Origin: Oscillospiraceae bacterium
Lineage (GTDB): Bacteria; Bacillota; Clostridia; HGM11514
Length of the DNA stretch: 48,708 nt
Assembly: GCA_015068925.1 (NCBI GenBank)
Contig: SVJP01000003.1
Location: 1 to 48,708 of the forward strand
Direction: 5' to 3'
Shown: positions 1-48,708 of the stretch, piece by piece
How positions within the stretch are numbered: the stretch's first letter is position 1
Layout: each line of letters opens with the position of its first letter
The notes under the pieces: generated by a model
Databases searched by the model: none
What the model was told of the DNA's origin: nothing
The model's input: the letters and a program-made list of their open reading frames with translations, nothing else
Position numbers and translations under genes: made by a program

Positions 1-159
1 AAAAAATCATCCTTTCAAGTTTTCTTGGTTTATATATCCAATACTTGCCTGAAAGGATGTTTCTTATTCACTTTTACACAAAATTTTCGGCGGTCTCAAT
101 CAAAATCGCTGTTTGTGATGACTTGCATATATAAAATTTAACAAAAAATTCAATAAAGA

Positions 160-2550
160 TTACTTATATTTGTCTTTGTAGTAAGCAAGCATATCTTCCG
201 CTAAATATTCAAGAGCTAAACATGTAGCTGAAAGATATTTTTCATTCTGTTTTTGAACGGCATAATTGTTTGTTATTTTTGCAGCGAAAAACTCAGCCCA
301 TGCTTCCGAGTTTTGAGTTTTTTTAGCACTGCCACTTTCATCAAACCAGTACGAACTCATTGTGAAATTTTCTTTATTTCTTTTTCCTTTGGAATTGATG
401 GAGTAAACTTCCTTAATGCTGTTAACATTGATTGCGATTGATGCATACCATATTCTTGTTGTCCCACTAACATTTGAGCTTAATTCAAAATTTTCATAAG
501 TTTTAGTAGTGATCTCTTGACCATTTTTCAGGACAATAAGCAAATCTTTTGCATCTGTATTTGTTTTTACAGTCAAGTAAGCTGAATTATGCCCCCAACC
601 AGTATACACTTTATTATTTGTCATTCCACCATAAATATCACAAACCATTAAAGCATTTGCACCATTTCCAACAATTTCAGTTTTATCAAGCTCATCACTT
701 AACATTTTGCAAACACCGTAAGCTATTTCTCTTTTGTTATATTCCAAAATACCATCAAAAGTATCATCTAAACTAGAAGCTCCAATAATTGCTTTTGCAA
801 TTTCCTCTTGTTCTGTATATGATATATTTTTATTGTTTTGTTTTACGTATTTCTCCACGGTATTACGTACAACTTCAAGAACATCTGCATATATCCATTC
901 TTCTAACATTAAATCGTTCATTGTTGCACAGCTTGTGTTAAAATATAACAGAGCATTAACATCAATAGCATGACCTGTTTCGTGAAAGAAAACAGAGAAA
1001 TCCTTTGTCCAATTATTTGCCAAATGTACTTTGTCTCCGTTTATAGGATCAAATTCAAAGCCCATGATTGCATCAAATTGCGGACTATAATAACTTCCAC
1101 CGCTGCCTCCGTAAAAAGCATATTCATAATCTAAAAATGAGTATAAATATAAATCTCTGTATAATGTAGGAGCGGAATGTAATGTGTCAATAATTCTATC
1201 TTCATTGGTAATTAAATCTATTGATTGACTGAATTTTCTTTTTAGTGTATTGACAATAATTTCATTATTAATAGGGTTTTTTCCACTATTAACACATTGA
1301 TTTAAGGTTTTGAAATAGAGTTCTTGATTAATTTCAGTATCAAATTCTGCTTCTTTATATGAATTATACCCGCAAACACTACACGGATTTCCTGAACAAT
1401 TCTTTGTTGTTCCACTGCAATTTTTCACACAACTATGAGTACCATTGTTGTGATAATTGTTATCTCCGCTAATTTGTTCATATTTTGTTGTGGAGTAATA
1501 ATCATCATAATTAGTGTGTTGACAAACAGTTTCCTTCTTTACATAACCGCAGGATTTACATTTATCACCTGAAAAGCTATGTGCTTCTTTCTTGATTTCT
1601 CCTTTAACGTCTGTTTTTATGGTTTTACCGCAATCGTCACATTCTCTGTCATAATAATTTACAGCATTGTGATAATTGTTATCTCCGCTAATTTGTTCAT
1701 ATTTTGTTGTGGAGTAATAATCATCATAATTAGGATGCTGACAAACAGCTTCTTTCTTTACATAACCGCAGGATTTACATTTATCACCTGAAAAGCTATG
1801 TGCTTCTTTTTTTATGTCACCTTTGACATCAGATTTTATAGTTTTGTCACAATCCTCGCACACTCTTTCATAATAGCTGACTGCATTATGATAATTATTA
1901 TCATTACTTATCTGTTCGTATTTGGTATAGTCGTAATAGTCTTCATAATCGCTATGCGAGCAAGTTTTTTTGTAACCGCAAGCCTTACACTTGTCGCCTG
2001 AGAAATTATGCTTTTCTTTTTCAATGTTTCCTTTAACATTGGATTGGATTGTTTCATCACAATCCTCGCAAATTCTTTCATAATAATGAACAGCATTATG
2101 ATATGTATTGTCTCCGCTTATCTGTTCATATTTGCTGTAATCATAGTAATCTTCATAATCATCATGATCGCATTCTGCTGCCTTTGCTATAACTTCAATA
2201 GAATACTGAGATATTACATCATCGTGACTGCTCCCACAAGCACCAACCCAAATTTTATATCTATGACCGGGCTTGATATCATCCTCGTCACACTCATATT
2301 TTGTTTTAGTAAGTTTGTCATCCCACCAAATATCAGCAGCATAGCTACCATCATTTAAACTCTTGACTGCAAGGCGATAACGCTTTGCACCTGATACAGA
2401 GTTCCATTTGATGTAAAAATCATCTGCGGCATAAGTTTTTCCGTTTTTGTGAGAGGTGATAGTAGGTTCATTTGCCGCCATTACTGCCAGATTGAATACA
2501 GGCAAAAGCATTGCTATAACTAATAATAAACTTAAAATTATTCTTTTCAA
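160..2550 (-). CDS. Secreted protein with Cys/His-rich tandem repeats and C-terminal HEXXH zinc-metallopeptidase-like domain
   Basis: 796-aa ORF with TTG start after GAAAGGAA. N-terminal signal peptide MKRIILSLLLVIAMLLPVFNLAVMAA; about 3.4 repeats of 70-73 aa; FFHETGH motif and downstream NSEAWAEFFA. Confidence 0.75.
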   Translation of the reverse strand: MKRIILSLLLVIAMLLPVFNLAVMAANEPTITSHKNGKTYAADDFYIKWNSVSGAKRYRLAVKSLNDGSYAADIWWDDKLTKTKYECDEDDIKPGHRYKIWVGACGSSHDDVISQYSIEVIAKAAECDHDDYEDYYDYSKYEQISGDNTYHNAVHYYERICEDCDETIQSNVKGNIEKEKHNFSGDKCKACGYKKTCSHSDYEDYYDYTKYEQISNDNNYHNAVSYYERVCEDCDKTIKSDVKGDIKKEAHSFSGDKCKSCGYVKKEAVCQHPNYDDYYSTTKYEQISGDNNYHNAVNYYDRECDDCGKTIKTDVKGEIKKEAHSFSGDKCKSCGYVKKETVCQHTNYDDYYSTTKYEQISGDNNYHNNGTHSCVKNCSGTTKNCSGNPCSVCGYNSYKEAEFDTEINQELYFKTLNQCVNSGKNPINNEIIVNTLKRKFSQSIDLITNEDRIIDTLHSAPTLYRDLYLYSFLDYEYAFYGGSGGSYYSPQFDAIMGFEFDPINGDKVHLANNWTKDFSVFFHETGHAIDVNALLYFNTSCATMNDLMLEEWIYADVLEVVRNTVEKYVKQNNKNISYTEQEEIAKAIIGASSLDDTFDGILEYNKREIAYGVCKMLSDELDKTEIVGNGANALMVCDIYGGMTNNKVYTGWGHNSAYLTVKTNTDAKDLLIVLKNGQEITTKTYENFELSSNVSGTTRIWYASIAINVNSIKEVYSINSKGKRNKENFTMSSYWFDESGSAKKTQNSEAWAEFFAAKITNNYAVQKQNEKYLSATCLALEYLAEDMLAYYKDKYK
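1448..2172 (-). repeat. Intragenic tandem repeat, 210-219 bp unit (70-73 aa)
   Basis: TTGTGATAATTGTTATCTCCGCTAATTTGTTCATATTTTGTTGTGGAGTAATAATCATCATAATTAG occurs at 1448 and 1667 (period 219). Peptide unit CxHxxYxDYY..KYEQIS.D..YHNAV.YY.R.C.DC...H.FSGDKCK.CGY. Confidence 0.9.
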
Positions 2551-2778
2551 TTTTATTCAATTCCTTTCATAATTATAATTTCATTTAATTTGATGGTTTA
2601 TTGTATTCTATGCGCTGTTAAACATTTTGTAACCCCTTTCTCATGTTAATAAAATTACAATAAAATATCATCCAAATAAAGGAATGGTTTAAAATCAATA
2701 ACAGTATAACAATCATAAACATATCGCCATCTTTTTATCTTTTAAAAATAAAATATGAGCAATCAATAGCTCAAATTT

Positions 2779-2820
2779 ATTATAACACATATGTATTCAT
2801 TTGTCAACATATGTGTTCAT
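2779..2820 (-). promoter_or_regulatory. Sigma-A promoter for the secreted-protein gene, overlapped by two ACATATGT palindromes (candidate XRE operator)
   Basis: Minus strand TTGACA (2807-2802)-17 bp-TATAAT (2784-2779). ACATATGT at 2787-2794 and 2807-2814, forming the inverted repeat AACACATATGT...ACATATGTGTT. Confidence 0.7.
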
Positions 2821-2864
2821 TTTAACATGAAAAATAGCTTATACTATTCATGGGAGGTGAAATT

Positions 2865-3098
2865 ATGTACATTTCAACACTGGATTCTTTAAAAGTTGGA
2901 AAGACTGTGGTATATTTCAGAAAAAGAAAAGGAATTTCACAAGAAGTCCTAAGCGGATTAGCCGATATCGGAAGAAGTCATTTAAGTGCAATAGAACGAG
3001 GAGAACGCAAACCGACATTAGAAACCCTTTATCGAATTTGCAATGCCCTTGATATTAAAATGAGTACTTTTATTATTAAATTAGAAGAATTGCTATAA
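2865..3098 (+). CDS. XRE/Cro-C1 family HTH transcriptional regulator
   Basis: GGGAGGTGA RBS before ATG at 2865; RKRKGISQEVLSGLADIGRSHLSAIERGERKPTLETL is a typical HTH_3 motif. Confidence 0.9.
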   Translation: MYISTLDSLKVGKTVVYFRKRKGISQEVLSGLADIGRSHLSAIERGERKPTLETLYRICNALDIKMSTFIIKLEELL

Positions 3099-3099
3099 T

Positions 3100-3140
3100 A
3101 AAAAAGTCATAACCACATAAAACCCATGGTTATGACTTCT
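3100..3140. terminator. Intrinsic terminator between convergent genes
   Basis: AAGTCATAACCA / TGGTTATGACTT perfect 12-bp inverted repeat with an A-tract on the left. Confidence 0.75.
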
Positions 3141-3142
3141 AT

Positions 3143-3919
3143 TTATCCTATTTCTTTTTCCAACTCTTCTATCAAATGCTCAATGGCATATTGGTCTGCT
3201 CTTTTGACAATCATATCTGCCACTTTTTTGACAGAATCAATGGCATTTCGGGGTGCCACGCCCATATCAGCATGCATTAAAAGGGGAATATCGTTTTCAT
3301 AATCACCAATTCCCACGGCAGTATGAATGGTTCCGAGATGCTCTTTTAAAAAATCCAATGCTTGTCCCTTTGTGGCAAGGGAAGAATTAAATTCCACTCC
3401 CACCGGCCAGGATTTTAAGATACTGCAATCGGCAAAAAAGGGACGTCTTTTCATTTGTTTTTGAAATGCATCTGCCACCGTTTTCTCTTCAAAGATACAA
3501 ACAATTTTTAACATCTTTTTGCATAACAGTTTGGCAGGAATGTTTGAGAAATCCTCAACAATCATACTTTCCTTTGTTTCGCTGAAAAACAACGCCATTC
3601 CTTTGATGATCTCTTTCATATCAGACAGTTCTGAAAGAAAGTCTTGCAAAGAAAAGGGAACCCGCACCTTCCGAAGCACTTGTTTTTGTTGATAATCATA
3701 AACCACCGCTCCGTTACAAAGGCAGGCGGGAGCATTTATCACGGAAAAAAATTCAGGATTACGAAGATATGCCACCGATCTTCCCGTTGCAAAGGTGAAT
3801 GTTCCACCGTTCTCAATAAAATACCGTACTGCTTCGCCATTTCTTTTCACGGTATCTTCTCCGCCCCGAAAGGTTCCGTCCAAATCGGAGCATATCAGAA
3901 ATCCATCAAATTTCCCCAT
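3143..3919 (-). CDS. Cof-type HAD-IIB hydrolase
   Basis: DLDGT motif I, ATGR motif II, KG and GDYEND motifs. Confidence 0.9.
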   Translation of the reverse strand: MGKFDGFLICSDLDGTFRGGEDTVKRNGEAVRYFIENGGTFTFATGRSVAYLRNPEFFSVINAPACLCNGAVVYDYQQKQVLRKVRVPFSLQDFLSELSDMKEIIKGMALFFSETKESMIVEDFSNIPAKLLCKKMLKIVCIFEEKTVADAFQKQMKRRPFFADCSILKSWPVGVEFNSSLATKGQALDFLKEHLGTIHTAVGIGDYENDIPLLMHADMGVAPRNAIDSVKKVADMIVKRADQYAIEHLIEELEKEIG

Positions 3920-3934
3920 TTCTCTATCCTTTCT

Positions 3935-6109
3935 TTACAAGAAACTAATTTGTTCCTCTACACTGTCGCCTTTTCTCAAAAAACAACCTACTGCAGGAAT
4001 ATTTTTGGTTTTATAATACTGCAAATCCTTCAGCTTCAGACTTTCTGCAGGGCAAAGGTCGGTTAAGATACTGCCCTTTTTGGACAGTAATACAGACACA
4101 CCCTGAGAATCTCTGGTGCTTTTTTGGGAGACTGACGCTGTGTTAAACACCAAAATCTTACCCGTATCGCTCATTGCCGCCAAATCCATTTCTTCCGTAA
4201 AGTCAATCATTTTCACTAAAGGAGAGGCACCGGAATAGGCATTGGTCAACCGTTTCCGATTGGTTTTGGTTTCATAAGATTTCAACGGCACTCTTGCCAT
4301 TTTTCCTGATTGGAATGCAAACAACACAAAGCCGCTGTAATCCTCGGTCACTACCATATCAATAACCCGTTCACCATCCTCCATTTGCAGTAAATTAGGC
4401 AAAAATTCTCCCAAATTACTTGCTTTTCCGTCAGGCAAATCACTAATTTTGGATTTGTACACATTCTGGCGGTCAGTAAAGAACAAGATTTCTGCCCGAT
4501 TAAAGGTTTCGATCACACGGGTTACCTTATCATCCTCTTTCAGCTTTTGTTCTCCGCTGGTCCGCAGAGCAACCAAACTAATCTTTTTAAAGTAGCTTTC
4601 CTTTGTCAGGAATACCTTCAATGCATAATCATCAATCACTTCTTCCGGTTCAAACTCTTCTACATCGTCTTCGGTGATAAGCTCCGTTTTTCTTGGCTGA
4701 CCGTATTTTTTTGCAATCTCCGTCAGCTGATTGATAATCAATTCGTTGATTTTTTCCTGAGACCCTAAGGTTTCTTCCATATCTGCAATTTGCTTTTCCA
4801 AATCTTCTGTTTCATTGGTTCGCTTTAAAATATATTCACGGTTTAAGTTTCTCAGCTTGATTTCCGCAATATATTCTGCCTGAATCTGGTCAATGGAAAA
4901 GCCTTTCATCAAGTTAGGAACAACATCCCGTTCCGCTTCTGTATTACGGATAATGGCAATCGCTTTGTCAATATCAAGAAGCAACTCCCGCAAACCGTAC
5001 AGCAAATGAAGCTTTTCTTTCATTTTCTGGATGTCGTAATACAAACCACGCTTGATACAATCCACACGAAATGCGGTCCATTCCTCTAAAATTTCCCCGA
5101 TTCCGCATACTTTGGGTGTATTTCCAATTAAAATATTAAAGTTACAGGGGAAGCTGTCTTCCAAAGGAGTTAATTTATAAAGCTTAGTCATCAATGCATC
5201 TGCATCTGTTCCGCGTTTGACATCAATGGTAATTTTTAATCCCTTTAAATCTGTTTCGTCACGAATATCTGAAATTTCCTTGCACTTATTTTGTTTAACC
5301 AGCTCCGCAACCTTATCAATAATCGCTTCTAATGTGGTAGTATAAGGAATTTCTGTGATTTCAATACAATGATTTTTCTTATCATAATGATATTTTGCCC
5401 GTACTTTAAAGCTACCGCGACCTGTTTTATAAATTTTCTCCATTTCTTCCGGCTTGTAAATCAACAAGCCACCGGTAGAAAAGTCAGGTGCTTTCAGAGT
5501 TTTACTGATTTTATGCTTGGGATTTTTAATCAATGCAACGGTGGTTTTACAAACCTCTGCCAGATTAAAGCTGCAAATATTACTTGCCATTCCAACTGCA
5601 ATCCCCAAATTGGGATTGACGATAATATTGGGAAATGTGACAGGGAATAGGGTGGGTTCCTTCTTGGTTCCGTCGAAGTTATCCACAAAATCCACCGTAT
5701 CTTTATCAATATCCGAGAATAACTCTGCTGCGAATTTTTCTAATTTTGCTTCTGTATAACGAGGTGCAGCAAATGCCATATCACGGGAATACTGTTTCCC
5801 GAAATTTCCCTTAGAATCAATAAAGGGATGCAACAATGCTCCATTGTCACGGGTCAGACGAACCAAGGTCTGATAAATGGTCTGGTCACCGTGAGGATTT
5901 AATTGCATGGTCTGACCTACAATGTTCGAGGATTTTGTTCTGTCCCCATTGAGCAGCTTCATCAGATACATGGTGTACAACAATTTTCTGTGAGAAGGCT
6001 TAAATCCATCGATTTCCGGAATAGCACGGGAGATGATAACGCTCATGGCATAGGGCATATAGTTTTCTGTTAATGTTTTTGATATTTCTTGCTCTGTATA
6101 AAGATTCAT
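3935..6109 (-). CDS. parC: Type IIA topoisomerase subunit A, topoisomerase IV-like
   Basis: SRAIPEIDGFKP, PHGD and AAPRYTEA (catalytic Tyr). 724 aa with no GyrA-box, unlike the gyrA at 24542. Confidence 0.8.
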   Translation of the reverse strand: MNLYTEQEISKTLTENYMPYAMSVIISRAIPEIDGFKPSHRKLLYTMYLMKLLNGDRTKSSNIVGQTMQLNPHGDQTIYQTLVRLTRDNGALLHPFIDSKGNFGKQYSRDMAFAAPRYTEAKLEKFAAELFSDIDKDTVDFVDNFDGTKKEPTLFPVTFPNIIVNPNLGIAVGMASNICSFNLAEVCKTTVALIKNPKHKISKTLKAPDFSTGGLLIYKPEEMEKIYKTGRGSFKVRAKYHYDKKNHCIEITEIPYTTTLEAIIDKVAELVKQNKCKEISDIRDETDLKGLKITIDVKRGTDADALMTKLYKLTPLEDSFPCNFNILIGNTPKVCGIGEILEEWTAFRVDCIKRGLYYDIQKMKEKLHLLYGLRELLLDIDKAIAIIRNTEAERDVVPNLMKGFSIDQIQAEYIAEIKLRNLNREYILKRTNETEDLEKQIADMEETLGSQEKINELIINQLTEIAKKYGQPRKTELITEDDVEEFEPEEVIDDYALKVFLTKESYFKKISLVALRTSGEQKLKEDDKVTRVIETFNRAEILFFTDRQNVYKSKISDLPDGKASNLGEFLPNLLQMEDGERVIDMVVTEDYSGFVLFAFQSGKMARVPLKSYETKTNRKRLTNAYSGASPLVKMIDFTEEMDLAAMSDTGKILVFNTASVSQKSTRDSQGVSVLLSKKGSILTDLCPAESLKLKDLQYYKTKNIPAVGCFLRKGDSVEEQISFL

Positions 6110-6121
6110 TCTTCTCCCTCC

Positions 6122-8107
6122 TTAACTCACATCTGTATAATCAATGTATAAATATCCATCGCTTTCGATGAAATCCTTTCTGCCTTGCAGATTATCACCA
6201 AGCAATAAATCAAACATTTCCTTGGTCTTTTCTTCATCCTCTGGCATGACACGAATCAGCTTTCTGGTTTCAGGATTCATGGTGGTTTCCCACATCATTT
6301 CTGCGGAGTTTTCACCCAATCCTTTCGAACGCATAATCTTTATTTTTTCCCCTTCCAAACTTGCCACCATTTGATCTTTTTCTTTATCGGTGTAGGCAAA
6401 CAAACTACCTTTCTTTGTCTGAATTTCATACAGGGGAGACTCTGCAATAAATACATATCCCTGTTCAATCAAAGTAGGCATCAGGGTATAAAACATGGTC
6501 AGAATTAGGGTTCTGATTTGGTATCCGTCCACATCTGCATCAGTACAGATGATAATTTTTTGATACCGAAGGTTTTCCAACGAAAAACCGCTTAAATCTT
6601 TATTATGCTTAGATTTCAGTTCTACACCGCAACCCAAAACTTTAATCAAATCCACGATTACTTCACTTTTAAATATTTTTTCATAGCCCGCTTTCAAGCA
6701 ATTTAAAATCTTACCGCGAACGGGCATAATCGCCTGAAAATTCGCATCTCTGCCCATTTTAACAGAACCCAATGCAGAATCACCTTCCACGATATAAAGC
6801 TCGCGTAAGGATGCATCACGACTTCTGCAATCCACAAATTTTTGCACACGATTGGAAATATCAATGGTACCTGACAGCTTCTTTTTCAGATTCAATTTGG
6901 TTTTTTCTGCATTTTCACGGCTTCGCTTATTTACCAAAATCTGGTTGGAGATTTTCTCTGCATCTGTTTTATTTTCTATTAAATAGATTTCTAACTGGCT
7001 TTTGAGAAAGTCGGTCATGGCTTCCTGAATAAATTTGTTGGTAATGGATTTTTTGGTCTGATTTTCATAGCTGGTTTCCGTAGAAAAACTGCTACTCACA
7101 AAAAGCAAGCTATCTTCCACATCAACAAATGTAATTTTACTCTCATTTTTTGTATATTTATTATTCTGTCTTAAATACTGATCCAATACCGAAACAAAAG
7201 CACTTTTTGTTGCTTTTTCAACAGAACCGCCATGTTCTAACCAACTGGAGTTGTGATAATACTCAATAAAATTGTTCTCATTATTAAAACAAAAGGCAAC
7301 ATTGAGCATGACCTTATATTCCTGTTTATCCTCACGGTCACGCCCTTTTCGCTCCGCCTGATAAAAGACAGGGGCTGTCATTTCCTTATGATTGGACAAT
7401 TCTTTGACATATCCCAAAATTCCCTCGGGATAGCAAAATTCATAAGTTTCAAACTGGTTTCTTTCAACCTCATCCTTTAACACCAAGGTTAGACCTGCAT
7501 TGACAACCGCCTGTTTCTTCATGGTTGACAAATAATAATCCAAAGGAATATCAATATCGGTAAACACCTCTAAATCGGGCTTCCAATGAATCACAGATCC
7601 TGTATGACGGTGACGGAACTTTTCTTTTACCAATCCGTCAATATTTTCACCCTTCTCAAAATGCAATTGATATTTATGACCTTCTCTGCAAACGGTAACA
7701 TCCATATATTCAGAAGAATACTGAGTTGCACAGCTTCCTAACCCATTCAGCCCAAGGCTGAACTCATAACTGTCTGACTCGCCACGAGAATATTTTCCAC
7801 CGGCATAAAGTTCACAAAATACCAGTTCCCAGTTATATCGTTCTTCCTTTTCATTATAATCCAAGGGGATCCCCCGACCATAGTCTTCCACAGTAATCGA
7901 CTTATCCAAAAACCGCGTCACTTCAATTCGATCACCAAAACCTTCTCTTGCTTCGTCAATGGAGTTGGATAATATTTCAAAAAAGGAATGACAACAACCT
8001 TCGATTCCATCTGACCCAAAAATAACCCCGGGACGAAGTCGAACACGATCTGCACCTTTGAGCATTGTAATACTTTGTTCATTATATTCTTGCTTCTTTT
8101 TCGCCAC
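6122..8107 (-). CDS. parE: Type IIA topoisomerase subunit B, topoisomerase IV-like
   Basis: GHKL motifs (EILSNSIDE, DYGRGIP, GLNGLG); TOPRIM EGDSA, PVRGK, DADVDG; KGLGE. GTG start after AGAGGTGA. Confidence 0.8.
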   Translation of the reverse strand: MAKKKQEYNEQSITMLKGADRVRLRPGVIFGSDGIEGCCHSFFEILSNSIDEAREGFGDRIEVTRFLDKSITVEDYGRGIPLDYNEKEERYNWELVFCELYAGGKYSRGESDSYEFSLGLNGLGSCATQYSSEYMDVTVCREGHKYQLHFEKGENIDGLVKEKFRHRHTGSVIHWKPDLEVFTDIDIPLDYYLSTMKKQAVVNAGLTLVLKDEVERNQFETYEFCYPEGILGYVKELSNHKEMTAPVFYQAERKGRDREDKQEYKVMLNVAFCFNNENNFIEYYHNSSWLEHGGSVEKATKSAFVSVLDQYLRQNNKYTKNESKITFVDVEDSLLFVSSSFSTETSYENQTKKSITNKFIQEAMTDFLKSQLEIYLIENKTDAEKISNQILVNKRSRENAEKTKLNLKKKLSGTIDISNRVQKFVDCRSRDASLRELYIVEGDSALGSVKMGRDANFQAIMPVRGKILNCLKAGYEKIFKSEVIVDLIKVLGCGVELKSKHNKDLSGFSLENLRYQKIIICTDADVDGYQIRTLILTMFYTLMPTLIEQGYVFIAESPLYEIQTKKGSLFAYTDKEKDQMVASLEGEKIKIMRSKGLGENSAEMMWETTMNPETRKLIRVMPEDEEKTKEMFDLLLGDNLQGRKDFIESDGYLYIDYTDVS

Positions 8108-8148
8108 GTTTTCACCTCTATCTTTTTCTCTTTATTAAAACGGGAAAA

Positions 8149-8169
8149 GGAAACCTATTATAGGTTTCC
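8149..8169 (-). terminator. Possible terminator or operator hairpin upstream of parE
   Basis: GGAAACCTA-TTA-TAGGTTTCC, followed on the minus strand by TTTTCCCGTTTT. Confidence 0.4.
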
Positions 8170-8178
8170 CAATTCATA

Positions 8179-8646
8179 TTAGGTTAAATCGCCTTTTATA
8201 ATGTTAAATTGATCCATTTCTTCCTCTGGAATTAATGTTTCATCAATTTTTTCGAGCAATGTTACGCAAGACTCTTTATCCTCTGCAACATATGCCTCTT
8301 TTAATTTTTGTAATAATTCATAATTTTCTTGAAAAGACGGATTTTCTTTTTGCAAAAAACTTACTTCTTCTTTTAAGGTTTCAATTTCTTCCTTTAAAAT
8401 TTTATTTTCTTCTTTTAATGCATCATTTTGTTCAGAAATATCTTTTGCTGTTTCCTTAATTCCTTTAGAATATTTTTTTGCTTCTGTCAATTGCTCGCTA
8501 ATTGCTGCATTTTCATTTTTCAATTTTTCCTGGCTCATTGAAGAAAACACAATCATTACCACAAGCAAAACAGCAAAAACTACAACATATAGCCAAAAAA
8601 ACTTATGCGCATTACTCTGCATTACTTTTGCTTTCTCTTCAGGCAA
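8179..8646 (-). CDS. Membrane-anchored coiled-coil hypothetical protein
   Basis: AGAGGAGGA RBS with TTG start; one hydrophobic helix FFWLYVVVFAVLLVVMIVF followed by an E/K-rich heptad region. Confidence 0.75.
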   Translation of the reverse strand: MPEEKAKVMQSNAHKFFWLYVVVFAVLLVVMIVFSSMSQEKLKNENAAISEQLTEAKKYSKGIKETAKDISEQNDALKEENKILKEEIETLKEEVSFLQKENPSFQENYELLQKLKEAYVAEDKESCVTLLEKIDETLIPEEEMDQFNIIKGDLT

Positions 8647-8667
8647 AAGGATTCCTCCTCTCTAAAA

Positions 8668-8683
8668 TGTTTCACGTGAAACA
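8668..8683. promoter_or_regulatory. parS centromere-like site
   Basis: TGTTTCACGTGAAACA perfect consensus immediately downstream of parB. Confidence 0.95.
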
Positions 8684-8686
8684 TTT

Positions 8687-9547
8687 TTATCGTTTAATTA
8701 ATTCTATGACACGTTCTAATTCATCCATATCGTAGTATTCAATTTCTATTTTTCCTTTATTCTTTCCTGAAACAACCTTTACTTTTGTACCAAGATATGA
8801 CTGCAAATCAGTTTGAATTCCCTTCAATTGGGCTTTCAAATTTAAATCAACAGGAACTTTTTCTACTTCGGGTTGAGGTTGATCTAATTGAGCAATCAAT
8901 TTCTCAATCTGCCTTACACTTAAATCCTCGGCTATCACCTTTTGTGCTAAATCTGTTTGCAATTCAGGGTCATTAATTCCGGAAATTGCACGAGCATGTC
9001 CGCTGGAAATTTCACCGTATATGACCATATCTTGCACATTTTCCGGTAAATTCAACAATCTTAATGCATTTGCAACGGCAGGACGGCTTTTTCCAACCTT
9101 TTCAGCGACCTGTTGCTGAGTGAGGGAAAACTCGTCCATCAAGGTTTTATAGCCCCTGGCTTCTTCTATTCCATTTAAATCCTCACGTTGAAGATTTTCG
9201 ACCAATGCAATTTCTGCACTTTGTTCACGGGAATACGTTCTTACCACTGCAGGAACTGTAGGTAATCCTGCAAGCTTTGCAGCTCTCCATCTTCTTTCCC
9301 CTGCAATAATCCGATAAAATCCATCTGATTGCTCCGTTACAATCAAAGGTTGAATCACTCCATGGATTTTAATAGAATTGGCTAACAAATCTAACTTTTC
9401 CTGGTCAAAATCTTTTCTGGGTTGCTCAGGATCCGGTTCAATCTGAGTGATTTTAATTTCGGCAACACCGGATTTTTCTTCGTTTTCTATGGAAAAATCC
9501 TCAGAAATCAATGCACTGAGGCCTTTTCCTAAGCCTTTTTTTGCCAT
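8687..9547 (-). CDS. parB: Chromosome partitioning protein ParB/Spo0J
   Basis: MAKKGLGKGLSALI N-terminus, QPRK, GERRWRA, ENLQREDL, HTH. Confidence 0.95.
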   Translation of the reverse strand: MAKKGLGKGLSALISEDFSIENEEKSGVAEIKITQIEPDPEQPRKDFDQEKLDLLANSIKIHGVIQPLIVTEQSDGFYRIIAGERRWRAAKLAGLPTVPAVVRTYSREQSAEIALVENLQREDLNGIEEARGYKTLMDEFSLTQQQVAEKVGKSRPAVANALRLLNLPENVQDMVIYGEISSGHARAISGINDPELQTDLAQKVIAEDLSVRQIEKLIAQLDQPQPEVEKVPVDLNLKAQLKGIQTDLQSYLGTKVKVVSGKNKGKIEIEYYDMDELERVIELIKR

Positions 9548-9557
9548 AAAATCTCTC

Positions 9558-10322
9558 CTATTTATTATTGTTAATAACTTCTTCTGCTAATGCTGTATAA
9601 CTTTCTGACCCTCTGGAATAGGGGTCATAGGCTATAATTGGTTGCCCATAGCTTGGTGCTTCACTTAAACGAACATTTCTTGGAATCACCGTTTGATATA
9701 CCTTTTTGGGGAAAAACTGCTTTACTTCCTCTGCAACCATCATAGATAAATTGGTCCTGGAATCGTACATAGTAAGTAAAATTCCTTCTATTTCTAACGT
9801 TTCATTCAATTGTTTTTTAATTGATTTTACTGTTTGCATCAATCGGCTTAAGCCTTCTAATGCATAATACTCACATTGTACAGGAATTAAAACACTGTCA
9901 GATGCCACCAATGCATTCACTGTCATCAAATTCAAGGACGGAGGACAATCAATTAATATATAATCATATTGGTTTTGCGCATCCTTCAATGCATTTTTTA
10001 ACATGAACTCACGTTTTTCCATAGAAACCAGCTCAATTTCTGCTCCGGCTAACTGAATATCAGAGGGAGATAGATATAATTCTCCAAATTCTGTCTGAAC
10101 AACGCTTTCTTCCATGGTTATTTCACCAATCAACACCTGATAAACAGTACTTTCCAGTTCCTCTGTGTCAATCCCTAAACCACTGGTTGCATTACCCTGA
10201 GGATCCAAATCAATTAAAAGCACTTTTTTCCCTTGTTGTTCCAGACAGGCACTCAAATTTACGGTAGTCGTTGTTTTGCCAACGCCCCCTTTTTGGTTTA
10301 CTACCGAAATAATTTTTGCCAT
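9558..10322 (-). CDS. parA: Chromosome partitioning ATPase ParA/Soj
   Basis: KGGVGKTT, DLDPQGN, DCPPS, LSEAPSYG. Start moved to ATG 10322 after AAGGAGG. Confidence 0.95.
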   Translation of the reverse strand: MAKIISVVNQKGGVGKTTTTVNLSACLEQQGKKVLLIDLDPQGNATSGLGIDTEELESTVYQVLIGEITMEESVVQTEFGELYLSPSDIQLAGAEIELVSMEKREFMLKNALKDAQNQYDYILIDCPPSLNLMTVNALVASDSVLIPVQCEYYALEGLSRLMQTVKSIKKQLNETLEIEGILLTMYDSRTNLSMMVAEEVKQFFPKKVYQTVIPRNVRLSEAPSYGQPIIAYDPYSRGSESYTALAEEVINNNK

Positions 10323-10332
10323 GGCTTCCTCC

Positions 10333-10650
10333 TTATTTTGTTTCATCAATTAAATCAATTCGATTATCCTGCGCAAATTTGCGGAATCCTTCTTTATACT
10401 CTTGATAAAATTCTTTGTTTTTCATCATAGTATATTCCACAGGCTGCGCATATTTCTTTAATTTCAAAACGATTTTTTCAGAAGGAATATTTTTAAATAA
10501 TTTTCTTTCTTCACAGGGCTCAAAAGAAATTTTCAAAAACTGATCATAAGGCAAATTCAAGATTTTCGGTGTTTCCTTTCCTAAATCATTCTTGAATACG
10601 GTTGCCAAAACCACTTCAGTTGAATCAAATTCTATTTTTTTCTTTGCCAT
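10333..10650 (-). CDS. Hypothetical protein (105 aa) between noc and parA
   Basis: GGAGG RBS before ATG 10650; own promoter TTGAAA-17-TATAAT on the minus strand at about 10689-10717; family not recognised. Confidence 0.7.
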   Translation of the reverse strand: MAKKKIEFDSTEVVLATVFKNDLGKETPKILNLPYDQFLKISFEPCEERKLFKNIPSEKIVLKLKKYAQPVEYTMMKNKEFYQEYKEGFRKFAQDNRIDLIDETK

Positions 10651-10726
10651 TTTATTTTCCTCCATAATAAATTTCACTAACGATATTTATTATAACACAC
10701 ATTACGACAAATTTCAATATATTTTT

Positions 10727-11590
10727 TCATGTTTCACGTGAAACATTTCTACTTTTTCCCGATTTAGGAATAATAATGGAATATTTTATGTAATCATCAT
10801 GATCTGTTTTTTCTGCTCGTGCCATCACGCCTGCTTGCTTCATAGAATCAATCGCCTTATTTATTGTATTAAAAAATACCCTTAAATCCTTTGTAAAACC
10901 TACTTTTGCTTCTCTTTTTTGTTGCATCTCTTTTTTCTGATAAGAAAGCAATGCTTTTTCCACTAATTTTTCTGTTTCCTGTACATTTAAATTGTGCTCA
11001 ATAATCTCACTCAAAAGATTTAGTTGAATCTCTTCATCCTGAAGGCGAAGTAATGCACGTGCATGGCGTTCAGATAATTTATGATAAATCAATTGTTTTC
11101 TTACAGATTCAGATAACCTCAATAATCTTAATTTATTTGCTATTGTTGACTGACTTTTTCCAACCCGATCCGCTATCATTTCCTGCGTCATTCCATGTTC
11201 ACGAATCAGAATCTCCATTGCCCTTGCTTCTTCCCAATAAGACAAATCACTTCGTTGCACATTTTCTATCAAAGATACTACCGCCACATCTCTTTCATTA
11301 AATTCCTTAATGATAACAGGAACCTCTTGCAATCCCGCCTGTTTTGCGGCTTTTAATCTTCTTTCTCCTGCAATAAGTTCAAATCCATCTTCCATTCTTC
11401 TAACCAATAGTGGCTGAAGAATCCCATATTGACGTATCGATAGACATAATTCATCAATAGAAGTTCGATCGAACACTCTGCGAGGTTGATTTGGATTTGG
11501 AAAAATTAACTCCACAGAAATATGATGTACCTTATCCTCTGTTTGTCCTGTAAATTGATCAAAAAAGTCGGTAAAATGAAAAATCGACAT
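10727..11590 (-). CDS. noc: Nucleoid occlusion protein Noc / ParB paralog
   Basis: NPNQPRR, GERRL, ENVQRSDL, KSQSTIANKLRLL; canonical position between rsmG and parA; start set at ATG 11590 after AAGGAG. Confidence 0.85.
   Translation of the reverse strand: MSIFHFTDFFDQFTGQTEDKVHHISVELIFPNPNQPRRVFDRTSIDELCLSIRQYGILQPLLVRRMEDGFELIAGERRLKAAKQAGLQEVPVIIKEFNERDVAVVSLIENVQRSDLSYWEEARAMEILIREHGMTQEMIADRVGKSQSTIANKLRLLRLSESVRKQLIYHKLSERHARALLRLQDEEIQLNLLSEIIEHNLNVQETEKLVEKALLSYQKKEMQQKREAKVGFTKDLRVFFNTINKAIDSMKQAGVMARAEKTDHDDYIKYSIIIPKSGKSRNVSRET
10730..10745. promoter_or_regulatory. parS site within the last codons of noc
   Basis: TGTTTCACGTGAAACA perfect consensus. Confidence 0.95.
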
Positions 11591-11699
11591 CCCTTTCTCT
11601 CCTTTATCTCGGTATATTGTACTATTATTATACCATAGAAAATACATACATGGAGAAAAATTCGTTCGACTTTTCTAAAGAAATTTTAGTTGTTTTTCG

Positions 11700-12398
11700 T
11701 TAGGATAAGGGGTTTTTCGAGGGCATTCCTGCCTTCCGAGGGTATTTTTTTGGACTATTTTCAGATTTTTTCACAGAAATTACCGTATGACTGTCAATTG
11801 CAGTTGTCATAATATTCGGATGAGATCCTCCCAAAAGAGAAATCGCACCCTTTGCTTGATCTAATTCTGCTTGCCCTTGGCTTCCTTTCATGGCAATCCA
11901 ATAGCCTCCTTTTTTTACAAAAGGAAGACATAGTTCTGCCAAAACATTCATGGGAGCAACTGCTCTTGCAATTGCAATATCAAATTTTTCTCTGAATTCC
12001 GGCTTTTGTCCCGCATCCTCTGCTCGAGAGTGAACCAAAGAAATAGAATCAAGTCCCAATTGATTGATGACCTCTTCTAAGAAAAATAATCGTTTTTGTA
12101 AAGAATCTAATAGGACCATATTCAAAGATGGACATGCTATTTTTAACGGGATAGAAGGGAGACCTGCTCCGGTTCCGATATCAATTAACTTACCACTTTT
12201 CAACAACCCTGTTTCCAAGCACGTCAAGCTATCCACAAAATGTTTCTGAACAACTTCTTCCGGTTTAATGATGGCAGTCAGATTCATTTTTTGATTCCAT
12301 TCTTTTAATAATTCATAATAAAGTGCAAATTGATCAAGCTGATTTTCAGTTAACATAACATTAATTTTTTCTGCACAGCATTTCAATTGTTGTTTCAT
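11700..12398 (-). CDS. rsmG: 16S rRNA m7G527 methyltransferase
   Basis: WNQKMNLTAI, KHFVDSL, DIGTGAGLP, RAVA, KYPRKAG. Confidence 0.95.
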   Translation of the reverse strand: MKQQLKCCAEKINVMLTENQLDQFALYYELLKEWNQKMNLTAIIKPEEVVQKHFVDSLTCLETGLLKSGKLIDIGTGAGLPSIPLKIACPSLNMVLLDSLQKRLFFLEEVINQLGLDSISLVHSRAEDAGQKPEFREKFDIAIARAVAPMNVLAELCLPFVKKGGYWIAMKGSQGQAELDQAKGAISLLGGSHPNIMTTAIDSHTVISVKKSENSPKKYPRKAGMPSKNPLS

Positions 12399-12399
12399 A

Positions 12400-14259
12400 T
12401 TATTTACTCAAATATACCATCAATACCGCTAAGTCTGCAGACGAAACACCTGAGATTCTGGAAGCCTGACCCAAAGATTCCGGTCTTATTTGATCTAATT
12501 TTTGGCGTGCTTCCAATCGCAATCCATAAATTTGATGGTAATCTATCTCCTGTGGAATTTTTTTACTTTCCATTTTCAAAAACTGTTCTACTTGTTGTTT
12601 TTGTTTTTCAATATATCCTTGATATTTGATAGAAATATTGACTTGTTCTGTTACGTCAACCGGCAAAACAGGCCGTTCAAAGTCCGCGAATTGCAAATCA
12701 TCATAAGTAACACTCGGTCTGCGAATTAAGGCTGCCAATCGAATTCCGGTTGATAGAGGTGTTTCTCCCTTTTCCTCAAGATACTGATTTAATTCTTTTG
12801 ACGGAGGGAGAGTTGTTGCTTCACAGCGCTTGATTTCTTGCTCTATTAACCGTTGTTTTTCGCAAAACTCCTCATATCGAATCTTTGAAATCAGCCCAAT
12901 TTCGTACCCCAATGGAGTCAATCTTGCATCTGCATTATCCTGTCTTAACAACAATCGATATTCCGAACGAGCTGTCATCATTCGATAGGGTTCTCGTGTT
13001 CCTTTGGTCACCAAATCATCAATTAATGTTCCGATATATCCTTGACTTCTATCAATGACAACAGGATCTTTTCCTTGAATTTTTCTTGCAGCATTGATTC
13101 CAGCAACCAAACCTTGTGCTGCTGCCTCTTCGTAGCCAGAGGAACCGTTAAATTGCCCTGCTCCATATAATCCGCTGATTTTTTTTACTTCTAATGTAGG
13201 TTTTAATTGAAGAGGATTGATACAATCATATTCAATTGCATATCCCGTTCTCATAACTTTTACATTTTCTAACCCGGGAACAGACCTTAAAAAACTGAGC
13301 TGAACATCTTCAGGTAAGCTACTTGACATTCCTTGGACATACATTTCCTTCGTATTAAGCCCTGTTGGTTCAATAAATAATTGATGCCGCTCTTTATCGG
13401 GAAATCTCATCACTTTATCTTCAATAGATGGGCAGTATCGGGGACCAACTCCTTCTATTTGTCCGGAATAGAGAGGGGAACGATGAATATTTTCACGAAT
13501 AATATCATGGGTTTTTTGATTGGTATATGTTAACCAGCAAGACATTTTATTTTCCAATTTTTCTTTGGTCGAAAAAGAAAAGGGAACAATCTCATCATCA
13601 CCCTTTTGTTCTTCCATTTTTGAAGTATCAACACTGTCAAAATGAACTCTTGCAGGGGTACCTGTTTTAAATCTCATTAATTCGATTCCTTGATCAATCA
13701 AGCATTGACTTAATTTTGTCGCTGCGAACATTCCGTCAGGTCCACCTGTATAAAAAACATCACCAATAATAATTCTTCCCTGGAGATAGGTTCCGCTGGC
13801 GATAATCACCGCTTTTACCGTAAATTCAGCACCTAAATGGGTCACAACACTTTTTACTTTATCATCCTCAAATAAAATTTTTGTTATTTCGCTTTGCTTA
13901 ATATCAATATTTGGCTCTTGTTCCAGCCTCTTTTTCATTTCTTCCTGATATTTTCTTCGGTCAGCTTGAGCACGAAGAGAATGAACCGCAGGACCCTTTC
14001 CTCTGTTTAACATACGGGACTGCAAAAATGTTTTGTCTATGACGCGACCCATTTCACCGCCTAAAGCATCAATCTCTCTAACCAAATGTCCTTTTGAAGT
14101 ACCGCCAATACGAGGATTACATGGTAGATTTGCAATAGCATCTAAATTCATGGTAAACAAAGCAACACTGCATCCCAGTCTTGCTCCTGCAAAAGCAGCT
14201 TCACATCCTGCATGACCTGCACCGATAACGGCGATATCGTATTCTCCTCCATGATACAT
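12400..14259 (-). CDS. mnmG: tRNA modification enzyme MnmG/GidA
   Basis: [37 protein letters not shown]. Confidence 0.97.
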
Positions 14260-14271
14260 GGCTTTTCACTC

Positions 14272-15618
14272 CTACTTTCCTACACAAAAATCAGCAAAAA
14301 TATGTTTTACCGTTTCTTCACTGACTTCCAATCCTGTAATTTGTCCTAAATAACGGCAGGCATCTGTCAAATCAATCGAAATCAAATCCAATGGCATTTC
14401 TCTACCAGACAAAGCCTCATTAATGCTTAACAACGCCTGTTCCAAACACTGTTTATGTCTCAAATTATTAATAAAAGGAGATTGTGATAACTCCCTTTCC
14501 TCTGTTACAGCAACATGATAAATTGCGTCATACAAGGCTTCTATTCCTTCTCCTGTTTTACATGAAATAGAAAGAACATCCTTTTCCAGCTCAAACTTTG
14601 ATGGCAAATCTCCTTTATTTTTTAAATATATTACCTGTCTTCCTTCCACTAAGTTAAAAATTTCTTTATCATTTTCATCCAAAGGACGGGATCCATCCAA
14701 AACAAAGAGAATTAAATCACTTTTCGGAATCAATTCTTTACTTTTTTCCACACCGATTTTTTCTACTGTATCCTCTGTCCGGCGAATTCCTGCCGTATCA
14801 ATCAATTGAATTGGAACACCTTTAATTTCCAATTCGTCTTCTATCACATCTCTTGTTGTGCCTTCAATATCTGTTACAATTGCTTTCTTTTCCTTTAACA
14901 AACAATTCAAAAGGGAAGATTTTCCAGCATTGGTTTTTCCAATAATCAATGTATTTAATCCTGTTTTTAAAATTCTTCCCCTTTCAAATTCTTTTAATAA
15001 TTGAATAATTTCTGTTTTGATACTTTCAAGCTCTTGAAAAAATTGGTCTTTTTCCCATTCTTCTATTTCCTCATCAGGAAAGTCAATCACCGCTAATATT
15101 TTAGCATTGATTGCTACAATTTTTTCTCTCAATCCGTTAATTTTCTCAGAAATTCCACCTATCAATTGTCCTGCTGATTGATATACCGCACTTTCAGAAC
15201 CTGAATTAATCAGATCAATCACAGCTTCTGCCTGAGATAAATCCATTTTCCCATTTAAAAAGGCACGTTTTGAAAATTCTCCCCGTTCTGCATTTCTTGC
15301 TCCAGCACGAAGAACTGATTCCAAAACCATTAAAGTATTTTTTACACCGCCGTGACAAGAAATTTCTACCGTATTTTCACCGGTAAAGGAGGCAGGAGCA
15401 CGAAACACACCGCATACAACCTGGTCAATGACGGTTTCTCCCTGTCTGATGTTTCCATATACCATCTGATATCCTGAAATATCACTTAACTTTTTATTTC
15501 CATCGAATATTTTATCACAAATAGAAATCGCATCTTTTCCACTTACTCTGATAACTGAGATTGCTCCTTTTCCGGAGGGAGTAGAAATTGCAGCTATTGT
15601 ATCCTCTGTATACATCAT
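14272..15618 (-). CDS. mnmE: tRNA modification GTPase MnmE/TrmE
   Basis: DTIAAIST, GKTNAGKSS, GTTRD, DTAGIR, C-terminal FCVGK; start reset to ATG after AAGGAGG. Confidence 0.97.
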   Translation of the reverse strand: MMYTEDTIAAISTPSGKGAISVIRVSGKDAISICDKIFDGNKKLSDISGYQMVYGNIRQGETVIDQVVCGVFRAPASFTGENTVEISCHGGVKNTLMVLESVLRAGARNAERGEFSKRAFLNGKMDLSQAEAVIDLINSGSESAVYQSAGQLIGGISEKINGLREKIVAINAKILAVIDFPDEEIEEWEKDQFFQELESIKTEIIQLLKEFERGRILKTGLNTLIIGKTNAGKSSLLNCLLKEKKAIVTDIEGTTRDVIEDELEIKGVPIQLIDTAGIRRTEDTVEKIGVEKSKELIPKSDLILFVLDGSRPLDENDKEIFNLVEGRQVIYLKNKGDLPSKFELEKDVLSISCKTGEGIEALYDAIYHVAVTEERELSQSPFINNLRHKQCLEQALLSINEALSGREMPLDLISIDLTDACRYLGQITGLEVSEETVKHIFADFCVGK

Positions 15619-15683
15619 TTTCCTTGACCTCCTTATCTTAAAATGGCGAGGAATCAATGATTTCCTCGCCAATTCTTTTTTTC

Positions 15684-16445
15684 TTATCCTTCTTCCGATT
15701 GAACAGGACGTCTATAACTCCGACGGTTATAATTATTATTCCTCTTAATTGCATTTTTCGGACTAATAATAATTTTTCTGTTCGGTTCTTCCCCTACGCT
15801 GTAAGTATGAATCATATCATCTTCCTGCAATGCGGAATGAATCACTTTCCGTTCATAAGCATTCATTGGTTCCAAAGCAACATTTTTTCTGTTTTTCTTT
15901 GCCTTTTCTGCCAACCGAATAGCTAAATTCTGTAATGTTTTTTCTCTTTCACTTCTGTAATTTTCTGTATCAATCGAAATCTTATAATAATCTTCGGAAG
16001 ATTTGTTAACAGCCAATGTTGTTAAATACTGCAGAGCATCTAAAGTTTCTCCTCTTCTACCGATTACTGCTCCCATTTCTTCTCCGGAAAGATTAATTTT
16101 AATCTCTTTTTCTCCGATGTTACAATCAATATTCACATCCAAATTCATTTGTTCAAACACACTGTTTAAAAATTCTTTTGCGCGTTTATCAGCATCCCCA
16201 TTTATTTCTGTTTTTACAACAGGGGAAGTTTCTTTTTTCTTTTCTTTTTTTTCAGGATTTTCCTCTTGTTCTTCCAATGCTGTCAATTTTACCTTTGCGG
16301 GTTTACTACCTAAACCAAAAAATCCGCTTTTTTCTTTTTCTAAAATCTCTACAGTAACATCTTCTGCTTCCAGTCCCAATACTTCCAGACCTAATTTTAT
16401 TGCTTCTTCAACTGTTTTTGCTTCTTGTTCAATCTGCTTTCTCAT
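15684..16445 (-). CDS. jag: Jag/EloR/KhpB RNA-binding protein
   Basis: Jag N-domain (KTVEEAI, GFFGLG), KH (IGRRGETLDALQYL), R3H (ERKVIH). Confidence 0.95.
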   Translation of the reverse strand: MRKQIEQEAKTVEEAIKLGLEVLGLEAEDVTVEILEKEKSGFFGLGSKPAKVKLTALEEQEENPEKKEKKKETSPVVKTEINGDADKRAKEFLNSVFEQMNLDVNIDCNIGEKEIKINLSGEEMGAVIGRRGETLDALQYLTTLAVNKSSEDYYKISIDTENYRSEREKTLQNLAIRLAEKAKKNRKNVALEPMNAYERKVIHSALQEDDMIHTYSVGEEPNRKIIISPKNAIKRNNNYNRRSYRRPVQSEEG

Positions 16446-17320
16446 ATTACCTCACCGTCTTTCTTTTTCGACGAAATTTTTTCTTTAATTAATTTTTTAT
16501 TAAACCATACTTGCTGCAAAATAGACAACACATTATTGATAATCCAATATAATCCCACACCGGAAGGCATCAGAAAACAAAAATACCCTGTCATAAGAGG
16601 CATGATGGTCATCATGCTTTTACTCATAGATGCCGCATTATCATCAGCAGAACCGGTATTTGGTTGAGTCCATGTTGTAATTTTACTTGTCAAATAGGTT
16701 GTAACCATTGCTAAGACAGGAATAATCCATAAAACTGAAAATTCTGCCAATTGCGGTCTTGATGCCAAATCCAATCCTAAAAAATTAAAATCAATTGTCA
16801 TAATTCCTTCAGGAAGAATATCTCCCAATTTATTTACAACCTCGGGAGTAATTTGATTCGCAATTTCTATTTCTTTTGTCATCAAAACATTTTTATTGGC
16901 GACATCAATATCTAATTTTAAAGCTTCTACAATTTTGATAATTGTTTCTGTACCCAGTCCCATAATATAAGTCATGGGTTGGTTAATCACACGATATAAT
17001 GCAAAAATAATAGGAAACTGTATCAGCATAGGCAAACATCCTGCTGTGGGATTAACATTGTATTTTTCATACAGCTTCATAGTTTCTTTTTGCAATTTTT
17101 CTTTATCATTTTTATACTTTTTATTTAATTGAGCCAATTCCGGCTGAATCAAACGCATTTGTTCCATTGATTTTTGTTGCTTAATATTCAACGGAAAAAT
17201 CAACAATTTCATTAAAATTGAAAACAAAATAATAGCCAGGCCGTAATTATTTACTAATTGATAAATAAATTTTAATACGGGACCCAGCACAGGCGCTAAA
17301 AACGCCAACGCATTCATCAT
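16442..17320 (-). CDS. yidC: Membrane protein insertase YidC/SpoIIIJ
   Basis: YGLAII, NPTAGCLPMLIQFPI, GLYW motifs; synteny. Confidence 0.95.
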   Translation of the reverse strand: MMNALAFLAPVLGPVLKFIYQLVNNYGLAIILFSILMKLLIFPLNIKQQKSMEQMRLIQPELAQLNKKYKNDKEKLQKETMKLYEKYNVNPTAGCLPMLIQFPIIFALYRVINQPMTYIMGLGTETIIKIVEALKLDIDVANKNVLMTKEIEIANQITPEVVNKLGDILPEGIMTIDFNFLGLDLASRPQLAEFSVLWIIPVLAMVTTYLTSKITTWTQPNTGSADDNAASMSKSMMTIMPLMTGYFCFLMPSGVGLYWIINNVLSILQQVWFNKKLIKEKISSKKKDGEVI

Positions 17321-17338
17321 AAATCTTTTGCCTCCTAC

Positions 17339-17551
17339 TTACTTGACAGGGTCATATCCTCCCTTACAAAAAGGGTTACATCTTACAATCCGCTTGATTG
17401 CCATCCATCCTCCCCTTACTGCACCGTATTTTTCCACAGCTTCTATGGCATACGACGAACACGTCGGATAAAACCGACAGCAAGGTTTTTTCAAAGGAGA
17501 AAGATAGTTCTGATAAAATCTGATGCTCTTTATCATTATTTTTTTCATCAT
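17339..17551 (-). CDS. yidD: Membrane protein insertion efficiency factor
   Basis: [10 protein letters not shown]...[13 protein letters not shown]. Confidence 0.95.
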
Positions 17552-17886
17552 TTTTTTTCCAAATCACAAGAAGAAAGTAAAGAAAGAAGAGAAGAACGAA
17601 TTTGATAAAAATCCGCCTCTGCCGCTTTTGAGCGCGCAACAATCACAAAATCATACCCTTTTATCACTTTTTCTTCGTTTATCCTATAATTTTCTTTAAT
17701 TAATCTTCTGATACGATTTCTTACAACAGCGGTTCCAACTTTTTTACTCACTGTTATTCCAAGGTGATTCTCTGTTCCGCGATTTTTCCTGTAATAAAGA
17801 ACTAAATACTTGTCCGCTTTCGATTTTGCCGAACGATACATTCTGCGAAACTGAAAATTTCTGTTCAATGACGTTGTATACCGCAT
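17548..17886 (-). CDS. rnpA: RNase P protein component
   Basis: [19 protein letters not shown] (RNR motif). Confidence 0.97.
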
Positions 17887-17962
17887 ACCTATCTCCCTAC
17901 CGAGGAAGGAAAAAAGACCACTCGGGTGGTCTTTTGATAATCCCCCGCTAATGCTTCTGCCA

Positions 17963-18097
17963 TTATGCAGACAGCTTTGCTCTACCCTTCAGTCTTCTAC
18001 GAGCCAGCACCTTTCTGCCGTTTGCAGTTCTCATTCTTTTTCTGAAGCCGTGCTCTTTGCTTCTCTGACGCTTTTTGGGTTGATATGTTCTTTTCAT
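17963..18097 (-). CDS. rpmH: 50S ribosomal protein L34 (absent from ORF track, 44 aa)
   Basis: Hand translation [44 protein letters not shown]; GGAGGTG RBS. Confidence 0.97.
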
Positions 18098-18166
18098 CTA
18101 TGACTACACCTCCTCGCAAAAAATAAACAAACCAAAATTCCCTTTATAAAAAGGGATACAAAATTG

Positions 18167-18296
18167 ATTATACTTTATTTTATAGGCATTTGTCAATACA
18201 ATTTTAAAAAAAATTTGCTAAAAATGAAAAAAATTTTTATTTTATCATCTTTTTCTGATATTTTTTCTTGCAAATTATTCATTTTTTTGATATAAT
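18167..18296. promoter_or_regulatory. Divergent sigma-A promoters for rpmH and dnaA
   Basis: Minus strand: TTGACA (18196-18191)-18-TATAAT (18172-18167). Plus strand: TTGCAA (18268)-17-TATAAT (18291) with extended TG. Confidence 0.7.
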
Positions 18297-18349
18297 AGTA
18301 AGGGTATGTTATATTTATTAATACTTAATTATATAGATTGGGGTGAGTT

Positions 18350-19663
18350 ACGACGGATATTCATAAAATATGGGAACGAGCATTGTCTATTTTAAAAGAT
18401 GAGGTTTCTGAAATTGCTTACAAAACATGGTTTGCAACCTTATCTCCTTTAGAATTCAAAAACCAAGTATTTTTACTTTCAGCTCCGAATGATATTCACA
18501 AAAATATGATAACCGGAAAGTACCTTCCCCTTTTACTGAATGCATTAGAAATGGCATCGGATCAGGAACTCCAATTAGAAATTATTCTTCAAGAAGAATA
18601 TATTCCTAATGTACAAACCCAAAAGCGTCATTTAAATTCAAAACTGAATCCGAGATATACATTTGAAGAATTCGTAGTAGGGGAAAATAACAAGTATGCT
18701 CATGCAGCTTGTCTTGCAGTTGCGGAAAATCCCGCAAAAATTTACAATCCTTTATTCCTTTACGGAAATTCCGGCTTAGGAAAAACCCATCTGATTCATT
18801 CTGTTGGTCATTATATCACAGAAAATAATCCTGACGCAAAGGTAATGTATGTTGCAAGTGAGAAATTTACCAATGATTTAATCAATGCGATTAAAGACGG
18901 AAGAACGGAAGAATTCAGAAGTATTTACCGTTATGTAGATGTTTTGATGATTGATGATATTCATTTTATTTCAGGTAAAGTCAGAGCACAGGAAGAACTA
19001 TTCCATTGTTTCAACACTTTGTATGAAGCAAATAAACAATTGATTTTTACCAGTGACCGTCCTCCAAAAGAAATTGCTGTTTTGGAAGAAAGAATTAAAA
19101 CCCGGTTTGAGAGCGGTCTGTTGATGGATTTGCAACCTCCCGATTTTGAAACAAGAGTTGCTATCTTAAGAAAAAAAGCACAATCAAACAATATTGAAAT
19201 TCCAGATAATATTATTGATTTGGTTGCTAACACCATTAAATCCAATATCAGAGAATTGGAAGGTGTTTTAAAACGAATTCATGTGATGAAAACCTTGTCT
19301 CATGAACCTATTACAGAAGATAAAGTAACAGATATTTTGCGAGATTTCTTTTATGGTGGAGACGATGTTGTCCTTTCCAATCAGGAAGTTTTGAAAGAGG
19401 TTTCTCGTTATTTTGATATTCCGCAGGAAGAAATTCTTTCCAAAAAAAGAACAAAAGAAATTGCCTATGTTCGCCAAATAGCGATGTATCTTTGTCGGGA
19501 AATTGTTGGAGATTCACTAAAAGAAGTTGGGAACTTTTTTGGAAAAAAAGACCATTCAACGGTTTTACATGCCTGTGACAAAATAGAGGCAGAAATGAAA
19601 AAAGATATTGAACTGCAAAATCAGATTGTTGATTTAACAAAAAATATCAAACACGGAAATTGA
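18350..19663 (+). CDS. dnaA: Chromosomal replication initiator DnaA (start uncertain; ACG at 18350 proposed, first canonical codon TTG at 18383)
   Basis: YTFEEFVVG, YNPLFLYGNSGLGKTHL, IDDI, RELEG, KDHSTVLHA. The in-frame upstream extension TDIHKIWERAL matches DnaA helix 1. Confidence 0.95.
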   Translation, partial: TTDIHKIWERALSILKDEVSEIAYKTWFATLSPLEFKNQVFLLSAPNDIHKNMITGKYLPLLLNALEMASDQELQLEIILQEEYIPNVQTQKRHLNSKLNPRYTFEEFVVGENNKYAHAACLAVAENPAKIYNPLFLYGNSGLGKTHLIHSVGHYITENNPDAKVMYVASEKFTNDLINAIKDGRTEEFRSIYRYVDVLMIDDIHFISGKVRAQEELFHCFNTLYEANKQLIFTSDRPPKEIAVLEERIKTRFESGLLMDLQPPDFETRVAILRKKAQSNNIEIPDNIIDLVANTIKSNIRELEGVLKRIHVMKTLSHEPITEDKVTDILRDFFYGGDDVVLSNQEVLKEVSRYFDIPQEEILSKKRTKEIAYVRQIAMYLCREIVGDSLKEVGNFFGKKDHSTVLHACDKIEAEMKKDIELQNQIVDLTKNIKHGN

Positions 19664-19664
19664 C

Positions 19665-19850
19665 TTATCCACAAAGTTTTTCACAATTGTGGAGGAATAA
19701 CTTGTGGACAACTCATCCTCAAAAAAAGTTATTCTTTTTTATCAACAGAAGGTGTGAATGAGTTTTATACGTAATCATGGACTTTTCTTTTCTTTTCCAC
19801 AAATCCACAACTTCTACTACTACTATTTTAAAATTTATTTATTCTTTTAC
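19665..19850. other. oriC: DnaA-box cluster, DnaA-trios and AT-rich unwinding element
   Basis: TTATCCACA 19665, TTTTTCACA 19677, TGTGGACAA 19703, TTATCAACA 19739, TTTTCCACA 19793, AAATCCACA 19801, then CTTCTACTACTACTA 19811-19825 and an AT-rich tract. Confidence 0.9.
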
Positions 19851-19871
19851 TCAATAAAGGAGAAAAAGCTT

Positions 19872-20981
19872 ATGAAATTTTCATGTGACAAAGCAACACT
19901 GAACGAAGTTGTTTCTACTGTTCAAAAATCCGTCAGTACAAGATCAAATGTTCCTGTTTTGGAAGGAATCTTGATAGAAGCATCTACAGACGGAACATTA
20001 AAATTTTTTGGTAACGATTTGGATTTAGCAATCGAAAGTCAGATGACAGCAACTGTTACAGAACCGGGAAGCATTGTTATAAATGCAAGATTTTTTGGTG
20101 ATGTTATCAGAAAATTAGAAGACAACATTTTTTATTTTCAAGCAGACCAGGAATGCAATATTAAAATGAAATGTGGTTCTGCCGAATTTTCTGTTATGGG
20201 AATTTCTGCTCATGAATTTCCTGAAATAGCAGCGGTAGAAGAAAAAGATTCTTTTTCTATTCCGGACAAGACTTTAAAAAATATGATAAAGAACACTATT
20301 TATGCGGTTTGTCTTGATGAAAATAAAGTGGCATTAACAGGTTCTTTATTCGAAATAGAAGATGGTGTATTGTCAGTTGTATCAGTTGACGGATATCGTC
20401 TTGCTATGAGAAAAGAAGAAATAGAGTCTCCTTGCGAAAACCAGTCTTTTATTATTCCTTCAAAAGTTTTAAATGAAGTGATGAAAATTTTAAAGGACAG
20501 TGAGAATGAAGTTAAAATCGGCATTTCGGAAAATAAAGTGCAGTTTGAAATAGAAAATTATAAATTAATCAGCCGTTTGCTTGAAGGAGAATTTTTAAAT
20601 TATAAACAAATTCTTCCTTCTCAGAGTAAATTAAAGGTAACAGCAGGAGTAAAAAAAATGAGTGACTGTATGGAACGTGCAGCATTGATGATTGCCAATG
20701 AAGGAACCAAATATCCGGTTAGACTATCTATCAAAACTGATAAGATTAATGTGAGCTGTGCATCCCGTTACGGAAAAATGATGGATACTGCAGAAGCAGT
20801 CACCCAAGGTGATGATTTGGAAATAGGATTTAATTATCGCTATATGTTAGATGCACTGAAGGCGTGTGAATGTGAAACTGTTGTGATGGAATTTAATACG
20901 CCTCATAGCCCCTGTATTATCAAACCGGAGAAGGGAGATCAGTTTGTTTATCTGGTTCTTCCCGTAAAAATGAAAGACTAA
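19872..20981 (+). CDS. dnaN: DNA polymerase III beta clamp
   Basis: MKFSC start after AAGGAG; PVLEGILI, DGYRLA, SRLLEGEF, IGFN, YLVLPV. Confidence 0.97.
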   Translation: MKFSCDKATLNEVVSTVQKSVSTRSNVPVLEGILIEASTDGTLKFFGNDLDLAIESQMTATVTEPGSIVINARFFGDVIRKLEDNIFYFQADQECNIKMKCGSAEFSVMGISAHEFPEIAAVEEKDSFSIPDKTLKNMIKNTIYAVCLDENKVALTGSLFEIEDGVLSVVSVDGYRLAMRKEEIESPCENQSFIIPSKVLNEVMKILKDSENEVKIGISENKVQFEIENYKLISRLLEGEFLNYKQILPSQSKLKVTAGVKKMSDCMERAALMIANEGTKYPVRLSIKTDKINVSCASRYGKMMDTAEAVTQGDDLEIGFNYRYMLDALKACECETVVMEFNTPHSPCIIKPEKGDQFVYLVLPVKMKD

Positions 20982-21199
20982 TGATGGTAATAGAAATTAC
21001 CACAGATATGATTCGTCTTGGTCAGATGTTAAAAGTTTGCGGGATTGCTGAAAACGGGGGAGCCGCGAAAGCTATGATTTTAGACGGACTTGTTACGGTA
21101 AATGGGGAAGTGACTCTACAAAGAGGAAAGCAGATTGTGCCGGGAGATATTGTAAGAGTAATGGATGAAGAAATTCTGGTACAGCGGGAAACGGTATGA
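20981..21199 (+). CDS. yaaA: S4-domain RNA-binding protein YaaA
   Basis: IRLGQMLK..G....GGAAK..I..G.V.VNGE....RGK; synteny. Confidence 0.9.
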   Translation: MMVIEITTDMIRLGQMLKVCGIAENGGAAKAMILDGLVTVNGEVTLQRGKQIVPGDIVRVMDEEILVQRETV

Positions 21200-22302
21200 T
21201 TATTAATAAAATGATGCTGCATCAGTTTCGTAATTATCAGCAGCAGGAAATTGAATTTTCTCCCGGAGTAAATGTTTTATACGGAAACAATGCTCAGGGA
21301 AAAACAAATATTTTAGAAGCAATTTATTTGTTTTCTAACGGGAAATCTCACCGTGGGGTAAAAGATAAAGAATTATTGATGTTTGATCAAACCCATGGAG
21401 ATTTGACCATGTTTTTTGATGCTTACGAAAGAGAAAACAGAGCAGAGATTGAATTATTTTCTGATAAACGAAAAAAGATTCGGTTAAATGGAGTAGCATT
21501 GACCAGAGTCAGCAAAATGATTGGATATTTTCAAACGGTTTTGTTTTGTCCGGAGGATTTATATTTGATCAAGGGAGGACCGGGAGAAAGAAGAAGATTT
21601 TTAGACAGTGCCATCAGTCCTTTAAAACCAAATTATTTTACTGCTCTTGTTCAATATCAAAAAATATTGGAAAATAAAAATAAGTTACTTCGTCAAATGG
21701 GTGATTATCCTGAATTCGTCCAAACAGTGGATGTTTGGAATGAAAAAATGTGCGAAACAGGTGCAAGACTCATGGTATATCGTTCTGCATTTATAAAAAA
21801 ATTAAATGAAATTTGCGGTGAAATTTACCAAGAAATGTCAGGAGGAAAGGAACAATTACAGCTTCGTTATAAACCTTCTGCAGAAGTAATGATTGAGGAT
21901 GAAGTGTCTGTTAAAAATCAATTGTTAGAAATCATGCAGCAAACAAAAATAAGAGAACAAGCAGCAATGATGAGTTTAACAGGTCCTCACCGAGATGAAA
22001 TTGAAATGTATATTAACGGTGCTCAGGTTAAGCAATTTGCATCTCAGGGCCAGCAAAGAACGGTTGTCTTAACCATGAAAATTGCCCAAATAGAGCTTGT
22101 GAAGCAATCTGTAGGAGAATATCCGGTGTTATTACTTGATGATATTTTATCAGAGCTTGATAAAAGCAGACAAAGCTTTTTATTGGATAAAATATGTTGT
22201 AATCAGGTGATTATGACCTGTACCGATGCGTATGCCATCGGACGGGGAGAAAATAAAAGTTTTTATTCTGTTCATAACGGAACGGTAACAAAGGAGTCGT
22301 AA
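21196..22302 (+). CDS. recF: DNA replication and repair protein RecF
   Basis: FRNY, GNNAQGKTN, GPHRD, SQGQQR, LLLDD. Confidence 0.97.
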   Translation: MIINKMMLHQFRNYQQQEIEFSPGVNVLYGNNAQGKTNILEAIYLFSNGKSHRGVKDKELLMFDQTHGDLTMFFDAYERENRAEIELFSDKRKKIRLNGVALTRVSKMIGYFQTVLFCPEDLYLIKGGPGERRRFLDSAISPLKPNYFTALVQYQKILENKNKLLRQMGDYPEFVQTVDVWNEKMCETGARLMVYRSAFIKKLNEICGEIYQEMSGGKEQLQLRYKPSAEVMIEDEVSVKNQLLEIMQQTKIREQAAMMSLTGPHRDEIEMYINGAQVKQFASQGQQRTVVLTMKIAQIELVKQSVGEYPVLLLDDILSELDKSRQSFLLDKICCNQVIMTCTDAYAIGRGENKSFYSVHNGTVTKES

Positions 22303-22559
22303 TGTATCTTCATTTGGGTCAAGATGTGGTCGTAAATACAGGAGATGTAATTGCAATTTTAGACATGGATAATACCACTGTCTCAAAAATAACAAAAGAA
22401 TTTCTAAAAGGATCGGAAGAAGAAGGATTTGTGGTAAATGTATCGGAAGATCTTCCAAAATCTTATGTGTTGTGTGAAAGAATGGGAAAACCATGTGTTT
22501 ATATTTCTCCCATTTCTTCTTCCACTTTGTTAAAAAGAGCGGAGCAAAGCCGTATTTAG
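22302..22559 (+). CDS. remB: RemB/YaaB (DUF370) family protein
   Basis: MYLHLG...PKSYV...YISPISSSTLLKR; between recF and gyrB. Confidence 0.88.
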   Translation: MYLHLGQDVVVNTGDVIAILDMDNTTVSKITKEFLKGSEEEGFVVNVSEDLPKSYVLCERMGKPCVYISPISSSTLLKRAEQSRI

Positions 22560-22597
22560 TGAAAAAAATTTGACATACTGTGACACAGGAGGAATAA

Positions 22598-24529
<1,932 letters not shown>

Positions 24530-24541
24530 CAGGAGTAAGCC

Positions 24542-27079
24542 ATGAAAAAATCAAATTTTGAAAATAATGATACCCACTTTTTAGAAAATCTGGAAAACCA
24601 GACCATTGTAGAAGTGGATATTGAAAAAAGAATGAAAGAGGCTTTTATTGATTATGCCATGTCTGTTATCATCAGCCGTGCTTTGCCTGATGTAAGAGAC
24701 GGCTTAAAGCCTGTTCACAGAAGAATTTTATATGCTATGTATGAAGAGCATCTGACAGCAGATAAACCCTTCTTTAAATCTGCTACCACCGTAGGTAATG
24801 TTATCGGTCGTTATCATCCTCACGGTGATGCATCTGTTTATGATGCTTTGGTTCGTATGGCGCAGGATTTTTCCCTCCGTTATCCTTTGATTGACGGTCA
24901 CGGAAACTTTGGTTCCATTGACGGTGACCCCCCTGCTGCATACCGTTATACAGAAGCAAGAATGAGTAAAATTGCCAATGAATTGCTGGCAGATATCAAT
25001 AAAGATACCGTTGATTTTGCTCCCAACTTTGATGAAAAAAGAGTGGAACCAACTGTACTTCCTACCAGAATTCCTGTATTGTTGGTAAACGGTTCTTCCG
25101 GTATTGCCGTTGGTATGGCAACCAATATTCCTTCTCATAATCTTCGTGAGGTGATTAACGGTGCCATTGCACAAATGGAAAATCCTGAAATAACAGTTGA
25201 TGAACTGATGGAATATGTAAAAGGTCCCGATTTCCCCACAAAAGCGACCATTATGGGCAGAAACGGAATCAGAAGTGCTTATGAAACAGGAAGAGGAAGA
25301 ATTATTGTCCGTGCAAAAACGGAAGTCATTGAAAATAAAGACGGAAGATATTCCATTGTGATTACCGAAATTCCTTATCAGCTGAAAAAGGTTGATTTGG
25401 TAAAATCCATTGCAGATTTGGTAAAAGATAAAAGAGTAGACGGGATTGCTGATATTCGTGATTTATCTTCTAAGCGTGTAGGATTAAAAATCATGATTGA
25501 TTTGAAACGGGATGGTAATCCACAGATTGTTTTGAATCAGCTTTATAAATTTACCCGTTTGCAGGATAGCTTCTCTATCAATATGCTTGCCATTGAAGAT
25601 GGAAAACCCAAAGTATTGAGTTTAAAACAAATTCTTCATAATTATATTAATTTCCAAAAGGAAATTGTAACCAGAAGAACCAAATTCGATTTGAAAAAGG
25701 CAAAGGAACGGATGCACATTTTAGAAGGCTTGCGAATTGCCCTTGCCAATATTGATGAAGTCATTGAAATTATCAGAAATTCTTATGATGATGCAAAAGA
25801 ACGGTTGATGGAACGGTTTGGATTTTCTGATGTTCAGGCGCAAAGCGTTTTGGATATGCGTCTGGCACAGCTGCAACGTTTGAACGGAGAAAAGATTGAA
25901 GAAGAATACAACGGTCTTGTTGCATTAACAAAAGAATATCAGGAAATTTTAGATAACGAAGAAAAATTAAAAGAAGTAATCAAAGAAGAATTAACTGCTA
26001 TTGCCGATAAATACGGGGATGACCGTCTGACGGGAATTGAAGCGGCAATTGATGATGTGGATTACGAAGACCTGATTGAAGAAAAAGAAAATGTGTTCAC
26101 CATCACCCATTATGGCTATGTAAAACGCCTTCCCGTTGAAACCTACAGAAGCCAAAAACGCGGTGGTAAAGGAATTATGGGACTGAGCACCCGTGAAGAA
26201 GACTTTATTGAAAATATGTTTGTGGCATCCACCCATGATTATATTTTGTTCTTTACTAATCGAGGCAGAATGTATCACTTAAAGGGATATCAGATTCCCG
26301 AAGCGGGCAGACATGCAAAGGGAACTCCCATTGTTAACCTGTTGCCCATTGAAAGTGATGAAAAAATTACTGCAACAATCCATGTTTCCAAGTTTGAAGA
26401 AGGAAAATTCTTGCTGATGGCAACCAAATACGGGGTTGTGAAGAAAACACCGCTGATTCAGTACGGTTCCTTAAGAAAGGGAGCATTAAATGCCATTTCC
26501 TTAGATGAAGGAGATGATCTGATTAAGGTAAAACTCACCGACGGAAATGATACCATGCTTCTCGGTACCCATCATGGTATGGCAATTAAGTTTGACGAAA
26601 AGGATGTCCGTCCCATGGGAAGAACCGCACGTGGTGTTCGCGGTATCAGATTAAAGGGTGATGATTATCTCATTGGTATGACCAACGTATCGGAAGACGG
26701 AACCTTGCTTGCAGTTACGGAAAACGGTTACGGTAAGAAAACTTCATTTGAAGAATACCGTGATCAGAGCCGTGGCGGAATGGGTATTTCGACTTATAAG
26801 ATTACCGAAAAAACAGGAAACCTGATCGGAATTGCCAATGTAACCGAGCAGGAAGATGTGATGTTGATTAACACAGAAGGTGTTATCATCCGTATGGCGG
26901 TTGCAGATATTAGTGAATACAAACGTGCAACCCAAGGAGTTCGTCTGATTAAAATGGCAGACGGAGTGAAGGTGGTATCATTAGCCATCACCGACCATGA
27001 GGAAGAAGAGGAAGAGGTTGTAACAGAAGAAACAACGGAAATCCAGGAAAATTCCCAACCTCCTGAAATTGAAGAATAA
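24542..27079 (+). CDS. gyrA: DNA gyrase subunit A
   Basis: [25 protein letters not shown], GyrA-box QKRGGKG, acidic tail. Confidence 0.97.
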
Positions 27080-27080
27080 G

Positions 27081-27115
27081 AAGACGGGAGCCGATTTTTC
27101 GGCTTCTGTTTTTTT
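27081..27115 (+). terminator. Intrinsic terminator after gyrA
   Basis: ACGGGAGCCGA-TTTT-TCGGCTTCTGT followed by a T-tract. Confidence 0.85.
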
Positions 27116-27147
27116 GGAAAAATTTTCCTGTTGATTTTAAAAAAAAA

Positions 27148-27374
27148 TTTACAAATGCCTTTCATTGTGATATAATTTAAATTGCCAAATCAATTTAAAA
27201 CGTTTTAAATGGGGTATCTATACTCTTTTTTCGCGTACTAAACTTGAGAATTTGTTAAAAATGCAAATTCCATTTAAATTTGTATGGCTTATGCTCTGTT
27301 CAATTTAAATTGGTTTGGCGACTATCGGAGTTTGCGTTTTTGATGCGTCTGCTTCGGTGGGCGTATTTTTTATT
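27148..27374 (+). ncRNA. Structured RNA/attenuator cassette A (promoter, long stem, switch, terminator)
   Basis: TTTACA-17-TATAAT (27148/27171). 18-bp stem 27182-27199 with 27304-27321. AAAAATGCAAATTCC (27257-27271) complementary to GGAGTTTGCGTTTTT (27327-27341). C(TTCG)G-capped terminator 27343-27366 plus T-tract. Confidence 0.7.
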
Positions 27375-27400
27375 AGGAGGAAAAAAAGAAGGGAAATATT

Positions 27401-27673
27401 GTGGATGCATTAGGCAGATTTACCGTTCCTATTAAGTACAGAAAAATCATGAATATCAACCCGGGGGACGAATTGGATGTGGCGTATCAGAATGGAATGT
27501 TATTGGTGAAAAAATTAAGTCAGAGCTGTATTTTTTGTGACAAGGATGAAGAGTTATTCTCTTTTGAAGAACGGATGATTTGTAAAACCTGTTTGGAAAA
27601 ACTAAATGAAAAAAAACAAACAAGAAAGAATAGTGCAAAGGTTTCCATTCGTCGGCATGTAAGGGGACGATAA
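27401..27673 (+). CDS. AbrB/MazE/SpoVT-family regulator, divergent AbrB paralog 1
   Basis: VDALGRFTVPIKYRKIMNI.PGDELDV plus C-terminal CIFC...ICKTC as in clostridial AbrB; start codon uncertain. Confidence 0.85.
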   Translation: MDALGRFTVPIKYRKIMNINPGDELDVAYQNGMLLVKKLSQSCIFCDKDEELFSFEERMICKTCLEKLNEKKQTRKNSAKVSIRRHVRGR

Positions 27674-27674
27674 T

Positions 27675-27717
27675 GAGGGTGTAGCAAACTAATTTTGCTA
27701 CACCTCCATTTCTTTTT
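27675..27717 (+). terminator. Terminator after AbrB paralog 1
   Basis: GGTGTAGCAAA / TTTGCTACACC inverted repeat then TTTCTTTTT. Confidence 0.7.
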
Positions 27718-27792
27718 GGCAAAAACCCTTGACAAAACAGAGAAAAAATGGGATAATAGAAGGGATATGAATTTTGTTTCGGAGGATAGATT

Positions 27793-27975
27793 ATGAAGTA
27801 TGCGGCGGCAGGAATTGTACTTTTAGGTGCATTGCTTTCTTATTTGTCGAAATCCTTGTATCGATGGCTGAAAAAGAGTGAGCCTGAGGAAAAAAGTGTG
27901 CTTAAAATTAAATTTGCAGGACTGGGAATTGTGATGGTCGGCGTTGTACTTTTGTTGATATCGGAAGGAAGGTAA
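27793..27975 (+). CDS. Small two-helix membrane protein upstream of valS
   Basis: GGAGG RBS; TTGACA-17-GATAAT promoter at 27729-27757; two hydrophobic segments. Confidence 0.7.
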
Positions 27976-27988
27976 GGAGGAAGTTTCT

Positions 27989-30625
27989 ATGGAACAAAAA
28001 AACCTGGAAAAGGTATATAATCCGAAAGAATTTGAAGAAAAAATCTATGAAATGTGGAGTGAAAACGGGTATTTCGGTGCTGACCCTGTCAGCAAGAAGG
28101 AAGCATTTTCCATTGTAATTCCCCCTCCCAATGTAACAGGTCAGCTTCATATGGGACATGCTCTTAACGTTACCTTGCAGGATATTCTGGTTCGTTATAA
28201 GAGAATGGCGGGGTTTGAGACCTTGTGGGTTCCCGGCTATGACCATGCAGGGATTGCCACCCAGATTAAAGTGGAAGAAGTTCTTCGGAAAGAAGAGGGT
28301 CTGACCCGTTATGATTTGGGAAGAGAAAAGTTTTTGGACCGTGTTTGGGATTGGAAAAATAAATACGGCAGCACCATTGTAAACCAGATTAAGAGAATGG
28401 GTTGCTCTTGTGACTGGAGCAGAGAACGGTTCACCATGGATGAAGGCTGTTCCAAAGCCGTTCGTCGAGTGTTTGTTGATTTATATGAAAAGGGTCTAAT
28501 CTATCAGGGAAGCCGTATCATCAACTGGTGTCCCAATTGTATCACTGCTCTTTCTGATGCGGAAGTAGAATATCAGGAACAGGCAGGTCATTTTTGGCAC
28601 ATTAAATATCCTGTAAAAGACAGTGATGAATATGTAATTTTGGCAACCACCCGTCCTGAAACCTTGCTGGGTGATACTGCAGTTGCAGTTAACCCCAATG
28701 ATGAAAGATATAAGCATTTGGTTGGTAAAACCTTGATTCTGCCCCTTGTTGGAAGAGAAATTCCTCTCATTGCAGATGATTATGTTGATATGGAATTCGG
28801 TACAGGCGTGGTAAAAATCACCCCTGCTCATGACCCTAACGATTTCGAGGTTGGTCTGCGTCATAATTTAGAGCAGATTAAGGTATTAAATGACGATGCC
28901 ACCGTCAATGAACATGGCGGAAAGTACTGCGGACTGGATAGATATGAAGCCAGAAAGCAGATGGTAAAGGATTTGGAAGAACAGGGTCTTTTGGTGGAAG
29001 TGGAAGACCATGCTCACAATGTTGGTCAGTGCTACCGTTGCGGAACCACGGTAGAACCCATGACCTCCAAGCAATGGTTTGTGAAAATGGAACCTCTGGC
29101 AGTAGAGGCGTTGAGAGTGGTAAAGGACGGCACCATTTCCTTTATTCCCGACCGTTTCTCCAAGACTTACTTAAATTGGATGGAAAATGTGCATGACTGG
29201 TGTATTTCCCGTCAGCTTTGGTGGGGACACAGAATCCCTGCATTCTATTGCGATAAGTGCGGTGAAACCACCGTTTCTGAACACGATATTACCACATGCC
29301 CCAAGTGCGGCGGCAATGTAAAGCAGGACGAGGATGTACTGGATACCTGGTTCAGCTCCGCCCTGTGGCCTTTCTCCACCTTGGGTTGGCCTGAAGATAC
29401 GGAAGAATTGAAAAAATTCTATCCCACAAGCGTATTGGTTACCGCTTACGATATTATCTTCTTCTGGGTTGCAAGAATGATTTTCTCCGGTATGGAGCAG
29501 AAAAAGGAAATGCCCTTCAAACATGTATTCATTCACGGTATCGTCCGTGACGAACAGGGCAGAAAGATGAGTAAATCCTTAGGAAACGGCATTGACCCCT
29601 TAAAGGTCATTGATGAATACGGTACTGATGCACTTCGGTTTACTCTGGTAACAGGCAACTCCCCCGGAAATGACATTCGTTTCTCTTGGGACAGAGTGGC
29701 ATCCAGCCGTAACTTTGCCAACAAGATTTGGAATGCATCCCGTTTTGTGCTGATGAACCTGAATGTGGACAGCTGTGATTTGCCCGACGAAAGCTTGTTG
29801 CAAACCGAAGATAAATGGATTTTGAGCCGTCTGAATAAGGTTGCAGCACAGGTAAACGAAAACCTGGATAAATACGAATTGGGTATTGCATCTGCAAACC
29901 TTTACGACTTTATCTGGGATGAATTCTGCGATTGGTACATTGAATTGGTAAAACCCCGTTTGTACGGTGAAGATAAGGATGCCAATGAAAGTGCACAACG
30001 AGTGCTTTGCTATGTGCTTTCCAAAACCTTGTGTCTGCTTCATCCCTTCATGCCCTTCATCACCGAAGAAATTTGGCAATGTCTGCCTCACGGCGAGGAA
30101 GAAAGCATTATGGTTCAGGCATATCCTACCTATTCTGATGCTTTGTCCTTTGAGCAGGAAGAAAATAAGATGGAGCAAATCATGCAGATGATTAAGAGCA
30201 TCCGTAACCTTCGTTCCGAAATGAACGTTCCTCCGTCCCGTAAAGCACAGGTGATGGTGGTAACAGAAGCATCCGATGTGTTTGGTTCTGCTTCCCCCTT
30301 CTTTGAAAAGCTGTGTTCTGCAAGCGGATTGACTGTTTTGGCAGACGAAAGCGGAATCCCCGAGGATACCGTATCTGTTGTCATCCCCGGTGCAAAAGCA
30401 TTCCTGCCCTTGGGCGAATTGGTGGACAAGCAGAAGGAACTGGAACGTCTGGAAAAGGAAAAATCCCGTCTGGAAGATGAAATCAAACGAGTTGACGGCA
30501 AACTGGCAAACGAAAAGTTTGTTTCCAAAGCACCTGCTCACTTGGTAGAACAAGAACGAGAAAAGAAACAAAAATATCAGGAAATGCTGGATGAAATATT
30601 GGCAAGCATTGAAAAGATGAAATAA
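27989..30625 (+). CDS. valS: Valine--tRNA ligase
   Basis: [30 protein letters not shown]-terminal coiled-coil arm. Confidence 0.98.
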
Positions 30626-30639
30626 AACTACAAGATGAA

Positions 30640-30731
30640 GAACCGTCAGGGTTATCCCGGCGGTTCTTTTTGTTTGGGGCCTTTCGACGCGGAAATAAAA
30701 AAAAGCCTCCCTCCTCATAGAGGAGGGCTTG
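30640..30731. terminator. Back-to-back terminators for valS (+) and AbrB paralog 2 (-)
   Basis: AAGAACCGTCAGGG-TTAT-CCCGGCGGTTCTT plus T-tract; A-tract followed by CCCTCCTC-ATA-GAGGAGGG. Confidence 0.75.
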
Positions 30732-30745
30732 TAAAACAGAAGCCT

Positions 30746-30979
30746 CTACCAATGTTTTTCTGTTAATTTTTTCAAACATTCTCTGCAGACGGCTCGTTCT
30801 TCAAAAAAAAATAAATCCTCTGTGCCGTCACAAAAAACACAACCTTGCCCTGCCTTTTTAATCACCAAAGCACCCTTTTGGCAGGTAACATCCAATTCGT
30901 CTCCGTGATTGATATTCAACATTCTTCTGAACTTGACGGGAATCACAAATCTTCCCAAAGAATCCACTTCGTTTCTCAT
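30746..30979 (-). CDS. AbrB/MazE/SpoVT-family regulator, divergent AbrB paralog 2
   Basis: GGAGGAG RBS, ATG 30979; VDSLGRFVIPVKFRRMLNINHGDELDV...CVFC...VCREC; clearly paralogous to 27401-27673. Confidence 0.85.
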   Translation of the reverse strand: MRNEVDSLGRFVIPVKFRRMLNINHGDELDVTCQKGALVIKKAGQGCVFCDGTEDLFFFEERAVCRECLKKLTEKHW

Positions 30980-30995
30980 AAAAACTCCTCCAAAC

Positions 30996-31228
30996 AATAA
31001 AAAATGCGCCTACCGAAGCAGACGCATAAAAACGCAAACTCCGATAGTCGCGAAACCAATTAAAACAAAAGGGATAATCATGTTACCACATTTGATGGAA
31101 TTTGCATTTTTTCCAACATAAAATATGGTAACAAAAATAAAGCATATTTAATCAAAAATATCCCTTTTTTTGTTTATTTTAAATCAGTTTCGCATAATTA
31201 TTATATCACATTTTTTAAACTTTATCAA
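30996..31228 (-). ncRNA. Structured RNA/attenuator cassette B
   Basis: TTGATA-17-TATAAT (31228/31205). Stem 31193-31178 with 31065-31050, inner stems 31173-31159 with 31076-31065 and 31132-31121 with 31093-31082. Same AAAAATGCAAATTCC / GGAGTTTGCGTTTTT pair and TTCG terminator as cassette A. Confidence 0.7.
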
Positions 31229-31246
31229 TACTTATTTATAAATTAT

Positions 31247-31295
31247 ACGAAAAATTCGTGGCAAAGGCTCCGGCTCACCTGGTAGAACAAGAACG
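31247..31295 (+). repeat. Diverged duplicate of valS 3' segment (candidate att-site scar)
   Basis: 40/49 identical to 30510-30558; encodes [16 protein letters not shown] versus val[17 protein letters not shown]. Confidence 0.85.
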
Positions 31296-31313
31296 GGGTA
31301 TTTATTTTTTGTA

Positions 31314-31570
31314 TTGTAATTTAAAATGGAATGTGGTATAATATAGTTACCACATTTTTTACTTTAATTTAATATGCCAATGAACCCATACCAATTATTG
31401 TATGTATATTTGGGGGACAAGGTCATACGCTATAGTAAAAAGCGTATGCTCTTCTCTTTGTCATAGCCTTGTCCTCATGAGCATATGGTAAGTAAAAAGT
31501 GTGGTAACTTTTGAGAGAGCCCCTGCGTTTTTTAGGTGCGTGGCTCTGCAAAGGGTTACGCACTTTTTTA
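31314..31570 (+). ncRNA. Structured RNA/attenuator cassette C
   Basis: TTGTAA-17-TATAAT (31314/31337). 19-bp stem 31345-31363 with 31491-31509; inner stem 31413-31423 with 31466-31476; hairpin 31424-31448; GCAA-capped terminator 31535-31564 plus T-tract. Confidence 0.7.
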
Positions 31571-31579
31571 TTTTTTATA

Positions 31580-31826
31580 TTGTAATTTTAAATTGGATGT
31601 GATATAATATATTTGCTACAAACTTTTACTATTTTAAATACAGACAAGTTTATATTTTTATGCCTAGAGGGTACGCTATCTTTGCAAAAAGGCGTACACT
31701 CTTGTTTCGTCATACCTCTAGGCAACTAGTCTGTGTTATGAGTAAAAGTGTGTAGCAACATTTGAAACAGAGTCACTTCGCTTTTTTGGTGCGTGGCTCT
31801 GCGAAGGGTTACGCACTTTTTTTATT
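31580..31826 (+). ncRNA. Structured RNA/attenuator cassette D (tandem paralog of C, 266-bp period)
   Basis: TTGTAA-17-TATAAT (31580/31603). Stem 31613-31630 with 31741-31758; inner stems 31637-31645 with 31729-31737 and 31661-31670 with 31715-31724; hairpin 31671-31697; GCGA-capped terminator 31788-31817 plus T-tract. Confidence 0.7.
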
Positions 31827-31840
31827 AGCGGGGTATGAGT

Positions 31841-32374
31841 ATGGAGGAAAAGGTTTGTTGTTTTATCGGGCATCGAAGGATAGCAGAAAAGGAGCAGCTG
31901 CGGGAAAAACTGTATCAAATGATCGAAAAACTGATTCTATATAAGCATGTCACAACCTTTCTTTTCGGAAGCAAAAGCGAATTTGACAGCTTATGTCTTA
32001 CCGTTGTGACAAAGCTCAAAGAGAAATACCCACAGATCCAGCGCATCTACATCCGCGCAGAATTTCCGTATATTACAGATGACTACCAGGCATACCTTTT
32101 GCAAAGCTACGATGATACTTACTATCCGAACCGAATTTTGAATGCAGGGCGTGCTGTTTATGTGGAACGTAATTTCATTATGATTGACCAATCTGATTTT
32201 TGTGTCATCTATTATCATGAAACAAATCAACCGACCGAAGGGAAGCACAAAAGCGGAACAAAAATAGCTTATGAATATGCACAAAAAAAAGAAAAAATCA
32301 TCATACAAACCGCAAATGACGAGAATAGACAAAATGCACAAAACAATTCAATCGAAGCTCGTTTTTTTGTTTAA
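31841..32374 (+). CDS. SLOG superfamily YspA/DUF1273-like protein
   Basis: CCFIGHR, FLFGSKSEFD, RNFIMIDQSDFCVIYY, SGTKIAYEYA motifs; ATG 31841 is better spaced from GGGG than ATG 31835. Confidence 0.8.
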   Translation: MEEKVCCFIGHRRIAEKEQLREKLYQMIEKLILYKHVTTFLFGSKSEFDSLCLTVVTKLKEKYPQIQRIYIRAEFPYITDDYQAYLLQSYDDTYYPNRILNAGRAVYVERNFIMIDQSDFCVIYYHETNQPTEGKHKSGTKIAYEYAQKKEKIIIQTANDENRQNAQNNSIEARFFV

Positions 32375-32560
32375 AAACACTGCGAAATTTGGAGCCATCG
32401 GAAAAAATCAAGAAAAAACTTGACAATTTTAAAAAATTATGGTATCATTAACTAACAGTTGCCTTTTTAGCAAAGAAGTTCTGAATGAAAAATACCCTTA
32501 TTCAGGCTTGTTTTTCTCAGGAAAAACGAAGTAAGAAAAGAGATTTGAAAAGAGGAATGA

Positions 32561-33616
32561 ATGATGCGAAAAAGAATTTTGGCTGTTGTGATTGCAGTCT
32601 TGTGCTGCTTGTCCTTGGTAATGGGCGTTGCAGCAAGTGACGGAAGTTACATTGTAGTAAATGGGAATGCGGTTGAATTAAGCCGTGCCCCTGTCACAAT
32701 CGGGGGAAGAAAGATGGTTCCCATACGTGCAGTAGCAGAAGCTATGCGGTGCGAAGTTGGTTGGGATGCAGAATTGCAGGCGGCGATTATTTCAAATGGA
32801 GAAGTCAGCTTGTCTCTGCGGATTGACCATGTGGATATGAAAGTAACGGATGCTAATGGTGAATATACCGTAATGATGGATGTGCCGCCGATTTTGATTG
32901 ATGGTACCACTTATCTTCCTTTGCGTGTAGTGGTTGAGGCTCTGGGTGGCAGTGTTTATTGGGATGGTGATTCGGGTGTCACTTATATTGATTATCCTGC
33001 AAAAACAGAAGAAGTAGCAGAAGAAACTTTTACATCCAATCATAATCCTTCAGCACACACATTTTATTTTCAAAATGAAGCAAGATTTAATTTACCCTAC
33101 AACGGCAGCGGTTATTGCTGGGTTTGCAGTTATGCAATGGTGTTAACCGATGTGATGGGTTATCCGATTACGCCTGTGGATGTGGCAGCAGTAAACAGTA
33201 GCAATGGTGCAAACGGAAATTACTGTTACCATGCTCAGATTGTATCGACCTTTGGTGCAAAATTTGTACCTGCTGTTGATCCGTCATCTCCTTATTATCG
33301 GGATTACAATGTTTGGTTCGGTTTGACTTATTTGAACACACCGGATGAACAATCTGCCATCAATGCTTTGAAAGAAGCACTTGATCGTAATCCTGCAGGT
33401 GTATTGGTAAGATTTGAAGGATTTTCTCCACATACCATAGTGGCAATTGGCTACGAAGGCAACACAATTTATTTTAACGAACCTATGCCCTGTGGTTACG
33501 GATACAGCGAAAGCAGTATTTATCAAAGCGTTACCTTTGACCAAACTCATCCGGGAGGATATTGCGGTTTTGGATTAAAGGATATGACGGCTATTCAGGC
33601 AATTGCAAGACAATAA
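32561..33616 (+). CDS. Secreted copper amine oxidase N-terminal (stalk) domain protein with C39-like cysteine peptidase domain
   Basis: Signal peptide; MVPIRAVAEAM..V.WD and YLPLRVVVEALG..V.WD repeats; Q...GYCWVCSYAM, HTIVAIG, YFNEP. Confidence 0.7.
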   Translation: MMRKRILAVVIAVLCCLSLVMGVAASDGSYIVVNGNAVELSRAPVTIGGRKMVPIRAVAEAMRCEVGWDAELQAAIISNGEVSLSLRIDHVDMKVTDANGEYTVMMDVPPILIDGTTYLPLRVVVEALGGSVYWDGDSGVTYIDYPAKTEEVAEETFTSNHNPSAHTFYFQNEARFNLPYNGSGYCWVCSYAMVLTDVMGYPITPVDVAAVNSSNGANGNYCYHAQIVSTFGAKFVPAVDPSSPYYRDYNVWFGLTYLNTPDEQSAINALKEALDRNPAGVLVRFEGFSPHTIVAIGYEGNTIYFNEPMPCGYGYSESSIYQSVTFDQTHPGGYCGFGLKDMTAIQAIARQ

Positions 33617-33673
33617 GAACAAAAATGAAGCTGCAGCAAATGAAGCTGCAGCTTTATTATATGCAAAAAATTG

Positions 33674-33952
33674 TTACATTTCGTAATTTACTGCTTGGCG
33701 AGAAGCGGTAAAGGGACGAACGTAGGTGTCAGCAACTGACACATGAAGAGGATGCTTTGCATATTCATCCAGGGCTTCCCAAGAAGAATGAGTAGAAATC
33801 AAAACAACATTTTCCGGATTTTTATCAATTCCCACCTGAATGGATTCCAATCCGGGAATTTTTCCCTTCAGTGCTTCCAATTCCTTTTTCATGTTCAACG
33901 CAAGTTCCGGGTTATTTTCTTTTAGCTTCCACATTACTACATGACAAATCAT
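33674..33952 (-). CDS. Dabb (stress-responsive A/B barrel) family protein
   Basis: MICHVVMWKLK, LKGKIPG, LDEYAKHPLH. Confidence 0.9.
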   Translation of the reverse strand: MICHVVMWKLKENNPELALNMKKELEALKGKIPGLESIQVGIDKNPENVVLISTHSSWEALDEYAKHPLHVSVADTYVRPFTASRQAVNYEM

Positions 33953-34137
33953 AACAAACTTCCTTTCCTTTTATAAAATATTTTCCTTATTATATCATAG
34001 AATTTTCATTTTGTCTATAAAAAAGAAAAATATGTTACAAAATAAAGACAAAACGACTAAGTTTTAGGAGATTTGGTTGACAAAGAAGAAAAAATAAGAT
34101 ATAGTAAAAGGATGAAAAGATATTTTTCAGGAAAGGA

Positions 34138-35742
34138 ATGATAGGAATGAAAAAGATAACAGCAATGTTATTGTTCGTTTGTATGTTGTTTGGTATTCGC
34201 ATGATTTCATTTGCAGAACCAACAGGAACCTTTTATGAAGAGTATGGAATTTGGTTTGACAGTAAAACAGGAACGATAACAGGATTTCAAGAGGAAATCA
34301 ATCAGGTGGAAATTCCAAAGGAAATTGACGGAAAAGCAGTTTTGGCAATTGGTGAAAAGGCATTTTATGAATGTACAACCTTAACACGGGTTTTGATGCC
34401 TGATTCTATTGTTAAAATTAATGCACAGGCCTTTGCAGGATGTGGGGCATTAGAAGAAATTACATTTTCGTCCAATATTGAAAGAATTGGCGCGGAAGCA
34501 TTTCTTCAATGTAATTCCTTGCAGGAGGTGAGTTTTTCCGAATCCTTGGAAATCATTGAAAACAGCGCTTTTTTGAATTGCAATTCCTTAACTAAGGTAG
34601 AGTTACCAGCAAGGGTTTCTGAGATTGGAGATGGTGCATTTTCTTATTGTGAAAAGTTAGAGGATATTTCTGTTTCTGAAGAAAATAAAATGTTCTGTGT
34701 AGAAAACGGAGTTTTGTTTGATAAAGAGAAAACAACATTAATTCAGTATCCTGCCGGTTTAAAATCTGATTCTTATGAAATTCCGGAAACAGTAAAAACC
34801 ATTAAAAATGCAGCATTTGCATATAGTAATCAATTGTCCTCCGTAACCTTACAAGACGGATTAACAGAGATTGGCGATTTTGCATTTTTTGAATGTGATT
34901 CCTTGAAAGAGTTGACGATTCCCGATACGGTTTTTCGTATTGGAAAGGAAGCATTCGCATGGTGCAATAATCTGAAGGAAGTGACATTACCGGAAGGATT
35001 GGAGTCCATTGAATACGGATTGTTCTGGAATGCAAAAAAATTGGAAAAAGTGAACATTCCTTCTTCTGTTACAAATATTTGTGATTATGCGTTTGCCCTT
35101 TGTGAGAGTTTAACTTCCATTCAATTATCACCGGATGTGATTTCTTTGGGAGAGGAAAGCTTTGCGTATTGCAGCAATTTAAAGAAAATTGAATTTCCGG
35201 ACCAATTAACAATGATTTGTAAAAAAGCATTTTTGAATAATTATTCTTTGCGACAAGTGATTGTGAGAAACGGGACAGCATATTTTGAAGAAAATGTGTT
35301 TGAAGGTTGTAAAAACCTGCAGTTTTTCTCACCCCCTGATTCTGCTGTACAAGCTTATGTACTGGGAAATGAAGATGCATGGGAAAAGATTGTAACCATA
35401 ACTTATATGGGTCATGAGATTCCTTCTGATCAGCTTCCCATTACCAGATCCTCAAGAACCTTGGTTCCTGTTCGAGCTGTGTTTGAAGCCATGGGAGCTA
35501 CGGTTGAATGGATTGGGTCAGATCAAACGGTAGCAATGTCCAGAAATGATACGTTGATTTTTCTGACCATGGATCAGCATACCATGTGGGTAAATGGAAA
35601 TGCAGTTCAATTGGATGTAGCACCCGTCATGCAGCATGGCAGAATTTTTGTACCAGTTCGTGCTATTGCAGAAGGCTTACATTGTGATATTTACTGGGAT
35701 GAGGCAACGCAAACAGTTTCTATCTGGGAAAAGGAGAACTAA
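34138..35742 (+). CDS. BspA-type leucine-rich repeat surface protein with C-terminal copper amine oxidase N-domain
   Basis: Many I...AF..C..L..V.LP repeats; LVPVRAVFEAMGATVEW; signal peptide. Confidence 0.88.
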   Translation: MIGMKKITAMLLFVCMLFGIRMISFAEPTGTFYEEYGIWFDSKTGTITGFQEEINQVEIPKEIDGKAVLAIGEKAFYECTTLTRVLMPDSIVKINAQAFAGCGALEEITFSSNIERIGAEAFLQCNSLQEVSFSESLEIIENSAFLNCNSLTKVELPARVSEIGDGAFSYCEKLEDISVSEENKMFCVENGVLFDKEKTTLIQYPAGLKSDSYEIPETVKTIKNAAFAYSNQLSSVTLQDGLTEIGDFAFFECDSLKELTIPDTVFRIGKEAFAWCNNLKEVTLPEGLESIEYGLFWNAKKLEKVNIPSSVTNICDYAFALCESLTSIQLSPDVISLGEESFAYCSNLKKIEFPDQLTMICKKAFLNNYSLRQVIVRNGTAYFEENVFEGCKNLQFFSPPDSAVQAYVLGNEDAWEKIVTITYMGHEIPSDQLPITRSSRTLVPVRAVFEAMGATVEWIGSDQTVAMSRNDTLIFLTMDQHTMWVNGNAVQLDVAPVMQHGRIFVPVRAIAEGLHCDIYWDEATQTVSIWEKEN

Positions 35743-35745
35743 AAA

Positions 35746-36885
35746 ATGACATCGATAGAGCGCATAAAATGGATGTATCAGTTAGATATTCCCATGCCAA
35801 AAGAGTGGAATCGGGAAGAAATTTTAAGGTTGTATGAAACCTATGAGTTTGGTGTAACGCCATCTTTTTCTTCTGAAAATACCGATTTTTCAGTTGATTC
35901 TGAGGAAATTACTGATTTTGGTGCGGTATGCAAAAAAATCTCTGTGGTTTTAAAAAGAGAGGGAAAGGAGTATTCTTATCCTATTACTTTGTATCATCCC
36001 GAAGGGAAGGAAAAAAGTCCTGCCTTTTTAATGGTAACAAAACAGCTTTTATTAGACAGATATCATTTTATGGAAGAAGGCGATACGGGATTTTTCCCCG
36101 TTCAGAGCTTGATTCAAAGAGGATATGCCGCCATTGTTTTGAATATTGACGGTGTAGCACGGGACAATCAGGAGGATTTTGAAGATTTTAAAGATGGCTT
36201 GTACCGTTTTCTGGACATTCAGGAAAGCGACGACAGTATAGGCGCAATCGGTTTATGGGCGTTTTCTGCCTGTCGTGTGATGGACTGCTTAGAGCGGATG
36301 CCCGAGATAGATGCAACCCGTGTGGCAGTAGTGGGTCATTCTCGGTTTGGGAAAACAGCTCTTTGGGCAGGTGCTCAGGATGAACGGTTTTATCTATCTG
36401 TTTCTAACAATTCGGGATGTGGCGGTGCGGCAAATTTTCGTATCAAAGGCGGAGAGCGGATTGCATTTATGAAAGAGGTTGTTCCTTATTGGTTTTGTAA
36501 GAATTATTATCAATTTGCATTTCAAGAAGAAAAATTGCCCTTTGACCAGCATATGTTGATTGGATTAATGGCACCTCGTTACGTATATGTGGCAAGCTCA
36601 AATATGGATTATTGGGCAGATCCGGATGCCGAATTTATTTCCACTATGTTGGCATCTGAAATTTTTAAAAAGGTTTGCGGAGAAGAATCCTTTGATGCAA
36701 CAGAAATTCCGCCTGCAGATTCTGCGGTTTTTGGCAATCATATTGCATACCATGTCAAAAGTGGTGGTCATAGTTTGAATTATGTGGATTGGGAATATTA
36801 TTTAGATTATATGGATGAAATAAATAGAAAGAAAAGAGAATATAAAAAAGTCCGGGATGCAAAAAGGTTGAATCATCCTTCATAA
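35746..36885 (+). CDS. Alpha/beta hydrolase, CE15 glucuronoyl-esterase-like
   Basis: VVGHSRFGKTALWAGA nucleophile motif, NNSGCGG, LPFDQH, WADP. Confidence 0.8.
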   Translation: MTSIERIKWMYQLDIPMPKEWNREEILRLYETYEFGVTPSFSSENTDFSVDSEEITDFGAVCKKISVVLKREGKEYSYPITLYHPEGKEKSPAFLMVTKQLLLDRYHFMEEGDTGFFPVQSLIQRGYAAIVLNIDGVARDNQEDFEDFKDGLYRFLDIQESDDSIGAIGLWAFSACRVMDCLERMPEIDATRVAVVGHSRFGKTALWAGAQDERFYLSVSNNSGCGGAANFRIKGGERIAFMKEVVPYWFCKNYYQFAFQEEKLPFDQHMLIGLMAPRYVYVASSNMDYWADPDAEFISTMLASEIFKKVCGEESFDATEIPPADSAVFGNHIAYHVKSGGHSLNYVDWEYYLDYMDEINRKKREYKKVRDAKRLNHPS

Positions 36886-37115
36886 AAGATAGCAAAAAGT
36901 TGAAAATAACGAGCTGAATGCAGAAAAATCCCAATGAAATGGGATTTTTCTTTGTTGTATAAGCTTTTTGCTACGAAAAAACATTGCTTCTCGTTGTATC
37001 GTTATACGACTTCGGGTAACCAAAAGCTTTGCTTTTGCTCTGTTTTCCGTTCTGAACATTTTTTCTTATTCCCCGCTAAGAAGGTGTTATAATAAATTTA
37101 CAGTCCCTTTATAAA

Positions 37116-37883
37116 TTATTTCATTGCCAATCTGATTTTATCTGAAATCATGGCAATAAATTCCGAATTGGTGGGTTTTCCCCGGTTGGTGTGAATGGTG
37201 TAGCCAAAATAAGAGGAAAGTACATCGGGGTCTCCTCTGTCCCATGCCACTTCAATGGCATGACGAATGGCACGTTCCACCCTGGAATGGGTGGTTGCAA
37301 ATTTCTTGGCAACCATAGGGTAGAGCTGCTTGGTAATGGCATTGAGCAAATCTACATCATCAATGACCAGCATAATTGCTTCCCGTAAATATTGATAGCC
37401 CTTAATGTGTGCAGGAATTGCCACTTCGTGCATGATTTTTGTGACTCTTGTTTCCAAATCTTCTGTAATTGGCATAACGGCGGAAGGCACAAGGAAGCGG
37501 TCGGTTCCGGAAAATTGTTGAATTCGTTCCATTAAAATGTTCAAATCAATTGGCTTGACCAGATAATAGTCTACCCCCAACCGCATGGCAGTTTGCATGG
37601 TTTTGTCTCGATTCATGGCAGTCAGCATAATGAAAACCGGTGTTTTTGGAAGTAAATCCTTATTATCTTGAATCTTTTTTAATACATCCAACCCATCCAT
37701 ATAAGGCATACAGTTGTCCAGTATTACCACATCAGGATTCAAAGAACAAATTTTGTCAAATGCTTCCTCTCCATTGTAAGCAACGCCAATCATTTCCATA
37801 TTGGACTGTAAATTGACCATATCACTTACATTCTCACAGAATTCTTCACAATCATCCGCCATAAAAATCTTAAGTTTCTCCAT
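37116..37883 (-). CDS. spo0A: Sporulation master regulator Spo0A
   Basis: Receiver domain plus [43 protein letters not shown]. Confidence 0.97.
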
Positions 37884-38121
37884 AATAATACCTCTTTTCT
37901 GTTAATATATTACAATTATACCATATACTGGAAAATAATGCAAGGGTTTTTTAAAAATATTTTACATTTTTTTCCAGTGGCGTAATATGTCTGTAATGAA
38001 AGAAAGGAAAAGAACCTTGTCATATTACGTCGATATTACACAATAATTGCAAATTTATGACAAAACGACAAACCTTGACAGACACTTTAAATAGTGGTAT
38101 AATAAATGTATCAACTGAATA

Positions 38122-38233
38122 GGATGTCTTCAGGGCAGGGTGAAATTCCCGATCGGCGGTAAAGTCCGCAAGCGTTTTGCATGATTTGGTGTGATTCCAA
38201 AACCGACAGTATAGTCTGGATGAAAGAAGATGA
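38122..38233 (+). ncRNA. FMN riboswitch (RFN element)
   Basis: TCTTCAGGGCAGGGTGAAATTCCCGATCGGCGGT...CCGACAGTATAGTCTGGATGAAAGAAGA. TTGACA/TATAAT promoter upstream; terminator CACCTGAAT/ATTCAGGTG downstream. Confidence 0.95.
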
Positions 38234-38309
38234 GGAAATTTGCCTTATTGCACCTGAATGACCATTGATTCAGGTGTTTGTTATTGTAAAAAGAAAGGGG
38301 AATTTCATA

Positions 38310-38957
38310 ATGAATCAAAAAACAAAAAAGCTAACCACGATAGCAATGCTGTGTGCCATGTCTTATGTTGCAATGCTTGTATGTCGGATTCCTATTACCG
38401 CGGTGGAATTTTTAAAGTATGAGCCAAAGGATGTGTTGATTACCATCGGCGGATTTTTGTTCGGACCAATCGTTTCCTTTTTAGTGGCATTGATTGTTGC
38501 TTTTGTAGAAATGATTACGGTCAGCGGAACGGGGATTGTTGGTTGTATTATGAATTTAATTTCCAGTTGTGCATTTTCGTGTACTGCAGCGGCAATCTAT
38601 AAGAAAAAAAGAACGATGGCAGGTGCAATATGGAGCTTGGCGATTGCAGTTTTGGTAATGACAGCCGTGATGCTGATTTGGAATTATTTGATTACACCCA
38701 TTTATATGATTATGCCTCGTTCTTCGGTGGCAAGTATGCTAATTCCTGTTTTTCTTCCTTTTAATTTAATTAAAGGAGGATTGAATATGGCGATTATTCT
38801 GTTGATTTATCGTCCTATCGTATCAGCGTTGCGCAGAACCAAATTAATTGATCCCGCTCTTGCGCCAAAAAGAAATAAACTGGGAATCTTTCTTGTTGCA
38901 CTGCTCTTATTGTTAACTTGTATTTTGTTTATTCTGGTTCAAAAGGGTATTTTGTAA
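38310..38957 (+). CDS. ribU: ECF transporter S component, riboflavin (RibU)
   Basis: FLKYEPKDV, PFNLIKG, multiple TM helices; downstream of the FMN riboswitch. Confidence 0.88.
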   Translation: MNQKTKKLTTIAMLCAMSYVAMLVCRIPITAVEFLKYEPKDVLITIGGFLFGPIVSFLVALIVAFVEMITVSGTGIVGCIMNLISSCAFSCTAAAIYKKKRTMAGAIWSLAIAVLVMTAVMLIWNYLITPIYMIMPRSSVASMLIPVFLPFNLIKGGLNMAIILLIYRPIVSALRRTKLIDPALAPKRNKLGIFLVALLLLLTCILFILVQKGIL

Positions 38958-39032
38958 AAATTTTTGATTATTTTTAAAAAAAAGATTGCTTTTTTTAAAA
39001 AAGTGTGGTATAATAACCTTTGTTGGTTGTTT

Positions 39033-39109
<77 letters not shown>

Positions 39110-39147
39110 AAAAGCCGTCAATCTTGAAACAAGGTTGACGGCTTTTT
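39110..39147 (+). terminator. Terminator after tRNA-Arg
   Basis: AAAAGCCGTCAATCTTG-AAA-CAAGGTTGACGGCTTTTT. Confidence 0.85.
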
Positions 39148-39279
39148 ATGAATTATGAATTTACTATTAATGCTGACAGTGATATCCAATTGTCAAAAAA
39201 CTTACCGAGGGTATTTCTTTTAAGGAAAAGATTTACATACAAAGAAAATCATGATATAATAAAAATAAGGAGTGATTTG

Positions 39280-41049
39280 ATGAAAAACAGAATAACTGCA
39301 TTTGTTTTATGTATTACCTTGTGTTTTTTTGTATTGCCGACGGTAGTATTTGCTCGGGATACCTCTTTTGAGACAACATTGGCACAAGATTTAAAAGAGT
39401 TAGGATTATTTTACGGCGTATCGGAAACAGATTTTGCCTTGGATCGTGCTCCCACAAGAGTGGAAGCAATCATTATGTTAATTCGATTGCTTGGTAAGAG
39501 CGAGGAAGCAACTGCAAAAAAATGGTCTCATCCTTTTGAGGATGTTCCTGATTGGGCAGACCGCTATATCGGTTATGCATACCAAAACGGATTAACAAGT
39601 GGCACTTCTGAAACAACCTTTGGCACAGGAAATGCCGGTTCGCAAATGTATCTGACATTTGTATTGAGAGCATTGGGATATTCTGATACCATCAACAATC
39701 CTGATTTTCGTTGGGATAACCCGTATGAATTGTCTGAATATTTGGGAATCTTACCGGGCAGAGTGAGAAGAAATAATTTCTTGCGTGCAGATGTTGTGAT
39801 GGTTTCTTATGCTGCCTTATCTGTTAAGCTGAAAAATTCCAACAAGACCTTGGCAGAAAAATTAATATCAGAAGATGTTTTCACAAAAAAGCAGTTTCAT
39901 CAGCATTACGATTTAGAATCATTTCAAGCTCAGGCTGCAAATCTGACAGAATTGACAGCAGAACAAGTTTATCAAGAGTGTTCCCCTGCGGTTTTTTATC
40001 TGGAGGTTTATAACAGAAAGGGAGAAGCTATTTCTTCCGGTAGCGGATTTTTTATTGATGATAACGGAACTGCAGTAACCAATTATCATGTCATTGACGG
40101 TGCCTATTCTGCAAAAATTGAAATGGATAATGGTGAAGCTTATTCTGTGGAAGGTGTTTATGATTATGATAAAGCCATGGATTGGGCAATCATTAAAATT
40201 GACGGTTCCGGTTTTTCAGAGCTGGAAATCGGAGATGATGAAACGATTGTAGGTGGTGCAACGGTGTATGCCTTGGGAAGTCCGTTAGGACTTCAGAACA
40301 CCATTTCTCAAGGCTTGATTTCCAGCACAAATCGTTCTTTGGACGGTGTTTCATACATTCAAACCAGTGCAGCCATTTCCCATGGCAGCAGCGGTGGTGC
40401 ATTGATTAATAAATATGGTCAAGTCATCGGCATTACCTCTGCCGGATTTACAGAAGGAGAGAATTTGGGACTGGCATTGCCTATTACGGTGATTGACGGT
40501 TATCAGCAATCCTCTGTTATCCCTCTTTCTCAACTGACAGGCGGAGGCAATCAGATGGGTGGAAATGTGAAGGCATCTGCATATGATTATTTGTCTGCTT
40601 TTGTAGAAGTATATGCCAATTATGTAGACAGCGAAGGCAGAAAGTCCTATAAAGAAACAACCAATGTGAATGGTGTTGCCATTGAAATGGGTATTCTTCG
40701 GGAAGAAGATTGTTTGACCGTTTATGTATATGAGCAGATGGGAAAGGAGAATTTTTTCAGTTCCGTGGATATCACTCCTGACAAAACGGAAAGTTTTTAT
40801 TATCATTCTTACACGATTGGCAATTATACCGCCTGTGAAGGATATGGTTATCTTTCGCCTGCATCTGTCACCCGCGACGGGATTCTTTTCTTTCAAAAGT
40901 ATGAAGGTGTGGCACCTCGTCAGGACCATGAACAACTGTTTTCAAAAAATGTGAAGCTGGGATTGGATTTTGTAAATGGTATTTTTGCAAATTATTTAAG
41001 GGATTTTGGAACCTTTAGTGTGTATGATTTGGGATTTGTGAATTATTAA
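39280..41049 (+). CDS. S-layer-homology domain protein with trypsin-like (HtrA-type) serine protease domain
   Basis: Start reset to ATG 39280 after AAGGAGTGA; signal peptide; TRVEA and HPFEDVPDWA SLH-like motifs; SGSGF, TNYHV, GSSGGAL. Confidence 0.85.
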   Translation: MKNRITAFVLCITLCFFVLPTVVFARDTSFETTLAQDLKELGLFYGVSETDFALDRAPTRVEAIIMLIRLLGKSEEATAKKWSHPFEDVPDWADRYIGYAYQNGLTSGTSETTFGTGNAGSQMYLTFVLRALGYSDTINNPDFRWDNPYELSEYLGILPGRVRRNNFLRADVVMVSYAALSVKLKNSNKTLAEKLISEDVFTKKQFHQHYDLESFQAQAANLTELTAEQVYQECSPAVFYLEVYNRKGEAISSGSGFFIDDNGTAVTNYHVIDGAYSAKIEMDNGEAYSVEGVYDYDKAMDWAIIKIDGSGFSELEIGDDETIVGGATVYALGSPLGLQNTISQGLISSTNRSLDGVSYIQTSAAISHGSSGGALINKYGQVIGITSAGFTEGENLGLALPITVIDGYQQSSVIPLSQLTGGGNQMGGNVKASAYDYLSAFVEVYANYVDSEGRKSYKETTNVNGVAIEMGILREEDCLTVYVYEQMGKENFFSSVDITPDKTESFYYHSYTIGNYTACEGYGYLSPASVTRDGILFFQKYEGVAPRQDHEQLFSKNVKLGLDFVNGIFANYLRDFGTFSVYDLGFVNY

Positions 41050-41067
41050 GCAAAAAAAGAGGGATTA

Positions 41068-42603
41068 TTACGATACCCTCTTTTTTGTTGATTGGAAGAT
41101 TTGTTTTACCCATAAGGAATCCTCTTGGGTAAAACAACCTGTTATGCGAAGAAGTAGAAAATAAAAAAGTAGAGTAACAATTCCGCTTGTTATAAGAAGG
41201 AAAGCGGCTGGCAAATCAAGCAAAAAAGCCATATTTTTTCCTATTAATACTGCAATTATCGCACATAAGGCGGGAAGGAAAATGCCTTTTCCAAACATCA
41301 GATTGAAACAGGCAACCTTTGATAACCGACGAAAACTCAAAGTAAAATTTAAAATCTCACTAAAACAAATTAAAAAAACATATCCTGCCGTTCCGAATTG
41401 GGGTAGTAGCAAAAATAGCAAACCCAATCCAACCGCAGAATCAATAATATTGTATTTCATGGATTGTACTTGTTCATCCAGTCCTTTGAGCATATTATCT
41501 ACCGTATGGTCTAAGTACATGACAGGTACAAGCAAAGCAAGCATTTTTAAGTACATGGCACTATTTTCATGGTTTCCCCAAGCCGACATCAATTCTTCTG
41601 CAAAGAAAAATAAATATCCTGCTGTGCCAAAAGAAAATAACAAGGTCAGCTGAATACTTCGGTCGATAAAATAGGTGATTCTTCGGCTGTGGTTTCCGCT
41701 TCTTGCCCGCACCTCTGCTACCTCTGGTATCAATAAATTGGAAAAGGAGAACAGCAAAGAGGTGGGAAATAAAATAATGGGGAGAACAATTCCATGAATG
41801 ATGCCAAAAGCGGATACCGCTTGACGATGAGTCATGCCGTTTTTTTGCAATTGAGAGGGTACCAGCAGGTGTTTTACCGTTACCAGCCCTGACCGTAAAT
41901 AAGAGGAAAAAGCAATAGGCAATGCGATTCGCAACAGTCCGCCCGTTGCTTTTTTAATGCCTTTTTCTTTTTTTCGATCATAATGAAATAAGCCAAGGGA
42001 TGCTAAAAAACTGGCTCCTTCTCCCAAAGTTCCTGCAAGAATCAGAGAAAGACAAGTGTATTCCTCTCCTCGAGGAAGAAAATGAGACAAGAACAAAACA
42101 GTCAAACCGATTTTTAACAGTTGTTCGCCAATTTGAATTAAGGCGGTTTTATAAACTTTTCTTACTGCAGTAAAATATCCGACCATAATGCCCGATGCGG
42201 CAACAAAAGGAAGAGAAAGTGCCATAATCCGAAGAGAAATCACCCCGTTGTTCTGATGCAAAATGCTATGACTGAAAAAGGGTGCAAAAATCAGCAAAAT
42301 AACGCAACTTCCAAAGCCAAAAACAAGGGCATAAAGAAAGCACTTTCGTAGGATTTCAGAAAGCCTTGCGCCCATGTTTTCCGAAACCAGACGCATGGTG
42401 GCAAAATTGGCTCCCGAAGAGGCAAAAGTAACTCCAAAGGAATAGATCGACATCATTAATTGATAGTGCCCCATCATGGCTGTCCCGATTTTTCTTGTCA
42501 AATACAAATTAAACCATACTCCGATTCCACTCATCAGAAATGCGGTTATGGCAGAAACAGTTCCGTTTATCATCAATAATCCCACGCGCTTCAAAATCAT
42601 CAC
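41068..42603 (-). CDS. spoVB: SpoVB-like MOP/MATE superfamily flippase
   Basis: About 12-14 TM segments; ALPIAFS, LKGLDEQ motifs; candidate sigma-E promoter upstream. Confidence 0.65.
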   Translation of the reverse strand: MMILKRVGLLMINGTVSAITAFLMSGIGVWFNLYLTRKIGTAMMGHYQLMMSIYSFGVTFASSGANFATMRLVSENMGARLSEILRKCFLYALVFGFGSCVILLIFAPFFSHSILHQNNGVISLRIMALSLPFVAASGIMVGYFTAVRKVYKTALIQIGEQLLKIGLTVLFLSHFLPRGEEYTCLSLILAGTLGEGASFLASLGLFHYDRKKEKGIKKATGGLLRIALPIAFSSYLRSGLVTVKHLLVPSQLQKNGMTHRQAVSAFGIIHGIVLPIILFPTSLLFSFSNLLIPEVAEVRARSGNHSRRITYFIDRSIQLTLLFSFGTAGYLFFFAEELMSAWGNHENSAMYLKMLALLVPVMYLDHTVDNMLKGLDEQVQSMKYNIIDSAVGLGLLFLLLPQFGTAGYVFLICFSEILNFTLSFRRLSKVACFNLMFGKGIFLPALCAIIAVLIGKNMAFLLDLPAAFLLITSGIVTLLFYFLLLRITGCFTQEDSLWVKQIFQSTKKRVS

Positions 42604-42610
42604 CGATACT

Positions 42611-42638
42611 ACTATATGTTTTTGTGATGGGATTTATG
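42611..42638 (-). promoter_or_regulatory. Candidate sigma-E promoter
   Basis: Minus strand CATAA-N15-CATATAGT just upstream of the spoVB-like start, similar to the sigma-E consensus. Confidence 0.45.
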
Positions 42639-42702
42639 TTTGTAACAAAAGGCTTTTTATGATATAATGAGATTGTGATTACAAAGAAAGGAATCGAACA
42701 GA

Positions 42703-42954
42703 ATGCTGAAAATATTATTTTTTATATGGAATTTACTCGTTTTTTTACTTTATGGTCGCGACAAACAAAGAGCCATGGCGAATGAATGGAGAATCAGCGA
42801 AAAAACCCTGCTCCTATGTGCCTTTTTGTTAGGCGGATTGGGAGCAGGGCTGGGTATGCTTGTCTTTCGTCATAAAACAAGACATTTAAAATTCTGTATT
42901 TTAGTGCCATTGGCCATTATTTGCAACGGGGTGTTGTTGTATCAACTGATTTGA
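42703..42954 (+). CDS. DUF1294 family small membrane protein
   Basis: YGRDKQRA...WRISEKTL...GG.GA..GM..FRHKTRH.KF. Confidence 0.9.
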   Translation: MLKILFFIWNLLVFLLYGRDKQRAMANEWRISEKTLLLCAFLLGGLGAGLGMLVFRHKTRHLKFCILVPLAIICNGVLLYQLI

Positions 42955-43741
42955 TCCATTCGTTAGCCAAATCGACCCATCGAGATGCGGCAGGAATGAT
43001 TTGTTCCGGTTCGCTGAAGCAGGTAATTTCATTGGCAAGGGCAATTCCGTGAGGTCCCTCAGGGAAAATATGTACTTCACAAGGAATGTGATGGTCTGTT
43101 AATGCACGGGCAAAGGTTAAAGTGTTAGCCACTGCCACCACAGGGTCGGTTGCTGTATGCATCAAAAAGGCAGGAACGGTGTGTTCATCTACACACAAAT
43201 CCGGGGAATAGCGTTTTAACTCTTCCAAAGAGGGGTCTTCTGTGCCTAAAATCCGATGAAAGCTGGGCATGTGAGTGCCGGGAACAAAGGGCGTAATTAC
43301 CGGATAAATGGGGAGCATTCCTGCAACTTTATTGGAGCCGTAAGGGATGTTGGCACTTTTATATACTTCGGGTAAATGCCACAAAGTTCCCAAGGAGGCG
43401 CAAAGATGCCCTCCTGCAGAAAATCCGCAGGCAAAAACACGGTCGGGATTGATGTGATACTCTTCAGCATGGTCCTTGATGTGCTTGACCGCCAGAGAGG
43501 CTTCAATCAAAGGTTGGGGAAATTTTGCTTGTTCTCCTAAAGAATAGTGAAGAACAAAGGCATTGTATCCCTTTGCCAAAAAGGCTTGGGCAATGGGTTG
43601 ACCCTCTTTATAATCACACAGCCACCCGTATCCGCCGCCGGGAATGACCAAAATGGCATCCCGAATCAATTCTCCTACCTGATCTGCCACATAAAGGTCT
43701 AACGATGCTTGTTCTGTTAATTTGATTTGTTCTGTTCTCAT
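42917..43741 (-). CDS. Alpha/beta hydrolase (esterase/lipase), copy 2
   Basis: PGGGY, GFSAGGHL, D and GPHG; ATG 43741 overlaps the upstream stop (ATGA). Confidence 0.88.
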   Translation of the reverse strand: MRTEQIKLTEQASLDLYVADQVGELIRDAILVIPGGGYGWLCDYKEGQPIAQAFLAKGYNAFVLHYSLGEQAKFPQPLIEASLAVKHIKDHAEEYHINPDRVFACGFSAGGHLCASLGTLWHLPEVYKSANIPYGSNKVAGMLPIYPVITPFVPGTHMPSFHRILGTEDPSLEELKRYSPDLCVDEHTVPAFLMHTATDPVVAVANTLTFARALTDHHIPCEVHIFPEGPHGIALANEITCFSEPEQIIPAASRWVDLANEWIKSVDTTTPRCK

Positions 43742-44550
43742 TTTGTATCTTTCATCCATTCGGCTGCCATGTCTACCCACTTGGCAGTATTTTTATTGTT
43801 CCATTCAGGCTTACCGCAGTCCGTAATTTCATTGGCAAGGGCTACGCCGTGAGGACCATTTGGGTAAATATGTAATTCACAGCGGATTCCTTTGTCCGTT
43901 AAAGCACGGGCAAAAACAAGGGAATTGGCAACGGAAACAGCCTGATCTGCAGCAGTATGCATCAAAAAGGCAGGAACGGTATGCTCATCCACACAATATT
44001 CCAAAGAATAACGCTTTAATTCTTCCTCTGTGGGATTTAGGGTTCCCAACAGATGATAAAAGCTTCCCATGTGCGCCCCCGGAACAACTGCCGAAATCAC
44101 AGGGTAAATGGGAATCATGCCTTTAATTTGATTGGAGCCGTAAGGAATCCCTGCTCCTTCAAACACTTGGGGTAAATGCCACAGGGTTCCCAAAGAAGCG
44201 CAAAGGTGCCCTCCTGCTGAAAATCCGCAGGCAAAAACACGGTCAGGATTGAGACTGTATTCCTCTGCATGGTCTTTGATATACTTGACCGCTAAGGAAG
44301 CTTCGATGAGTGGTTGAGGAAATTTGGCATCTTTTCCCACAGAATAATGAAGCACAAACGCACAAAGACCTTTTGCCAAAAAAGCAAGAGCAATGGGCTC
44401 TCCTTCGCGGTAACTGCAAATACCTTCATAACCCCCGCCGGGAATGACCAAAATGGCATCCCGAATATAATCTCCCACCCGATCGGGTACAAAGGCTTCC
44501 AGATAAACCTCATGGTTGGTTTCGCTGAGAGGGATTTTTTGATAAATCAT
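43738..44550 (-). CDS. Alpha/beta hydrolase (esterase/lipase), copy 1
   Basis: PGGGY, GFSAGGHL, GPHG; AAGGAG RBS; TTGACT/TATAAT promoter upstream. Confidence 0.88.
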   Translation of the reverse strand: MIYQKIPLSETNHEVYLEAFVPDRVGDYIRDAILVIPGGGYEGICSYREGEPIALAFLAKGLCAFVLHYSVGKDAKFPQPLIEASLAVKYIKDHAEEYSLNPDRVFACGFSAGGHLCASLGTLWHLPQVFEGAGIPYGSNQIKGMIPIYPVISAVVPGAHMGSFYHLLGTLNPTEEELKRYSLEYCVDEHTVPAFLMHTAADQAVSVANSLVFARALTDKGIRCELHIYPNGPHGVALANEITDCGKPEWNNKNTAKWVDMAAEWMKDTK

Positions 44551-44603
44551 AAAAAAAACTCCTTGTTTCTTTTTTATCATTATATCGTAATTTTAAGAAA
44601 AAG

Positions 44604-45131
44604 TCAACTGCAATAATCCTCTAAAAGGCGGGTTAATTCTTCTTCCGATTCAATTTCAATGCCCGCTTTTAGTTTTTCTAATTCCTCTTGCGGAAGCAAT
44701 TGAGGAAGAAAATCGTAACAATCCCGTATTCTGGATGGGTCGTTTTGATATTGCACAATCAATTGATTGTTCTTTATGGTCAAAATAAAATGTCGGTTAC
44801 ATTTCTCCTGACTGATTTTTGCAAAATACAGAATATTATTTTCGTAGGTTTCAAACAGGGTTCCCGTAAGGGAAACGTCAGAAGCTGATTTTCCTATCCA
44901 GGAAGAAGGAAGTCGCTTTTCCTTCAGTTCATAATGACCGCACCCTCCATAGCTATAGCGTACCATCAGACGGGTATTTTCCAAAATAACAGGTTCACTA
45001 TGAGCAGGAAACGGAGATGATTTGGCAACTGTTTTTTGTAAAATGACGGGAGAGGGAGAAAGAAATTTTGCCATTCCCCAACCAAATAACAATCCCAAAA
45101 TACAGATTGCACAAAATAAAAATTTTTTCAA
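44604..45131 (-). CDS. BofC C-terminal domain protein
   Basis: N-terminal TM, CGH motif, C-terminal LPQEELEKLKAGIEIESEEELTRLLEDYCS. Confidence 0.75.
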   Translation of the reverse strand: MKKFLFCAICILGLLFGWGMAKFLSPSPVILQKTVAKSSPFPAHSEPVILENTRLMVRYSYGGCGHYELKEKRLPSSWIGKSASDVSLTGTLFETYENNILYFAKISQEKCNRHFILTIKNNQLIVQYQNDPSRIRDCYDFLPQLLPQEELEKLKAGIEIESEEELTRLLEDYCS

Positions 45132-45324
45132 GCAAATGCCTCCTTTTTTCTTTAGTTTTAGATATTTTCATACTTTTATCCGTAATTTAAAAAATTTGTA
45201 ATATAAATTTAAATAAAAATCAGAGAAAATGTGGTATAATAGAAAATAGGACGTAATAAAAAGATTGCAATTACGGTCTTTTTATGGTATAATAAGGATA
45301 TTAGAAATGAGTGGGAGGTCTTTT

Positions 45325-47619
45325 ATGAAACGATCAGTTAAAACATTTTTGAAATTCTTGCTGATCTTTGTATTAATTCTTTCAATCCTGGCAGGATGTA
45401 CCGTTGGAGCTATCGTGTTGACAACCAATGATGTATTTACGGAGTTTAATGCAGATGATATTAACTTGAATTTCACTTCTTTTCTGTATTACACAGATGA
45501 AAACGGCAATGATGTGGAATATCAACAGTTATCCGGAACGGAAAATCGTATTTGGGCGGATTTGGAAGATATTTCTCCGTACTTAACAGATGCTATTGTC
45601 GCAATTGAAGACGAACGTTTTTGGAGTCATAAAGGCTTTGACTTAAAGCGTTTTACCGGGGCAACATTGAATTATGTACTGAAAAGTGATAATTCATACG
45701 GCGGAAGTACTATCACGCAGCAGCTGATTAAAAACTTAACCGGTGATGATGATGCCAAGGTTGCTCGTAAATTGCGGGAAATTATTCGTGCTATTCAGTT
45801 GGAACAGCAAATGGATAAGGAAAGTATCCTGGAATTGTATATGAACACCATTTATCTGGGACAGGGATGTAACGGTGTAAAAACCGCAGCATATACTTAT
45901 TTTGGAAAAGATGTCAGTGAGTTAAATTTAGCGGAATCTGCATCTTTGGCAGGAATTACTCAGTATCCGACTCAGTATGACCCGATTATAAATCCCGATG
46001 CCAATATCCAAAAGCAGCATGTTGTTTTGGAAAAAATGTTGGAATTGGGATATATCAGCCAACAGGAATATCAGGATGCGATTGATTATGATATTACTTT
46101 TGGTGCAGGCGTCAGCGAAGAAAATCAAATTCAGTCTTATTTTGTAGATGCAGTGATTGATGAAGTGCTCCAAGATTTGCAGAAAGAAAAAGGATATGCT
46201 CTCAATTATGCGGCAAAACTGCTGTATAACGGCGGATTGCAGATTTATACCACTTTGGATCCTCGTGTGCAGACCATTTTGGAAGAAGAGTATGCAAAGG
46301 ATGAAAATTTCGGTACTCCTTCGGGCGAAGAACAAGTAGAATCTGCTATGGTAATTATGGATCCGTATACCGGTGAAATTAAGGCATTGGTTGGTGGACG
46401 CGGAAACAAAGAAAGCAACCGTACTTTAAATCGCGCAACTCAAACCACCCGTCAGCCGGGTTCTACCATTAAGCCCATTGCAGTATATGGTCCTGCCATG
46501 AATGAAGGCTTGATTGGTCCCGGAACCATTATTGTGGACAAAAAGCTTACATTGGAAGGATGGACACCGAAGAACTATGATCATTCTTTTTCAGGTCCTA
46601 CCAGTGTCCGTAATGCAATCGCACGGTCTATCAATATTGTTGCAGTAAAAACATTACAAATGTTGGGATTGGATACGTCCTATGAATATATGACAGAAAA
46701 ATTCCATTTTACCACCTTGATTGAAAAGGAAAAAGCAGAAGACGGCAATTATTTGACTGATAAACAGTATCCGGGCTTAGCTTTAGGTGGTTTGACATAC
46801 GGTGTAAATGTAAAAGAAATGACCGCAGCGTATGCGACCTTTGCCAACAATGGAGTGCATTTGACTCCTCATACTTACACGAAGGTATTGGATGCCAACG
46901 GCAATGTATTATTAGAAAAGAATGTAGAAGAAACCGAAGTATTCAGTGAAGAAGCCAATGCTATGATTATGAGTTGTCTGCGCTCTGTTGTAACGGGCGG
47001 TACCGGTACGGCAGCATGGCTTGGAAACGGTATTTCTTCTGCCGGAAAAACAGGAACTACCGATAATGCCCACGACTTGTGGTTCTGTGGTGTATCTCCC
47101 TACTATGCCGGTGCGGTATGGTGCGGATTTGACCAACCGAAAAATTTGTATGCTTATGTTCCTGATTCAATCAGTACCCAAATTTGGGGAATTGTCATGC
47201 GTCGTGTCCATTCCGATTTAGGCTTGGAAGCAAGAGATTTTATATGGCCGACTGATGTGAATTATAATTTATCTATTAATAATGAAGCAGGCAAGGCAGA
47301 TGATGATGAGGATAAAGATGAGGACGAGGATGAAGATGAAGATGAAGAAGAAAGCCCTACTCCTTCTGAAGAACCATCTGAAACACCTTCAGAAGAGCCT
47401 TCTGCCAGTCCGTCAGTAGAACCGGAAGTGAGTGAAACACCCACCGTTACACCGGTTGTAACACCAACTTCTGAGTTGACGCCTTCTCCTGAATCTACAG
47501 AACCACCAATTGAAACTCCTGCGACACAAACACCGGAGATTCCTGTAACAAATACTGAACCGGCTATTATTCCGGAAAATCCGGTTGAGTTACCGGCAGA
47601 AAACGAATCAGAATATTAA
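45325..47619 (+). CDS. Class A penicillin-binding protein (PBP1A)
   Basis: EDERFWSHKG, GGSTITQQLIKN, RKLRE, GSTIK, SIN, KTGT; acidic and P/T/E-rich tail; start after GGGAGG. Confidence 0.95.
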   Translation: MKRSVKTFLKFLLIFVLILSILAGCTVGAIVLTTNDVFTEFNADDINLNFTSFLYYTDENGNDVEYQQLSGTENRIWADLEDISPYLTDAIVAIEDERFWSHKGFDLKRFTGATLNYVLKSDNSYGGSTITQQLIKNLTGDDDAKVARKLREIIRAIQLEQQMDKESILELYMNTIYLGQGCNGVKTAAYTYFGKDVSELNLAESASLAGITQYPTQYDPIINPDANIQKQHVVLEKMLELGYISQQEYQDAIDYDITFGAGVSEENQIQSYFVDAVIDEVLQDLQKEKGYALNYAAKLLYNGGLQIYTTLDPRVQTILEEEYAKDENFGTPSGEEQVESAMVIMDPYTGEIKALVGGRGNKESNRTLNRATQTTRQPGSTIKPIAVYGPAMNEGLIGPGTIIVDKKLTLEGWTPKNYDHSFSGPTSVRNAIARSINIVAVKTLQMLGLDTSYEYMTEKFHFTTLIEKEKAEDGNYLTDKQYPGLALGGLTYGVNVKEMTAAYATFANNGVHLTPHTYTKVLDANGNVLLEKNVEETEVFSEEANAMIMSCLRSVVTGGTGTAAWLGNGISSAGKTGTTDNAHDLWFCGVSPYYAGAVWCGFDQPKNLYAYVPDSISTQIWGIVMRRVHSDLGLEARDFIWPTDVNYNLSINNEAGKADDDEDKDEDEDEDEDEEESPTPSEEPSETPSEEPSASPSVEPEVSETPTVTPVVTPTSELTPSPESTEPPIETPATQTPEIPVTNTEPAIIPENPVELPAENESEY

Positions 47620-47623
47620 AAAT

Positions 47624-47655
47624 TAACCCACAAGGAAAAAATCCTTGTGGGTTTT
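47624..47655. terminator. Bidirectional terminator
   Basis: AACCCACAAGGA-AAAAA-TCCTTGTGGGTT. Confidence 0.8.
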
Positions 47656-47665
47656 CTATGGGATT

Positions 47666-47821
47666 TCATTTAAAATCATGTTTGGTTTTTAATTTTTTGA
47701 TTTCTTCTTCTTTTTTCTGAAGCTCAGCTTCATAAGCCTGATTGAGCTGTTCTATATAAGCGATAACGGCTTTTTTATCAAACCCAAACGGTGCAGTGGG
47801 AAATAATTTTTTTTGCTCCAT
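47666..47821 (-). CDS. 51-aa DivIVA/GpsB-domain-like protein (absent from ORF track)
   Basis: GGAGGT RBS; MEQKKLFPTAPFGFDKKAVIAYIEQLNQAYEAELQKKEEEIKKLKTKHDFK; starts 2 bp after the yigZ stop. Confidence 0.7.
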   Translation of the reverse strand: MEQKKLFPTAPFGFDKKAVIAYIEQLNQAYEAELQKKEEEIKKLKTKHDFK

Positions 47822-47823
47822 GG

Positions 47824-48450
47824 CTATACCTCCAAACAAAAATAATCTTCTTTTATTTTTTCAGGATGGATGGCGGCATTAAATTGTTCTGTTAATTCTG
47901 CCAAAGCTTTTTGCTCCTCCTCCAAAGGAATCCAAAAAGTGGTTTCGATGTTGGCACCAAAGGTTCCTTCGGGATTGGATGCTCCCAATGTTTTTAACAC
48001 ATTTTGGAACCTTCCCCAATCGCCATAATCCACTTGTGCTTTATACTGTACACAAGGAGTCATTGTGACAACGCCTGCCTCGTCCAACGCCATTTTAGCA
48101 CTTTTTCCGTATGCTCGAACCAAGCCTCCTGCACCGAGCAGAGTTCCTCCAAAATATCGGGTGACCACAATCATACAGTCCGTAACCCCTTCTCGGGTAA
48201 TTACATCCAACACGGGAGGACCTGCGGTTTTGGCAGGTTCACCATCGTCCGAAAAACGGGTAATGTTATTTTCGCGAAGGGAATAGGCATACACGTGATG
48301 TCGAGCATCCCAATACTTACTTCGAACCTTTCCCAACAGAGAAAGGGCTTCCTCCTCTGATTGAATCTGAAAGGCTTGAGCAATAAATCGGGAACGCTTT
48401 TCTACCAATTCCGCTTCGGCATCCTTGTCAAAGGTTTTGTATGGCTTCAT
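47824..48450 (-). CDS. yigZ: YigZ/IMPACT family protein
   Basis: KRSRFIA, ARHHVYAY, SDDGEPAKTAG, VTRYFGGTLLGAGGLVRAY. Confidence 0.93.
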   Translation of the reverse strand: MKPYKTFDKDAEAELVEKRSRFIAQAFQIQSEEEALSLLGKVRSKYWDARHHVYAYSLRENNITRFSDDGEPAKTAGPPVLDVITREGVTDCMIVVTRYFGGTLLGAGGLVRAYGKSAKMALDEAGVVTMTPCVQYKAQVDYGDWGRFQNVLKTLGASNPEGTFGANIETTFWIPLEEEQKALAELTEQFNAAIHPEKIKEDYFCLEV

Positions 48451-48707
48451 TCCAATTCCTCCTCTGTAAGATAAGGAGTCAGCAGAGTCATCAACTCTCC
48501 ATCCGCAACTACAGTCATAACCTGACCATTTTCTGTAAATTTTTCTTGTTCTACCTTTGTTTTTTCATGAAGCATTGCTGCTAATTTACCTTCTGAATAG
48601 GGGATACAGACAGTCACACTACGGCGAACGGGAACCAACCGTTTTCGGAGCAAATCTAAAAGCTCTCCTACTCCTTCACCTGTTTTTGCAGAGATACAAA
48701 CACTGTT
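48447..48707 (-). CDS. hflX: GTPase HflX, 3' end only (runs off window)
   Basis: Frame open to the window edge: NSVCISAKTGEGVGELL (G5 motif) then IPYSEGKLAAMLHE, typical of the HflX C-terminus; usual neighbour of yigZ. Confidence 0.8.
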   Translation of the reverse strand, partial: NSVCISAKTGEGVGELLDLLRKRLVPVRRSVTVCIPYSEGKLAAMLHEKTKVEQEKFTENGQVMTVVADGELMTLLTPYLTEEELE

Positions 48708-48708
48708 T

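Follow-up and report, generated by a model that had tools for sequence, protein, structure and literature searches.

A large family of promoter-to-terminator RNA cassettes with covarying, mutually exclusive helices in uncultured gut Clostridia

Four cassettes (A–D) in a 48,708-nucleotide stretch of Oscillospiraceae DNA (the window) are members of one large, previously unlisted RNA-switch family of uncultured gut Clostridia. The family's helices covary, its terminator and antiterminator are mutually exclusive, and most units lie directly in front of a gene. We consider it probable (about 0.62) that the units are promoter-proximal conditional terminators working in cis, with anti-antiterminator, antiterminator and terminator states, that serve a heterogeneous regulon.

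The original prediction had counted four units, a number that grew to 17 full copies, A–D included, across the 2.2-Mb source genome. A covariance model run against Clostridia genomes, as the prediction had proposed, detected members in 42 of 150 sampled genomes of the class, with a maximum of 22 copies per genome. Family matches occur in 15 of 41 relatives, and an exact-pattern scan matched at least 120 stretches, all of them in MAGs of gut or rumen Clostridia. Mean column identity between copies is about 51–65%, and both unit length (140 to 231 nt) and inner architecture are variable. The prediction had also recognized no named RNA family, and Rfam 15 bears this out for the window, the units and 18 loci of relatives. 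In the window, Rfam matched only FMN (38122–38235) and tRNA (39033–39106), neither on a unit; searching the units at E up to 10 gave 25 and 8 matches, all far under the gathering score (the best at 22 bits versus 48 and 20.9 versus 73); and the 18 loci of relatives (89,722 bases) yielded nine tRNA matches and one drum RNA match, none on a unit. Units have gyrA and valS as neighbors in the window, where unit B lies inside a 737-bp segment flanked by a duplicated piece of valS. Tandem units occur as the C–D pair and as 3.5 units in L064, and one array adjoins a drum RNA gene.

All four window units have the predicted promoter, with a 17-bp spacer and a TG ahead of the −10 box, and the predicted terminator, a stem closed by a 4-nt loop and followed by a T tail (Table 1). 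When RNAs beginning immediately 3′ of the −10 box were folded, the expected 5′ stem (P1) started 1–3 nt into the RNA and closed about 139–163 nt; these folds are far more stable than those of shuffled sequences (z of −5.3, −6.0, −7.7 and −8.9 for A, B, C and D, with 0 of 200 shuffles as stable). The apical segment (a), its target (a′) and the strings for alternative pairing were likewise all located in A–D, where the a:a′ duplexes range from −18.5 to −19.5 kcal/mol; over the 17 source-genome copies, their z against shuffled targets runs from −2.2 to −7.5.

Table 1. Coordinates of the parts of units A–D and of the genes behind them (window numbering)
Unit	Feature	Position	Strand	Basis
A	Promoter, TTTACA, 17-nt spacer, TG-extended TATAAT	27148–27176	+	promoter scan
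A	P1 5′ strand	27182–27202	+	fold
A	Apical segment a (A5 run + 10 nt), partly in local hairpin	27257–27271	+	fold
A	P1 3′ strand	27301–27321	+	fold
A	Linker + target a′ (a′ = 27327–27341)	27322–27341	+	duplex with a, −18.5 kcal/mol
A	Antiterminator 5′ strand, pairs with 27351–27360	27322–27331	+	
A	Terminator T2 (stem 27342–27367, UUCG loop) + U tail	27342–27374	+	
A	Gene: SpoVT/AbrB-type (MazE_antitoxin) domain + Cys-rich C-terminal part, 90 aa	27401–27673	+	
B	Promoter, TTGATA-17-TATAAT, TG upstream of −10	31200–31228	−	promoter scan
B	P1 5′ strand	31172–31193	−	fold
B	Apical segment a	31097–31112	−	
B	P1 3′ strand	31049–31070	−	fold
B	Linker + target a′ (a′ = 31028–31042)	31028–31047	−	duplex, −18.6 kcal/mol
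B	Antiterminator 5′ strand	31038–31047	−	
B	Terminator T2 (31004–31027, 4-nt loop) + U tail	30996–31027	−	
B	Gene: SpoVT/AbrB-type domain + Cys-rich C-terminal part	30746–30976	−	
C	Promoter, TTGTAA-17-TATAAT, TG upstream of −10	31314–31342	+	promoter scan
C	P1 5′ strand	31346–31364	+	fold
C	Apical segment a	31437–31456	+	
C	P1 3′ strand	31490–31508	+	fold
C	Target a′	31513–31533	+	duplex, −19.5 kcal/mol
C	Terminator T2 (stem 31534–31565, 4-nt loop) + U tail	31534–31570	+	
D	Promoter, TTGTAA-17-TATAAT, TG upstream of −10	31580–31608	+	promoter scan
D	P1 5′ strand	31613–31630	+	fold
D	Apical segment a	31686–31708	+	
D	P1 3′ strand	31741–31758	+	fold
D	Target a′	31764–31787	+	duplex, −19.2 kcal/mol
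D	Terminator T2 (stem 31788–31817, 4-nt loop) + U tail	31788–31826	+	
D	Gene: YpsA/SLOG-like, 179 aa	31835–32374	+	domain search

Covariation supports P1, the terminator and the long-range apical:target helix. P1 encloses a but not a′, which makes this last helix a pseudoknot over P1. In the model alignment of 93 members, pairing of a:a′ reaches 91.7%, 10 of its 15 pairs have changes on both sides, and none of 500 shuffles does as well. We also aligned 43 short units with MAFFT, which is not fitted to structure, and obtained 93.4% pairing for P1 (both sides changed in 11 of 12 pairs), 90.5% for a:a′ (10 of 15) and 97% for T2; again 0 of 500 shuffles were equal, and slid controls were 37–52% paired. 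The many G-U pairs place the constraint on this RNA strand. Duplex energies across 87 units tell the same way for cognate versus non-cognate strands: −18.5 versus −8.7 kcal/mol for P1, −18.2 versus −13.8 for a:a′ and −17.4 versus −13.1 for the antiterminator. The apical and target segments had been described as copy-specific; they do covary, but they also share a family consensus and so are not purely copy-specific.

The proposed three-state architecture, in which apical segment and terminator are alternative partners of the target, held up, and all of its helices covary. When the platform is folded with a′ free, 60 of 89 units are predicted to form the antiterminator, 28 the terminator and one a mixture. 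In units A and B, the antiterminator fold (−19.9 and −23.0 kcal/mol) outweighs T2 (−12.4 alone and −14.4) when a′ is free, indicating that sequestration of a′ is what permits T2. In C and D, the terminator wins despite a free a′ (T2 of unit C alone, −20.2 kcal/mol), and the 28 units of this kind may be constitutive terminators that yield small RNAs.

Genes follow most units closely. In 56 of 69 units, an ORF of 60 aa or longer on the same strand begins no more than 80 nt past the terminator (median distance 20.5 nt), compared with 11 of 52 in the opposite-direction control. Within the window, this applies to A, B and D; no gene lies behind C, and D begins 10 nt further on. The gene after unit B matches PF04014 above the cut-off (26.9 bits), its counterpart after unit A does so below it (E 3e-4, with a weak DUF4428 match), and the gene after unit D falls slightly under the 27.7 cut-off for PF06908 at 26.8 bits. 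The downstream genes are varied (BspA-type LRR, zinc ribbon, collagen-like, dockerin, AbrB/MazE, YpsA and AMP-binding proteins) and encode mostly surface proteins, a heterogeneity that fits the expectation for a regulon. At the sequence level, the units combine a promoter-proximal intrinsic terminator, an exclusive antiterminator and a gene downstream, as attenuators do.

In the mechanism we favor, the switch would operate during transcription and in cis. The strong extended −10 promoter would start an RNA whose first bases pair with a strand about 140–160 nt downstream to form P1; a′, directly 3′ of the P1 3′ strand and ending in an invariant U5 run, would emerge before T2. In the OFF state, a′ would pair with a (an invariant A5 run and some 10 further nt) in a pseudoknot that could stack on P1, leaving T2 to form and stop transcription; by occupying a′, the a:a′ helix frees T2 and is in this sense an anti-antiterminator. 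In the ON state, a′ would instead pair with the T2 5′ strand, loop and inner 3′ strand as an antiterminator hairpin, and the gene behind would be read. The input would act by changing how accessible a is; this segment sits in a local hairpin and is more conserved in sequence than pairing demands. One such input would be common to the whole regulon, and we favor a protein or RNA whose hold on the apical motif would permit read-through. Against the cis-attenuator reading, the pseudoknot would have to span a long, partly rod-like domain that is assumed to fold back, tandem units each with its own promoter are unusual for leaders, the terminator prevails in 28 of 89 units even when a′ is unoccupied, and 4 of the 17 units in the source genome have no gene behind them. 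The invariance of five A-U pairs, and a covariation signal that trans pairing would equally produce, also count against it.

Some gene-less orphan units suggest a further layer, which we regard as possible but hold only tentatively: RNAs of orphan units and of at least one further locus would act in trans on the attenuators by complementing the P1 3′ strand, linker and a′ of other units. Past the terminator, such orphans carry a micro-ORF ending in Phe-Pro-stop and, directly downstream of it, an antisense element, one contiguous complement of the P1-3′-plus-target strand in other units, A and B among them. The micro-ORFs (MERFP*, (V)SIFTVP*, MSISWFP*, (V)KLLSFP* and MRIFDFP*) stand behind AAAGGAGG in five of six such orphans, the sixth having lost its start codon, and related orphans have different elements in the same order of parts. 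By capturing nascent a′, the element would impose termination on particular targets, for the most part AbrB-type gene leaders; the micro-ORF stop codon opens the A run of the element, so that a terminating ribosome could mask it. The best partners within the source genome were unit B for the P extension (−36.6 kcal/mol, 36 pairs; equaled by 1 of 150 random genomic windows), unit A for O (−33.9 kcal/mol; 5 of 150), unit C for Q (−32.2 kcal/mol; 8 of 150) and unit I for C157:7760–7889(−) (−37.7 kcal/mol; 1 of 150). Other genomes gave comparable pairs (G004_C294 extension with G004_C121, −43.0; G002_C28 with G002_C41, −36.1; G004_C132 with L060, −32.3), against best means of −21 to −23 for shuffled extensions, although one shuffle of G004_C132 reached −36.1. 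Individually, these matches are only moderately unusual against a background mean of −26.1 (sd 3.5, minimum −39.2), and conservation of the targets means that partners are not unique (the median of the P extension over all targets is −30.6). The elements could also be remnants of inverted partial copies, and the sample is seven loci chosen after the pattern had been noticed.

A metabolite or ion riboswitch, with a pocket built from P1 and the a:a′ pseudoknot, is unlikely. In its favor, five A-U pairs of a:a′ are invariant while neighboring pairs covary, for which plain pairing is not a sufficient explanation; a U·A-U triplex on the A5:U5 run could account for them, and additional U runs are present 3′ of a and, in some units, 5′ of it as well. 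Copy number and a mixed, surface-protein-rich regulon resemble those of riboswitches as well. The triplex is nevertheless conjectural, the helix of the 5′ U run being 78% paired with shuffles often equally good. Moreover, little is conserved outside the segments that pair in the alternative helices, with sequence logos near zero between a and the P1 3′ strand, and the variable length and inner architecture of the units also speak against it.

Trans action by the units themselves, as the original prediction preferred, appears quite improbable. In that model, each unit's terminated 150–230-nt RNA would use its apical segment to pair with nascent targets of the same type, giving autoregulation or immunity with at least three orthogonal specificities. 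The covariation within units would be identical for cis pairing and for RNAs of the same locus pairing in trans, strong promoters and tandem copies would supply much RNA, and precedent exists among attenuator-derived RNAs acting in trans, such as rnTrpL (PMC6614838). Specificity, however, is poor: an apical segment pairs best with its cognate target in only 2 of 17 source-genome units and 11 of 87 units overall, and only type 1 apical segments favor their own targets (−16.4 versus −11.3 and −9.2), types 2 and 3 pairing about equally with all. A terminated RNA should have its a already taken up by its own a′, and cis pairing would hold the kinetic advantage; the units also stand ahead of unrelated chromosomal genes, outside any phage or plasmid immunity region. 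The steric case for acting in trans, that the apical segment lies at the tip of a rod, is weak, judging from predicted folds in which the apical hairpin of unit A stands in a multiloop on single-stranded linkers and the rods of C and D are interrupted by several internal loops. Dedicated antisense elements in other transcripts could be a separate route to trans control.

Very improbable, finally, are free-standing small-RNA genes with incidental read-through or, as another option, a MITE-like mobile repeat: the promoter and terminator in every unit, the tandem arrays, the gene-less units, the drum RNA neighbor and the valS-bounded segment around unit B would suit them, but the ORF proximity described above and a conserved, covarying antiterminator would not, and the low identity of the copies, with compensatory and G-U changes, argues against recent transposition and protein-recognized inverted repeats. 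Near-identical copies with terminal repeats, as in a MITE, were not what we found, the P1 strands themselves varying by compensatory and G-U changes.

Among known systems, the cis-attenuator reading resembles the PyrR-controlled pyr leaders of Bacillus, in which an anti-antiterminator helix sequesters the 5′ strand of the antiterminator. The three-state logic is the same, sequestration letting the terminator form, whereas the pyr anti-antiterminator is a local protein-bound hairpin and ours a long-range pseudoknot whose apical segment lies about 55–95 nt upstream. The PyrR binding site (RF00515) had no Rfam match on the units or the 18 loci of relatives, and no pyr genes lie downstream. T-box leaders likewise come in many copies per genome, have an extended 5′ stem domain and choose between antiterminator and terminator through an interaction with a distant part of the leader; they differ in their genes, since no aminoacyl-tRNA synthetase or amino-acid genes lie behind the units and the valS of the window has no unit. 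T-box (RF00230) gave no match at E up to 10, nor any in the 18 loci of relatives.

The phage P4 CI and P1 C4 RNAs derive from leaders, pair with sites in the operon they come from and either terminate transcription early or block translation; P4 has one segment whose complement occurs at two repeated sites. Here too, RNA-RNA pairing within or between leader transcripts would decide termination, and in a subset of units a has a second complement besides a′, a U-run strand upstream. Unlike these phage RNAs, our units are chromosomal, number 17 or more and precede unrelated genes, with no phage context seen; no c4 or P4 CI-type antisense RNA matched the window or the units in Rfam, and the window neighbors are gyrA and valS. 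The replication genes of pT181, pIP501 and pAMbeta1 are controlled by countertranscript-driven attenuation, with the antisense RNA transcribed from the other strand of that locus. The antisense elements, if functional, would resemble these systems in that a separate RNA pairs with the nascent leader and favors its terminator, with the difference that the candidates are located elsewhere, downstream of another unit and a micro-ORF.

Promoters, terminators, and 5′ stems were all found where the original prediction had placed them in the four switch-RNA cassettes of the window (units A–D). A promoter scan returned four sigma-70-type promoters with a 17-nt spacer and a TG-extended TATAAT, four terminator-like hairpins with 4-nt loops lie at the predicted ends, and the 5′ stem (P1) begins 1–3 nt into the folded RNA and closes ~139–163 nt in 4/4 units. 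Folded from immediately past the −10 box to the U tail, the RNAs of A–D have z values of −5.3 to −8.9, with 0/200 shuffles as stable. Every apical, target, and alternative-pairing string that had been quoted was located in the sequence, and the duplexes between apical segment (a) and target (a′) amount to −18.5 to −19.5 kcal/mol. The apical segment had been placed at the far tip of a long rod, but it does not cap a rigid one: that of unit A hangs in a multiloop, and several internal loops interrupt the rod of C and D. The inner helix of unit B resembles the P1 stem of C-type units, which gives the impression of one unit inside another. The window also holds a 23-nt direct repeat family that spans the −10/+1 region of unit C, with a look-alike on the antisense strand within unit B.

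Coordinates of the switch units and of features near them or in related loci (window positions unless a contig or locus is named)
Feature	Coordinates	Strand	Start	Remarks
Unit A	27148–27374	+	27148	Gene behind: AbrB/MazE-type protein with Cys-rich tail
Unit B	30996–31228	−	31228	Gene behind: AbrB/MazE-type protein with Cys-rich tail
Unit C	31314–31570	+	31314	Unit D behind
Unit D	31580–31826	+	31580	Gene behind: YpsA-like protein, score just below Pfam cut-off
23-nt direct repeat family	31071–31093, 31191–31213, 31335–31357			
valS	27989–30625			
Promoter-like site upstream of valS	27729–27757			
ORF upstream of valS	27793–27975			60 aa, seemingly hydrophobic
valS 3′ part	30510–30558			
Direct repeat of valS 3′ part	31247–31295			82% identical, 737 nt downstream of the real one
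FMN riboswitch	38122–38235			109.6 bits; unrelated to switch family
tRNA gene	39033–39106			Unrelated to switch family
drum RNA (RF02958), locus of a relative	L064:635–752			76.3 bits; own promoter and terminator
Partial unit with antisense, own genome	C157:7760–7917	−		Promoter and 5′ half of unit
Antisense stretch, own genome	C157:7760–7889	−		Best match unit I, −37.7
blastn-short matches, own genome	C168:1105–1133, C157:7799–7832			

Several neighboring features lie close to units. The repeat copy of the valS 3′ part still translates (16 residues), and between the two copies lie the valS 3′ end with its terminator, an AbrB-type gene, and unit B; this segment looks like an insertion that replaced the valS end. 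No T-box matched upstream of valS at the Rfam gathering score, the one threshold applied. In a relative, the drum RNA stands directly upstream of a tandem array of one terminator-only remnant and three full units, and tRNA genes lie within ~150–1100 nt of units in four loci (L066, L096, L098, and L101).

Units of the family share their parts in a common order: an extended −10 promoter, P1 from ~+2, a variable interior, the apical motif, the P1 3′ strand, a 2–6-nt linker, the target, and directly after it the terminator (T2), with a whole-unit length of 140–231 nt (median 172). The apical motif reads roughly UUGGU-A5-UGCA-nn-CUCU-n-UUUU, the target consensus is (G/A)GAG-nn-UGCG-U5, and the terminator 5′ strand nearly always starts with RUGC. 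The a:a′ helix is a pseudoknot, since P1 encloses a but not a′. The P1 3′ strand, linker, and a′ make up one continuous "decision strand" with a split complement: one piece is the RNA's own 5′ end, the other the apical segment, and the P1 and a:a′ helices could thus stack end to end. A leader peptide within the rod was considered and rejected: the one ORF (30 aa) is in unit C and has no SD-like sequence, and none was seen there in the other units read.

Covariation in P1, a:a′, and T2 bore out this architecture. We gathered 90 units independently of the exact sequence pattern (17 from the genome itself, 31 from relatives' loci in a 41-genome search, and 42 fetched by place). In the model-fitted alignment (93 matches, 92 distinct), pairing stands at 91.7% in a:a′ (10/15 pairs changed on both sides) and at 99.8% in the outer T2 stem, and none of 500 shuffles attains the observed values; with the partner slid by 1–3 columns, 43–62% is paired, vs 94.0% for the whole structure unslid. 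Since such an alignment leans towards its model, a second was made with MAFFT alone. Out of 60 units of ≤186 nt, 11 were dropped by script when the guessed 5′ end gave no P1, and 6 more were left out (guessed start seemingly truncated, or C/D type). In the resulting alignment of 43 full-length short units, pairing reaches 93.4% in P1 (11/12 pairs changed on both sides), 90.5% in a:a′ (10/15), and 97% in T2, with 0/500 shuffles as good and slid controls at 37–52%. Five A-U pairs at the A5:U5 junction are invariant in both alignments (92 and 43 sequences) while neighboring pairs covary freely, and pairs 2 and 3 of the T2 stem (U-A, G-C) are near-invariant. Plain pairing does not account for this conservation; a role of the U run in pausing or termination, or a triplex, are our guesses for the A-U pairs.

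Pairing energies were compared across 87 of the 90 units, leaving out one without an A run and two without a promoter guess. Cognate duplexes are stronger than non-cognate ones for P1 (−18.5 vs −8.7 kcal/mol), a:a′ (−18.2 vs −13.8), the antiterminator (−17.4 vs −13.1), and a local upstream helix, P3 (−7.8 vs −5.1); a few segment anchors are visibly mis-set, which only weakens the cognate figures. As a family-wide feature, P3, an upstream U-run "decoy" helix, was rejected (78% paired, 2/9 pairs changed on both sides, shuffles often equal), and it is retained as a feature of a subset of units only.

The family extends well beyond the window. Using the genome's own copies, nhmmer found 17 full units on 13 contigs of its assembly (2.18 Mb, 86% complete) and a partial one on contig C157. 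A covariance model (R1) covering the apical segment through the terminator matched 15/41 relatives, with 6/6 other genomes of the genus and 9/11 of the family, and 42/150 genomes sampled from the class in 27/107 genera, with a maximum per genome of at least 22; in this class sample 23 candidates were scored per genome, and the counts are a lower bound. The exact pattern (P1 3′ strand plus target) occurs in at least 120 stretches of the species-representative collection. Among the matches listed, 120/120 records are MAGs from gut or rumen, with labels including Oscillospiraceae, Acutalibacteraceae, Christensenellaceae, Faecousia, Ca. Fimenecus, Ca. Scatosoma, Ructibacterium, Eubacterium sp. CAG:180, Clostridia bacterium, and Eubacteriales bacterium. 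At the gathering score, Rfam 15 placed no family on any unit of the window or of 18 loci of relatives, in agreement with the view that this is no named RNA family, and scanning the units at E up to 10 gave nothing credible; weak L20-leader matches at the C and D terminators (16–20 bits vs 58.7) were taken as noise.

The alternative to T2 is an antiterminator hairpin that joins the linker and distal a′ to the T2 loop and inner 3′ strand, and UGCG of a′ to RUGC in the T2 5′ strand. Folding of the platform with a′ free gave the antiterminator in 60/89 units, T2 in 28/89, and a mixed form in 1/89. The antiterminator outweighs T2 alone in units A (−19.9 vs −12.4) and B (−23.0 vs −14.4), and capture of a′ by a (−18.5) would therefore permit termination; in units C and D, T2 (−20.2, −19.5) wins regardless. 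RUG, conserved where T2 begins and 11–12 nt past GGAG of a′, was considered as a start codon; we judged that its conservation follows from pairing, since RUGC forms pairs in both T2 and the antiterminator. A same-strand ORF of ≥60 aa starts ≤80 nt past the terminator (median 20.5 nt) in 56/69 pattern-found units with sufficient downstream sequence, compared to 11/52 in a control looking away from the promoter, and an SD-like tetramer is found at 46/56 of these ORFs. Pfam assignments of 58 downstream ORFs were mixed: BspA-type LRR (5), zinc ribbon (4), LRR_8 (3), and two each of AMP-binding, collagen, Listeria-Bacteroides repeat, DUF4234, MazE/AbrB, YpsA, and dockerin.

The original prediction suggested that the apical segment may pair in trans, which would give an RNA-only autoregulation or immunity circuit with at least three specificity types. 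The types exist as sequence classes but lack orthogonality: an apical segment pairs best with its cognate target in 2/17 units of the genome itself and 11/87 overall, and only type-1 apical segments discriminate between target types. Given non-orthogonal types and no rigid-rod tip, pairing in cis is the default reading; homotypic pairing in trans is compatible with the same covariation.

As to what such a cis attenuator would sense, there is little conservation outside the pairing segments, which argues against a classical metabolite pocket, and we favor a shared factor that would act on the apical motif. The AbrB-type protein was rejected as a universal trans partner: relatives of the unit B protein occur in 31/41 genomes vs 15/41 for the RNA, with no tracking between them, and its close paralogues are limited to its own genus among the 41 genomes. 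Hfq was rejected as an obligatory helper, being present in 27/41 genomes and not found in five RNA carriers that are 94–100% complete (G013, G018, G021, G027, and G037).

Four of the 17 units of the genome (N, O, P, and Q) are orphans, with no gene behind them. Past the terminator, O, P, Q, and three units of relatives (G004_C132, G004_C294, and G002_C28) carry the same parts in the same order: a complement of the same unit's P1 3′ strand and distal a′; AAAGGAGG; a 5–7-codon ORF ending Phe-Pro-stop (in one case Val-Pro-stop); and, from the stop codon on, an A run, an a-like stretch, and a P1-5′-like stretch. This last part is one contiguous complement of the decision strand of other units. The peptides, each followed by a stop, are MERFP, (V)SIFTVP, MSISWFP, (V)KLLSFP, and MRIFDFP; the ORF of unit O has no start codon. 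The micro-ORFs sit behind a strong SD, on contigs C218, C1, and C168 (downstream of O, P, and Q) and at loci L220, L209, and L234.

The best partners of the P, O, and Q extensions within the genome are units B (−36.6, 36 pairs), A (−33.9), and C (−32.2), respectively. Among 150 random 130-nt genome windows (background −26.1, sd 3.5), 1, 5, 8, and 1 do as well for the B, A, C, and I matches, the last being that of the C157 stretch. For the orphan extensions of two other genomes, the best partners within the same genome reach −43.0, −36.1, and −32.3, with shuffled means of −21 to −23 and one shuffle attaining −36.1. The loci were chosen after the pattern had been noticed, and each match, taken singly, is only moderately unusual. 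Chance is nonetheless an unlikely origin, because the order of parts is common to the orphans and the antisense is fixed in place after the micro-ORF. In the partial unit on C157, the apical segment continues directly into antisense of the P1 3′ strand and target of unit I, with an SD and a small ORF next. For a free-standing partner RNA, a fuzzy motif search gave mostly noise and no clear locus, blastn-short gave only the two matches on C168 and C157, and nhmmer with the decision strand gave C168 only.

A more far-reaching reading, which we consider unlikely on present evidence, is that the family forms an RNA-RNA network. The decision strand of each leader would normally be read by its split complement, and dedicated RNAs from elsewhere would capture it with the same complement fused in one strand. 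Translation of the 5–7-codon ORF ending Phe-Pro-stop would control how available this fused strand is, such that translation status or ribosome stalling would pass through an RNA-only relay to early termination of specific leaders, potentially including those of the AbrB-type regulator genes behind A and B.

If the cis attenuator reading is correct, the catalogues still lack a regulatory RNA that is among the more widespread ones in gut and rumen Clostridia, and annotation of thousands of MAGs would improve. The family would define a regulon in organisms never grown, pointing to a global signal, with cell-surface, zinc-ribbon, and regulator genes behind its units. It would also offer a compact natural design (a split complement, a pseudoknot as anti-antiterminator, and possibly matched trans antisense RNAs) of potential use in RNA engineering.

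Literature word searches returned no description of such an element, and the text of PMC8040213 and of 2026 bioRxiv preprints held no match; these searches covered text, and supplementary motif lists might hold one. PyrR leaders are nearest to the family in logic, T-box leaders are nearest in scale, and the closest RNA-RNA parallels are P4 CI and P1 C4; by Rfam and gene context, the units belong to none of these families. In its logic, the family follows known terminator attenuators that use an anti-antiterminator. What sets the family apart is a pseudoknotted, split-complement anti-antiterminator, a promoter of its own for each unit, tandem occurrence (C–D, and 3.5 units behind the drum RNA gene in L064), and, possibly, matched antisense elements.

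Follow-up and report, generated by a model that had tools for sequence, protein, structure and literature searches.

A candidate family of leader RNAs, with its own promoter and a putative terminator switch, in uncultured gut Clostridia

Introduction

What is the function of a long structured leader that is repeated in front of two AbrB-like genes, and does it belong to those genes? Leader-terminator control is not what is described for abrB of Bacillus: that gene is repressed by Spo0A and regulates itself. The genes in question lie on contig SVJP01000003.1 of an Oscillospiraceae bacterium (GCA_015068925.1), of which a stretch of 48,708 nt was analysed; "the window" denotes that whole stretch, and all coordinates refer to it. 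A preliminary description of the locus, which regarded the leaders as attenuators and the combination of RNA and AbrB as a selected module, called the two genes divergent; they are in fact convergent, facing each other across valS.

Two cassettes in the window

Cassette A (27148-27372, plus strand) and cassette B (31228-30998, minus strand) have the same layout: a near-consensus promoter, then a structured RNA of approximately 190 nt, then an intrinsic terminator. The promoters (A, 27148-27176: TTTACA, 17 nt, TG-n-TATAAT; B, 31200-31228: TTGATA, 17 nt, TG-n-TATAAT) each give 11 of 12 matches in the promoter scan, with the TG element. Leader RNA A, taken from the first base of its closing stem, P1, to the end of the U-tract (27184-27372), is about 189 nt long and scores 154.3 bits with the covariance model described below; leader RNA B (30998-31193, minus strand) is about 196 nt long and scores 154.7 bits. 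Promoter spacing would place the 5' end of leader A at 27184.

The 5' strand of P1 in A (27184-27199) pairs with 27304-27319. Between these strands lie region 0 (GAATTTG, 27248-27254), whose local partner is the 3' half of segment 1 (together they make the tip hairpin), and segment 1 itself (AAAAATGCAAATTCC, 27257-27271), the "apical" segment of the preliminary description. A linker (GACTATC, 27320-27326) runs from P1 to segment 2 (GGAGTTTGCGTTTTT, 27327-27341), the switching strand, whose partner is either segment 1, to which it is complementary, or the 5' arm and loop of the terminator. The terminator scan places the terminator hairpin at 27342-27367 (stem 27343-27352/27357-27366, TTCG loop), followed by a U-tract at 27367-27372; the stem covaries. 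The corresponding elements of B, all on the minus strand, are segment 1 at 31097-31111, segment 2 at 31028-31042, and a terminator hairpin from the same scan at 31004-31027 with its U-tract at 30998-31003.

In both cassettes the ribosome site of the AbrB-like gene lies 7-30 nt past the cassette end: AGGAGG (27375-27380) and GAAGGGA (27388-27394) precede the GTG start at 27401 in A, and GGAGGAG (30991-30985) precedes the ATG start at 30979 in B. The promoter scan lists no promoter-like site in either interval between terminator and AbrB start. The 3' ends of the two leaders are nearly identical, with approximately 4 differing positions in the last ~70 nt of a pairwise alignment. The window contains exactly two copies of the 22-nt 3' motif GACTATCGGAGTTTGCGTTTTT (27320-27341 on the plus strand, 31028-31049 on the minus strand), with 0.00 expected from shuffles, and the 17-nt sequence AAAAATGCAAATTCCAT around segment 1 is the same in A (27257-27273, plus) and B (31095-31111, minus). 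The interior is mostly dissimilar and still pairs, including a C-G to G-C swap in the closing stem (GCC...GGC versus GCG...CGC); the predicted folds of A (-53.1 kcal/mol, z -4.9) and B (-60.7 kcal/mol, z -6.8) are equalled by none of 200 shuffles each. All that the preliminary description reported of the sequence is confirmed: the ribosome sites directly behind the terminators, the shared 3' end and apical segment, and the rod rewritten under preservation of pairing.

A widespread RNA family

These two leaders are members of an undescribed leader RNA family of uncultured gut Clostridia, approximately 200 nt long (range ~150-225 nt), each copy being equipped with a promoter and a putative terminator switch. 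The window's own genome has 10 copies, all preceded by the same promoter layout. The RNA is found in 9 of 12 genomes of the window's order and family and in 34 of 151 genomes sampled from the class; the largest number of copies scored in any one genome is 14. An 18-nt pattern retrieves at least 120 loci from the genome_contigs collection, nearly all in Clostridia gut metagenome-assembled genomes; among the first 100 of these, approximately 95 give full-length or contig-truncated matches to the covariance model (48.9-163 bits), 92 of them full-length (91.7-163 bits). Sense strands score 100-160 bits, antisense strands only ~30.

Searched at the gathering threshold of Rfam 15, the whole window yields just an FMN riboswitch and a tRNA, both outside the cassettes. 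Cassette A alone, at E up to 10, returns chance-level microRNA and snoRNA matches of ~15 bits (gathering thresholds 83 and 46), and nine own-genome copies, at E up to 0.01, return one spurious microRNA match of 34.7 bits (gathering threshold 195). Judged by the Rfam 15 covariance models, the leader belongs neither with the T-box leaders nor with the other curated cis-regulatory RNAs. A full-text literature search found no description of the leader RNA, nor of an attenuator before AbrB in these taxa. The motif is absent from the searchable supplementary files of Fremin & Bhatt 2021 (PMC8040213), of which files 7 and 8 may still hold the leader RNA as an unnamed candidate.

Four covarying sets of pairs

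Covariation backs four sets of pairings: the 14-bp closing stem, a 15-bp helix between segments 1 and 2 (1:2), a 2:3 antiterminator and a 3:4 terminator, where segment 3 denotes the 5' arm and loop of the terminator and segment 4 its 3' arm. In the closing stem, changes on both sides are found at all 14 pairs, and 94.8% of cells are paired (106 copies). The tip hairpin of region 0 has a pair probability of ~0.8 in the 92 long-type copies, with 69% of cells paired over all 106. For the structure as a whole, alignment A6 has 92.3% of positions paired; shuffles have 78.5%, with none of 500 reaching the observed value, and sliding the structure along the alignment leaves 33-53%.

The best partner of segment 2 within the rod is the segment with the A-run in 103 of the 106 copies found with the model, at a median near -19 kcal/mol. 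The sequences differ from copy to copy and their complementarity is kept (UGUUGACUCC/GGAGUUGACG, CACUGGUUU/AAAUCAGUG, CGCGUAGCUC/GAGCUAUGCG); the window's own genome by itself has five different 1:2 sequence pairs. On alignment A6, the model behind which did not contain this helix, its 15 pairs are 88-93% paired, with double-sided changes in nine; one of them is U-G in 35 copies, U-A in 22 and C-G in 15. A copy's own segment 2 beats the segments of other copies by 3.6 kcal/mol (median rank 0.13). When pairs are counted in fixed register, 68.9% are paired, versus 62.4 +/- 0.8% with permuted partners, a count in which 1-nt bulges of the short type blur the register.

The 2:3 antiterminator (median -13.2 kcal/mol, versus -14.3 for the terminator) also covaries, as in AUCGGAGUUAUGUGUU/GCGUGUAACUCUGAG: its 10 pairs are 90-95% paired, seven with double-sided changes. 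Those pair counts come from an alignment fitted to a model that contains the helix; the independent test is the alignment-free comparison of energies, in which at most 10 of 200 shuffles do as well in 77% of copies. The antiterminator is weak in some copies (-5.6 kcal/mol, z -0.2, in one of them, L188). In the short type (64 copies), the upper rod offers a choice of pairings: its left strand binds segment 1 at a median of -11.3 kcal/mol (z -3.6) or the right strand at -20.2 kcal/mol (z -5.9), and 9 nt of the left strand are common to both. A conserved leader peptide was considered and rejected: small open reading frames in the rod vary among copies, and the ATG of segment 1 is ACG in many.

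A proposed switch

Computation thus yields covarying, mutually exclusive helices and, systematically, a ribosome site and open reading frame behind the terminator. A terminator between promoter and start codon, with an alternative antiterminator helix on a terminator strand, is the arrangement of an attenuator leader of the intrinsic-terminator type, in agreement with the preliminary description. Each cassette is quite probably a self-contained unit and its leader a cis-acting transcription attenuator with the logic of anti-antiterminator, antiterminator and terminator.

How might the unit work? A strong σA-type promoter is followed by the leader of ~150-225 nt, the intrinsic terminator and the ribosome site of the next gene. 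At its 5' end the RNA folds into a long covarying rod closed by the 14-bp P1, with segment 1 (an A-run, then ~10 variable nt) near the rod tip; P1 and a linker of 5-7 nt are succeeded by segment 2 (~10 variable nt, then a U-run). Segment 2 can pair with segment 1 or with segment 3, and segment 3 can alternatively pair with segment 4. Segment 1 can also be locked by a sequence upstream of it that mimics segment 2: in the long type this is region 0, in the short type the upper rod's left strand. In the putative OFF state, the top of the rod is closed, segments 1 and 2 are paired and the 3:4 terminator forms, leaving a short RNA of ~190 nt; in the ON state, segment 1 would be sequestered and 2:3 formed, and the polymerase would read through into the gene. 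The direction of the switch is an inference. In ensemble calculations for the 92 long-type copies, the probability of the antiterminator is ~0.4 and that of the terminator ~0.5-0.56, and the platform is therefore bistable. When the 1:2 helix is forced, the terminator forms in 101 of 103 copies, versus 45 of 103 in the unconstrained minimum-energy fold.

The 1:2 helix cannot be a simple nested alternative fold: forming it that way costs a median of 20.8 kcal/mol, since the rod must open. It must therefore be either a pseudoknot or a pairing between molecules. We take it to be, presumably, a loop-to-tail pseudoknot within one molecule; the geometry is sterically tight, with a rod of roughly 30-45 bp to be reached by a linker of 5-7 nt. 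A further elaboration, which we regard as unlikely, is an RNA-only "domino" switch dispensing with any dedicated protein or metabolite, in which six segments form the exclusive helices left:right, left:1, 1:2, 2:3 and 3:4 and the fold of the rod tip sets termination. The 15-bp 1:2 helix would serve as a copy-specific address and, given its steric difficulty inside a single RNA, might arise intermolecularly; terminated RNAs that have accumulated, or antiparallel dimers, would then capture nascent leaders of the same address and force termination. Cassettes A and B, together with copies C and D on other contigs, would then constitute one cross-regulating group and the other six copies insulated channels. 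If true, this would amount to an RNA-level dosage or feedback network over dozens of accessory surface genes and AbrB-type regulators. The switching segments of A, B, C and D are indeed near-identical: A equals B, and the differences consist of one base (G to A) in the 3' segment and one base missing from the apical segment of C. That much is in line with the shared specificity of A and B that was proposed in the preliminary description, and it makes cross-talk conceivable. Hfq was rejected as a cofactor by cross-tabulation: it is encoded by 77 of the 151 sampled genomes, whereas among the 34 genomes with the RNA just 9 encode it.

Cargo, and the place of AbrB

What stands behind these leaders? 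A co-oriented Shine-Dalgarno (SD) sequence and start codon lie no more than 40 nt past the U-tract in 64 of 86 copies found with the pattern and 64 of 105 found with the model; within ~200 nt the counts rise to 82 of 86 and 94 of 105, leaving 4 of 86 and 11 of 105 with no such start. What these genes encode varies greatly (surface and secreted proteins, zinc-ribbon proteins, SLOG proteins, AMP-ligases). An AbrB-like gene follows the leader in 3 of the 86 and 5 of the 105 (~5%); the genes behind the remaining copies belong to over 40 unrelated Pfam families or encode proteins without a family. Tandem arrays of two or three units exist, in which each unit has its own promoter. Some copies flank housekeeping genes: valS in the window, rpsB and tsf on contigs C166 and C65. 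Copy D is followed by a 9-codon open reading frame alone, with a secreted-protein gene ~130 nt past the U-tract.

The AbrB-like proteins of the window (A: 27401-27673, plus strand, GTG start, 90 aa; B: 30746-30979, minus strand, 77 aa plus stop) combine an AbrB/MazE N-terminal domain with a four-cysteine C-terminus. The PF04014 scores are 21-27 bits for the three copies of the window and C (cut-off 24.7 bits) and 29-36 bits for relatives; TIGR01439 also matches. In a PDB search, swapped-hairpin domains of the AbrB type are matched by the N-terminal ~45 residues (E 4e-11 to 2.5e-9), and the proteins share this AbrB/MazE/SpoVT domain with canonical AbrB, Abh and SpoVT (2k1n, 1z0r, 1yfb, 2fy9, 2ro5). 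Canonical AbrB has a C-terminal multimerisation domain; here that half instead carries a CxxC...CxxC motif of four invariant cysteines, with weak resemblance to the zinc-ribbon protein uS14 (E 1e-4).

All five full-length AbrB-zinc-ribbon paralogs of the window's own genome lie directly behind a leader copy, and the same holds for each of the 16 assessable paralogs (>40% identity) of the 12-genome family. To that extent leader and AbrB-like gene go together in this lineage. The association does not extend to the RNA family at large, where AbrB accounts for the ~5% of copies already noted, nor to genomes G002 and G004, which have 8-12 RNA copies and only a distant AbrB orthologue, without a leader. 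The AbrB-zinc-ribbon family occurs in 132 of the 151 sampled genomes and the RNA in 34, a phyletic distribution on which the protein was rejected as the dedicated partner of the RNA. The AbrB-like paralogs are one recurrent cargo of the cassette, not its partner.

Other explanations

Could the cassettes instead be free-standing small RNA genes acting in trans, with the downstream gene expressed by incidental leak-through of the terminator alone? Each unit does have its own promoter and terminator, also when two or three are arrayed in tandem; the 4 of 86 and 11 of 105 copies without a start within ~200 nt are what such genes would leave, and copy D, with its 9-codon frame and a secreted-protein gene ~130 nt away, could be read in the same way. 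A pure small RNA gene has no use for a covarying antiterminator, however, nor does it account for the same-direction SD sequence and start that 64 of the 86 and 64 of the 105 copies have at most 40 nt past the U-tract, or for the lack of a promoter-like site between terminator and gene in A and B. We consider this explanation decidedly improbable as an alternative, noting that the two roles are not exclusive: a terminated RNA may act in trans as well. The proposal of the preliminary description, in its strong form, is a dedicated autoregulatory module: the AbrB-like protein would act on the leader or promoter of its own gene, with cross-regulation among paralogs. The 16 of 16 paralogs with leaders speak for it, and so does the recurrence of AbrB-like genes behind leaders in distant genomes (G067, G128, L047, L097, L105); the ~95% of copies that precede other genes, the leaderless sole orthologues of G002 and G004 and the disparity of 132 versus 34 genomes make it very hard to uphold.

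That the cassettes are a dispersed DNA repeat (a REP- or MITE-like palindrome) or inverted operator half-sites, devoid of RNA function, is barely credible. They are multicopy and rich in inverted repeats, and some sit beside housekeeping genes (valS; rpsB and tsf). Copies within one genome, however, are strongly diverged and yet compensated; the pairing includes G-U wobbles, meaningful on just one of the two strands; the model scores differ between sense and antisense strand (100-160 bits versus ~30); the positioned promoter and U-tract terminator are conserved; and the plasmid collection yields no match to the leader and the phage collection a single matching record. REP and REPIN elements are highly similar palindromes of ~20-40 nt, typically accompanied by a RAYT transposase in the genome, and identity with these was rejected: the units here are 150-225 nt long plus a promoter, and diverged copies carry compensatory and G-U changes.

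Implications

If the attenuator reading holds, a large, previously unlisted class of leader RNA exists in uncultured Clostridia of gut and rumen. About one in five of the sampled genomes has it, often with at least 10 copies. The genes that it gates would include those for BspA-type and copper-amine-oxidase-domain surface proteins, lectins, S-layer-homology proteins and cell-wall hydrolases, small zinc-ribbon or cysteine-rich proteins, conflict genes of the SLOG, HicA and TerB types, and the expanded AbrB-type regulators. RNA biology would gain an orphan switch that covaries well and whose loop-to-tail pairing is unusually long, and those who work with anaerobes a natural portable promoter-attenuator part. 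For annotation there is a simple lesson: perfect inverted repeats around housekeeping genes of these genomes can be the conserved 3' ends of two leaders.

Comparison with known systems

Close parallels are found in leaders of the terminator/antiterminator/anti-antiterminator kind, exemplified by the E. coli trp leader (1:2, 2:3, 3:4) and the B. subtilis pyr leaders (PyrR). Common to these and the present family are a chain of exclusive helices, the last of them an intrinsic terminator immediately ahead of the regulated gene, and an upstream segment that promotes termination by capturing the 5' strand of the antiterminator. The present leader differs in having neither a leader peptide nor a PyrR-type binding loop and in belonging to no Rfam 15 family; its anti-antiterminator has 15 bp and bridges more than 55 nt as well as a closed stem, and the whole unit, including the promoter, is repeated before unrelated genes.

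In the ZTP, fluoride, preQ1-II/III and SAM-II riboswitches, the 3' strand of a pseudoknot overlaps the expression platform. Here too a distal loop or subdomain would pair with a 3' tail adjoining the terminator, and termination would depend on that pairing. The riboswitch pseudoknots have 4-7 bp around a conserved ligand pocket, whereas the pairing here has ~15 bp, its sequence varies between copies and the sensor domain is for the most part conserved as pairing only, which argues against a small-molecule pocket. In the countertranscript-driven attenuation of plasmid rep genes (pT181, pIP501, pAMbeta1), a long complementary RNA captures the nascent leader so that the terminator forms rather than the antiterminator, and the pairing sequence sets specificity. 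The difference is that the plasmids employ a separate antisense transcript and that the complementary segment here lies upstream in the same sense transcript.

Phage λ offers a parallel of another sort: PR' gives rise to a 194-nt "6S" transcript terminated at tR', with read-through only in the presence of Q, much as the cassettes would combine a constitutive promoter with a terminated RNA of ~190 nt before the regulated genes. The put sites of phage HK022 and the EAR element of the B. subtilis eps operon are RNA antiterminators in which a structured leader RNA itself carries the function. All three of these systems operate by processive antitermination without a competing hairpin; the present leaders instead have a local, covarying antiterminator.

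The two cassettes and their setting

Cassettes A (27148-27372, + strand) and B (31228-30998, - strand), each a promoter, a leader RNA of about 190 nt and an intrinsic terminator ahead of an AbrB-like gene, are built as the preliminary description had them. For both cassettes, a pattern scan places a promoter with an extended -10 element (11 of 12 matches) upstream and a terminator-like hairpin where the cassette ends, and it lists no promoter-like site between terminator and AbrB start, in A or in B, from which abrB transcription might begin downstream of the terminator. The near-identity claimed for the 3' part holds: the window has two copies, and no more, of a 22-nt 3' motif (0.00 expected), and A and B differ at about 4 positions in their last ~70 nt, most of the interior being unlike. 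The 17-nt segment called apical is the same sequence in both, and the closing-stem swap is there (GCC/GGC versus GCG/CGC). Both leaders are far more stable than their shuffled counterparts (z -4.9 for A, -6.8 for B). The AbrB-like genes, which had been called divergent, are actually convergent across valS; on contig C121 of a congener (G007), two AbrB-like genes also face each other, ~3.2 kb apart.

The intervening valS (27989-30625) has neither a T-box nor any other Rfam leader upstream; it has a promoter-like site of its own (TTGACA-17-GATAAT, 27729-27757), and a hydrophobic ORF of 60 aa with an RBS (27793-27975) immediately precedes the gene. Elsewhere in the same genome, copy C and a third AbrB-like gene lie just upstream of rpsB at a contig end (L003, 1355-1813 of C166), and copy D lies just after tsf (L004, 1466-1667, - strand, of C65). 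If these two contigs are neighbours, rpsB-tsf has a cassette on either side, in much the same way as valS lies between A and B.

A large family of leader RNAs

The leader RNA makes up a large family. Membership in the curated families of Rfam 15 failed for every family tested. At gathering threshold (with ARAGORN added), the sole matches in the whole window are an FMN riboswitch (38122-38235, 109.6 bits) and tRNA-Arg(ACG) (39033-39109), neither of them at the cassettes; at E up to 10, the leader of cassette A draws only chance-level matches near 15 bits; nine own-genome copies, searched at E up to 0.01, give a single spurious microRNA match. BLAST finds 4 copies in the window's own genome; a covariance model derived from 17 copies raises this to 10. 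They come in a long (~190-225 nt) and a short (~150-185 nt) form.

Nine of the 12 genomes of the window's order (which is to say its family) contain the RNA, the extremes being 12 copies in G004 and none in G006 (98% complete). Across the class, sampled evenly, 34 of 151 genomes have it; they represent many families and give up to 14 matches each. These counts are floors, because only 16 candidates were scored in each genome. An exact 18-nt pattern occurs at 120 or more loci of a species-representative genome collection. Nearly all of those listed belong to MAGs of Clostridia from gut or rumen (with titles such as Oscillospiraceae, Acutalibacteraceae, Christensenellaceae and Ruminococcaceae), with a few chance matches in Bacteroidota and one proteobacterium. 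About 95 of the first 100 listed have a full-length or contig-truncated model match (48.9-163 bits), 92 of them full-length (91.7-163 bits). The leader was not found in a plasmid collection; one full copy (L286, 114.9 bits) is present in a faecal bacteriophage scaffold that is itself unverified (MT835503.1, 338-531), followed by an ORF starting at 575 whose NPPF motif we take to be typical of N6-adenine DNA methyltransferases.

Alternative helices

The rod is closed by stem P1, whose 14 pairs all show double-sided changes, with 94.8% of cells paired over 106 copies. Segment 1, the segment called apical, consists of an A-run and about 10 nt; it is complementary to segment 2 (about 10 nt and a U-run), which stands just before the terminator. 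The window's own genome has five different 1:2 sequence pairs, all still complementary (for example AUGCAAAUUCC/GGAGUUUGCGU, CACGCUC/GGAGUG(G)UG, GCUUU/AAAGC and AGCCC/GGGCU). In an alignment-free test on 106 model-found copies, the A-run segment is the rod sequence that pairs best with segment 2 in 103; of the other three hits, two are truncated and one is antisense. A copy's own segments pair more strongly than non-self ones, by 3.6 kcal/mol. On the structural alignment A6, the model behind which was made without the 1:2 helix, the 15 pairs of 1:2 are 88-93% paired, nine of them with double-sided changes. Pairing over the entire structure is 92.3%; shuffles give 78.5 +/- 0.4% (none of 500 is as high) and sliding gives 33-53%.

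Segment 2 has a second complement in segment 3, the 5' arm and loop of the terminator. This 2:3 antiterminator has a median of -13.2 kcal/mol versus -14.3 for the terminator; in 77% of copies at most 10 of 200 shuffles are as good. Its covariation is clear, and separate aligned-pair counts agree, though their alignment leans toward the 2:3 helix. These helices are mutually exclusive.

In the equilibrium ensemble of 92 long-type copies, computed without pseudoknots, the antiterminator stands at about 0.4, the terminator at about 0.5, P1 at 0.95-0.99, and a tip hairpin sequestering part of segment 1 at about 0.8. With 1:2 forced, the terminator forms in 101 of 103 copies; the minimum-energy fold has it in 45 of the 103. 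When 1:2 is made as a nested fold, its median cost is 20.8 kcal/mol. The upper rod of the short type, examined in 64 copies, has a left strand with two possible partners, segment 1 (-11.3 kcal/mol, z -3.6) and the right strand (-20.2 kcal/mol, z -5.9); the two pairings overlap by 9 nt.

Cargo genes and the AbrB connection

Most leaders adjoin genes. In 64 of 86 assessable copies found by pattern and 64 of 105 found by the model, a co-oriented ORF with a Shine-Dalgarno sequence begins no more than 40 nt from the U-tract; within about 200 nt the numbers are 82 and 94, respectively (median gaps 25 and 22 nt). From 176 called ORFs of at least 35 residues, 110 products were scanned with Pfam, very short ORFs and most antisense-hit artefacts being left aside. 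They include Cu_amine_oxidN1 (8), BspA LRR_5 (7), MazE/AbrB (7), YpsA SLOG (3) and AMP-binding (3); zinc ribbons, collagen repeats, lectins, SLH, dockerin, M23 and CHAP hydrolases, Ltp lipoprotein, VWA, HicA, TerB, SHOCT, DUF4236, Band_7_1, GT2 and XRE also occur, and about half of the products have no Pfam family.

Two small families recur behind leaders, and neither (for the first, in the members tested) has a Pfam or NCBIfam match. One, of 36-65 aa (M.DYKKLY..LFN...I..L...Q...EE.Y), is found in several genomes, following L200, L204-L206, L211, L255, L272, L234, L049 and L054, with at least five members in G140 alone. The other is a cysteine-rich protein of 68-83 aa (MIIDGPTGIELIPGNGGKDCPGNG...CCDEC...) in G134, G106 and G067, following L180, L183, L230, L235 and L226.

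Is the RNA, then, a partner of AbrB, as had been proposed? As a general rule it is not: an AbrB-like gene stands behind only 3 of 86 pattern-found and 5 of 105 model-found copies. Within the window's own family, co-occurrence is complete. All five full-length AbrB paralogs of the window's genome (two on C37, one each on C166, C207 and C185) are directly behind a copy, as are all 16 assessable paralogs of >40% identity in the family; two of these 16 leaders needed an unfiltered search (57.6 and 27.5 bits), and four further paralog matches, which abut a contig end, are outside this count (G007:C121, where only 32 nt of contig precede the gene; G008:C43; G008:C39; G010:C129). Three tested members of the conserved orthologue group (33-35% identity) have no leader copy at E up to 1.

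The proteins themselves are AbrB-like at their N-terminus: all three products tested (A, B and the C166 paralog) match the AbrB/MazE N-domain at or near the Pfam cut-off, as well as TIGR01439, and a profile of 11 such proteins matches the solved AbrB, Abh and SpoVT N-domains (E 4e-11 to 2.5e-9). The C-terminal half, with four invariant cysteines (CxxC...CxxC), weakly resembles the uS14 zinc ribbon. Since a protein of this design (~80 aa, AbrB N-domain, 4-Cys C-terminus; E about 1e-20) is encoded in 132 of the 151 sampled class genomes, the common AbrB-type regulator of these Clostridia may be one with a zinc-ribbon-like tail in place of the Bacillus C-domain; for the same reason this protein family does not track the RNA.

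A proposed attenuator and its input

The leader is best read as a cis-acting transcription attenuator operating through a chain of exclusive helices. Computation supports the helices, their mutual exclusion and the adjoining genes; the start site, the direction of switching and an intramolecular 1:2 pairing are our inferences. In the OFF state the top of the rod would be closed, 1:2 paired and the terminator formed; in the ON state segment 1 would be sequestered and the 2:3 antiterminator formed, allowing read-through into the cargo gene.

Several inputs to such an attenuator can be envisaged. A small-molecule pocket is disfavored because, over most of the sensor domain, nothing but the pairing is conserved. 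The input may instead be kinetic, the switch sensing polymerase speed, temperature or chaperones; it may be a protein that reads the tip of the rod; or it may be intermolecular capture by terminated RNA. As cofactors, Hfq and the AbrB-like protein are both unlikely on phyletic grounds.

Leaders also occur in tandem ahead of a single ORF: three units at L276 (G004:C6:111018-111681), two at L272 (G043:C14), each unit with a different segment 1/segment 2 pair and its own TTTACA/TGTGATATAAT-type promoter. That every unit has its own promoter suggests that the short RNA may itself be functional.

Comparison with known systems

A literature search did not find this RNA described, although it could still be an unnamed candidate in the supplements of PMC8040213. 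The present data speak against taking this family for REP repeats. In its logic the RNA corresponds to attenuators of the trp or pyr type and to pseudoknot riboswitch platforms. What sets it apart from these is a 15-bp, copy-specific loop-to-tail pairing (1:2), the portability of a unit that includes its own promoter, its copy number, and the heterogeneity of its cargo.
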